A DNA stretch of 62,904 bases, the filler included, from Olpidium bornovanus S191 (taxonomy: Eukaryota; Fungi; Olpidiomycota), in NCBI GenBank assembly GCA_017911155.1. It is 27 parts of 27 records of this genome, joined end to end, with 100 filler letters (N's around TTAATTAATTAA, not from the genome) between each part and the next. Parts side by side here need not be neighbours in the genome. Positions count along the whole stretch, not along the records: positions 44,079 to 46,138 come from JAEFCI010001298.1; 26 more parts are not named here. One strand, 5' to 3'. The notes under the pieces are model-generated. The model was not told the origin of the DNA and did not search any database. It saw only the letters and a list, made by a program, of their open reading frames with translations. Below are positions 1-62,904 of the stretch, piece by piece. The first letter of the stretch is position 1. Each line of letters opens with the position of its first letter. Both the position numbers and the translations under genes were made by a program.

Positions 1-322
1 CCCCCCCCCTCTCCCCCCCCCCCCCCGGGGGGGGAAGGGGGGGGGGGGGGGGAGGAAAAAGGAAGCGCGGACGTGTGCGGTGCCGCCCGGCCTGTTCTTT
101 CACGGCAAAAGGCCCCGTTCTCTCTCGCGCACGGCTCCGGCACTACGCAGGCGTGCCAAACGGGGAAGAAGCAAGGCTTCCCGCTCCCTCACCCTCCCCT
201 CTCCGCGCGCGCGGCCGGCAAACGATCGTCACGCCGTCCGCGCAAGAAACTAGCGAAACTGCCCGCACCGACGAAACATACACATACATATATTTAACCT
301 ACAAGTTATTTGTTTTCCACAG

Positions 323-370
323 AAAACAAACCGTGCTGAACGAGGAGGAGCAGGAGGAGGATGAGGAGTG
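323..370 (+). CDS. Probable terminal exon of an unidentified gene (acidic C-terminus KQTVLNEEEQEEDEE*)
   Basis: Pyrimidine tract plus CACAG acceptor at 318-322, then an open acidic frame to TGA. Confidence 0.35.
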
Positions 371-433
371 AAAGGCGGGGGAATTAATTTTTTTCCTTTT
401 CTTTCCTTTTTTTTTTTTTTTTTTTTTTTTTTC

Positions 434-871
434 TCAGAGCAGCTTCCGTTTCTTCTTCACCGGCTCGGTCACGGGGGCGAACTTCCTGCGAGCGCCGCGG
501 GCCTTAGCGAACTCGGCGTCCTCCTTCAGCCGGCGGTCGAACCTGCCGACCGAGGCCGTGGACGTCCGGCTGATCTTCAGGGACGCCTCCAGCGCCGCCG
601 CTTTTCTGGCGCGCTCGTCCTTGGAGCCCAGCCCCGCCTCCCCGGGCCGCCGCCGCTTCCCCGGCCCGCCCGCGACGGCGGCCAACGCCGCGAGGTCCGC
701 GCCGGCGTCGTCGCCCGCTGCCCGTGCCTCCCGCGCATTGTCGCCCGGCGCCGCGCCGCGGCCGGCCGTCTTATTCTTCTTCTTCGTCTGGTTCTTCTCG
801 GCGGCGGCGGAGGCTGCGGCGCGCGCCTTCGCGGCGCGCGGCCTCTTGGCGGGCGGCTTCGGCCGTCGCAT
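434..871 (-). CDS. RRS1-like C-terminal segment
   Basis: LKISRTSTASVGRFDRRL...RRKFAP resembles the STASVGRF..RL...KRKF motif of long (metazoan-type) RRS1 C-termini. Same strand and downstream of the RRS1 core; the splice link to the core is not clear. Confidence 0.6.
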   Translation of the reverse strand: MRRPKPPAKRPRAAKARAAASAAAEKNQTKKKNKTAGRGAAPGDNAREARAAGDDAGADLAALAAVAGGPGKRRRPGEAGLGSKDERARKAAALEASLKISRTSTASVGRFDRRLKEDAEFAKARGARRKFAPVTEPVKKKRKLL

Positions 872-1443
872 TCTTCGCCTCCGTCAATTCGGGGCGGGGG
901 GGGAAAAAAGGGCGGGCTGGCGTGCCTCGGACGAGGGTGAGTGGGAGCGGAGGAGGCGGAAGAAGCCACCGAACCCTTTGTCTTCCCCCTGCCGGTTTTC
1001 TCCCGCGGTCACGTGCCGAGAAAGGGGGTGGCGCCCTCCGACCGGCCCACCCGCACATTTTCGCTTTCGTTACCAAAAGGGATTACCCGCCCGCCCCGCC
1101 GAACAGACGCCCGCCGTTTTCGATTCAGCCGCGGCGCGAACCCGCTCGCCCAAGTCGGGGCCGTTTCCCGCGCATTTAAAAAGACCCTCCCGCTTTCCTG
1201 ACACGCAGATTATAATTGACCCCCGGGGGAAGTTTCGTCCGCCGGCGTTCTCGCACGGCGAAAGGGCGCCAGCCGGGGGACCGGTGATATGGCCGGCTCC
1301 GCCCGAGCGGACCCAAACGAGCCGAAGCTGCTCGTCGAAAGAAAAAGATCCGCGCGCCCCGTTGGGCGTAACAACCTCGGCGCGAGAAGAGGAGGAGGCG
1401 CGGAATGAAATGCGTGCAATTGGGGCGGGAGCTTTGGAAATGA

Positions 1444-1593
1444 TGAAAATGGATGCCTCCCCTCCTTCCCTCTTCTTCCTCTTCCCCCTTCGGTACCAAG
1501 CCCAGCAGAGCCCAACCCTGAAAATGGATGCCTCCCCTCCTTCCCTCTTCTTCCTCTTCCCCCTTCGGTACCAAGCCCAGCAGAGCCCAACCC
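1444..1593. repeat. Exact 75-bp tandem duplication
   Basis: tgaaaatggatgcctcccctcc...cagagcccaaccc starts at 1444 and again at 1519. Confidence 0.95.
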
Positions 1594-1675
1594 CCCCCAT
1601 CTTCCTCCCCGCCGCTATCGGTACTGCACATCCTCCCTTTGCGCCAATTAATTTTTTTGCGTGCGGAAAAATTAT

Positions 1676-2952
1676 TCAGCGGCGGGCTTGTCGCGGTCGT
1701 TTCGCGCGGGCCGCCGCGCTCTTTGCCGCCTTCGCCACAGCCTCCTCCTCGTTCCTCCTTTGCCGCTTCCTGTTCTTTTCGACGCGCTCCTTCTTGTCCG
1801 CCCTCGACTTGGCGAACTGGTCCTCCATCGGGTCGGCGTCGGCGGGGACCTCGATGAGCCAATCCCGTTCGTCCCCGCCCTCCGCCCGCGCCCGGCCGTA
1901 GCCCCAGCGGGGTTTGTACTCCTCCGTCTCCTCGTCCAGGACCATCCTGTCCCTCTTCGTCCTCTTTTTGATGCCCTTCGCCTCCGCAAACGCTTCCCAC
2001 CGCGTCTTTTCCTTCGGCTTCGGGATCGGCTTTTCCCGCGGCAGGACCGTCGTCGGCGCCTTGGGCAGCTCAGCCATGACCCCCTCGTCGGTCGACGACG
2101 TCGGGAGGGCAAAGATCTCGTTGACCAGGACCTGGGTGGCGTCTCTCGCCACCTCCAGGAGGTAGGCGTCCCGCGCAGACGACCTGGACAGGAAAAAAAA
2201 AAAAACAAAAAAGAAAAGCGCACAAAGGCACCCAGGTTGCGCGTGAGTTGCCGCACAGGGAAGACGAAACGCAAATGTCCCGAAACTGCTCTCGGCTCCT
2301 ATTCCCCCGCGGGATCCAAACGCGGCGGCAACACCCCCCCCTGGCCCCGCCCGCCTCTCTTCTTTTTCTTTCTCTCACTTTAGCTTCTTCTCGTCAAGCG
2401 CGTTGTTATCGAATGCCGCCATGTGGTGCAGGTCGAGGTCGACGGGGACATCCTTTTCCACGGTAGTCGGTTTGCTATGGAAAAACGGGGGAAGGGGAAA
2501 GGGGGGCGAGTTCTCTTCGGTGAGCTGGAAGCGGGAAAAAACGCCAGGCCGGAAGACGATTTCTTCCCGCAAGATTCAGGGTACGCGCTAACGACGGCGG
2601 GCGAAAAAGGGGGGGGGGGGAGGAAGACAGCCGCGCGCACACAGGAACCCACGCACACGAGGCAGAACGGGGCCTCAGCGGACCGAAGCCCGAAACAAAG
2701 CCCGCAAAAATGCGGGGGGGTCACGGTCGCAAAAGCAAGGAGAGCGGGAAAGGGCCGGGTCCCGCGGAGCGGGGCTTTTGTGGAGGAAATGCGTCGGAGG
2801 GGGGGGGGGGACAGGGCGCGCGAGCAGCTCGGTTTAATCGCACGATCCACAGGCCGCACCCGCGGGCCGGGCTCGCGGGGAGGGCGATTCGGGGGAGGGG
2901 GGGGGGGCTCACAACTTGGTCTTGTGCGCCTCCAGCGCGGCAGTTACGTCCA
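1676..2952 (-). CDS. RRS1: Ribosome biogenesis regulatory protein RRS1 (multi-exon core)
   Basis: Spliced MDVTAALEAHKTK-FKPTTVEKDVPVDLDLHHMAAFDNNALD; RDATQVLVNEIFALP; LPREKPIPKPKEKTRWEAFAEAKGIKK; YKPRWGY; WLIEV; KNRKRQRRN are all RRS1 hallmarks. ATG at 2952, exon 2 from about 2475, exon 3 from about 2186. Confidence 0.93.
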
Positions 2953-3000
2953 TAGCCGGTCTGCTGCTGCTGTCCGGTCGGCGGGTCGCGTTTGGCGGTT

Positions 3001-3048
<48 letters not shown>

Positions 3049-3050
3049 GG

Positions 3051-3151
3051 GGGGAAAGGGGGGCGAGTTCTCTTCGGTGAGCTGGAAGCGGGAAAAAACG
3101 CCAGGCCGGAAGACGATTTCTTCCCGCAAGATTCAGGGTACGCGCTAACGA
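3051..3151. repeat. 101-bp exact copy of 2494-2594 at a contig end, next to a long poly-T (probable assembly artefact)
   Basis: Direct sequence identity of ggggaaaggggggcgagttc...gcgctaacga. Confidence 0.9.
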
Positions 3152-3251
3152 NNNNNNNNNNNNNNNNNNNNNNNNNNNNNNNNNNNNNNNNNNNNTTAAT
3201 TAATTAANNNNNNNNNNNNNNNNNNNNNNNNNNNNNNNNNNNNNNNNNNNN
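3152..3251. other. Artificial contig spacer (first of 26)
   Basis: N44-TTAATTAATTAA-N44, exactly 100 bp, with stops in all six frames. Same spacer starts at 5405, 7744, 10569, 11969, 14011, 16326, 18532, 19907, 23452, 26328, 27756, 31019, 33171, 34273, 37903, 41199, 43979, 46139, 49904, 51297, 52758, 56387, 58141, 59326 and 61105. Confidence 0.99.
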
Positions 3252-4995
3252 CATGGAACGGTGGGCAGACCTGCAGCCCTTGCTGACCGACTTTTGTCCT
3301 CTGCTGTGCTACCTGAAAAATTTGTTGGCTTTGGAGTGCCTGCTGCCCAAAGGGGTGCTGGCCAAGTTGTGTATCTTGCTGAAAGACCTGGTAACCTTGC
3401 GAACCAAGCCGAAGAACCGATCCGGCCCCGCAGGAAGAAGTCAGGAACTGGTTTCCGGCGGAAGAGGCCGGGGGCGGTATATGCTGCACGCTGTACTGCT
3501 GTCGCTGCTGCTGCTGCTGCTTGTGTTGCTCTTGCCGGTGGTGATTGTCGGCCGCCACGGCGGGACGCGGGTTTTCCGACAACAAGATCGGCCCGCTCGG
3601 ACGGTACGTGTGCGCGGCTGCGTGGCCGCCGCCCTTTAGCGGATCTCTGTCTTCGCTGATCGCGGCCTGCCGGTTGCGTTCGCGGGCAGCAGGGGTGCGC
3701 GCGGCCGACGCGACGGCCGGCCGAGCGCGATGGCAACCTGCCGCCCGGCCGGCCGCGTCGCCTTTCGCAGCTAACTTGTTCTCGACCGCGGCTGCTGCCG
3801 CCCTGCCCGCGGGCGGCTTTTCCGGTTCGACAATGCCCAAACCCGCACCAGCGAGCTGCGGGTCTTCGTGTGTTCCGCCGGCGCTTTTTGCCCGCAGAGT
3901 CGACGGGACCGGCCCCGGCGCTTCCGCGTGAGCCGCGCAACCGTCAGGGCGCTGGAGGTCGTTACGCTTGCGCACGCCCGCCTGCCCGCTCAGTTTGGTG
4001 ATTATGCGAAGGCTCTTCTTTTTGGACGGGCCGGAAAACCTTTGTCGGATTTCAAAATTTTTCGCAGCTCGTAACGGCATATGCCATCCCGGTAAAGGCA
4101 CACTCGAAACGGACAGCCTACCGGAACGCTCGGGTACTGCGAAACCTGGTTGAAATCGACCGGCGGCCGGCCGCTCACATTCGTTCCGCACTGCCATTCA
4201 TTGTTTGCGAAAATCGCCGTCCGGTCGTATTTGGGGGAAAAGCAAGCGGATCAGCTCCGCGGTTTGGGAGTTTGCCATCGCAACCCGCTTCCCCCCTTCC
4301 CCATGGCGCCGGGGCGGGAAGGGGTGGGTTGCGCCAATTTTTATTATTATTATTATTATTATTACTTACGGTACACCAGCCCTCGTCGTCCTTGGTATCT
4401 TCGCCGTCCGGGCTTGGGCTCCCTCCGACGGCGCTGCCTGCTCCCGACATGCGTCGGTTTATTTTTCGGCGATTACTCTCGGTGTCAGCGGGGAAGGGGC
4501 CCAGGATCCGTTTTGCTGCCCGCAATCGGCGGGGTCCGACGTACCCTGGCCGAGTCTTGAGCACCTCTTCGATGAAATAACGGGACGGTTCCTCCCTTTC
4601 GACACGTTCTTCCGGGAACCATTCGGTCCAGTCGCCGTCGACGGGCTGCCGAGTTCGTAACGTCGCCCCCAAAGAAGTTTGGCTGGCTGACGTCTGCCAT
4701 CGTCCGGACCAGCGCCTGCTGCCGCCGCCGCCCTCCGCCTCCTGCCCGACCTCGTCCTCTTTTGATGCAACCAATTGACGAGCACCATGACGGTGTCGGC
4801 CTCCATGTCGTCCAACGGCCGGCCGGCCAGTTTGCCCATTTCTTCGCGCGGGATTGGCGCGACGTCCCCGCTTTCGCCATCAGAGATTAGATCACCGGTA
4901 TCATAACTCTTTACGGACCTGCCGCCTCCTTCTCCTTGGTTCTCCTCGACGCGGTTCGGCGGACGTCCGACGGCTACGCCTTTGGAAACGCCCAT
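3252..4995 (-). CDS. Hypothetical low-complexity protein fragment (acidic, Ala-rich and poly-Gln segments)
   Basis: Chained minus-strand ORFs 4459-4995, 4175-4774 and 3196-4197 with QQQQQRQQY and Q-rich tail; no family recognised. Confidence 0.4.
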
Positions 4996-5504
4996 CGTTT
5001 TGCAGTCCTCCTATCCCTCCAGGGCCGCCGTTGGAGGAAGGCTCGACCAACGGCAGGCTCGAGAGTCGAGCCCGGAGCGGGTGCGTCCTTTCGGGAGCCC
5101 GCCCGCCGCCAGAGACGAGAGAGGCAGGGGGGCGCAATGTATTGCTCTGGTCACCGGGAGGCAGGCCGCTCCTTCCTCCCTATTCGGCGGCGGCGCGGGC
5201 GGACGGACGGACGCAGCGGGAGGGTGGTGGGGAATAGAAAGAGGGAGAAAGAGAGATGGGGAGAGAGAGAGATGAGAGAGAGGAAAGGGTTCGCATTTTT
5301 TTCCGTCAAGGCGTGCGCCGCTGCGATTGGTGGGGACCGTTTTTTCCCCCGCGCGTCTCAACGCGGCCGCGGTTGGTGATTTTTTTTTTTTCGCCGCAGG
5401 CTGGNNNNNNNNNNNNNNNNNNNNNNNNNNNNNNNNNNNNNNNNNNNNTTAATTAATTAANNNNNNNNNNNNNNNNNNNNNNNNNNNNNNNNNNNNNNNN
5501 NNNN

Positions 5505-7743
5505 CACGACGGCCGTGAACCAGTCAAACGTCGGCGGGCCGAGCGCGGCACCCGAGTCTTCACGCGTCCGCTGTAGCGAGAGGACATTGTTCACGCGCCG
5601 CAGCAGGGTCGCCATCTCGGACATGTGCTTCTCCACGCGCACCGACGTGTGAAACCGCGCCGCGTGCTCCGCGAACAGCCGGGTGCCGAGTTCGCCGAGT
5701 TTTTCGGATTCGGGTGTCTGGTAATATCGAGTTGGTTTGACGTTTACTTTAGACCGTGACGCAACGCCCCAGGTAAACGAAGTCGAAGCCGCGGACAAGC
5801 GTTGGCAATTTCTCAATCAACAATTGCATGTTGTGCACAAACCGGAGGAGTGAATACTCCCTCGACTGGTTTCAGCCTCCCCAGGAAGGCCCAGTCTTCG
5901 GATTTGGCGGGAGCTCCTTCAACCGTAGCCAGCATGTTGGCCTTGGTGGCCCTTGTTATGACCTTGCGCATCCAAGCCAGCGGAAGGAAAAACGAGGTCT
6001 TCTCAGAATGCCGCCGCTCAGCCCAGGTGGCTAGACAATCAAAGAGTAGTTTCTTGACGTCACAGTGTGTGTCAGGCTCTCGATGTTCACCGCACGGTCC
6101 CAGAACGAACTACGCCGCCGACTCACTTGGCATTGCTCGAACCAGCCGGCTGCGTCGGCGGTGATATCCCGCTCTAACCACCAATTGAACTCGCACATCG
6201 CTCTTCAAACGAGCGGAGTCAACCCATCTGTAGTAAGATCAGACGGCCTAATAATTCGCGCGAGTCTTTCCAAGCGCTTGCTCTCACCTTTCATTTAACA
6301 TGACAGACTCGCTCACGAATGTCGCGGTCACGTTTGGGATGTAAATTTTGGGTACCGGCAGCTCCGAAAACAGAAGAGGCGGAAGTGGCGTATCGGACAG
6401 CGGGATGGGCTTCGCCGATTCGTCGTTCACCTGGGCGGGCGGGAGTCGACGCTCCGTCGGTCCTCCCATGAGCGTCGCGTTCATGATGATCCGGTTTCGG
6501 AGGACAGAGTTCTCGTCAATAACAATTATTGCTTCGTCCGTATCTGCCAGTGCGAGATATCACCGTGTGCCCTGTCAGCATGCGTGATACATGAACGCAA
6601 ACCGGTCCGTTCCTCTCCCCAGTGACTCCACCGTCTATAACCCTGTTCGCGGCCTGAAGCTCCAGGAGCCTGTTGATGAAGTCGAACTCCGTAAGAAGCA
6701 AGAGATTGGAGTCCAGAGAATTTGAGAGTAGAGATGCGAGTCGTAATCCGATCTGCATGGACGATTTGAGTTTTTCAATCGCATTGCCTACGAGCTATTG
6801 CCTCAGGCGAAGTGCCGCAGCAAACTCACGCTGTGGCTCTCCTCAATGCAGACAAGCTCGTCCGGCGTGCCCACGGCGAACTCCGAGCCCTTCCGCGGCC
6901 TGTCCAATTGGTCTAGCAACACCAGGCGCCGGAACAGCGTCACAAAGGAAAGTTTCCCGCCTGATGCAAACGGGTCGGAGTGGCCCGCATTTGCCCGTGC
7001 TCGCTCCAGCTCTATCACTGCCCGCAGGCCAGGGTACGACACGAACGCTTTTGAAACTGTTGCTATTACTTTCCGAGATGAGTGGTCGTCGAAATCAGTC
7101 TGTGGGTGTGCATCCAGGATGGTCAAAATGGTCGAGAAACGTCAAGTGTATGTGCACCGGCGATCTGCTGTTCAAAACCGATTGGCGTACAACGCAAACA
7201 ACCATGGAGAATCATCTAAACGAAAGGATATGAAAAGGCAACGATGACCCCTTTTCGAACTGCAGCATACTCCAGAGATCTCCAAGAAAGCTCGGAATGA
7301 GGCCGGCGTTGTACAGGGCGCGCATACCGGGCGCAGTGGCAGCGATCTGCGAAACCAGCACCCCGTAACCAAACTTTTCGCACTTCGAAACCTGCATTTT
7401 CTTACGGTACCTACAGAATCGTTTAAATTCTACACGAAATCCGCTTTCGCTGATAGCCCTGAAAGGACACTAAAACGACACCATCATTGCCGCGCACCTT
7501 TGATACATGTAAGCGACGCAGTCGTCCATTGCTCCGCTCTGCTGGAGCAGGGACACGCCACGCGGCGTACCGGCAAAATTCAAAAGGTTGTCCAGCGTCG
7601 CATCCCGCCACTCTTCCTGGGCCATGAAGGGTGTGACCGCACAGGCGGCTTCGCCGTTCGCTGGCCTAGAGGACTCGACCGTACAGGCATCCCTTTGTGC
7701 GGGAGGAACGCCGCTCGCGCCGACGTCCAGGGCGCCGGTACCG
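5505..7743 (-). CDS. TBC1D32: Broad-minded / TBC1D32 homolog, internal multi-exon fragment
   Basis: Colinear blocks match BROMI as I recall it: KFGYGVLVSQIAATAPGMRALYNAGLIPSFLGDLWSML; FVSYPGLRAVI; LFRRLVLLD; GLRLASLLSNSLDSNLLLLTEFDFINRLLELQAAN; IIDENSVLRNRIIMNATLMGGPTERRLPP; LFSELPVPKIY; FDWFTAVV. Confidence 0.85.
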
Positions 7744-7845
7744 NNNNNNNNNNNNNNNNNNNNNNNNNNNNNNNNNNNNNNNNNNNNTTAATTAATTAAN
7801 NNNNNNNNNNNNNNNNNNNNNNNNNNNNNNNNNNNNNNNNNNNAC

Positions 7846-8208
7846 ATGTTCAAACTGCCTGAACCATCATCTATTGCCTCAAGTTCAAACACTCGAAGTT
7901 ATGATATGTTAGATAATGATAGTGATGTAGAACAGGCAAAGGAGCCTGAACAGAAGAAGCAAAGGAGACAATATGGTCCAATATCAAACAAATAGGTTGA
8001 AGACTTTATAGTTGCCTTTTTAGGCAGTAATAAACCTGAAGTTTGGTCAAAGGATAAATGAAAATGTTTGATTGATTTTGCAAAGTCAAATGCTACTACT
8101 ATATGGTCAAAATTTTCACAATTTCCAGACAAAGAGGCATTAAAGAAAAAGATTACGGAACCAAAATATAATCTGCCTGAAACAGTAAAGTATAAAACCC
8201 TTATATAG
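7846..8208 (+). pseudogene. AT-rich decayed reading frame with two in-frame stops
   Basis: MFKLPEPSS...PISNK*VEDFIVAFLGSNKPEVWSKDK*KCLIDFAK...YKTLI*. TAG at 7993 and TGA at 8059; only about 2 CpG in 360 bp versus a CpG-rich background. Confidence 0.5.
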
Positions 8209-8360
8209 ATTTAACTTTGTAAATTAGATATAAATCCTTTTTCTATTATAAAAATATATAACAGAATAAAGGGAAAAAAGCTCCATTGCGGTTCATAGTG
8301 GCACAGGAGGATGAGGAGAGGGGGATAAGAGGAGGTTAGTGATGAATGATGGATGTAGTG

Positions 8361-8413
8361 ATACACAACAAATACACAACAAATACACAACAAATACACA
8401 TCAATACACATCA
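8361..8413. repeat. Minisatellite (ATACACAACAA)x3 plus (ATACACATCA)x2
   Basis: Direct reading. Confidence 0.9.
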
Positions 8414-8736
8414 AGAAAATTTGATTTAGGTTTGGCAGGGGTTTCAGGTTAACCGGCGCCGTTCCCCGGCAGTGCGTTTAGGCACATTGAACCTTCTGTT
8501 TCTGATTTGTTTTTCCCGGTGTGTCAGCCAGGGACCAAGAAAGGGCCGACAATGCTCACAAACGGCCCGAACCGTGTGTGCGTTTTTAAGTTTCTTCTTT
8601 ATTTCTTTTTTTTTCTTTTGTTGTAATCTAAGGTTCGTAAATCGCTGTTTTCGGGCGATTTTTGTTTGGCGGCGTGCGTCCCAAACTTGTCGTGGGTGGA
8701 GGGGAGAAGGGAGGGTTGTCCCAGCGCCACGTGCTG

Positions 8737-10568
8737 CTAAAATGACCCGTTGTTAACCTGCCAAGTGCGCCGGGGAGAACGCGAAAGGGGGGAAAGGGGG
8801 AGAGGGAGGCGACCGACGCAAGGAATCGAAGGGAAACCGCGATGCCCGAATTCAAGATCGAACGAAAACGCGGGGGGGGGGGGGGGGGGGGGAGGGGAGG
8901 GGGGGGGGGGGGGGGGTCCGGAGAATGTCAGCGATTTTGATTCGTATAATTTAATGCAACGAAAATGCTGCGGCGCCGCGGACAAAACGAAACGCAGGAA
9001 CCCCGGGGAACGCGCCTTTTCTTTCAACGTGGCGAGGTACTGGTTGTAGCTGAGGTCTTCGCCTGTCCTGTCTTCGACAAGCAGCGAGCAGAACCACGGG
9101 CGCAGCGACGCGTGGCCGTCGTCCTTGACCATGTAGGTGTGCGGGAAAATCTTTGACCGCATATGTGCGCGGGTGTACGACATGATCAGATGGGTCGCGA
9201 CCGACACGTCGGTGTCCAATACAGGCAAGATGAACTGTGGTGGGGGGGGGCGGGGGGGAGTTTGTTGGGGTAGAAAAGGGAGCGCAAGGTGGTGCAAAGA
9301 AACAGATTGATTGGAATAATCGTTAAAAAGCGGGCTCAAAAAAGGGCGCGCGGGCCCGCGCCTCCCGAGAGACGACGGGATTCGACATCCACAAACCTTT
9401 CCAGACCGGAGAGCGTCGACGTTCGGCGCATCGAACAGGTCCATGCAGAGCTGCGGATGCGTGTTCCGGCCGACCGACAAAAACGAGACCTCTCCCGTCT
9501 GCAGGAGGTACACGCCGTGCTGCTCCAGCTTTTCCGCAGAAAGGTTCACCGGCGGCGGCATGCCCAGCCGGCCGCTTTCGTCTGGGCTGCCGACGTTCGG
9601 AGGCAGCCGGTGAAGGGCGTATAATTTCGGGTAGATGTAGGGTATGAGGGCCTCAGGCGGCAGAATGTTGAGAAGCGACATCGCGAAGCTCCGCAGGTCT
9701 ATCGGGATCCGGCTCGAGCCTTGGAACGCGACCTGGCGAGGAAACGTAACGTCACGCCCAAACAACCATCCGTCTCACCCGCCGCTTTCCCATTTCGTCG
9801 CACGCCGCGTGACGTAAAAAGACGAAGGAAGTCAAGGGCAACACCCCGACCGTCCGACCCGCAGATCAGGCGAAGCCCTCTCACGTGTTTGGTTATGCCG
9901 AGGACGAGGAGTGGCAAAAGTTTGAGATTGTTACATAATGTGAGTTGCGACGTGGCGCCCGAGGAAGAGGCCGTCAGGCAGGTTTTGTACACGCCGAGAA
10001 TGTCGACGACCTTGTTCAACAGAGCGGCGCGCGCGTCTTCCAGTTTCGCGGTGAGAGCGCATTTCACGGCTGTTTCGCGAAGTCGCGTGGGAATCAGGGT
10101 GACTTTTCTGGGAGGCGCTTCCCCCGCTTCCCGGAACGTGGCTTTCCCCGTACCTTTTTTCGCCAAAAGGCTCGCCACCGCCAGCTGATCCACCGACGCG
10201 TACAGGTCTTGCATTCTGCTTGTTACCGGCAAGGCCAACGTCACGACGCGAATGCGCCTCTCGCCTGCAAAATGATGACTCCGTGCCGTCAGTTCTGCAT
10301 TTCTTCTCCACATTTCCCGAATCGCCGGCCTGTTTGCGTGAAGCGAAAAAAATGGTGGCGAAGTCCAAGCTGACCGTAACATGTCGTGTGCAGCAGAGCG
10401 GTTTGGAACGACACAACGGAGGCGTTGATATTTTCATCGATGGCGACCTCCGCGGCGTACGAGTGATCGGGCGTCACGCTGGGGAAGGCCAAGAGGTCCG
10501 TGGACCGCACGAAAAAGTTGCCGAGGTAGGCCGTCATCCTGAGGCCTTTTGACACCCGCACGCGCATG
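8737..10568 (-). CDS. SEC24: COPII coat Sec24, C-terminal multi-exon fragment
   Basis: MRVRVSKGLRMTAYLGNFFVRSTDLL; FQTALLHTT; ERRIRVVTLALPVT; NNLKLLPLLVLGITKH; YIYPKLYALH; NLSAEKLEQHGVYLL; LVEDR...SYNQYL; last exon VNNGSF*. Confidence 0.95.
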
Positions 10569-10930
10569 NNNNNNNNNNNNNNNNNNNNNNNNNNNNNNNN
10601 NNNNNNNNNNNNTTAATTAATTAANNNNNNNNNNNNNNNNNNNNNNNNNNNNNNNNNNNNNNNNNNNNGCGGGGGGGGGCGGGGGGGGGGGGGGGGGCCC
10701 GCCGCGGAGCCGTTGGCCCTGCGCTATGCGCACTAGACCGGAGCTGCCCTTCCCCCCCCCCCCCCCTCCCCGCACGCACCCACAGACACACTCCGAAAGG
10801 TGGCCGGCGGTGACGGCCTGAAATTCGTCGCCGACGCCGACTCACTTCCAAACCTTACCGCTGCCGGCCCCCCCCCCCTTTCTCTCCGCCCTTTACACAA
10901 CGCGCCCGCGCACACAAACGCTCGACCTAG

Positions 10931-11771
10931 GACGAGCATCCCCTTGACAAGCGGATCGCGGAGTCCCAGAGGATCCGAGAGAAGTATCCCGTGCGTACGG
11001 CGGCCGGCAGGTCCATCGCGGCTTTTAGTGCGCCGCTGGGCGAGGACTAAACGCTGCTGTCCCTCTTCGTTTTGGTGTTTTTTCCCATTTTTTTTCCGTT
11101 TTCCTTTTTTCCCTTGCAGGATCGTATCCCAGTAAGCTCGCGCGACCCCCACCCCCTCCCCCCCCCTCTTTCGATCTTTCTCGCTGACGGGGCACTCATA
11201 TTCCGTTCGTGTTGCCGTCTGTACCGTGCTGATCTCGGCTCACCGATGCGACCCATCTGCCCGGCCTCCCTCGCTCTCGAGGTTATCTGCGAAAAAGTCG
11301 AGAAGTCAGACATCGCAACGATCGATAAGAAGAAGTATCTTGTCCCTGCGGACCTCACGGTCGGGCAGTTCGTCTATGTCATCCGCAAGCGCATTAAGCT
11401 CAGTCCGGAGAAGGCCATCTTCATATTCGTCAACGACATCCTGCCGCCGACCGCCGCGCTCATGTCCTCGATCTACGACGAGCACAAGGTCGGGGTTGAC
11501 TGGTTTTTTTTTGCGGCCGATTGTGTTCTGCCGCGCGTGCGCGGAGCGGGACCCCGTGCCCTCAAACAGGGGAGCTCATTTTTGTCCGTTTCTGTTGCCC
11601 TGCAACTATCAGGACGAGGACGGGTTCCTGTACATCACGTGAGGGGACGCTCCGTGATGCACCCATTATCGCCAGTTCCGCCGCTTGGCCGCGGCGTTTC
11701 GAACGCGCTGACAACGGTTCTTCCCGCACTCGGCTTGCAGGTACTCGGGAGAAAACACTTTCGGCATTTGA
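10931..11771 (+). CDS. ATG8: Autophagy ubiquitin-like protein Atg8 (first codons not located)
   Basis: Exons [20 protein letters not shown] | DRIP | [50 protein letters not shown]...YDEHK | DEDGFLYIT | YSGENTFGI*. Confidence 0.97.
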
Positions 11772-12068
11772 GCTGGTCTCGAGTGCGTTTGAAACCAGCG
11801 TTCCTCTTCCTCATGCTCACTCGCCTTCCGAAAGCATAAGGACATCGTTCTTTTGCATTTACGCGCGGCCGGCGCTCTGTTTCGTTCTTCGCCGCGCATG
11901 CCCTTTCTGTTGCGCGGTGGTTGCTCGGCTCGTCTGGCGTACTGCAGCTCTCGCATACTCCAACACCCNNNNNNNNNNNNNNNNNNNNNNNNNNNNNNNN
12001 NNNNNNNNNNNNTTAATTAATTAANNNNNNNNNNNNNNNNNNNNNNNNNNNNNNNNNNNNNNNNNNNN

Positions 12069-13349
12069 CATGACCTTTTTGAAGGAGTCGCAGAGCTTCG
12101 ACAAATCGGGACCCAGGGGCACGACGATCGGGTCGCGCTGGGTTTGGAAGGTGTACGGCTTGATGTCCGGCGAGTCCTCGGTCCGCAGCTCGATCTTCGA
12201 GATCAGCATGTTGTCGACGACGGCCTGGATGCTCTCCACCTTCGTGCCCGGCGTCGCGGTGAGGCCGACGACGCGGAACTCTCTGTTCCGCCGGCTCAGC
12301 TCCCTGATTACCTCGCAGTTGGCGTGGTTCCCCGTCGCGCGGTGGGCTTCGTCAACGATCACGCACGACACCTCCGCGGCCGGACACGCCTCTGTCCGCA
12401 GGTCGTTGTGCAAGACCTGCGGGGTGAGGAAAAACACCCGCTTCCCTGCCCAGGCGGCGCGGCGCGACTCCGGATTCTGCGCCCCGGTAAGCTCGACGGA
12501 GTCCGCCTGCGGAATGCCGCAGACGTCGTGGCAGGCCCTGATCTGTTGGGCGACCAGAGGCTTCGTCGGAGCCATAAACAACACTTTCGACCGAGGGAAC
12601 CAGCGGTAAAAATTGTACATGACGACCGCGGCGATGAACGTCTTTCCGAGACCGGTCGGTATGGAGACGAGCGTGTTGTTGAAGAGCGCCTTGCAAACAA
12701 TGGCGAACTGATAATCACGCACCGGATAGTTCATCGGGTATACCCACGAGCGCACGGCGTCTGGGTCGAACTGGTGCGCGCAGCGAGCATCCGGTGGCAC
12801 TCTCGGCCCTTCTTCGCCTCCATGCTGGTGTGTCATCGGCACGTACCGCAGAACACCTTCTCTGGCCTGGCAAGGAACGCCGAGAAAGTCTGCCTGCGAG
12901 CTCCGGAAGCTCTCGAAGAGCGTGGTCTGTCTGGGACCTGCTCCGCCGGAGGAGGCGCCGTCCCGGAGCGGCGCCCCGAGCCTCTTCGGCCTGTCACCGC
13001 CGGCGGCGGAGCCGCAGGCGGCGCCACGGCTGTCGGCCGAACGGATGCCGCCGGTGACGGCGGTGGACCGCTGCGCGAGCAGTCCGAACGCGCCGAGGCG
13101 CGGTTCCAACGGGGGGGGCGCAACCTGCGGAAGCGGGCGAGGTGGCGGCGGCGGGGGCGGCGGCGGCGGCGGTCCCGCCTCGCCAGGCGTCCCCCGCCCG
13201 CCGGCAAGCCCCGCGGCGAGGGCGTTCGCCTCCGCGGCCTCAAACTCGCGCAGGAACGCGTCGTCCTCGAAGAAGCCGTCGTCGCCGTCGTCGAACTCGT
13301 CGCCGTCGTCAAACTCCCCGCCGCCCGGCGGCGGGAACCCGGACCCCAT
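12069..13349 (-). CDS. MPH1: FANCM/Mph1 DEAH-box helicase, N-terminal fragment
   Basis: YPMNYPVRDYQFAIV; NTLVSIPTGLGKTFIAAVVMYNFYRWFP; FMAPTKPLVAQQ; VIVDEAHRATGN; GLTATPG. Confidence 0.95.
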
Positions 13350-14533
13350 CGAGATTGCCGCCGCTCGAGGACAGTGGTGACATTTGGCGCACGGCTTCCT
13401 CACGGACTTCGGCTCACGAAGGAAGCCCCGTAGCAGAGCGAACGGGCCGGCGTGCGGCGTCCGCGCGGTCGTTCCCGGTCGCGCGTGCGCCGCCGCCTCC
13501 TTCGGTGGGGCGGCTGTGTTGCCGCGCCGCCGCCCGGACCTCGCGCGGCGGGCGCCCGAGGCGGCCAAGCCAGAAAATGTGCCGGTGGCACCAACGCCGC
13601 GGCGCCGGCGACCACCCCGGGAACGCAAAATAACAGATCTTCGCTCCATCCCGAATTTGACAAGAGACCAAGAGGACATGACGGCAGCGGAAGGGGCGCG
13701 GGAAGGAGGGAGATGGGAGGGAAAGAGGGGGCGGGGGAAGAGGGGAGGGGAGGGGAGCATATTGGGGACCTGCCTCGCCGGGTTGTGTCGAAGTGGGCGG
13801 GGATGAGGGCCTTTACGTCACTGGACTGCACTTTGATGATGTCACGCGAGCGCATTGCTCTCTAGAGTGGCCAATGCAATTCAGGCGCGGCATGAGGGCG
13901 ATACAGCCGGCCTCGTTAATATGCGAAATATATATCGACATTGCAGCATATAAGATAATTCTATAGTATGATAAAAAAAATTAGTGATTTGTTAATTACA
14001 TATACAACCCNNNNNNNNNNNNNNNNNNNNNNNNNNNNNNNNNNNNNNNNNNNNTTAATTAATTAANNNNNNNNNNNNNNNNNNNNNNNNNNNNNNNNNN
14101 NNNNNNNNNNAACGAGCGGTAAGTTAAAGAAGAAGGCCAATAAGTGCTCCTTTGATCTTGCTGTGAGAACAGCAGAATCAGATATTTGGCCTGACAAACC
14201 TTTCTCTATACAAGTTCTTCTTTTGTCCATGGCATATCTGTCATTCCAGAGTCATGCTCAAGAGAAGGAAAGCTTAGGAGGGTGGGGTCATCGTCGCGTG
14301 CCGTGGCCTGCCACCTTGTGTCATTCACAGCAGCAGCAGGAGCGGCAGCGGACGGGGCTCTGCTCCGGGCTAGCGATCGCGGGCGCACAGTACGCTGACG
14401 GGGGGTAGGAGTGAAGGCCGTCGCAGCCGACAGCGTGGAGCATGTGAGGGGGATAAGGCGGGGGGGGGGGGGGGGGTGGGGTAGAAAGTCCCTATCCGAA
14501 ATGAGACCCAAGTTGGCCCATTTGGTTCTGTTT

Positions 14534-14750
14534 TTGAGATTGTCACCAAATGCTATGCGGGTCAAATGCTTATGCGGGTCGAAAACAGGCTGCTTTGAGA
14601 CTGTCACCGAATGTGTGGCCGAACCCGAAACAGCTGTCTTCGACCCAAATTCGAGATTGTCACCAAATGTTTATGCGGGTCGAAAACAGGCTGCTTTGAG
14701 ATTGTCACCAAATGTTTATGCGGGTCGAAAACAGGCTGTTTTGGGTACGG
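14534..14750. repeat. About 45-bp degenerate tandem repeat
   Basis: Unit TTGAGATTGTCACCAAATGTTTATGCGGGTCGAAAACAGGCTGCT, roughly 4 copies, one divergent. Confidence 0.85.
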
Positions 14751-15759
14751 CCAGACATTCTGCATGAATCTCTAAATTTGGATCAAAATTGGGCCTCATG
14801 GGGAGTGTTTGATTCTTGTTCCTATGATCCTACAAGATGTGTGAGACTCAAAATTGGGGTCCCAGGGAATGTTTGAGAACACCAATGCACGTACCAAAAG
14901 GGCCAGTGGCGCCCTGCGGCACGGCGTAGGGCGACCAGTACCACGCGGTAACCGTGCCGGGGTGCGCCGCCGCCATGTGGCCGCCATCGTACGCGTGGTA
15001 ATCTGCGGGGTACGCCGCGGCGGCTGCGGTGCGTCACCCGACGTACGCCGCGTACGACTCCGGCTCGTACGCCACCGGGTCCGGGAATTCGTGCGGCGGC
15101 GGTGCTGCGGCTGCGGCTGCGCGACGGCCGTACCCCTTGCCGTAGAAGGGCGGTGCTGCAGCGGTGTCGGAATGCTCCCGGTGGGTGGCGGAAGTGCGGC
15201 GGCGGCGAGAGCTTCTCCGGCGTGGCCGCCAACCGGCGGGGGGGGGAACGTACGCGGCGTCGCTGTGCGCGTGCATCGTGGCACGCTCCGCGCGACCTGA
15301 ACCTGGACCGCGCCGGTGGTGGACGCTGTAGCGGCATGTATCCAGCAGAGTAAACCTGCCGCGATTGACCCACAGCCAGTGAGAATTTTTTTTTTTTTTT
15401 TTTGCTTTTTCCCCGCTCTGCGCTTGGGCAAACAGAAAGGCGGAAGGCGACAGTAACTACGATTGTCGGAATCCGTTATGGGGTGGGGATAAGGCTGCAT
15501 GAAATGTATGCGTACGTGTACGCTTATATGCACGTAACTCGGCGGTTATGCTTCTGTCTCGCGTGCTGTGTTTCCATGATGCGGTGCGGGCACCGCGGGA
15601 GCCTATATGCAAAATCTCAACAAGGCCTGGCAGAATGGAACAATTGAGAATCAAAGCTTGGTACATCTTCTAAATAAATTGCTTGAATTGATTATCTGCA
15701 AGCGTAATTGGTTGGCCGCACAACTCTTATAGCTTTTACGAAAAAGTTTATCTTATATT

Positions 15760-16180
15760 ATCCAACCTAGCCGAACTCTGGCCTCATGCAGGAGCGCACA
15801 GGCCTCGATAAGTACTGCCGTTGATGAAGTCACGTACTTTGGATGGTGTGGTGTCAATTCCAGCTCGGCGCTACCCCTGTGTTGAAGCCCCAACACCACA
15901 CTCTTTTGAAGGGCCTTAATTTTGCTTTTCCTCGCCACGTGGAAAAATTTCGGCGCCTTCAAAGTCCAGAGTCTCAATTGCACAAGGAGCTTCCAAAAGA
16001 CTGAAAGCGGCCAATGGGTTGCCTCGGCATTCTCTATCATAAGGGCTCCGGTTATCCGCGCGCCGTGCAGAGATTTTAATGCGTTCTGCTGCCACCCGCG
16101 CTTTCGGCTCTTCGAGTGCGCGCTTCGTCACAAGAAAGCCTGCCGCAGCGGCCCGAATCCGCTTCCTGCGCAAATCCAGT
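15760..16180 (-). mobile_element. Possible degenerate PIF/Harbinger DDE transposase remnant
   Basis: Frameshifted pieces KISARR...IENA and LIEACALLHE resemble the Harbinger (S.AR..IENAFG / ACC.LHN) motifs. Confidence 0.4.
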
Positions 16181-16425
16181 GATTTACCTGGTGTGGATCT
16201 GTCAGGCGTTTTTATGATCCGAGCGGACGGTAGAGGCCGGCGCGGACGTTTCGTTGTGATGTTTTGGCAACCGCAGGCGACAAAAGATCGGCGCGACCCC
16301 TCTAACCGGCAGCGGGCGTTTCATGNNNNNNNNNNNNNNNNNNNNNNNNNNNNNNNNNNNNNNNNNNNNTTAATTAATTAANNNNNNNNNNNNNNNNNNN
16401 NNNNNNNNNNNNNNNNNNNNNNNNN

Positions 16426-16588
16426 AAGTGTAGTATCTGTTCTATTCAGCTTAATATCTGAATCGTCCCCTCCGGGGGACATAATGATATTAAACTTATT
16501 TTTGGCACTCGGTCCCCTCTAAGCGGTCTATGATCGCATTGGGGACTACAGGTGTCCTTGCTGTTGCACTACTGGCAATGGACGCCGA
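16426..16588 (+). ncRNA. U2: U2 spliceosomal snRNA (5' end lost in the gap)
   Basis: Branch-point recognition GTGTAGTA; stem IIa CTG-ttctatt-CAG; IIc complement TTAATATC/GATATTAA; IIb GTCCCC..GGGGAC; Sm site ATTTTTG; stem III; stem IV GGTGTCC...GGACGCC with loop TTGCACTAC. Confidence 0.96.
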
Positions 16589-17579
16589 AAAAACAAACGA
16601 ACGCTTTTGATGGTCGCGCTTTCTCTTTGCTTTGCGGCAACGCGAATGTGCTTGCGGGGTGGCCGTGAAGCAAAAGCTTCTGTTCCGACGGTCCGCGCGG
16701 CTTTCGGTTGTCTCTGCTCAAGGCGCTTCTCTTGTGCGATGGTGGTGCTGCACGCCAAGGCCCGCGACGTTTATGCCGCCAAGAGCTCAAATTTTGCTGC
16801 GGTTACTGCGCGGTCGTCTTCTTCCGCGACAGTCGACCTCAGAAGCGCATCCCCTTGCCGTCACGGAGGATGGCGAAGTCTCCCGGACGTGGATTAGATG
16901 AGGGAGGAGTAGAAGACTTCCGTTTGGGAGGTGAACGACTTCCCCGTTCTGCGAGGTGTATATCAAGCTTTCGGCAATTTGCGGCGGACGCAGCAAGCAG
17001 CCAGCCTCCGACGGCGTCTCTCGACCATTCCGACAATTGTCCCACCGGCGGGGACATTTGCTAATAATTTGTCGCGGACGTAGGACCGAACCCCCGTCCA
17101 CCTCTTCCCCCCGGCGGCCCCGACCGATAAACGAGGGACGAGATTTTGCAGTCGCGGGAGGGTGCGAGTTTGGCCAGAACGAGGGGTGCTCTCACTCTCA
17201 CTCTCACTCTCACTCCTTCCGCCGCAACGAGGGGAATTGCCTGGACACTTTCCTGTCTTGAAACAAAAAAAACGGATGGGGTGGTGTGTCGTGCGCGGGT
17301 GTGTACGCCCGAGAATATAAACGGGAAACGAGGTTGGGGGAGGCGGCCGGGCAAAGAAAACAGGGGGAAAAAAGCGCGCGCGTCCCACGCCCGCACGGAG
17401 TCGCATCCCCCTCCTCCCCCCTTTTCCCGGGCCCGCTCGCCCCCCCTTTCCCCCCAGGGACCGCCAGCCTCCCCGCCCGCGGTTTCGATACGGAAAAGAA
17501 AAATATGTTTTTTGGGGGGGGGTGTCCGTAAGGAAGGAGAGGGAAAGAGGGTTCATCTTTTTCTTTTTTTCCCTCTCAC

Positions 17580-18440
17580 TCAACGGCGGCCTTGATCCTC
17601 TTCTCGTTCTGCTTCAACCACGCCCACAGGCCCGGCGTCCCTCCCTTCTGGAGTTCTCTCACTATCATCGGATTCAGCGGGTTTCCGGCGAGGCGGAACA
17701 CGCTCGTCGGCCTGTCCAGCGGGATGTCGACTTTTTTTTTTCCCCAACCGGCGGCGTTGGTCGAGGGCGGGATATCGAAGGGAGCAGGGGGGGAAAGGGG
17801 GAAGGGGGGGGGAGGAGGAGGGCAAGATGGGGCCGGACGGCATTCGCGGAGTAAGTTGCCGGCAAACTTTTTTTTTTTGTGAATTACAGGAACGTGCCAA
17901 AGTTTTTTTTGGGGGGGGGGGGAGAAATCACAGGAACAGTCGGAGAACGCAGGTTTTTCTTTTCTTGGCTGGTTGATGCCACAGGAACGGGGGTGGGGGT
18001 GGTGTGTAGTGGGTGGGGAAGGGGGAAGGGGGGGGGAAGGGGAAAGAAACGCAAAAGCTCACCGATGCTGGACGGGAGGTCTCGCAGCAGGTTTCCCTGG
18101 AGCAGCAGGTTTTTCAGCTTCACAAGCTTTCCGAAATCTTCCGGGAGGGACTCGATTTTGTTGTCGCGCAGGGCCAGCTTAGCACCCGTTTCGCCGCGTG
18201 TGTTGGCGAAGAATGGGGCGCGGTAGGCGGAAAATCAACATCATATCCTGATCCGTCAAAAAAAAAAAAAAAAAAAAAAAAGGAAAAGGAAAAGAAAAGA
18301 AAAATAGCGCGCGCGCTGTTCCGAATGCTTTTTTTGTTTTTGTTTTTCGTACCGTTTCCAGGTTAACCAAGTTGGTGAACATTTCCGGGAGGGCCTTCAG
18401 TCCGTTATCAGACAGGTGCAGGACTTTCAACGTTGCTGGG
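17580..18440 (-). CDS. Leucine-rich repeat protein, C-terminal fragment
   Basis: LKVLHLSDNGLKALPEMFTNLVNL; LALRDNKIESLPEDFGKLVKLKNLLLQGNLLRDLPSSIG; capping LAGNPL. Confidence 0.88.
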
Positions 18441-18661
18441 AACAGAAGGCGGCGTGTTTTTTTTTCCGCGTGTAAAAAAAAAATATGGGAGAACGCCGTT
18501 GAATATGCAGCAGGTTCAGGGCTTTCCAGCCNNNNNNNNNNNNNNNNNNNNNNNNNNNNNNNNNNNNNNNNNNNNTTAATTAATTAANNNNNNNNNNNNN
18601 NNNNNNNNNNNNNNNNNNNNNNNNNNNNNNNCCCCCCCCCCCCGCCCCCACCATTTTCTCA

Positions 18662-18907
18662 GATTTGTTGATGTGCATCCAAACGTCACGCGCCATCTCT
18701 CTCGCGGATCCGGCGATCACGTTAGTGAAAGCTCACACCGCTTTCCGTAAAATTTTTCGTTTTTTTTTTTTTTCGCAGTCCGCTCCAACCGTACTCGTGC
18801 CAGAGCACGAGCCTGCACTTCATCCCGATCAAGGAGCATCTCCACCGGATAGACCTGATCCAGCTGTTGGACAACGACACGGGCACCGTCGTTAACATGC
18901 GGGACGG
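18662..18907 (+). CDS. TRAPPII Trs65/TRAPPC14-like C-terminal exons
   Basis: Spliced LLMCIQTSRAISLADPAIT|PLQPYSCQSTSLHFIPIKEHLHRIDLIQLLDNDTGTVVNMRD resembles the Trs65 C-terminal beta-sandwich. Confidence 0.5.
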
Positions 18908-20055
18908 TGAGCGGGCCGCACGCGGGTTGTTGTTTTTTGTTTTTTTTTGTTACCAGCGGCGGCTGACGGTGTTCCGGCTTTTCGGGGGGTGGGGGTGGGG
19001 GGGAAACGCTTTCACCCCGTGCGGATGTCGATGACCAGTTCTGGAAATTTACGTCAAGGGAGCGGACGAATGCGCTTGATGATTTTTTTTTTTGGCGGGC
19101 AACGCGCGGTAAAGTATCAGCTGGCAGACCCCGACATTCAGGGCTTGCGAAAAGCCGCCCCGGGCCCGTCAAAAAAAACCCCCCTTCCCTCCCTACCCGC
19201 ACCACATCATTCGAGCAGGTTCGCGTTTCGTTGCCGGCGTTACAATTTCCGTCTTCTGGTTGCGCGGTGGTGTCTCCTACCCGCCCAGCCTTTCCGCCTA
19301 CGACGGCAGAAACGGCTACTACTCCACCCCGGCCCCCGCCGCCTCCGTTTCCATCCTCATCCCCGGTCCCGGTTGACGATTTATTACACGCGCGTCCCCG
19401 AGGAACGGGATTGGGACTCGGTCGGACCCCCTTCCCCCCCCACCCCCTTTCAGTTAAGACCCAGAAAGATGGATGTGACGGGAGTCGAAGAATGACAAAG
19501 GAAAAAGGATTCAATTCTTTGACCGCCACCAGCTCCGCAACGCCTACCAATTCTTTATGTGTTCTTCCTAGTCCCCTTTATCGGTGGGCAAGAGAGCCCA
19601 TACAAAAGTTATGAAAAAGATTTGCTCCGCGGGAGTGGAAATTTGCCAAAAAAAACCCAAAAAAAAAAAAGAAAGAAAAGAAGACCCCCCTTTCCCCCTT
19701 TCGGCCCCCCCCCCTGTTTCCCCGGGGGGGGGGGGGGGTGGGGAAGGGGGCGTTTTTTTTTGTTTTTCTTTTTGTTGTTTTTTTGTTTTTTTTTTTTTTT
19801 TTTTTTTTTTTTTTCCAAACCGTTAGGTTAAGGTCTACAGAAATTTTGTCCGCTTTTCGCTGTAGCGTCAGGCCACGTGACTGTAACCCTCACCCCGTGA
19901 CCGTAANNNNNNNNNNNNNNNNNNNNNNNNNNNNNNNNNNNNNNNNNNNNTTAATTAATTAANNNNNNNNNNNNNNNNNNNNNNNNNNNNNNNNNNNNNN
20001 NNNNNNCAACACGGAGACGGCCGTGTTGGGACGGCAGCGGGAACGCCGGCTTCGG

Positions 20056-22205
20056 CTATACAGTAACAACTGATTTTATCTCCTGCTGGAGCGCTTCCTC
20101 AAAAGGTTTGAGGGCGGGAATAACATGATTTTGTATAAAAGCGTCGACCTGCTGCGGCGCTCGGCCTGTGAACGTGCGTGGATCCAGTAACATATCGAGC
20201 TGCGCGTGCGCAGGTAAAGAAGAACAAACATCAATGGAAACCATGTGCGGGCGACCTTCAAAAGCCCAAGCGCTCAAGGTTAACCAGCCGGGGCCACACA
20301 CACACCTGGTCCCATATCGGCTTAAAGTACTCCTCCTTCCGGATTCGCTCGATAAGGTCGTTCGCACCGCCCTCTTCTTTGACCACCTTACCAGCCTGCA
20401 CACTGAGCACCCGGATCATTTCATGGCACTTCTGTCGGTCAGCACCACTTTTCACCATCGCCATGATCACGTTCTCGGTGGCCATGAACGGCAGTTCTTC
20501 AGCAATCCTGCGGTTGATGACCGCCTGGTGGACTACGAGGCCGTCGGATATGTTGTGGAGAAGGGAAAGGACGGCGTCGGCGGTGAGGAATGCCTCCGGG
20601 ATCGTAATACGCCGGTTAGCGCTGAGGGGGGGGAGGGGAGGGGGGGAAGAAAAGGGAGTTGTTGACATCAGGAGGAAAACCAGGAAAAAGATGCAAAAGG
20701 AACTGCTACAGGCCCAAACGTAACTTGCCTATCATCCAGCGTCCGCTCCAACCACTGCGTGGCGGACGTCTGCATCGCATTTTGAACCAGGGTCATTTGA
20801 TGTCGCGCCAAAGCGCACACGCGCTCACACCGCATGGGGTTCCGCTTGTACGCCATGGCCGAGCTGCCGATCTGTTGCTTCTCATATGGCTCCTCCACCT
20901 CCTTCAAATGCGCCAGAAGGCGCAGGTCGGTCGCGATCTTGTGCGCAGAGGCGCCGAACGAACCCAGAGCGCAGAGGATGTCCGTGTCGACTTTGCGGCT
21001 GTATGTCTGGCCCGTTACCGGATACGGGTTCGAAAATCCGGCCATTCTCGTGACGAGCCCGTCGAGTGACTCCACCTGGACGGCCAGAATGGTCAGATTT
21101 CCACAAATGCATCCGGACGAAGCGTCGTCGCCCACGCACAGTTGTTACCTTTTCGTGGTCCCCGTCGAAAAGCATAAGGAACGAGGCTTGAGTCCCAGTG
21201 GTGCCCTTGACCCCGCGGAATTGAAGGTCTTCACGCGCGCGGGCAAGATTGCGCAAGTCCATCAAGAGATCCTACATGACCCCAGCACACTTAGCAGCGT
21301 ATCAGGGTCGTTTTCGCGTGTCGACTTCCTGGCAACACCACAACCCGAGGCCCGTCGGCGCACCTGGATCCAGAGCGTGGCTCGCTTCCCGACGGTGGTA
21401 AGCTGCGCAGGCTGAAAGTGGGTGAAACCGAGGGTGGGCACGTCGCGGTATTTTCGGGCGAACGTCGCGAACGAGTCCACCACGCGGGCTAATTTTGGGA
21501 GCAGGAGGTCAAAGCCATCTCGGATACTCATGAGGTCGGCATTGTCCGTGACGTAGCAGCTTGTGGCGCCCAGGTGGATTATTCCGGCTGCCTTAGGGCA
21601 AACCAACCCGAAGGTGTGCACGTGTGACATGACATCATGGCGGCGCCGTTTCTCCTCTGCAGCCGCCAGCTCGTAGTCTATGTTGGTCTGCGTCGAACAG
21701 ACGCGGTTTTTAGCGCAGTACGAAGTAAACGTTCAGACGAGATGGGGTCATTGTCAAAAAAACAGGAGGTCGCTGTCGGTTATGCGCTGCGCGTGCAGCG
21801 GAACCCGGACCAAACAGGAAGCATGTAACGTTTCCACGGACAAGGTTCGCCTCCATCTCTCTCAGCATGTCGTCTTCGATGCCCTGAAGACCGAGCTGTT
21901 TCTCTGCGGTGGCCAGCCAGAGCCATAGCCGTCGCCAGTTGGAGAATTTTTTCGCGTCCGAGAAGTTGTGGGCCATCTCGTCCGAGGCATACCGCCCTGC
22001 GAGGGGACATTTCCAACGTGTGGGACAGACACACACCCGAATGCGAGTACGGCTGCGTGAGTAAAGCGCAGGGGCAGGGCACGGGTGAGGGAAAGCGGGG
22101 GGCGAGAACGCGCAGGTGTGCCCGGCCGTCCGCCCTCGTTTTTTTTTCCTTCTCACCAAGTAAAGGGCTCTCGTAGCGCGAGTGTCGGTCGTGCTCCGTC
22201 GCCAT
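20056..22205 (-). CDS. ADE13: Adenylosuccinate lyase (complete, multi-exon)
   Basis: YESPL|AGRYAS; [11 protein letters not shown]; [16 protein letters not shown]; [17 protein letters not shown]; signature [16 protein letters not shown]; QWLERTLDD; stop at 20056. Confidence 0.97.
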
Positions 22206-23551
22206 CACGTGAGCAATTTTGATCGAGAATGTTTCGGCCTTTTCCACCAGCAGGGCGGCGTTTTTCGCCGTTTTTTTTTTTCTTTTCGTTTTTTGTTTTG
22301 TTGTTGCGGGCAGAGTACTCGGCGGGGGATGGAGGCAAACAGGCCGAGTCACGTGATAACGCTAGTCGGGCACGTGCGCGCTTCCATGGTTGCACGCGTG
22401 GCCCACACGCGAACGAGGCTGCCGGTACCCGAGGTCGCGTCAACCCCGGGCGGAAGTAGAGAAACCCGCGCCTGTAACCCCTTACCAAACGCAGGCGCGT
22501 CGCCATCACGTTCGCAACGCGCGGCCCGGGCCGGCCGAGGCTTTTATGCTGGGCAGAGCCAAATTTCTTTTCGTCGTGGGGCGCTCTCGTTCCTCGCGGA
22601 CAACGAACGTCCCCGTGAGCGCAGAATGAGCGCCTGCGCGAAAATTGGCCCTGCGACCCAGGAGTCGCCGTCAATGCGCCCGCTGGGTCGATCGATCAAC
22701 CGCGCGCTACCGTATCTCGTCCGGCTTGCGCAGCGCGCCCCCATCTTTAATCATCAAAAAAGTTTGTACGTGAGCAAATTTCGCTCAAACAGAGAGCTCG
22801 TGCTTGTCGTTTGCCTGCCCACGTCACGGATTGGCCCGCGCCCACACGCGGAAGGCGCCTTTGGTGGCTTTTGAGCCAATGCTGTCCGGCGCGACACTGC
22901 GTTTCTGGAAAGTGAAAAATCCCGCTCCGTGGAAAGTCCGGCAGCTTGAATGAAGCGTTGCTTGCCTTTTTTTTTTCTTTTGCCGGATTCGCTCGGTTGT
23001 CTCGGTTCACCACAGGCGCAGCCTTACTGCGTATAGGCGCACGTCTGCTTGTCGTTTCGTCACGGTCCTCGTTGTTTTGGCGGTTTTCGATTCTGGGCCA
23101 TCATTGGCCGTGTTGCGATGAAGCGGAGTGCCGCACAGCCCCTTTGCAGCAGTTGCAGCGCCGCCCGGCAGATGGCATCTGCCGCGAGAAGAGAGGGGGG
23201 AACGACGGCTACCGGCGCTTGGAAACGGAGGAAGCACGTCAGCCATTTTCCGCCCTTGGATCCTTTCTGAGGCGGGACAACTGTTATCTTCTCAGGGCTG
23301 GCGGTCGCAGGATATCAGGCTCAACGAACGGCATGTCGCCCGAAGCCTGAAAGAGTGGGCCGGGTAGCGAGAGTATGTGCCCGAGGTGCGGACGGCCACC
23401 GTTTGGCCCTCCGATTCGCCCAGCGGCGTATCAATTGGCAAACAGCGGTGGNNNNNNNNNNNNNNNNNNNNNNNNNNNNNNNNNNNNNNNNNNNNTTAAT
23501 TAATTAANNNNNNNNNNNNNNNNNNNNNNNNNNNNNNNNNNNNNNNNNNNN

Positions 23552-23860
23552 CATGCTTGTGCAACTTGATTTTGTGGCTTTGTTTGAAACAATTGAGCCA
23601 TCCATTTGAGAACTTGATCACAGGCTCATCAGGGTACAGTTGCACAAAGAATTGATTGGCCGTAATCTTGCTCAGCTCGCGTGCCCATCGGTTGTTGGTG
23701 TCGTCACGTTCCGTGAGCATCGCAATTTTTCAATAAATTTGCGTCGCATTTGCCGCCTTACCAGAGATACTGATCTGTCCTCGTTTGCTCGAATCTGTGC
23801 AAGAAGCGCTTTGCCAAGGCGTGAGAATTTAACATCCCAATGAGTTTTCGCATCTGTTGC
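23552..23860 (-). mobile_element. pogo/Tigger (CENP-B-type HTH) transposase N-terminal remnant, frameshifted
   Basis: KFSRLGKALLAQIRANE and FSNGWLNCFKQSHKIKLHKH match the HTH_Tnp_Tc5 F.AS.GWL..FK.RH.I motif. Confidence 0.75.
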
Positions 23861-24807
23861 GACGGGCAGGTCTTCGTGCGAGTAGCCCGTCGGACAGTTG
23901 AAGCTTATTGGAGACAAAAACAATGGATTTGATGATCTTGATCTTAGTTGTGGCCTCTACCCATTGGACGATATCTCTCTGCGGCACCGATGGGTTATCT
24001 TACCGACATTGACAGATCGTATGGCGCAGACCATCGGGCTCGTCGAGCCTTTTGTAATGCCGCCACGTGACAAGATTGTAAAATTGGGGTTGGAGGGCGT
24101 GGCCGGCGAGGCTCAAACCTGTTGAGACGATGCTGTGTGGAGTTGCTGACAAACCGTGCCAAAAAACGCGTTTTAAGGGTCCGCAATAAGACTAAAATAT
24201 TCATTAACGGTTTACAATAAGAAAAAACTGCGCAATTTGTTATCTGTGATAATCCCTTTCTTTTGACCAAAAGGTGCCGGTCCCGACCTGATAAAAGCAG
24301 AGGGGTACCATTGTTTGCGCAAGAACGCTTTCAAAATGGAACGAGTACATCCCAAATGTGCGGCTTGGCTCGACTCTACCACTGAATCCTTTCGGCAGAA
24401 TGCAAACACTCTAGAGATGTGTCCTTTTCGGAAAAGGGTTTTACCCGTGTCGCCGACCGGCGACCGAAAATAGACTGCATTTTGAACACGGGGCGGTTCG
24501 GAACTGGCGCCCATTTCCGGGGGAAGTCGAAGCTCGGCCGAGGCGCAGCATATAAATAAATGCAATTTTGGCTGAACGTGGTGTTGTTGAGAACAGATCC
24601 AACCGTGCCGCTGGAGAAAAATAACTTTTCAACGCCCGCCTTCTTCTCCTCACCGACCCCCGCCCCGCCCTTCCCTTCCCCGCCCCGCGCCCGCTCCGTT
24701 GCACTCGCCCCGCGGCGTGTTGTTCTCTTTCGATCTCTCTCGCTCCTCCGGTCGCCGCCACCTCCCCGCCCGCAAAACGCCGCCGCACCGCCACCGCCGA
24801 TTAAGCA

Positions 24808-26220
24808 AGTAAGAGCTGCCGGCCCCGCCCCCACCCTCTCCCGGCCAGAGGAGGGCGCCGCCTTGCGAGACGAGAGACGAGAGAAAGAGAGAGCGAGAGA
24901 AAATGAGCGGGCGCCTGGTGGCGACCCGAGTCGTGTACTGCTCTTGCTCCGCTGGGATCCGCCTCCATTGCAATCCCCGGAGCGCCTGCGCCACGCCCGC
25001 CCGTTTGGCGGCGGTGACGTCAGTGCGGACAACCGCGTCATTATTCTTTTCTCGCCGCTGAGATCCGCTCTCTCCCTAATGGACCGCTGTGATGATTTCG
25101 AAAGTGTCGGCGAACCAGGCTGAAAGCGAGGCCAAAGAGCTCATGGCCAAAGCCGACAAGAAAGCCAACTCCACTAGCTGGTTTGGTGGGAACAAGTTTG
25201 AGGAGGCCGGGGACCTCTACGCCAAGGCGGCCAATAGCTTCAAGCTCGCGAAGCAATGTATGGAAAACGGGAGCCCGGGTTTCGGTTTTGCCCCCTTTCA
25301 TCCTTGCGAGACAGGGAGTTCGTCCTGGGAAGGAAAAGTGGGGGCAGGGGTAGTGGGGAGGAGGAATGGAGAGGGAAAGGGAACGAAGCGAAATGGCATG
25401 ATGTCGAAGAGTCCTGGCGGGGTGAGACAAGCGGCACTTACGTTCGCGAGATCCCACCGGGAACCTCCCCAGGGAAAGAGGCCGGAGACGCCTTCACGAA
25501 ACAGGCCGACATGCAGCTGCGGCAAAGCGAACGTGACGAAGCGGCGAACACGTATATAAATGCTTCGAAGTGTTACAAGAAAAGCAACCCTCTTGGTAAG
25601 AGCGCGGGCAGGATATAATTATGCAACGCCTGCCAGCAAGCACCGTCCCCCAGGGCAGAACAAACATGCGCATAGCCACCTCCTTTTCTCTGTTTTTCGG
25701 TTATTTTCTGACACACAAGCTTTCCTTCGCTCGCCGACCCTCTGCGGACATACAGAGGCCGTCCAAGCGCTGAAGCATGCGATAGAGATTTTGACAGAGC
25801 GCGGCCGATTCCACGCGGCCGCAAATAACCAGAAGGCGGTGGCGGAAATTTACGAGTCGGACCTCGTCGACCTGGAGAAAGCGATGATGGCCTACGAGAC
25901 GGCCGCTGACTGGTTCCTGGGGGAGGAGGCCACCGCGTGCGTGAACGGGACGGCGTCGCACCGGGGTTTCTAGTTCCGCCTGTTTTGAAAACTTTCTTTA
26001 TAACCAGACCGAGCCTGGCCCTGCGAAACGCTTCATCGATTTAGGCTGGCGAACGCGTGCCTCCTGAAAGTCGCCACGTTCGCAGCCCAACTTAACCAGT
26101 ATGACAAAGCCATCGAAAAGTTCGAGCAGGTCGCGAACGCCTCCATCGACAACCAGCTGACCAAATGGTCGGTTAAGGAGTACTACTTCAAAGCTGGTCT
26201 TTGCCACATGTGCAAGGCGG
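24808..26220 (+). CDS. SEC17: Alpha-SNAP Sec17, 5' multi-exon fragment
   Basis: [19 protein letters not shown]; [21 protein letters not shown]; [15 protein letters not shown]; [21 protein letters not shown]; ANKCLLKVA-like exon; [15 protein letters not shown]. The start is inferred across an intron (see findings). Confidence 0.95.
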
Positions 26221-26427
26221 TAAGCGCGCGGCTCGTCCTATTCTCAGAAATGTGTAGAAGGGAGCATTGCGTGGAGAGCGGCTTTGCTTGTTTAGCAAAC
26301 GCGAGGACGCGATGCAGCCTGGTCCTCNNNNNNNNNNNNNNNNNNNNNNNNNNNNNNNNNNNNNNNNNNNNTTAATTAATTAANNNNNNNNNNNNNNNNN
26401 NNNNNNNNNNNNNNNNNNNNNNNNNNN

Positions 26428-27430
26428 CATGCGAGTCTAATGTGAATGCAGAACGCGTGTTTGACGGACGCATTGCAATGCCTCGATCTCCCTACCTTCC
26501 GTGATAGTTTCTAAATCTTTTTTTGAAAAACCATCCTCGTTCCGAACACCGGCCAGCCGCGCTGAAAAGTTGTCGGTGGCGAAGGACGCTTCCAACTCCG
26601 TTGCGTTGATAAACGATTCTGGGCTCACTTGGACCATGTTCACAAGCGTCTAACGACGGCGCGGGAGCAAAGGCACTATGTGAGTCGTTACAGTTATCTT
26701 TCCCCTGCGCCAAGTGCCAATTCTCATGTCTCTAAATGGGTACCAAACTTGCAGACGACCAACTAGTTCGAATAGAGCATATTATTATTTTCGCCTATAC
26801 CTTCCGAAAATTCTCGAGCTCCGTCGCGCTCTTCCGAAGCATAGTATATCGCTTTATCAAGGACTTCCTGCTGGAAATCACAGCTTGCTTCTCGGCCTGC
26901 TCTTTCGCGAGTTTCCGATCCAATTCCAACACTCGCGCGTTCGACGCCTCGAGCTCTTGTTCAAGGGTCGCGACCTAGGGGAAAGGAAGGTGGCGGCGTC
27001 GCAAGAAACGTGCCGTCCAGGTGCCGAAAGTGACAGATCGGAAGCAGAGCATGGTTTTCCGCTATAATTAGCGTGAAGTCGAGTTTGCGCAAGGGGCAGC
27101 ATGCCGTTGGCAGCGGCTTGCGTCCGGACTGGGAGGGGTCAACCGACCGGCCGCTCCTGCATTCCGGACGGCCTGAACAGTGTCCGATCTGGCCGTGATC
27201 CTCGCCGTCTCGCCCCGTCGTGCAGCGCGTTTACTTTTCTCGTCCCGCTTTTTTTTTTCTCACCTGCCGCTGGTACCTGTGCATGGCCTCCTTGAACTTG
27301 TCGAGCTCGGCCTGAAGGGTGCTTGTGTCGGAGACGTACGCCTGCCGGGCGCGCTCCACCGCTTCGAAGAAGTTTACGTGTGCGCCCGGCATCGCGGGGT
27401 CGGCTTCGCCGGCGCGTAGAGGCACGGAAA
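26428..27430 (-). CDS. Hypothetical coiled-coil protein fragment
   Basis: Exon-like pieces LQAELDKFKEAMHRYQRQ and TLEQELEASNARVLELDRKLAKEQAEKQ flanked by GT/AG sites. Confidence 0.45.
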
Positions 27431-27630
27431 GTCCCTGGCGTCGCGGCCCGCGTGTTGCTGGACGGGCGTGGTTTCAGACTTCGAAGAATCTCGTCGCCCG
27501 TGAAATGGCGCGGGGTGGGGTGAGGTCGGTTGAGGGAGCCGGCGGGAGGGCGGGGGTGGGGGGAACGGGCGGCGGGCGAGGGGGCGGCCGGGGGTTGAAA
27601 CGTGGCGTGGCTCCCCTCTCGCGTGCTCCG

Positions 27631-27665
<35 letters not shown>

Positions 27666-27855
27666 CCCCTTTCCCCCCCCCCCCCCCCACGCGGGGGTGT
27701 TGGGGCGGGGGGGTGTGGCCCGCGCGGGCGCGCCCCCCGCGCGGGCCCCCCCCGCNNNNNNNNNNNNNNNNNNNNNNNNNNNNNNNNNNNNNNNNNNNNT
27801 TAATTAATTAANNNNNNNNNNNNNNNNNNNNNNNNNNNNNNNNNNNNNNNNNNNN

Positions 27856-28269
27856 CATGCTTGGAATCCCACGCCGTACCCGGCGTTTACAGACCACGGC
27901 GACACCCCGCGGTGGACAGCGCGGACGTGCAGCACACTCAGCCCGATAAAGTACACCCCGGTGACGCTGCGTTGCCTGAGCTGGCCCGGCGCGGTCGTGA
28001 TCGCGTACATGGACAAGTTTGCCAACATCTACGTCGGCGACGGTCTCAAGGACCTCGGCGGCCAGCCGTACAGCTCGGCGCAGCTGCCGGAGATGCAGAA
28101 GGAGTTCGCCAGCTCGCCTGATCAGCCCGAAACGGACGTCACGGAGGCGGTAGACCCGTCGGTCGAGGAGGAGACCGCACACGAGGAGGCGCGGCGGATT
28201 GCGCAGGAGGAGAACGCCGAGGAGAGCGAAAACGAGGACGAAGACAACGGAGACGACGACGAGGCCTAG
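27856..28269 (+). CDS. RSPH4: Radial spoke head protein RSPH4/6, C-terminal fragment
   Basis: WTARTCSTL...LRCLSWPGAVVIAYMDKFANIYVGDGLK...TEAVDPSVEEE followed by an acidic tail. Confidence 0.9.
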   Translation, partial: HAWNPTPYPAFTDHGDTPRWTARTCSTLSPIKYTPVTLRCLSWPGAVVIAYMDKFANIYVGDGLKDLGGQPYSSAQLPEMQKEFASSPDQPETDVTEAVDPSVEEETAHEEARRIAQEENAEESENEDEDNGDDDEA

Positions 28270-28977
28270 TGCTTCTCCCGTGGCTGATCCTTGCGCCACT
28301 AATTAACGGTTCCTGGTGCTTCCCGGATAAGAGGGGGTTGCGTGCGTGCTTTTACTATACCCATTCATCCCGAAATCCCATATGCCGGACGTTTGGCCAC
28401 ACGACCTCACACCGCCGAGATAATTTTGTTTCGCACGCGCCATCTTACCGCCTGACGCTGCTGTCTTTTTCTCGTGGCGGGGGGCGGGGAAAGGCGGGAG
28501 GCGGGGGCGGGGAAGGTGTGTTGTTGCGCGAACAACAAGGAGGGCCCATCATCAAGCGCGGACTCTCGGAACGTTCAAGGCTGACCCCGAGCCTTTCTGC
28601 ACAAAGAGTTCCCTCCGACCCTTTCCTGGACAGCGTCCCCCACCACCCTCCCAACACCCCAAACCCAAATCCTCCCCACTGCGGTCCTTTCGAACGGCCC
28701 CCGCGGAGTTCCCGCCTCTCACCCAGCCCTCAAGCAAGCATACGCGACTCCCGAGAAAGGCCGAAACAAAATTTGGCAAAACGACGACTTTCCCGCACGA
28801 TCAGAGGATGGCGGTAACAGCAGGCTCCTGAAACGTGCCCAGCACGGAGTTTGCGCGCCGGCCAAACGTTCGTTGTATGCGATGGAAATTGAACGTCGTA
28901 TGTGGCCCGTTCGCTGCTATGTACATGGTGTGAACCTGGTCGTGTTGGCGTCAAGTGGGCAAGAACACAGCGTCTCG

Positions 28978-31018
28978 TCACCTAGCTCCAATGCACTTCA
29001 GTGCGGCTGCTGCCTCGTCTCTCAGCCTCGTCGCCACCGGCCCCTCGGCACCTTCGACGATCCCCTCGATATCGAGCAAGATATCCGTGGCCTGCTTGCC
29101 AAGCGCCAGCGGGAAAGCTCGCGCGAGGGCCTCGACCGTGGGCACGACGGAGATCAGCGACTCCACTACCCCCTCGGCCGCGCCAGTAAACAGCATTTCT
29201 CGGACGGTCGGCACCACGGAGGATTGTGCAATGTGCAGGCTTGGCCCGAAAACGCGGAAATACGAGAAGCAGGAAGAAAAATGTCAGAACCGACATTAAT
29301 CGCGAACCAACCGAACAAAAAAAAAATGCGAACCTGCTCGGCATTGGGTACTTATTGAACAGGTATCCAGCTAGTTGGATGCCAAAAATTCGTTTTTTTT
29401 CATCCGGCACGGTGAGTAACTCTGGCAGGTGATCCAAGCAGACATCTGGAGAACAACAAACGTGAGCGGCGGAAAAACGCGCAAAAATGCAGGCCACAAA
29501 CAAATTTGGAGACGTCCGTCAGGAAAGCGGTCGCTGGCGAACGGCAGAAAAAAAAAGCCAGGCAAATCACGGTACTCACACAGAGAGGGCACCCCCTCGA
29601 CGACTACAGGGATAAGTTCTTCGGGAAACGTCTGGAACATCAGAAGCTTCAAAAGTAGGACGATCTCGACGAACAGCTGCTGGTGCAGAAAGTTGCACGT
29701 GGCATCCCGTATGTCGGCCAGAATATCTTTCGCCGTGAAAATCCAACGAGAAACAAACAACCCCCCGGTTAAGTCAGATAAGGCGTTCCCCTGGACGCCT
29801 CCTATATACCGTCAAACAACTAGATCTTCCCTGATACCTGGATTACGCCGGTCCTCTGCCGACTCAAGGCACACTTCAAGAAGCGACTGGACGATCAGCG
29901 AGTCCTGGATGTAGAGCGCCGCCTTCAGGTGCAGTTCGGAAAATTGAAGCGCCTGGGAGGCAGAAAGCCAAAAAAAATAGCACGGTGACACATTGAACTT
30001 TCCTGGTAACGTGACTTCCCCGAAACCGCAGTGTCTAACCTACGTTGTTATCCGCCGCCGCGACCTGGTATCGTCGTTTCATATAGTGCCGTGAGGCGAC
30101 CGTAAGCGACCTCAGGATGCACAGCAGAATTTCGAAGAGTGACGGGCACCGGAATATCCTCCAGTCGCAGCGGAAAACCACCATCGGATCGCACAACAGG
30201 TCCTCCAAGGTTCGCCAACTTTTACAGCAGATTCGCGGCAGCAAGCATAACCTGTAAGTCTTGCGGGCGACGGTGCAGCAACCCCGTTGATAATTGCCGA
30301 CCTAAAAGTCGCATCACCGCTGCAACATACTCTTTCACGCCTCCCTTACTCGTCGGCAAAAGCAGGTTCACGGTCAGAACCCAGAGGTCTGTCGACAAGA
30401 TGGCGCTTAGCGCCGCCCAGAGTTCAGCCACACCATCGAGGGCGTCCCGGGTGACTCTGCGTACCAGGTGTGCGGAGATAGCCCACAGGGGAAAGCGGAA
30501 AATGTTGAGAACAGGACGACAAAGCTAACCACCCAATACTTTTCTGGAACTTACCTTGGACCAAGAACGCTGGGAAGCAAGCAAGTGACGAGAGACTCCC
30601 AATGTCGGAGCAGCACCTCGGAATGTTGGCAATTCAGGAAACGCAGGAAAGATGGGAAGAACGGAGCTAAAGCGCGGAACGCGAGTCGTGAGTGTCACGT
30701 CGATTAATCTGCTGTCACGTCCAATAGCCGTTATCGCCCAAGCGGAACGCAAAATTCTTACTTACCGCGGATCGCGCGGTCCGGATCCCGTAACACGTTC
30801 CGGATCGCATCCTCCAGATCTCTTGACCCGCCTGGCAAGTTATGCGAAGAGAAAGCGGCGGAATGAGCGCCTGTCGTTTCATCTCTGTGCGAGAAAACAT
30901 GCAAATATCAGGCCGGTTCTCAGATGGACAAATCTCCGCAAGCGGCCAGGAAAACGAAAGCGCAAAGAAGGAAGTGTCCGTTAATTACCTAGCCGACCGT
31001 TTCTCCTCTTGGAGGAAA
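28978..31018 (-). CDS. INTS2: Integrator complex subunit 2 homolog, C-terminal multi-exon fragment
   Basis: YIQDSLIVQSLLEVCL; CNFLHQQLFVE...LLMFQTFPEELIPVVVEGVPSL; VCLDHLPELLTVPDEKKRIFGIQLAGYLFNKYP; LARAFPL. Same order as human QDSAAVQILLEICL / FLHQM..LVHFQGYP.ELLPLTVAGIPSMHICLDFIPEL / FCRAFPPL. Confidence 0.85.
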
Positions 31019-31132
31019 NNNNNNNNNNNNNNNNNNNNNNNNNNNNNNNNNNNNNNNNNNNNTTAATTAATTAANNNNNNNNNNNNNNNNNNNNNNNNNN
31101 NNNNNNNNNNNNNNNNNNCGCCGGACAGCGAT

Positions 31133-33170
31133 ATGTGCCGCCGCCCACGCGTCTCTCTGTTGCCGCTGCTGCTGACAGGTGAGAGAACGCGGAGGTGGGG
31201 GGGGGGGGGGGGGGGGAGGGGGGGGGGGGGGGGGGGGGGGGGTGGGAGAGAAGAGAGAGGTGTTGCGCGCGCGCAATCCAAATCCGCCCCCGCCCCACCC
31301 CGCCCTTCCCCCCCGCGGAAAAACCACGCGCAGGCCAGAAAGGCTCGACGGCTGGACGGGAGGGGGGGGGGAAGGGGAAGGGAGGGAGAGGAAGGGAGGG
31401 GCAGGGGAGCAGGGCGTTTCTTCTCGTCGTTCCGCCGCCGGGTTTCCGCCTCTCGGGACCGCGCGACGCGTCGACCCGCCTTTTTTTGCGTTGTCGAAAT
31501 CGCGTCCCCGGGGCTTTGCTTCTCTCCCTGCCAACCCCGCCCGATCCCTCTCACCTATTCCCCCCCCCCTCCCCCCCTCCCCGCGTCCTGGCATCACAAC
31601 GGCCGTATGCGATACTTCGCCCGGGGACCCCCTTTTCCCTTCGCGCGCGTCGGTCAGCACCTAACAGTTCGCGGGTTTTAATCATGCTCCGTTTCCTGTT
31701 TCCCCGCACCAGCGTTCCCGGCGGGGCTGGCCGCACCGGTGACCTTCAGCGTCGGCGGGTTTCCCCCGGCAGGGCAGTCGCTGGCCGTCGTTCTGGGCGC
31801 CGCGGCGCCGACGAAGCTCGCGCCGGGACCGGACGGCGTCCTCTGGTCCGGGACCGCCGATGTGCCGCCGGGCGGGACGTACAAGTACGCTTTTGTCGAC
31901 GCCGGCGGGGCGGCGGTCGTCACCGAGCCGTTCGAGCGGACCGCGCCGCAAGGGACGGACAAGACCCTCAACGAGTTTTGGATGAGGCAGGCATTTTTTT
32001 TTTGTCCTGCGTTTCCCTTTTTTTTTTGTGGGCGACGTGGGTGGGGGGGAAGGGGGACTGGGGAGGGGAAAACGGCGGGGAGGAGGGGAACGCGGAAGGA
32101 AGGGTGAGGTCTCGAGGCGGGGAAGAGGCGCGGCCGTCTCGAACACCCCGTTGCGCCGATTACCGACTCCCGTTCATCAAATCCGCTTGCCGGTCTCCGC
32201 CCGCGTCCGCGATCGCGCAGGCCGATGACCACGAAAGACCACCCGCGGTTGCCCCAATTGTGGCCCGCCTGGCCGCGCGGGTACAGTCGACTGTTCGACG
32301 AGACTTACATCCCCGTCATTCACATAACCGGCGACGAAAACGCGATCCTCCCCATTCTAAAGACAAAAGCGGGTGAAACCGCGGTGGACGTCGTATGGGT
32401 CGGGTCAGTACGTGGCTTAACGAAGAAAAGTGGAAAAAGAATCCAACACTGTCGCTTACCTTTGTTGCCCCCGTGCGGGGGTGCCAACAGGAAATCGGAA
32501 ACCGTCACGATGAAGAACCTCACTTTCCAAGCCGGCGGGCAATCCTCGAAAGACTACGACAAGACGCAGATTGGCCTAAAGTTTCCGAAGGGTTCCAGCT
32601 TTGAGGGCCGGCGCGACCTCAAGCTCCGCGCTGGGCGGACCGACCCCAGCTTCCTGCGCGAGAGGGCGTACACCGACCTCCTGAACGCCGTCGGCGTTCC
32701 CTCCGCGCAGGGATGCCACGCCCGGGTGTACATCAACAAGACATATCGCGGGCTTTACTTTTTCGAGGACGACGTCGAGGCTGCCTGGGGTGAGTCCGCC
32801 GTGGTCGCCGCCGCTCGGACAAAGGAAAGCACCCCCTCCCTTGTCCTAAAGTCGCCTCTCACGCTCCCCTACACCCCCCTTCCCCTGCCTCGCGCACCAA
32901 CAATTTGCAGGCGAGGTGACCATCAGACCCGGCCCCGGCACCCCGACCTCCCTGTCACAGGTCTCGGCGGGCGGGACCGGGAACTTCGTCTTCGGCAGTT
33001 ACGACGCCTACAAATTCGAACTGAACGCCACCGACCCGGACATCAACGACATGATCCCGGCGATGAAGGCGCTTGCAGACTTCCCCGCCGCCACGGCCAC
33101 CGCGGAGCAGGTCAGCGCCCTTAAACAGCACATCGATTACAGCCTGGTGTACAGGGCGGGGGCTCTTGAA
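31133..33170 (+). CDS. cotH: Secreted CotH kinase-domain protein, 5' fragment
   Basis: Spliced signal peptide MCRRPRVSLLPLLLT|AFPAGLAAPVTFSV; beta-rich N-domain (YKYAFV, EPFER); LFDETYIPVIHITG; GGQSS; LKLRAGRTDPSFLRERAYTDLLNAVGVP; RVYINKTYRGLY. Confidence 0.9.
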
Positions 33171-34084
33171 NNNNNNNNNNNNNNNNNNNNNNNNNNNNNN
33201 NNNNNNNNNNNNNNTTAATTAATTAANNNNNNNNNNNNNNNNNNNNNNNNNNNNNNNNNNNNNNNNNNNNGGATTGCAGGGCGCGGGGGAAAAAAAAGAT
33301 TTAGGAGTAACCAGAGTGCACTGTACGCAATTAGTTAAAGGTAATCTTTGGCTTTCCTATTTCGATCATTTTCGGCCTTGGACCCTCAAATGCATTATTT
33401 TTTTTGTGAACGCCTCCTACATTCGTAGTTGCCCCTCTTTTAGGGGCCCACATTTTGTGAATTATTTGGACCTTAGGCTCTCGCATTTGTAAACTATTTT
33501 TGCGAACTGGTCCCGCATTCGTAATTTCCCCAATTATAAACTGGACCCGACAGTGGGGTGGCAGGAAACGGAGACAGCGATAGGAATTTAAAAAAGAAAT
33601 TTTTTTAAGCAGACAGGGGCTGACGCCAAAACAATCAAAACACACACTCACTCACACACACAACAAAAAGGAATTACGGAACGGGAGGCGGAGCAACAGA
33701 AAACATTGCGCAACCCACGGCGGTCGAGACGGATGGCCCCTTTTTGGCCCGTCCGATGTCGGGAGGGAGATTTTCACGGACGGGGCGTGGGGGTGGGGGG
33801 GTGTATGCGTGTTTCCTGCCAGTTAACTGCTCGGGGGAGGGGTCAAATCAAATCCCGGCGTGGTACATAATAAAAATGGGCCGTTGGCGCCCTTTTCATC
33901 CTCCGCCCGCCCTCCCCCTGAGAATCCCTTCCCCCCCCCCCCCCTTTTTTTTTTTTCTTTCTCACCTCCCTCGAAAAACCCGCAGGCAACAACAGCCGCA
34001 CAACAGGGAAAAAAAAAACAACTGACCGAAAAGAAAAAGAAAAGGAACGACCTGCGCGCCACCGCGCGCCTGCCCGTGTCAACA

Positions 34085-34180
34085 ATGAGTCACCTGCAGT
34101 ACAATTTTAAGCGGCTGACCCCGGTTCCGACCGCCTCCGACTTCCTCGACATCGTGCTGTCAAAAACCCAGCGGAAAACC
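34085..34180 (+). CDS. NOG1: Nucleolar GTP-binding protein Nog1, N-terminal fragment
   Basis: [33 protein letters not shown]. Confidence 0.92.
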
Positions 34181-34372
34181 CCGGGGGGAGGGAGAACCTG
34201 GAACCGGAAATGCTGCCCTCCCGGCTTTTTTTCCCGCACGCGGGCCCGAGAGCAAAAAAAAAAAAAAAAAAANNNNNNNNNNNNNNNNNNNNNNNNNNNN
34301 NNNNNNNNNNNNNNNNTTAATTAATTAANNNNNNNNNNNNNNNNNNNNNNNNNNNNNNNNNNNNNNNNNNNN

Positions 34373-34469
<97 letters not shown>

Positions 34470-34934
34470 AAAAAAAAACAAAAAAAACAAAAACCCTGCG
34501 AGGGGGAGGGGGGGAAGGACGCGCGTTTGCGGCGCGTCATCCCGTTTGGCTGCTTTGTGTTGTTGTGCGGGCAGCGGGCCGGCGGGGGAAAGGGCAAGCT
34601 TTGCCGGGACGCTGAGCGGCCGGAGAAAAAAAAAAAAAAAAACAAAAAAAATTGCCACGCACCCGAAAGTAATCCGACTCCTTGTACCTTCCCCTCCCCT
34701 TCCACCCCCCACCCCAGCCATGCAATTGACCGGGAGACCGCCGTACAATGCAGATGGTCCCACACGCCAGTTTGTCACCTCGGTCCGCTGGGCCTGAAAA
34801 ATCGGCGTGATATTACGTATTACAAATAAGCCGACGGCGGGTGGGTTGTGAACCAAGGAAGAAAGGGGGAGTGTGGCAAGGGATATAAAGTCTACGACTT
34901 GGGGTTTCTTGGGCTTAACATTCTTCTTCCTGTT

Positions 34935-36647
34935 TTACAAAAATATACTTCCGCCCCGCTCGTTGATCAGCTCGGGTGACGGCTGGCCCTGGTCCAAATC
35001 GAGGCAGTACATCGGCATGACGCCGCGAGCGAAGCCTTTGGAAACGTTGACGGCGGTCACCCATCCGTCGTCGAATCTGCGCAGAAAAAAAAATCATTGG
35101 CTTGGTCAGTCTTGAAAAAACCGAAAGGAAAATAAAAAATAAAACAAAAAAATAAACGGCCCGGTTCCGCTCACTTTTTGTACACGTCCACGATGTCTCC
35201 CGGCTCGACGGCAAGCTCGTCGCTGAGCGTCGGAGCGTAGTTGGTGGCGACCATCCACCTCCCCAGGGGCGCCTCCGAGAAGGCGATAGTCGAGGGGTCT
35301 GGCCCGTACTGCGACGTCGTCCTCGAGGAGACGGACGAGCGGTTGGAACGCGACTCGGAGCTCGGGGCGGTGCTGTAGGTGGAAGCGAAAGTGGACCGGA
35401 CGTTGCTCACCGCGAGGTTCAGCGGGTGCGGGGAGCGGGCCGGGGCGGCGCTGCCGTACTTCTCCTCCGAAGCCCGCTGGGCCGCCGCCGCCCGTCTGGC
35501 GGCGGATCTCTTCCGCCTGAGGTAAACGGGGGCGATCAGGAGCAGGGAGGCCGCGGCCACCGCCCCGACCACGATGGCGCCGATCGCGGCGGCCGACAGA
35601 CCATTCGACGAATTGCTATCTTGCGGCGCGCCGGGGCCGTCTGCGTTTGGGGCAGGTGTGATCCGGCGGTTAGCAAATTGTTTCTCTTTTCTTTTGGACA
35701 CCTCAATCACCGACCCAGAAACAACAACAAAAAAAGGAAGATCTTAGGAACGTACCATCGCCACCCGTATTGTTTCCGTCGGCGGCAGCACCCGGTGAAC
35801 CGGGCGGGCTGGCGCCAGTCGGCGTCGGGGCCGGTCCTGTCTCGGTTGGGCCCGCCGGTGGCACTTCTGTGGGAATCGGGATCGCGCCAGGATCGGAGCT
35901 GTCCCCGCTTCCGGGGTCGCCGCCGTTGCCCGGATCGGCGCCGGGGTCCTCCTCGCCGCCGCCGTTGCCCGGACCGGCGCCGGGGTCCTCCTCGCCGCCG
36001 CCGTTGCCCGGACCGGCGCCGGGGTCCTCATCGCCGCCGCCGTTGCCTGGATCGGCGCCGGGGTCCTCCTCGCTGCCTCCGTCCCCGTTGTCGCCGGGGT
36101 CCTCCTCGCTGCCTTCGTCCCCGTTGTCGCCGGGCCCGTCGGCTCCGCCGTCGCCGCCGCCGCGACCGCGGCCGTCCCCGCCGTCGCCGCCCCCGCCCCC
36201 GCCGTCGCCGCCGCCGCCGCCGCCGCCGCCGCCGTACCCGCCGTCCCTTCCTTTTCTGGACGGCGGTCCTTTTCCGTAATCGGGTTCCGAGGAGTTTCTG
36301 CGGGATCCTCTTCCCAAAACACCGACGTCGGAACCGCGGCCACCGGAATTACTGCTCCGGTCGCCGCGCGAAGCGGACCCCGTAACTTGCCCCGATGACG
36401 TTACGGTTGGTCTGCCGGTCCGCGGTCGGGGGGTGTTGGCTCCGGCGCCCCTGCAGAACGCCCATGCCGGCAAAGACGGGTTCGCTGGCGGATTAAACAG
36501 CTCGCACCACGGCACGTTGCCTGCCAACCACAAGTTTGGACGACAGGCGAGAAGGTCGACGCCCGAAATCAGCTCACAAACCCGGCCGTGGATTTCCCCC
36601 CCCCCCCCCCCCCCTCCCCCCCCCCCCCTTTTCCGCGGGATTCGGGG

Positions 36648-36686
<39 letters not shown>

Positions 36687-36902
36687 AAAAAAGCGGGTTT
36701 CACCTGGTGAGCCCAGCGACGTGCAGCCCACGACGGTCCTTCCCTCGAAAATAAATCCCGCCTTGCACTCGGCCACGTCGACTGTCCGCACGTTGCCGCT
36801 GCTGATGCCCTCGACGATGTCCGCCGCCGCGAGCGCGGCCGCGGCCGGCACGTGCGCCAACATGCTGCCGACAAACACGGCCATCCGCAGCGCGCTCGTC
36901 AT
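34935..36902 (-). CDS. Type I membrane protein: signal peptide, FN2-like domain, Gly/Asp/Pro linker, TM helix, SH3 (4 exons, complete)
   Basis: Exon 1 36902-36704, exon 2 36520-35756, exon 3 from 35640, last exon ending TAA at 34935; the first two junctions are canonical and in frame. TM AAAIGAIVVGAVAAASLLLIAPVYL-RRKR; SH3 VATNYAPTLSDELAVEPGDIVDVYKK|FDDGWV...GVMPMYCL. Confidence 0.85.
35925..36130 (-). repeat. Coding tandem repeats (39-nt/13-aa PGAGPGNGGGEED-type, about 3.7 copies; 12-aa PGDNGD(E/G)GSEED x2)
   Basis: Direct reading of DNA and translation. Confidence 0.9.
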
Positions 36903-38002
36903 CGCGCCGACCCTATCCTTCCGGCCAGCGGCGGAGGCGGCGCGGTGCGAACCGCGCGCGAACCGGCGCCTGCCCGGGCGACGAGCTTGTCGCAACATTT
37001 TGTCTTCTTCGGTGAGGTTTTTTTTTTTTTTTTTTTCTCCTTTCGGCGTCAAGAGCAAGAGAGAAAAAAAAGAAAAGAAAAAGAAAGAAAAAAGGAAGTA
37101 ATTCCTTTCGCTTCGGGCCTCAAAAAGTTGAAATGAAGAGGGGATTGGATGGGGGGGGGGTTGGGAATTGGGGAGAAGCGGAAGGTTGAAGCGGGGAGGA
37201 AAAACCCGTCTTCTTTGATTGGCTGGTGCGCGAGCAGGAGCACCAGATAGAGGGAGAGATTGAAGGGACGTGCGCGCGTGGAGACGCGGCCGGGGGGAGG
37301 GGGGGCCGGGGGGGGAATGCGGAAATGCGCCATTAAGATTTTTTTTTTCCGAAGGGGGGCGCTCCCCCCACGTGGCCGGCGTGGAAGCGAGAAAAAAACC
37401 CGGCCGATGGCCCTTCCTTCCCCCTTCCCCCCGGCCCAGACGCGCGCGCCAATTCAATCCCCGACACCCGCCCCTCCCTCTTTACCCTCCCCGTCCAATT
37501 GCAAGGGGCGGAAACGAGCGGATGGGATGAGGGAAGGGGAAGAGGGGAGGGCGGAAGAGATTCCGATCGTCGCGAGCGGGGAAACGACGGCGGTGGACAG
37601 CAGGAACGGCAGAGAGCAGGCGTTCGCACCCCCCCCCCCCCCCCAAGCCGGGGGGGGGGGGGGGGGGGGGGGTTTTTCCCCCCCCAAAATTCAACCACCT
37701 TTCCCCCCCTCCCGGAAAGCAACGGCCGGGCCTTCGCACAGAAAAAAATAAAAAAAATAAAAAAAAAATCAGAAAAATTCTCATGCCGCTCGGAAATTTC
37801 CGGGCGGCGGCGGCTGCCCTCTCACAGAGGAAGCCCTCCCGGAAGCGGATGTCGTCCCGGGGCCTGACGCCGTACGAGACCCTGCTGCGGGGCGCCGCCG
37901 ACNNNNNNNNNNNNNNNNNNNNNNNNNNNNNNNNNNNNNNNNNNNNTTAATTAATTAANNNNNNNNNNNNNNNNNNNNNNNNNNNNNNNNNNNNNNNNNN
38001 NN

Positions 38003-38586
38003 CGTAGTTTGCTCGTGATCTTGCGGAAAAGTTGCAACGGTTGTCTGCGGGACTGGGCTAGGAAATTACTTTTAGCCTGGTGGGCAGACCGAACAACGGT
38101 GTCCCGATCGACCGGGTACATGCCAGCGGAGCTACTAACTGGAACGTGCCCGACTTTCCCGGTGGACATGGACATGTTAAGTTGGGCGAGCCTACCATGG
38201 GAGGATGGCTGTACGACAGATGAGCTTAGGAGATGGTGGACTCAGCCCGAACGACACGAGAACAAACCATTGAACCCGGAGAATGGGTCTTAGTGCGGGA
38301 TGATCGAATATTCAACGAGTTTCGGACGGAGGGGAAGCTCTTGCCTCGATGGTTTGGGCCCTATGTTGTGGACGAAATAAACCGAGACACTCGAACTTAC
38401 GTCCTTCGTGAGCTGGATGGAACCTCGTTAAAGACTCGATATTTGGGAACTCAGATCCGGCTGTTCCACCGTCGAACTGGTGAGATGCGAACGGAACTGA
38501 CCCAACTGGAGGCGGAGCTCAGCGAAGAAGACGAGTTGGGACGTGACGAAGAAGAAACAGACCTGTGCTCAAGAATGCACGATTAA
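38003..38586 (+). mobile_element. Ty3/Gypsy integrase C-terminal remnant (frameshifted)
   Basis: WADRTTVSRSTGYMPAELLTG; PGEWVLVR; KLLPRWFGPYVV (GPY/F motif); YVLRELDG. Confidence 0.88.
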
Positions 38587-39031
38587 CACACAACGAGCGT
38601 ATTTGAACTACGATGCCCTGATTTCTCGTCAAGGATACGTAGGCAGTCTATGATCGTTGGATACCCTTCGGGAGACGCGGGACAAATAAAAAATCGTGCA
38701 GCGTGGGACGCGGAAAATTGCCGGAGGACGCACTCGGGACCGGACCAAATTCGCTCGTCGAACACATTTGCTGACAGTGCTATCTGCGGCGTTATGGACG
38801 ATTAGGTCGACGACAGGGAGTGTGGCGCCTCAAGGCTCCAAACGTCAGGTTGAAGGCGAGGAAGGGATGGCGGCGATATTGAATGAAGGAGGCAGGGTGA
38901 TCAAGTTTCAACTACGAATTGCCAGGACCAAATTCCAAAACTTGATCTCGAAATTCCACCGTACTCACGGTTTTTTTTTTATTTATTTCGTTTCCCTCTG
39001 GAAGGAAAGGGAAAGGGAAGTGGCGTCGCGA

Positions 39032-40403
39032 CTACGGAGCGGGCGGCGTGTCAGCTGCCGCCGAGCCGGGAGCCGACACGTTGCCACTGGAGGAAGACCC
39101 GCCGGGAGCAACGGTCGCCGAGGAAGACCCGCTGGCAGATGGCATCGCGGGCGCGGCCACTGAGGAATGCTCGCTGATAGCAAGGGGCACGGGGACCGAA
39201 GAGGCGGAAGTCGACGACCGGAGGGCGACTGCGGCGGTTGTCCGCGACCGCGTGCTACGATGACTGCTGGGGGCGGTGGCGGTTGCGATCCTGCGACTTG
39301 TTGTGGAGGCTGAAGTGGAGCCGGATGTTGCCGGGGCAGGCGCATGTCTGGTCGTCGACGCGGAGGCGTGGCTGGCGCGAGCTTGCAACCGTGTGACGCG
39401 ATCCGAAGGGGGAGGAGCGCCCTCGTCCCTGCCGCCTCCCTCAGGATTGTCGTCGTCGTCGCGCGGAACGTCCCGCCAAATATCTGAGAAGAGAAAATTT
39501 CGTGAGCGTGTTTGGCTTTGGTCGACCCGGGACATGTCGATGGGAGGATCCTCTCGTGCGACCGCGAGCCGGCGAAGAAAATTATAGGATTCGGCGCTTT
39601 GGTGGAGCTCCAAGAACCAAGAGTTCCGGGCGCGGGGAGAAATGGCTGCCAGGGCATCGTCTGCAAGCTCGGCGTCTGGCTGCGGCGGAGAGACCGGGTG
39701 CATGAGGACGCGAACCTGAATATAACTGTCGTCGGCGACGAGAGCGGGGCGCGGATCGTAGTCGCGATCTTCGGGGCCGCCGGGGCCACAATACTGCGTG
39801 TCTGACGGCAAGAACAGGAATTCCAGATCGCGAGGATCCGCGGGAAGCCAAAAGGAGGCTAGCCAATTCATGACCTGGAGGAAGGCGTCAATCATCAATC
39901 GGCGAAGTCTGCAAGTAGACGTGGAAGAGGTTATCTATCAAAGTGGAGTTACAGTACGAAGGAGGGACCAAAACTGACTGGAGGAGGGCGAAGCAGGTTT
40001 CGGTACATCCGTCCTCGTGGACGGCGCGAAACCTCCACGCGTAATGGATGAACCGGATCATCTGCCCGCGCAGAGTACATTGACGTTCTGGCGTCGGCCG
40101 ATCGGCAACGCACGCAGCTGCGGCCGCCAGCAAACTGCGGGAGTCTCGCAACCGGTGCGCCCAGAAGGCCGTGTATATCCGACGGGTGGCGGCGTCGAGA
40201 CGCCTCTCGGTGAAAGCGGACGAAGTGGACGCAGGGGCAGCGGACGCAGAGGACGACATTGTGGCTAGGTGGACGGGTGGACGCAGCGGAGACTGAAGTG
40301 CGGAGTAATGGTGCGGGGCAAGTGGCGTTGGTGGAGCCAAATCCGACTCGTTAAAAACCAAAAGAGCTGTCAGCCACGTGATACACCATGACTGCCGAAA
40401 CAA
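39032..40403 (-). CDS. Two adjacent unidentified ORFs (39888-40403 and 39032-39898), no evident introns
   Basis: 171- and 288-codon open frames overlapping by 11 nt next to the Gypsy remnant; no family recognised. Confidence 0.35.
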
Positions 40404-41490
40404 GTTCGTCAGTCACGGGGGGGCGGCTGTAGTGAAGGGGAACGAAGGGTACGAGGGGAAAACGGGGGAAACCATGAGGAAACCAAAAACCGCACATTAT
40501 ATTCCAGAAACCGAGCATAGAATTCGAACTATTGCAGAAGAGTGGAAGGCTGGTTGCCACAGAGGAATTTTGTACTACGCGTAGGCCCCTTTTTTCCTCC
40601 TCTAAAAACGCGTGCAAACTCACACAAAAGGCAGTCGACTCTCCTTCCTCCCGCTCTCTCTCCCTCTCTTTCTTAACGCGTAAGCGCCCACTCTTAACGC
40701 GCACTCGCCCACTCTTAACATAAACTGTCCCATGAAAAGGAGGCCCTGCGTCGACGTGAAAACCTGTCTTCCTTGGTCTCAGTTATGCAATAGCGCTCTT
40801 CGATTGGCGGGTTTCGAGGGGGACTATTCTATTGGTCGGCCCCCGGGTTCGGGGGCCGTCCTGCCCTCGATCCCGCCGCCACCTCCGCCCTTCAACCGCC
40901 TCTCGCCCTTTGCCCTGCACCCTTCGCCCGCTGCCCTTCGCCCGCCGCCCGCCTTCTGTGGCGTCGGTCGACGGGCGGTTTGAGGGCCGTGCTTACAGCA
41001 CAGCGCTACGCGCAGATCACGTATTTCGCACGTTACAGGTGAAATTGTAATAAGTCGAAGCCTCATATTCGATGAATCATGTATGCCTGCCAAAGATGGC
41101 TGGAACGATCTGAAGAAACTCTCCCAGTTCAGGGAAGCGCCAGTAACACCAACGATCCTGTCGAGTGACTCTGAAGATGACAGAGGAGACCTCGAGGANN
41201 NNNNNNNNNNNNNNNNNNNNNNNNNNNNNNNNNNNNNNNNNNTTAATTAATTAANNNNNNNNNNNNNNNNNNNNNNNNNNNNNNNNNNNNNNNNNNNNCA
41301 TGAAAGTCGCGGCCGCCACCAAGAGGTATAGCGCGCCGGCCGCGATGCCCAGCGAAAACAATAAAACGGGACGGGCGGCCCCGCGTCTCTTACAGCCGGA
41401 GCCGCTTGCGGTTGACTTCTGTATCGCCGAGGATTAGTCGGCGTACAACTCACAGTACCACAAACACAGCCGCGCATCCAGTAGAAAATT

Positions 41491-43446
41491 CTACTTACCT
41501 TCATCTCCCGCGTCCCCAAAATCTCCCTCGGTATCGGATCGCTTTAGCCCTGCACAGCGTTTTACGCTAAACCCTTCGGAACTGGGTTGGAAGCCCTCTA
41601 TACCGAGTGTATCCGTTGGCTGCGGCACAGGCGAAAAGTGCGCCGATTCGTCGTTGTCAGATTGATCGCTTTCGGACTGTACTTCTTCGTATGTTGCTAA
41701 AAAGCATTCCCCGGTAAGCGAATCGGTATGTGCGCTGTCCCGCGAATTTTGAGCAAGCAAGTAGTTCTGCTCGGGCAACAGCGGTTCATCAAGCGCTTCC
41801 CTCGGCAACGTATCGTCGAGGGCAGTTTGAGAAACTATATTGATGCGAGGACAGAAGAGCCCGAAGGATTAGGCAAAGCGTCTTCTGGAGTGGGGCCACG
41901 GTACTAATTTTTCAGGTTTCTCACCAAGGTCAGTAGCAAGCTCAGCCGGCAAAGCAACTGAAGGGTTCGCATCATCTACCAAATCGTCGTTGTCATCTGC
42001 AACAGAACTCTGCGCGGTACGTTGGCTCTCGTCCTCGTCGTCGCTGCCCTCCTCATCGGCAACGAAACTCGAAGCGACATGCCCCTCGTGGTTGTCGCTG
42101 CCGAAGCTACCGGATTTGGCCCGACCGGCCTCGCTTCCTTCCTGCTTTCGTTCATCCGGTCGACTGACAAGCTCACCATCTTCTGCATGGGCTATTTCTT
42201 TAACCCTGCCGTCCGTTCCATCGACACCATTTCCCCCATCGTGTTCCTCGTTTCCGTTTATCTCCTCATTTCCCTCCTGCTCTTCAATGGTCTCACCACC
42301 TTCCTCGTCGCTGGAGTAATCGCCCTCGAGGTAGGACTGGCCTCCGCACTCTCCCGACTCGAACCCTTTTTTCTCGCCGCCGTCGTCGCTGTCACTTGTC
42401 ATTACGTATTCTGAAACTTTATCTGGCCGACAAAATAGGAAACCGATTAGCTGTCCCGATAAATACTATTGTGGGAAGTCACGGAATTCGGGAGACCCAC
42501 CAGTTAGCATCAGCATCTCCAGGAAGTTCACCCTTTCTGAATGCTTTGGGAAATCCCAAACGTTAATATGAAGTTGAACTTGCGCCGAGTCGCCCAATCG
42601 GTACCTATGTAAGGTGTCGAGCATCATCCGAAGGTAATCGAGCGTGATACCCTGCAACCCAAACGTATCTCCATAAGTAACAAACGTTGCGGATCACAGA
42701 ACAAAATTAAACAAGTCGGAAGGTTGGCAAAAGGCAAGGAAACAAGTTCGCTCTCGTACCTTACTGTCGTCCCTCCCTTCCACGAAGCAAAGTTCGAGCT
42801 GCGGAAACTCAACAAAAGTATCCCGATGTTCGCCGATCTCCAGCGAAGATTTCAGAGCGGTGACGAAGTGAGATAGAGGAAGATCGTAGAGCTCATCCCT
42901 TCCACTCAACAACACGGCGGGAGAAGAACCGTAAGGAAGCACGGCGTCGGTCCGCTCGAAAACTTGGCCACTGCTGACAGTGTCAGAGCTCCCATCCTGG
43001 CTGACTCTAAAGAGCATGTACCGCTTCCCGTCGTACGACAGGACGGCAGGGGGCGCCTCATCCGCCACGCATTCCGTGTCATCCTCCTCCTCGGGAAGCT
43101 CGGGATTAAGCACGAGCTCGTCGTGCAGCGCTTCAGGTCCTCTACCGGCCGGGCTTCCGTGGTGCTGCTCGTCAGCAAACGCGGACTTAACGACAAGGTC
43201 TCCTGCCGGCGACGGCTCCGCAACGACGGCGGGAGCCGACACGACCGGCATGAGAGCGCTGTGACGTGGGGCGGGGGACGAGGAAGCACCACAGAAGGCC
43301 GCCGGCGGCGCCCTCACCGGCGAACCGGAGGGGAGGACGGGGAGCTGGCGGCGGTGCAGCACAGTAGAAGGGGCTACAGAAGCAAGCGCTCCGGCGCCGA
43401 GCAAGGGGTACCCGTACTGCGCAGGGGCGGAGGAAGACGCGAGCAT
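41491..43446 (-). CDS. DUF2420/Rmr1-like fungal protein with long acidic region
   Basis: LSYDGKRYMLF...LYDLPLSHFVTALK...VEFPQLELCFVE|...ITLDYLRMMLDTL...RVNFL, then D/E-rich exons. Confidence 0.5.
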
Positions 43447-44078
43447 TGCCTTGCGGTCGTTGGGGGTGGGAGAGGGGAGGGGGAAAGCCGAGAATTGGAG
43501 GAAAAAGGAAGAGGACAGGGTGGAAGGGCCGGCTGCGTCTTCGTCGTTCGCGGCGGGAATTGCGAAAGGGGGAACCGGGAAACCCGCACGCAAACCACGT
43601 GACCAGCACATGAACAGCCCCCCCCCCCCCCCCCCCCCACCCCCCCCCCCCCCCCCCCCCCCAAATCGCCCCTAACCGGTTCCAGACTCCATCGCCCGCC
43701 CTCGCGCACTGCGGATCAGACTGATCGACACGAAGCCCCTTTGAGCTACTGCGCAAATGGGCGGATTTGCGGCCAGCGGCGTGGATGCAGTTTTGACAGT
43801 CATATGCCAGCGCCTGAACTTGTTAGGCAAAGAACGAGACTCTCGGTTCTGCTTCTCCACCTTTATCCTTTTGCCCGCTCGACGATCCACCTGTGCCGAC
43901 CGGCGTGAAGGCCGCGATGCATTCCGCGGACTACGTTTCAGCTAATTTTGTCAAAAAGTTTCTACGCGCTCGCGCATGNNNNNNNNNNNNNNNNNNNNNN
44001 NNNNNNNNNNNNNNNNNNNNNNTTAATTAATTAANNNNNNNNNNNNNNNNNNNNNNNNNNNNNNNNNNNNNNNNNNNN

Positions 44079-45501
44079 AACCGGAAGCCCCGCGTGTCTA
44101 GAAGTGTGGCTGTCTTCTTGTGCATATACCTACCCGCTGTCTGGGGTGACAATACGGAATCCTTGATTCCATCACCCCAATACCTCAATTTCTAAGAGGG
44201 TAACCTGGAGGAAAACAAGGTCGCGCGGGGGCGTTCTTCAATGGTTTGGTTAAATCGTTCCACGATGCCATTTTGCTCGGGGGTATCGCATATAGTCAAC
44301 TGGGAACAAATACCGCACGTGTTCAAATAGTCAATCTAATCTCCAGACATATATTCCCCCCCCCCGGTCCGTGCGATAGATTTTAATTTTCTGCCCTGTG
44401 ACGCGCTCAATAAAGGCTTGAAAAAGTTTGAATGCGGTAAGTAAAATCCAGGTGTCGTGGGAGGGAATTGTGAATGATTTTGCGTAGCGTGCGGAATGCT
44501 CGATGTACATTACGATGTACTTGGAGTTGTCGTGACCGAGTGGGAGCAGTCCGACGACATCCGAATGGACGAGTTCGGCTTTGGAATAGACGGTGGTGCT
44601 GGCGGGATGGGGGTGTCTGGTGTGTTTGCGAGTGTGCAATTTTCGCAGTGATTAGTATTGTCGGGAAGAATGCGAATTTTTGGCATACCTTGCACCATAG
44701 TCTGGACGCGCTGAAAGTTTTTAAATCCTAGGTGACAGAAACGCCGGTGCCAGATATCGACGTCGGGCTGGCTGACGGACAGGGCGACCCGGCCCAGCTG
44801 TGCCTCTTCTCCGGCGCCGTCTGCATTGGGGTTCACTGCGGCATCCGTGTCCAAAGGGGGAGCCTCGTCTAGGACGAAGAGATCTTGCGGCGTGCGGTGG
44901 CGGCGGGCGATTATGGCACCGGCCTTGTAAAAAAGCACGGAGCCGTTTGGCTCGAAGATGATACGGATTCCCTGACGAGTGGTTTTGCCTATCGACAAAA
45001 GGATATGTCGAACGTTAGGAGCGTATAGGACATTACGTACCTTGAGGGGACGCTCGGAACCGTGTACGCGGATGGTGCCGATTTCAGCGGTCGAGGAACC
45101 CTCATCGTCGGCGTTGGCCGTGTAGAGCTTGGTCGTTTGTGAGGTGTCTAGGGAGCTGAAACGCAAAATGTCTGGAGAACTGTGATCAGTAGCACCGCAG
45201 TCGAGAAGGATCTGCGTGCGGCCGTTTATGCGCACTCGATTTACCCGATTCACGACAGTGTTCAACAGAACGGCATCGGCCGGCGGATCGGGTGCGCGTT
45301 CTGGTTCGGCATTTGCGTTAATGTTATTCGCCCGTGGGCGAGGTGGATTGCCCCTCTTGTTCTTCGGTTGCGTCGGGACAACGCGTTCCGAGGTGACCTT
45401 TCCGTTTGCAATGCCTGAAATTACTTCAGACCAGGGAATTAGTTGCCTGGGTCGGAATTTTCGAAGAAAAATTATTTTGGGGGGGAGTTTTGCAGGGTAA
45501 C
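44079..45501 (-). mobile_element. Ty1/Copia gag-pol remnant (protease, GAG-pre-integrase, integrase)
   Basis: ILLDCGATDH (protease); NVLYAPNVRHILLSIGK; DIWHRRFCHLG...CENC (Zn-binding); ELVHSDVVG (integrase); QNGIVER on the minus strand; frameshifts near 44630 and 44360. Confidence 0.95.
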
Positions 45502-45517
45502 TGTTGCGCATCAAAAG

Positions 45518-45933
45518 TGGGCTGACCGAGGGTCGAACTCGGGACCTTCTGTAGTGGACACTCTATTATTCCCTCATTCCTCCGCCCAACACATCGCCTT
45601 CTATCGCTGTACTGTTTGACCCCGATGCCTCCCGTTCGACCTCAAGGCTTTCCGTTCGCTCTCGACGCTTCCGTTCGATCCCGAGACCTCCCGCTCGATC
45701 TCGAAGCCCTTCGCTCGATCCCAATGCTTTTGCCCGACTTTGATACCCACCGCTCGAGCTCGACGTAACGCCCGCTTCTCCCTATTGTTGGGCTCCAATC
45801 GAGGGGGGCCCCTGTACCTAAACCCCTGGTGTCCCCCCTCTTCTAATAAACACAAGAACCCTTTGCCGGACACACCACACCCACAACACTTCCCTGTCCA
45901 GGAGGGACGCTCTACCAACTGAGATATCTGCCC
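45518..45933 (-). tRNA. tRNA-like sequence inside the TRIM 3' LTR (interrupted; not a functional tRNA)
   Basis: GGGCAGA TA TCTC AGTTGGTA GAGC G TCCCT CCTGGAC AGGGA AG|GTC CCGAG TTCGACC CTCGG TCAGCCC A, then CTTTT. A partial second copy at 46138-46093 has loop CCGGGAT. Confidence 0.85.
45550..45888 (+). mobile_element. Solo LTR (339 bp) with 4-bp target-site duplication
   Basis: TGTAGTGG...CCACAACA termini (7/8 inverted match); CTTC duplicated at 45546-45549 and 45889-45892; AATAAA at 45845. Confidence 0.85.
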
Positions 45934-46064
45934 TATTCACCAAGTGTCTGGCTCGCCTTGCGAAGCCATTCCAACACCCCCCCTCGAGCCAGGCACCTCA
46001 GGCACTGCTGTCAACGGGGCTCAGCCACCCGCGCAACCACAATCGGAGGGACGAAGTCACGATT

Positions 46065-46076
46065 GGGCTCATAACC
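46065..46076 (-). promoter_or_regulatory. Primer-binding site complementary to the tRNA(iMet) anticodon arm
   Basis: Plus strand GGGCTCATAACC equals the initiator tRNA anticodon stem-loop sequence, the Ty5/copia half-tRNA priming type; directly abuts the LTR terminal CA. Confidence 0.88.
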
Positions 46077-46238
46077 TGTTGCGCATCAAAAGTGGGCCGA
46101 CCGAGGGTCGAACTCGGGACCTTCCCTATCCCGGAGGGNNNNNNNNNNNNNNNNNNNNNNNNNNNNNNNNNNNNNNNNNNNNTTAATTAATTAANNNNNN
46201 NNNNNNNNNNNNNNNNNNNNNNNNNNNNNNNNNNNNNN

Positions 46239-47253
46239 CATGGACGTCCTCAAGGCCCATCTCCGCAAGCTCGTCAGCCATCCGCATTTGTATGTCCCGT
46301 TGGGTATCTATTTTGTAATCGTCTGATAGACCATCCACTTTATGAATGAAGACCTCAAAAAGCAAATTCGGATTCACCCGGTGTGCCTGTGTGATGGTCG
46401 AGTGCAGGTTGGCTAGAGCGTCGACATAGTCATCCTGCCGACCGATCCGCGCGCAAAACTACGGAGTTAGCCGACGTAGCGGGCAATTTGTTCTTCCCTT
46501 CGTGTTAGCAATCCGGCGTTACCTGCGCGTCAATTACGTATATCAGGGCTCCGGACTGAGCAAAAATGCGGCTTGGGACGTATTCCGGATCGTGGTAATC
46601 TACAGGTCCAGGAAAGTCCCATACACCAAACTCTAAGAACGACCTGCCAACGACCAACCGAGTGAGAGGTGGTGTGAACGACCTGCAGCAGGAATACACC
46701 GAGGTCCAACAATGCCGCAACTCCGCCGGCTCACAGAGTGCCCTTCGACAGGCTGCTCACAGTACTGTATCCTTCTGCAGCTTGTTGGTACTTTCCAGGA
46801 AAAGCGTATCGTTCGCGGACAACTTGTGGAACACGACTTTCTGAATGCTAGACTTACCGCTCCTGTTCGCAAAACGTGTAGGTATAGGGCGGAGCGGACG
46901 TCAGAGCAACTACCATCAAGGCCAGCGCCAGCGACGAGATGTAGCGACATGTGTGCTCGCACGTAAAAAAATCTGTTTCTTATGCGCCGTAGACTGTAGC
47001 ACTTCAGTTTGTCTGCTCGACGCGCGATCGCGCCGGCGGCCATGGCTCCGTACGGAAAGACGGGGAAGAGGAGTACGTCGGTTTCCGCCTCGCTCCCATC
47101 TCACCTTCGCAGCCCCATTAATAGCAGGCGCGGTTTCTGCTCGTCGTATTCTGACACCTCTGGATATGCACCGGCAGTCACAGACGCCACCTCCGGGTAG
47201 AACTGGAGCGTGTCGCCGGCGTCTGGTCGGTACATGCCTCCCTCTGCATACAT
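46239..47253 (-). CDS. GTR2: Rag C/D GTPase Gtr2, 5' multi-exon fragment
   Basis: [11 protein letters not shown]|[23 protein letters not shown]; VWDFPGP; [10 protein letters not shown]|DDY; [14 protein letters not shown]. Confidence 0.95.
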
Positions 47254-48379
47254 CACAGGCCCAGGTTCGGCCGACAGCGCGCGGCTTTCCGACGGAGGAA
47301 TGAATCCTTTGCTTTCGAGAAAAAGCGTTCGTTGTTTCCCGTGGTTGGCCCACGAAAATTTGCGGATTTTTTGTTCTTTTCCCCTTGCGGCGAGCAGTAT
47401 CATACGTGGTCCGCTCTGGGGGATCCCGCGCCCATTCCAAACTACGGAGTACTCGCCCCCGTTTCGGAAGCAAAATTCACTACGCCCCTCATGTCAAAAT
47501 CCAGAAGTCACATCTGCAGCATTTTACAATAGTCCGGGCCGTATATCCGGCGGTTGTATCCCCCTTCACATCCAGTGTCAAAAGTCACACGCAAATATGG
47601 TGTCGAATCCGGCGTCGAACCCTGGCCGTTTTGACACGCGCCTAAGCATCTGCCATCGATTCACATCTGGTCGCGGAATCTGCCTTCACATTCGGCGTCA
47701 CATACGACAGCAATCATAACCACGGCCGCCTGCGGCGTCAAATCCGGCGAACGGGAGGCCGGTGGGTGTTGCCGGGAGGCTGGACGGGCGCGTCCGAATC
47801 TCGTTTGTGGGCGACAAGAGTTCGCGGGTTACCGCGCCCCGTCAGCCGCGCGAGAGCGCGGGTGAGAACGGCCGGGGGCGACGCCGAGGCTGAGAGCGCG
47901 GCTTTTACCGCTTCGCGGCGACCGGCCCTCAGTAGCTCGTTTCTTGCGGTGTGCCCGGCAGGACGTTATTTGCGGGCGCCAATGATTGAAGTGCCTCTCT
48001 CTGCCGACCGGTCGTCGAGCATTCAGAGGTCGTGCTGTGCGAGGGCGCGAAATTCGTGCACGCCGAAAGTTATGACCTGGTGCGAGGACAGGTTCAGACG
48101 AAGCTGCCGTCGCTCGCAGGAAGGGCCAAGCCGCCGACGAGGCCGTCGGAAGCCTTTAGCGCACCCCCCATGGCGCGTGAGGTATTTGGGTTGACGGAAT
48201 TCAAGATTACATCGTTGCGCTACTTGTGCGATTCGTTAATGCGGGTTGTCAGTCATTAAACCTCAGGGCTTCTCCGAGACCAATGGCGAATTGCGGGGGG
48301 AAGGTGGTGGGGAGGCAGATTATCTCTCTCTATTCTCGTCTCTGTCTCTCTCTTCTTTACTGGCGAGGCGAAATTTCGT

Positions 48380-49190
48380 GGGATTCGTTATTTATTTTGT
48401 GGAATTCGCAGTATTCGCAGAATTCGCGAGTTCGCGGTGTTCGTTTTTTTTTTTTTTTTGAGGGGGGGGGGGATTCGCAAAATTTTTTTCTTTTTAGGGA
48501 TTATCTGGATTCGCGCGATTCGCGGGACTCGAAGGATTCGTTGGATTTGTGGGATTTTTTATTTTCTGAATTTGCCGGGTTCGCCCTTTTCATTATTCTT
48601 TTTCTCGTTTGTGGGATTCGCACGCTTCTTTATGGGGTTTGTGGGATTCGCGGGATTTGCTTTTTTTTTTTTTGTTTTGCGGGATTCACTTTGCCTTTTG
48701 AATTCGCGGATTCGCAAGATTTGCGTGATTTGCGTGATTTGCGTGATTTGCTGGATTTGCTGCGCTCAACTCCCCGACGTCCATTTGACGAGACATACAC
48801 ACCGTCGCCGTCGATATAACTCGACCTCCCGCTTCGATGCCTTTTTTCTTCCCGCCGACGTCGCTCTTCGCATCGCGCTGCTGGATTCCCCGGATTCGCG
48901 GGATTCGCGGGTGTAGCTTTTTGTTTGGTTTGCGGGATTGACGGGATTCGCAGGATTTGGTGTGTTTTGCAGCTTTGCTTTTTTTTTTACGATCGGGGAT
49001 CGGGGAAATCGGGGATCTGAGCTTTTGCATTTTTTTCGGCGATCGGGGATCGGGGAAATCGGTGATCTGACAGAAGATTGGCGATCTGGCAGGGAGATCA
49101 GTGAATAAGAGATCGACAATCAGTGATAGCAGATGGGGGAGATTGAGGATCGGGAATTGCGGATCACGGACATCGGTGATTGGGGATCAG
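48380..49190. repeat. Non-coding island of dispersed GATTCGC and GATCGGGG motifs, including (GATTTGCGT)n
   Basis: At least about 15 GATTCGC/GATTTGC-like motifs in 48380-48960 and several GATCGGGG(A) motifs in 48990-49190, all on the + strand. Confidence 0.75.
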
Positions 49191-50003
49191 GTAGAAAAGA
49201 AAAAGGTATTGTGCGCCAAGCTTAGACTCAACATTTTCGGACCCGAACGGCAACCCCTACTCCTCACCAGAAATAACAGATGCCTGGATTCTTTTCTGTA
49301 GGAATTGAAGAGCTGTGTATCTTGGTAAGATTGTATAAGACAGATTTCAGATCGGTGAGGTTTTGAGGAAGTAGATAGATGTTGAAGTTGGCGACCAGGG
49401 ATCGGCTTTATATGGCGGCGGACCGAATTTGAAACGTCAAATTTCCCCCGAATATACCACGAAAAAAGTATATATTGACAAAAATATTGATAAACTGATT
49501 TATTTGACTTAGTTACTGCAAGAAATCAGCAACCTCTTCTCAGAAAAATACTAGCAGAACGTCTGGTTCCAAATGCCCGTGTACACTGTTTGCAAATGAC
49601 TGCCAGCTTTGCCAGTTTTCAGTTTGTGCTCAGCTGTGGCTCGGTGACGCCCTGTAACCACTGATTGAGGAGTTCCTGATCCACGGCGCTATCCCCCCCG
49701 TAGCTGTCTCCAATATCGGTTTCCTCTGTGGTTGTACTCCTGAGTCTGTTCGTTTGCTTCAGGATGCTGATCTGCCCTCGACTGTTGAGCCATGGCAGGA
49801 TTGAGTTGCCTGGCAGCTGTATGCTTCTTTACTCTTAGCATGGTGGCTGTTGTGTGCTGTTATGTGCTGTCTGGTTCATGTGAGTGGTGTGGGCTTTGGG
49901 GGGNNNNNNNNNNNNNNNNNNNNNNNNNNNNNNNNNNNNNNNNNNNNTTAATTAATTAANNNNNNNNNNNNNNNNNNNNNNNNNNNNNNNNNNNNNNNNN
50001 NNN

Positions 50004-51236
50004 CCAAGCTTGCTCCCGGGGCCTGAAGTTGCGGACGGAGGCAGCGGCAAACCCGCCGAGAAAGGGTTAATTCCCACAGTAACCGGCAATAAGGATCCTA
50101 CAGGTCTGAGAATCGCAACTCATGCCGCGACGTTGGCATCCGCGCGGGAGATGAAATCACCCGGGGCGGAGACGCCCTCGACGGCCATCAAGCGGGGCCT
50201 GGCCACGCCTTTGCAAAAGGACAAGCTGCGGACCGGCCAGTGGGGCTCGGACGGCTCCCTTCTCCACACCCTCGGAAGGACTTCGGACGAAGTGCCGTCT
50301 GACCCGGGTACTGCTCTGCTGGCCCTGAAGCGCGGCGGGAAATTCCAGATGGGCTGCAGCGTGCCGTCTGCTCTCAGCAAGCTGGCGGAGGACTCGCCAG
50401 GTAGCGATTTGGGCGGGGGGGTACGCGAGGACGAGGGGCCCCTCGGCCTGACCATCACCACCGGGCAGATGGACGGGTTAAATTTGGTCGCGGTCAACGC
50501 CTCTCCCGAGGTACCTGCCACCGGCCGGAAGCGTTCAAATTCGGAATCAATTTATTTGCCGTCATCCTCGGGGCCGGCCGCCGATACCGGCCCCGGTCCA
50601 AGTCCGCAGCAACCCGAGACTGCAGGTGCCGCAGGTACTTGGCATTTCCCGCGCCTGCGCTGCGTCGCCAGGTGTGCCGGTCCTGACTTAGTTCCTACTG
50701 CCGTTTGGGTGCAAATTGCCGGACTCCGACAATTTCCTTGAAGACGGCGTGAGTATTGCGTGGTAGTGAATAACCAATTTCAAGAGCCCGACTGCGTTTT
50801 GATTCTCGGTGGTCTATGCCTCCCGCCGGGATTTTTCCCCCTCCGGGCGTCTGCTTTCCGACTTGTGTGCAGCGGGACCGGGCCACCGGCGCCGTTTCGC
50901 ACGGCGCGGGTTCCCGGCTGCCGCGCCTTCGCGTCACGGCCGCTAACTCCCAGTCCCGGATAATGCAGAAGCCCTCGTCTCTGCCGCCGGAGATTCCTCG
51001 GGCGAAAGGCATAAAGTGAGCTCTCGTGCTCCCTGCAGCCAAAAACAAACTGCCGAACACGTCTGTTGTTCGGCCCGCCTGGCGTGGCTGACATTTGCGC
51101 GCGCGACAGGGATTCTGCCGGCGCGGTCCTCCTTAAAATCGTGCACCAGATCAGAGACACGCACAACTCACGGACCATGCAGGTCGAGCCGGGCACCACG
51201 GCCCGGCAGATTGTTGAGAGGGCGAGTAGAGTCTTT
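50004..51236 (+). CDS. Hypothetical multi-exon protein fragment; last exon has a ubiquitin-fold/RA-like start
   Basis: Long Ser/Gly/Pro-rich open frame, GT-AG-bounded exons, and LLKIVHQIRDTHNSRTMQVEPGTTARQIVER. Confidence 0.4.
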
Positions 51237-51396
51237 TGGTCCCCGCGAGGTCCTAAACTTCGCCTTTCGCTCTTTGTTCCGAATTACTGATAGTGCNNNN
51301 NNNNNNNNNNNNNNNNNNNNNNNNNNNNNNNNNNNNNNNNTTAATTAATTAANNNNNNNNNNNNNNNNNNNNNNNNNNNNNNNNNNNNNNNNNNNN

Positions 51397-51503
<107 letters not shown>

Positions 51504-52673
51504 AGCGCGGGGCCGGGGCGCGGGGACGGTTGTGCTTTTGATCCCTCGTAATGTGTGCTCTTTGGGGGTCGGGGGCTTGTGACGATCTCCGGGGCTGTGA
51601 TCCCAACGGCGCAAAACCGAGACGTACCCCGAAGAAGCCAAATTTGCCGTGAAGTCGGAGCCGCTCTCCGCTGACCGCTGCGCTGGGGAGGCCAGGTCCG
51701 AGGCAACCGAAATAACGAGGCAGGGATGTGACGTCGATTAGAAAACGGGCGGGGGGGGGGGGGGGGGGGGGGGGGGGGGAGGTGTAGGTCGGCGGAAACG
51801 TCAGAGAGCTGTGCCGTATCGCTCCGGTAAGAACACCGCCCCCCCTCTTCCTTCCCGCGTCGCGGTCAACGGTCGGGCCTGCCGTTGCCTCCGGGGGGCT
51901 GCTTCTCTGCTTTCGTGCCGCAACAAGCAGCCCTGTTTCCCCGCCGCGGGGCCGAGGCCCAAGACCCCGTTACTAACAGTGAGTGGAGGCCCGCCCCTCG
52001 GCCCCTCCCGCCGCTTGCTGCTGCTGCGGCGCCGGCGCCGAGGTTTGCAGCGAGAGGTCCTGCATGGCGTGAACTGCTGATGCGGGGCGGAGACCTTGCG
52101 GGAGAGGAGGAGGTGGTCGGGTTGCGGGAAAGAAGGGCGCAGTCTCTCCGGCGTGACGGGTGGCGTCGGTGGCGGCGGCGGCGGCGGTGGCCAGAGCAGA
52201 GAGAGAGAAGACGGTCGGCGGGCGCGGGTGCTCCCCCGCACTAAAACGCTCTCTCTCTCTCGCCCGACCGCCCTCGCCCCGGCTCGCTCGTCCGCGAGAC
52301 ACTTCACTCTCCTCCGCCCGTACTTGCCGCACCGGGACAAGCGAAAAAAAAAAGGAAAAAAAAAAAACTGCGACGTCCCTTTACAGCGCCCGGGAGACCG
52401 GCGATCTGCGCGTACGTCGCAAGCGCGCTGCGCTCGCACGCCCCGAAACGCCCACGCAATCCGCTCCCGCCCACGGTCAGCGTCGATAGACACCCGGCGT
52501 GGACGAAAGTAACCATGTCTGTGTTTGATGATAGTCAACGAAGTGGGGTAAAAAGCAGCCGAAAACGCTCCGCAAGACAACGTTTTTGAACTGTAAGGTG
52601 GATGCCATTCTCTGGAATCGCCAGGAAACGGACCCTTGGCGTGTTTGTTAGAGGCGCAGATAATCACGCCAAG

Positions 52674-52716
<43 letters not shown>

Positions 52717-53580
52717 AGGGGTAACGCTGATGAGGTTCCATGTGCTTGAGCCTGCGANNNNNNNNNNNNNNNNNNNNNNNNNNNNNNNNNNNNNNNNNNN
52801 NTTAATTAATTAANNNNNNNNNNNNNNNNNNNNNNNNNNNNNNNNNNNNNNNNNNNNGAAATCTCAGCCTGAAGATTAAAGGCTCTTCCAGAAATTGATG
52901 CCTCCCCAATACGCGGAGCGAGCCGTTGCGATGATACCGTGCGGCAGGATGGGCCAAATCCGCGACGTCGAGCACATGGCTTTGTTTTTGGCAAGCGGTG
53001 AGAATCTGCTCGTTTGATGGCAACTTGATTGGATCCCGGACACTCAGCCCGTCGCTTTTCTTAAACTCTACAGATGGTGCCATCTGGATAAACGGCAAGT
53101 TTCAGCAGAATTGCGCAGATGTCGTCTGACCTCTTAGCTGATAATTCTCTGGTGACGGCAGGCCAGGTATTTGTCGTGGACGGAGGGGCTTGGCTCCTTG
53201 GCAGCGGCATCGGTGTGCAGTTGTATCCGCAGTCCGTGGTCGCCGGTGCGAAGCTGTGAAGGGCACGAAAATGGATGCAAACAACACGAACAAGGGGCCG
53301 GCCATGACCAAGCACTGGCCGCCGGGAACGCAACCTCATGGGCTTCGGAACACCTTGAGGCGTACGAGTTCAGACTGCTGTGGACGGCCTGCCGAAACGT
53401 GGAGCGTTTGATATTTCCGCCCTTACTATTTGCATCGCAAAGGAGTGTAGTACGAAGGCCGAAATATTCAGCCCACAGTGGTTTTTTCCCGGATAAACAA
53501 TGTTGTCCTAGTCGGGTCACCTGGGCAGATCACAAAGAACACCCCACATCTTTCCATTTCTTGTACGGGACGTTCAACTC

Positions 53581-53660
53581 TACAGGAAATGGAGAGAACA
53601 TACAGGAAATGGAGAGAACATACAGGAAATGGAGAGAACATACAGGAAATGGAGAGAACA
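53581..53660. repeat. Perfect 20-bp tandem repeat x4 (TACAGGAAATGGAGAGAACA)
   Basis: Direct reading. Confidence 0.97.
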
Positions 53661-54503
53661 TTGCAAGTACCCCATGTTTCCACTGAGGTTATAGACCTGG
53701 CGTCCCGGCAAATTATTGGTGAGTTTAGGCTGGTCGCACCATGCCACGCGGATGCAACGCTTGTGGAGGATGCGGCCGCGCATTTTGTTCCTACGCGCAT
53801 ATTGTGCTCCGTTCGTCAACCGCAAGCTGTTTCGATAAAAACGTCCCCTTTGGTTCTTTTCGCCATCGGCGCAAAAACTGCATTTTGACGGCACTACGGA
53901 CGACTGTTGTCGGTGGGGTCCCTGCGCGGCGACGCATCTCGCAATTCCACGAGTACGCCGGTGGCACGCGGAACCGGCAGTGTGGGAAACACCGGCCGCA
54001 CAATTTTCCTTTGCTCTCCGGCGGCCTAAAATCACTCTTCTGTTCGCGCCTTCGTTTGTCGTGGAGAGAAGACCAACAGGGATGCTGTGCTAGGCGCGGG
54101 GAATAAATATTTGGCCTAGAAGCGGTCCCGATGCGCGAAGCATGATAACATGATCATCCTTCAAAAACACCCCTTTGATTCTTGCCAAAATAATGACACC
54201 TGAAGCGCCCGCCATGGAAAATTGGAATGCGGTTTATTGATGTCGACCGGCGTAGTACGCTTCCTTTCTGGAGCCACCCTGCAATTGCTCTGTTAGCGGA
54301 TTTAGATTTCAATGCATCCACAGGGCTCTCGCTGAATTCGGTATTTTGGTGCTCTACCATGTTCTGAACGCCTGTTGGTCCGTAGACACGACCAAAAGCG
54401 CTATCCTGCGCGCTAGGTTTCGGGAACAGACAGCGCGCGCACAAACAGGACCGCCGTTTGTGCTCAACGGATGTCACGGTGCAATCGTTGAAGCCTGCCG
54501 GCC

Positions 54504-55766
<1,263 letters not shown>

Positions 55767-58700
55767 GGCGCGCGAGGGGCTGCCGAGAGCGTTTGGCGAG
55801 TGTGGAGGTTGGGTAGGGAGGAGACAGCGCGCGGGTGGCGTTGTGCCGAGGGCGAAAAAAAAAAAAGAAACCGGGGCACCGCTTCCACGGACCACGGGCC
55901 GACGGGTCCCAAGAGCCCCCCTCCGCCCGCCGTCTTTGCCCCACCGTCTGACCCAAAAAGATGCCCGCCCAATTGGCGCTTCCCGCGCTGCCTTTGATCC
56001 TGCTGGTGATCATGGGAAACTTCGCGCCTTAACCGCGACATTCCCGCTGTCAACGGGCGCACCTGCCGCACCTGGCGCAATCAGATTTTCATGCATTATT
56101 CGTCACCGAGGGTGCAATATCAATATCACCACCGCCAATAAATAATAACAATAACAACAGCAATAATAATATTAGAGGCCGTTGAGTAACTCCAGCCTCT
56201 GTGCGTATATCAACACTTCCACGCAAAGTACTAAATACTAGTTAATAATGTATTGAACTGAGCAGCATGCCATTATAGATGGTCTAGTAATATAGTAATT
56301 AATAATTAAATATCATATGTAATTATTCGTGTATTGCATTCCTTTGGTAGAATGCTGTATTTCTAATTATTCGTGTATTGCATTCCNNNNNNNNNNNNNN
56401 NNNNNNNNNNNNNNNNNNNNNNNNNNNNNNTTAATTAATTAANNNNNNNNNNNNNNNNNNNNNNNNNNNNNNNNNNNNNNNNNNNNAATGCACCGCAGCG
56501 ACCACCAGACCTGTGCAGCACAACACCCCCCCCACGACACCGCGGCGGGGTGCCGCCGAGGGGGGGGGGGGGGGGGGGGAACAGCGCAAAGGCGCGCGTC
56601 AGCCGTGTCCCGCGAGCCTGATTCTCCATCAGCAGGTCTCGCGCCGATTTTCGACCGTAAAAGTCGGGTTTGATCGGTTTGCCGTGAAACAGGGATACGC
56701 GCCCGTACAGGTCCCCGTTGCCCCGAAAGTTTTTGATTGAATTTTGTCCGCGGGGGGACTCTTCGAGTACGCGACGAGAACCGGTCGCCGCAGGGCGAAG
56801 GGTCCCGGGGCGAACAAGGCTTTTGGGTATTGTTGCGGCGCACGTCGCCGCCGGCCAGCAAGACGTCGCAGTTGGGAAGCTTCGGCGCGGGTGGCGGTAT
56901 GTTGCGTCGCGTGGTCCGTCGGGGTGTACAACCCCCAACTTGTCGGCGCGGAACGGAGGGCGGCGTTCCCGAGGGAAGACGCGCTCCGTAACATACCAGG
57001 CGCTGTCGACACGATTTGACGGCCGGCGAGACTCCACAGTTGGATTCTTTTTCACGTTTGTCGCCGAACCGTCGCCGCGGGAGGAGAACCCGCCCGACGG
57101 AGGGGCGCGGCCGCCGGCGAACCTGGGCGATCTTGGCCATGGCCTCGGCCGGGGCGTCCAACATTCTGACGCCGGCCGGGAGCTGTCCTTCAGGCCGACG
57201 AGGACGAAGTGGTAGTGCGAAAACCACCCTCGGCTCGCAGGCGCGCCCGGCGGCCGCCGCCTCCTCCTGCTCCCCTTTCGTAAATCAGGGCGGCGTCGAC
57301 GTCGTTCACGACCAGCGCGCGGAGCGTGCGCGTCGGGATGTTCTGGATCCAAGGCGATCGCGGCGTTCTCGAGGCCGCGGTCGGCTGGTCACGGGCGAGG
57401 GCGCTGATCACTCCAATGGGACCGGCGGCCCCGTTACCGACCCTAACGATTACAGGTGCACCTCGTGGGCCGTACACTTCGGGACGACGTTCAGCTCGGT
57501 CGAGCTGGCTGCCGCGGGAGGGGGCGTTCGCTGCCGTGACGCAGAAAGACGGGGAGGGGAGTGGAATGACGTGTTATCGTGATGACTGATTTGCTGGAAT
57601 GGATCCAGTGTATATACCCTTTGATGCAACAAGTGGCCCGTGGTACACACTACGATTCTCCTCTCCGTGGTTCCCATCTCTCGGCCCAATATCTGCAGAC
57701 TGGTTCAGTGTTGGTAACGTTTTCCGAGGGTTGCGAAACCCAACGCCAAAGCCCCACGCTATTGGCCCGAGCCGTGAATGTCGTGAGGAAGCGGCAGCCC
57801 AACCAAATGCGTTCCTCCGCTCTGATTGCAGCGGCTTCCTTTGATTTCACCTCGAGTCGTCAACCGGGCACAACAGGCACGTGGTGAGCGGTATCCTCGG
57901 AAAAGGTGGTGGGTTTTGGCGCGGGGCGCCGCGCGCCCTTGACCGCCGCTTTAAAAAACCATAATCGATCGTCAGGTGACAATCACGCGACAGTTGCGCA
58001 CTCCCCTTCGCGAAGAATGTTTTTCGTTTGACGGAGCCGACCTACGCCCCCCAGCTCATCTCTTACTGTAGTAGCACCTGAAGAACCTGGACAGTAGTTG
58101 TTGTATCCCACTGGGCATCGACTACGGAAAGGCCAACATGNNNNNNNNNNNNNNNNNNNNNNNNNNNNNNNNNNNNNNNNNNNNTTAATTAATTAANNNN
58201 NNNNNNNNNNNNNNNNNNNNNNNNNNNNNNNNNNNNNNNNACAAGGGGGTCTTGGTGTCCTTGGGGGTGCTTTCTTTTTTGGAGGAGAAAGGCCCCCCCC
58301 CCCCGCCCCCCCCCCCCCCCCCCACCCCCCTCCAAAAAGCGGTTAGGGTCAGTTGGGGGTTGAGGTTAGTGGTGTTAGGATTTGGGGTATGAGGTTAGGT
58401 ATTTTACCGACTAATTACAGTGAACCCCGTCGTCGGCAATCAAACATTATGAAGGGACTTTTTACCCCACCAAGCACTAGAGACACCATAACACGGCCAC
58501 AGGCCGCGTCTTTGCAGCACTTCCATTGTCGTCTGCGCGGTCTTCGAACTCGCAGCTATACTCCACTCACTCGCGCTCTCTCAATCCTCTCTCTATCCTT
58601 TCCCTCTTGCGTTCAAGATGCCCGAAGGAGATTTTGCTTCCTCACGCCTCTGCGGGGAGGGCACTGACGCAGTCGGTGTTTCAGCTCGGCGGCATAACCG

Positions 58701-59272
58701 TTGTGAAGAATCCCACAAGCTGCGGCAAAATGTCCCGACTGCCAACCAGGCTGCGCTTCGGGCTCGGCTCGTTCAACTCACTAAGCGCGCCGGTAAACGA
58801 GATCATCGTCTTTTCCGAAACGGCGACGATGGCGAAGCCTTCGTTTACGCCAGAAGACTTCTGGTTTTTGTTGTTGTCACGGCCCTCCGCTAAACAGGTT
58901 CCGCACGTCGGCCTCTGCCCGCATTTCGTCCGGGGAGAAGTATATGGCGTAACCCTTATCTGCGCCGGCCCCCTTTTCCTTCTGCTGCCGCTGCCCCCCC
59001 TCCACGGCCGCCGCGACGGCCGTCGAAATCTCGTCTGCAATCTTTTTGCCTCCATTCTCCACCGTCGCGTACGTGAACTCGAGGGCGATATACGAGTCTG
59101 GAAGAGAATAAACCAAAACGGATGCCTTGGGTTCAGCTAAAAAACGAAGGAAAAAAAACCGCAGCCCAGAGCTTTGGAGCGAGGGATAGAAAAGTATGAA
59201 ATTTCATGGCGGCCCTGACAAAACCCGTTCCCCTTTTTCTCAACTTTCTTTTTCGACACAGGTACTCTCGGA

Positions 59273-59325
59273 CAAGGATGCGCTGATGAACATCCTTAAC
59301 GGCACCCACGACGCCCATCTATCCC
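59273..59325 (+). CDS. Short exon resembling dynein regulatory complex DRC3/LRRC48
   Basis: Strong pyrimidine tract plus CAG, then VLSDKDALMNILNGTHDAHLS (compare DRC3 VDKDTIVNAVGASHDIHL). Short match, and a competing minus-strand exon lies at about 58700-59097. Confidence 0.35.
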
Positions 59326-59559
59326 NNNNNNNNNNNNNNNNNNNNNNNNNNNNNNNNNNNNNNNNNNNNTTAATTAATTAANNNNNNNNNNNNNNNNNNN
59401 NNNNNNNNNNNNNNNNNNNNNNNNNGAAGGTGTGGATGGTGGTGGTGGTAGTGGGGGGGAGGGGTGGAAGGACAGAAAGTTTAGCGGGCAAATGGAGTCA
59501 GCAATCTCTCAAACGGTCTAAAAAAACGGCCTCGTGCACCCCATGGTTGCGCAAAAAAT

Positions 59560-61078
59560 CCTCTCGAACCTTCGCCTCCTTCGCAAACGGCTCCGACCTG
59601 GCGGCGGCGGTCCCCGACGGTATAAAAGTGGGTCAGCGAAAGAGGAGAGCGACGCGACGCACAAAACAACGCCATTTTGCCAGGCGGGCGGTCAGAAAGA
59701 CTTAGAGGAGAGCAAGAAGGCTTACTTTTTCTTCAACACGCCCATATGGATGATACGGTCGCCCGCCATCGCGACGGGGTTAGAACTGCGGCCGATCGTC
59801 TTAGAAGCGTGTCCGCAAAGCCAAAAAGGAAACAAAACAAAGTCAGGTTGACTCTTGCAGAGAACCACTGAGACGCGCTTCGACTGCATGTAAAACAAAA
59901 CAAAAAAAAGTTTGCGCGTGCAGCGGAAGGGCCCTCTGACGTACAATTCCTGTACAGGGGGCGTAGTACTCGTCGACAATATTGCCGAAAATGTTCTTTA
60001 TGCGCGCGATCAGGTCCCCGCGCCGCACGAACATGTTGCACTGCGGATAAACTTCGAGTACACCGCCTGAGAGACAAAACGGAGCAAGGTAACACCACCC
60101 CCACGAGCACTCAACTTAAGTAGTGAGAGGCAGGCTTTCTTTCGCGTCGGCACCAAAACACGGGAACGCCGAGCCTACCAGTTCTCGTGTAGATCTGAGC
60201 CGTTCACGATTCACAGTAGGAAGCAACGTCAGCGTCGCACAGACGAGCGGAGATAGGAAACGGAAAGTCCGTACCCAGAACCCCTTTGAGCAAACAATCG
60301 TGTTGGATGTCTCAGAAGTTTCGAGGTCAGCGACGGGACCCCGTGTAAACATATTGAGGTGATTTAGTATCCGCATGACACCTTTGTACGACCACTACAA
60401 GTTAATTACCACATCAGCTGCCGGAGATAACGCTCGTCGACAGACATAAAAACGTAGGATGGGAAACGGCCGCGCACTCCAGCCAGCAACACTTTAAGAG
60501 GCAGTTACCAGGACGTATTGATTTTGAAATTGTTGCGGGTTCCCGATCTCGACCGTTATCGCCTTTATCCCCCGAGAATGGACGGAGGATCTCATGGTTC
60601 CTAGTGCCGCAAGACCGCCTGAGCACCGCCGAATACGGCGCCGGCCTCTACTTTGCAAATCGAAGAACTCGCTGACAAAACAAAGGGCCAAAAATAAGGG
60701 GGGGGGGGGGGAATCGGTGGCCGTCCTCACCGTCCTGCCCGCTGTTGTGGAGAATGATTTGTGGCTGCTGAAGTTGGCCCATGATAGCACACACGGGATC
60801 GTTCATGTCGGCGCGCACGTAATACGAGTTAACCCGGCCAAAGCTGGCTGTGTGCAGGTCGATCAGGTAGTCGAAGTTCCGCAGGATCTTGGTCATCAAC
60901 TGGTACGCGTAGACCTGCGAAGCCATGCCGTCTTCCTTGCCCGGAAACGCCCGGTTCAGATCCTTGCCGTCAGGAAACTCGCGCATGAACCGCAGGTAGC
61001 CCGGAGTATTCACGCACGGGATCGCAACCACCGTGCCTCGAAGGTCGTGCACGTCGATGTCCGTAATCACTCTGTGTG
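59560..61078 (-). CDS. Succinylglutamate desuccinylase/aspartoacylase-family (M14) Zn-peptidase, C-terminal fragment
   Basis: GTVVAIPCVNTPG; DLNRAFPG; YLIDLHTAS; AITVEIGNP; GGVLEVYP; FGNIVDEYYAP; GDRIIHMG. Confidence 0.9.
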
Positions 61079-61214
61079 CCGCGCATAATCGGAAGGCTGA
61101 GCGCNNNNNNNNNNNNNNNNNNNNNNNNNNNNNNNNNNNNNNNNNNNNTTAATTAATTAANNNNNNNNNNNNNNNNNNNNNNNNNNNNNNNNNNNNNNNN
61201 NNNNCAAGGACTTC

Positions 61215-62446
61215 CTATTTTAGCAGCGACCCTGCGAACCGTTCTTTAGCCGTTTGGTACGCCTGCAACAGCGACTGCTCCGTTATCGGAATCTCCTCAG
61301 ACCGCTTGGAAATACGCGCCATGATCTGCTGCGGGTCAATCTCGAGAACAATCCTGTTTGGAGGCGATTAGAAAGGAACATAAAATAGAAACTTAACCTG
61401 TTGTTCGTCCTGGCGTAGCACTGACGGACAGCGACGCCTTTTCGCCAGTAACGACTTGACCGCCCACCCGGTTTTACCCGTCGTCAATGCATTCGTCTAA
61501 CGCCAGCACGACCAGGTCCATGTTCTCCTGGATCGTCGCTTTCGCTACGTTTTGTCTGGGAAGAAAACGTCGTATCCGAATAAAAATACTCACAAAGTCA
61601 GAGATTGCCACGTCCAGTGGGATGAAGGTGTCACAGCTTGTTTTACGTACAGGCCGGCTCGTGAAACTAAAAAAAAGCTTACTTCAACAGGCCGGCAACG
61701 GCATCATGAAACGAGTTGAGGATTGTTGACAACAGAATCTCGTTCTCGTCCGGATTGCCAACCAGGTAGAAGTACGCATCAACCGAGTTCTTGTAGACGA
61801 TTACGTAGCCATCGTAGAGGATAATCTCACCGGCTGCAGAAGTGGACGAGAACGGAAGAAAGGAAAGACGGGTGGCTTTGGTAAAACGAGGCGCGGCAAG
61901 AGAGGCGCCAGCAGGCCAACTCACGTGTCGCCGCCCGCTTCGTCTTCTCGTGCAGCGACTTCTCAAAGGCGCGCTGGTCTTTGAAATTAGGGTACTCGGT
62001 GCCATAGTACTTTGCCAGGATCCGATTCCCGTCAGCATCCAGGATGACGATCGCCTGCAGGCATGCAGTGGGATTAGACAAGCCGAGTTCCGAGAAGCCA
62101 GAGGATTGCCGAGTTCGTTCCACCGCGGGCCCGCATTCTTCCCAAAAACACGCAGAAAGTGTGGCCGGTATCCGCGGATCTGAGTAAGGTCGAGCGTGAC
62201 GGGCGACGTTTCGCGCGGTGCGGGCGACGCCCAGAACTGCCGGGCGATGCTGGACTAGGGCAGCAGCTGGACGCCGAGCCCTTGTCCGACCGCTGCGGGC
62301 CGCACGGCACCAGCACAAGAACGCGCCGCACGCGAGCAACCCGTTCGCCATCCTTGTCCTCCGCTCTGTTTATTTTTGTTCCCTCGCCCTCAGTGGCCGC
62401 GTAGTTCCATCATCACCTTTGTGGTGTACAAGCTCAGGTTCGCCAT
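61215..62446 (-). CDS. RET3: Coatomer zeta subunit (complete, multi-exon)
   Basis: MANLSLYTTK|AIVILDADGNRILAKYY; QRAFEKSLHEKTK; EIILYDGYVIVYK; DENEILL; ENMDLVVLALDE; IVLEIDP; TAG at 61215. Confidence 0.96.
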
Positions 62447-62721
62447 GTCGCAGCGGCGGCGGCCTCCGCCCGGTCGGCGTCGTTCTCTACAAAAAAAAAA
62501 AAAAAAAAAAAACTCCTTTTTCCTCCTTCTTCCGCGGGGGGGCGCGGGCGGGGGGGGGCGGGGGCCGCCGAGGGGGGCGAAAAACTCGGCGCGGACGGTT
62601 TCGATCAACCCGAAATCCAGCCATTTTTGTTTTTTCACGTGACCGCCGCCGGGCCCCGATCGTCCATCATCATCGTCATCATCTCGGATCGCGCGTTTCT
62701 CTTTCTTCTCTTTTCTCCCCC

Positions 62722-62765
<44 letters not shown>

Positions 62766-62904
62766 CCTTTTTTTTTCCCCCCCCCCCCTTCCCCCCCCCC
62801 CCCCTCCCCCCCCCCCCCCCCCCCCCGAACCCCCCCCCCCCCCCCCCCAGAAACCGCCTTTCCCGGGTCGAAAAAAAACGGCACACGCCACGCCCGCACT
62901 CTCG

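Follow-up and report, generated by a model that had tools for sequence, protein, structure and literature searches.

The DNA analysed here is a window of 62,904 nucleotides from the assembly of Olpidium bornovanus S191 (GCA_017911155.1), in which parts of 27 records are joined end to end. Positions 44,079 to 46,138 of this window come from record JAEFCI010001298.1 and will be hereafter referred to as the piece. The piece, which has a G+C content of about 55%, carries on its minus strand a short element organized as an LTR retrotransposon. The element lies within the remains of a Ty1/Copia retrotransposon and is itself split by another repeat (Table 1). It comprises the end of a 5' LTR, a PBS, an interior, a PPT and a 3' LTR, in the minus-strand order described in a first-pass annotation of this DNA. 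The 100-bp non-coding interior of that annotation was also recovered. The interior measures 100 nt with the PBS and the PPT counted in; the PBS begins at its first base and the PPT finishes at its last.

Table 1 Features of the element and of its surroundings, in window positions.
Feature	Positions	Strand	Remarks
5' LTR tail, last 62 nt (LTR 71-132)	46077-46138	-	ends CAACA; cut at the edge of the piece
PBS GGTTATGAGCCC	46065-46076	-	complementary to the anticodon stem-loop of initiator tRNA-Met (half-tRNA primer)
Interior spacer, non-coding, 79 nt	45986-46064	-	without an ORF of its own
PPT GAGGGGGGG	45977-45985	-	motif; wider 13-mer GCTCGAGGGGGGG at 45989-45977
3' LTR part a (LTR 1-88), 88 nt	45889-45976	-	starts TGTTGGAATGGC at 45976
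A-box-like TATCTCAGTTGG	45926-45915	-	motif
Nested repeat, 339 bp, TGTTG..CTACA	45550-45888	-	splits the 3' LTR
GAAG 4-bp duplication, second copy	45546-45549	-	first copy at 45892-45889
3' LTR part b (LTR 89-132)	45502-45545	-	ends GATGCGCAACA at 45502
B-box-like GAGTTCGACCC	45540-45530 and 46115-46105	-	motif, one per LTR copy
3' flank GTTAC	45497-45501	-	expected half of a 5-bp TSD; other half beyond the piece
Degenerate Ty1/Copia fragment	44198-45496	-	insertion host of the element; end of gag, protease barrel, pre-integrase, start of integrase core

The LTRs are terminal direct repeats with TG..CA ends. The 3' LTR runs from TGTTG to CAACA, and the 5' tail likewise ends with CAACA. The LTR can be described as composed of four parts, which are a leader of about 43 nt, a tRNA-derived module of 74 nt with an A box and a B box, a TTTT run, and a tail of 11 nt. 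Part a of the 3' LTR consists of the leader, which is U3-like, followed by the 5' part of the tRNA-like module [45933-45889]. Part b contains the T arm with its B-box-like motif, the 3' strand of the acceptor stem, the TTTT run at 45516-45513 and the 11-nt tail that leads to CAACA. The tail of the 5' LTR comprises the 3' half of the module, TTTT at 46091-46088 and the CAACA end. In both copies, the TTTT run follows the module immediately and the LTR ends 11 nt further on. A 49-nt direct repeat pairs 46124-46076 with 45549-45501 at 98% identity, and the two LTR copies are identical at 59 of the 62 positions where they overlap. The three differences are a T vs G at anticodon base 34, a C vs T at loop base 38 and an A vs G in the acceptor stem; they include the two that had been claimed at first reading, in the pseudo-anticodon (TGG vs GGG) and in the acceptor stem. 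For the open frame that crosses the element on the plus strand (45944-46138), the homologue search found none.

Contigs of four public sequencing runs, the soil metagenomes X1 and X2 and the organism runs X9 and X10, were aligned to the piece, and they clarify the structure of the 3' LTR. The first-pass annotation gave this LTR as a unit of 132 bp. That length is correct once 343 bp are removed, but the unit is not contiguous as it stands, since the 339-bp repeat splits it. Excision of the nested repeat together with one copy of GAAG joins 88 nt to 44 nt and restores an LTR of 132 nt. One X9 contig joins 45545 directly to 45889, skipping 343 positions, with 4 letters that fit both sides. This contig has an uninterrupted LTR, so the 4-bp duplication and the 343-bp removal are independently supported. 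The nested repeat, which contains four tandem units of 19-20 bp at 45630-45707, occurs in many copies and many different surroundings in each of the four runs, and loose contig ends with differing flanks are seen at its termini, 45550 and 45889. It is probably the solo LTR of another element.

In the rebuilt LTR, ARAGORN calls a cloverleaf of 74 nt at LTR positions 44-117. Its anticodon is TGG (Pro-like) in the 3' LTR and GGG when the tail of the 5' LTR is substituted. Dinucleotide shuffles of the rebuilt LTR gave an ARAGORN call in 0 of 2000 cases. The cloverleaf of about 73 bp proposed earlier is thus present in the rebuilt LTR, but on the uncut sequence ARAGORN calls no tRNA, because the nested insertion splits the module. 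The Rfam tRNA model, applied to the uncut sequence, reaches 18.8 bits against a cut-off of 29, with a partial match that begins at 45933 and is made from the 5' half and chance letters. The A-box-like motif, the B-box-like motif and the TTTT terminator that had been reported are all present, and the B-box residues GTTCGANNC are intact. The A box of the window copy, TATC..TGG, is one change away (G10-to-T) from TRGCY..YGG, and a T:C mismatch in the D stem gives the A box TATC instead of TAGC. The acceptor stem has a mismatch, A:A (or A.G), and the anticodon loop has C33, where a tRNA is expected to have U.

A working tRNA-Pro gene was considered and is improbable in view of C33, the stem mismatches and the anticodon, which is unlike in the two LTRs. 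The same features, together with the A box of the other copies described below, which is canonical, are consistent with the earlier view of the cassette as a promoter rather than a decoding tRNA. Self-priming at the PBS was considered as well, but between the tRNA-like module and the PBS region no complementarity of at least 6 nt was found. Likewise, no such self-priming complementarity was found in Helenus, and in most Helenus families, though not all, the tRNA-like part encodes no working tRNA (Kojima 2024, PMC10886601).

The Copia fragment that received the element has Pfam matches to Pol_BBD (5.9e-10) and gag_pre-integrs (2.2e-08) and a weak match to rve_3, and it contains frameshifts. Its best relative among 1.8 billion representative proteins is P0001, with an identity of 38%. 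The alignment with P0001 puts the insertion point near residue 385 of a polyprotein of 1600 amino acids, near the end of gag, and the element appears to have inserted into a Copia element close to where gag and protease meet. For the Copia ORF of the window, no homologue was found within the length range searched, and an exact-protein look-up matched nothing on record. The integrase frame breaks within 44340-44370 (minus strand), near a run of eight G, and a related X1 contig has single-base length differences at 44356 and at 44663-44666. This Copia copy is a pseudogene. At 44197/44198, a third repeat [44079-44197], which has a summed depth of several hundred in X10, takes the place of the remaining Copia integrase, and contigs diverge at this point. 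With the rest of the integrase replaced in this way, the piece is a nest of repeats. The Copia fragment has the 8-mer AGGGTAAC at either end, at 44197-44204 and at 45494-45501 (plus strand). Both times the 8-mer coincides with a junction to another repeat, which may be due to chance or record a rearrangement.

None of the runs contains the whole piece. Between 48 and 84 contigs per run match it in X1, X9 and X10, and 13 in X2, with a likeness of 85-100%, and the summed contig depth falls almost entirely on the element and on the 339-bp insert. In X1, X2 and X10, contigs lead from 46132 directly back to 45901; this distance of 232 equals 132 + 100 and thereby also supports the removal of the 343 bp. 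In X1, this join is a contig of 262 nt, which we read as a 232-nt cycle with an overlap of 30 (k-1), taking k = 31; its two pieces have 0 and 4 differences from the window. The 232-nt cycle of LTR and interior has a high assembly depth in three runs. The join shows that the tail of the 5' LTR continues into the first part of the LTR, and that the PPT and the PBS bound the LTR. Loose ends, at which the consensus agrees poorly, are located exactly at the LTR start, 45976 (X9), and at the LTR end, 46076-46078 (X9 and X10). Such ends, at the exact limits of both the LTR and the insert, mark the termini of two different repeats in many contexts. Furthermore, a contig of the host Copia family in X1 and X2 matches the flank as far as 45499, beyond which its sequence is different (loose end at 45484). 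This contig serves as a paralogous empty site, whose limit lies 2 nt from the LTR end.

The element is therefore a dispersed multi-copy family, as seen in samples other than the source genome. No contig of X1, X2, X9 or X10 showed a complete copy, with its two LTRs and a target duplication. Pattern scans for more copies gave 0 matches with two patterns in metagenome contigs, two in viral contigs and one in contigs of bacterial and archaeal genomes; these collections hold little or no host DNA, so the result carries little weight. The other copies in the four runs have the canonical TAGC A box, for example ATAGCTCAGTTGGTTAGAGCG, and keep the B-box region, while they vary most in the region of the D arm and the anticodon arm. 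Thus the promoter parts are conserved and the decoding part is not, a pattern that fits selection for a promoter and not for decoding.

We consider it likely that the window contains an inactive copy of a Helenus-type TRIM (TRIMp3), a non-coding element of 364 bp with two 132-bp LTRs and a 100-nt interior that holds only a PBS and a PPT. The first-pass annotation had described a miniature LTR element with a tRNA-like cassette in its LTR and a half-tRNA(iMet) PBS, and this description agrees with every structural test that we ran. The window copy itself is probably old and dead: its LTRs differ at 3 of 62 positions, its A box is mutated, its 3' LTR is split and its host Copia has decayed. The G10-to-T change in the A box, which is absent from the other copies, points in the same direction.

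A mechanism for such an element can be proposed by analogy with Cassandra and with the proposal of Kojima. TFIIIC and Pol III would initiate transcription at the tRNA-like module in the 5' LTR. Some transcripts would read through the weak T4 stop, for which leakiness is assumed, and would continue across the PBS, the interior, the PPT and the leader. With their 3' ends at the T run in the 3' LTR, they would have the tRNA-like module as the terminal repeat R. The sizes implied by this scheme are about 78 nt for R (the module), about 11 nt for U5 and about 43 nt for U3. The RNA would be packaged by Copia Gag, with RT and integrase also supplied in trans. The 5' half of initiator tRNA-Met would prime the minus strand at the PBS, and the PPT would prime the plus strand. 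Integrase would then act on the TGTTG..CAACA ends, and a 5-bp duplication would be made. In the window copy, the insertion of the 339-bp repeat into the 3' LTR would be a later event.

The position of the T run is an awkward feature for this scheme. Four Ts directly behind the module would terminate Pol III within the 5' LTR if they did not leak, and genomic RNA made by Pol III would have to pass them; in yeasts, four Ts are a weak Pol III stop. Together with the imperfect A box of the window copy (TATC for TAGC), the T run could speak for an ordinary Pol II-driven TRIM, in which the tRNA-like module would be a passenger, such as a captured SINE or tRNA retrocopy, without a role in transcription. 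We regard this as unlikely, because the other copies, variable as they are in the anticodon arm, retain the B-box region and a canonical A box, and because the 43 nt or so of LTR upstream of the module offer little room for a Pol II promoter and R. Moreover, the same layout is found in the fungal Helenus LTRs inspected, and for Cassandra, its 5S counterpart, transcription from the Pol III promoter has been reported (PMC10886601).

The Helenus-type reading calls for a Copia partner, and a candidate was found through P0001. The gene for this protein lies on the Logan contigs L001 and L002, which represent an autonomous Copia element with an LTR of 104 bp (L002, 62-165). Its PPT and LTR start, GCTCGAGGGGGGG followed by TGTT, are identical to those of our element at 17 of 17 nt, and so are its LTR end and PBS, CAACA followed by GGTTATGAGCCC (17 of 17 nt). 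Outside these junctions with the PBS and the PPT, the two have no similarity. The same PBS, in the same placement, is also found in the Copia loci L003 and L004. The identical junctions indicate that the cis signals needed by RT and integrase are of Copia type, and the L001/L002 lineage may be the partner. Against this, P0001 is only 38% identical to the Copia fragment of the window, and an iMet PBS and TG..CA ends are common in Copia generally.

Some features of these Copia loci can be described separately. P0001 and P0003, the latter encoded by L004, are Ty1/Copia proteins with RVT_2 and the domain order PR-INT-RT. Both have a chromodomain after the SH3-like domain of the integrase (Pfam Chromo, E 2e-13 and 1e-14, respectively). 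Chromodomains are a hallmark of the Ty3/Gypsy chromoviruses. The 104-bp LTR of L001 and L002 is unusually short. L003, a metagenome contig, contains two Copia gag-pol genes head to tail with an iMet half-tRNA PBS before each (476-486 and 4417-4427), which suggests a tandem array with a shared LTR.

The autonomous elements also bear on whether the element forms a family of its own. It could instead be an internally deleted derivative of an autonomous Copia with the same tRNA-like module in its LTR, since TRIMs can originate by internal deletion (PMC10886601) and the element is located within Copia-rich sequence. However, the autonomous Copias L001-L005 have no tRNA-like part in the DNA examined, and the 232-nt cycle is present at high depth in three runs. 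The processivity of Pol III is held to make LTRs shared with autonomous elements unlikely (PMC10886601), and we find this origin quite improbable. A chance, locus-specific arrangement, in which a tRNA pseudogene was duplicated beside unrelated LTR debris without any mobile family, would suit the single incomplete copy of the window and the empty pattern scans of public collections with little or no host DNA, but it can hardly be upheld against a unit on dozens of contigs in four runs whose flanks change exactly at the TGTTG and CAACA ends, with PPT and PBS adjoining the LTR and a paralogous empty site within 2 nt of the LTR end.

If the element is a Helenus-type TRIM, its host is of interest. 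The published fungal hosts of Helenus are Pucciniales and three Agaricomycetes, and an age of roughly 130 My has been proposed for Helenus in Pucciniales (PMC10886601). We tentatively suggest, as a possibility somewhat less likely than not, that the host lies outside these Basidiomycota lineages, as the first-pass annotation implied in speaking of a zoosporic fungus, and that the partner may be the chromodomain Copia lineage with the short 104-bp LTR and the 17-nt junctions. With a family from a different host, TRIMp3 would have a wider known range. If the host does lie outside those lineages, either the pairing of tRNA-promoter TRIMs with iMet-half-primed Copia would be much older in fungi than these 130 My or so, or there would have been an independent second origin. 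The matching junctions would also provide a concrete pair of TRIM and partner with which the pick-up of Pol III-made RNA by Copia proteins could be tested. Moreover, such elements spread tRNA look-alikes through a genome; these raise the apparent number of tRNA genes and can bring Pol III promoters to new places. In rust fungi, Helenus copies make up most of the tRNA genes predicted for several of the most expanded isotypes (PMC10886601). For annotation, tRNA-like matches of this type in the source genome should be masked as repeats.

Comparison with other retroelements places the element more precisely. Its PBS predicts a primer, initiator tRNA-Met with its anticodon stem-loop, that is also used by Ty5 of S. 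cerevisiae and copia of Drosophila (as cited in PMC10886601), but Ty5 and copia are autonomous elements of 5-6 kb with Pol II promoters in their LTRs. With the tRNA-derived SINEs (SINE2), the likeness is an A/B-box tRNA-like head, from which Pol III presumably transcribes a short retroelement that codes for no protein. SINE2 elements lack LTRs, a PBS and a PPT and depend on LINE machinery for their copying, whereas here the module sits in LTRs bounded by a PPT and a PBS. Identity with a SINE2 was rejected for this reason, as the module is repeated within the LTRs and there is no tail repeat. Cassandra, a plant TRIM, and Ajax, from a nemertean, are likewise non-autonomous miniature LTR elements with the promoter of a small RNA gene in each LTR (PMC10886601). 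Their module is, however, derived from 5S (box A, IE and box C) and not from a tRNA, and their hosts are different.

The closest match is Helenus. The name denotes TRIMs with a tRNA-derived sequence in the LTR, while TRIMp3 denotes TRIMs with a Pol III promoter; Pol III transcription from the LTR is so far a proposal in the published Helenus families as well (PMC10886601). The precedent invoked in the first-pass annotation is thus real, and it corresponds closely in architecture, sizes and PBS. Fungal Helenus have LTRs of 106-284, interiors of 51-354 and full lengths of 311-724 (PMC10886601), and the 132, 100 and 364 of our element lie inside these ranges. Helenus-4_PTrit, with an LTR of 130, an interior of 95 and a full length of 355, is similar in size. 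The anticodon loop of iMet is the commonest primer type in fungal Helenus (PMC10886601), and the 12-mer GGTTATGAGCCC occurs 48 times in Kojima's consensus file, in 48 consensus interiors. The Helenus internal portions inspected begin with GGTTATGAGCCC, and the Helenus LTRs inspected have TGT..ACA ends, with the tRNA-like part near the 3' end and a T-rich tail after it. As far as these entries go, both have short TGT..ACA LTRs in which a tRNA-like module containing an A box and a B box precedes a T run and a short tail, and in both the interior extends from GGTTATGAGCCC to a G-rich PPT.

Mobilization by Copia has been inferred for both. Fungal Helenus are characterized by a 5-bp duplication and by a PBS that fits a tRNA anticodon loop, mostly that of iMet, as in Copia; the PBS of our element agrees with this. 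Close copies of the present element occur in soil metagenomes. The tRNA-like part of Helenus-2_CCin has about 68% identity by eye, which is no more than unrelated tRNAs share and gives no ground for homology. Six motifs were taken from the start, the end and the T-arm region of our LTR, and Kojima's consensus file contains none of them; a literature search found no later papers that extend Helenus to other fungi. On the match to Helenus and the absence of the six motifs, our element does not represent a new class; judged by its sequence, it is a new family of a kind, Helenus/TRIMp3, that was already described in 2024.
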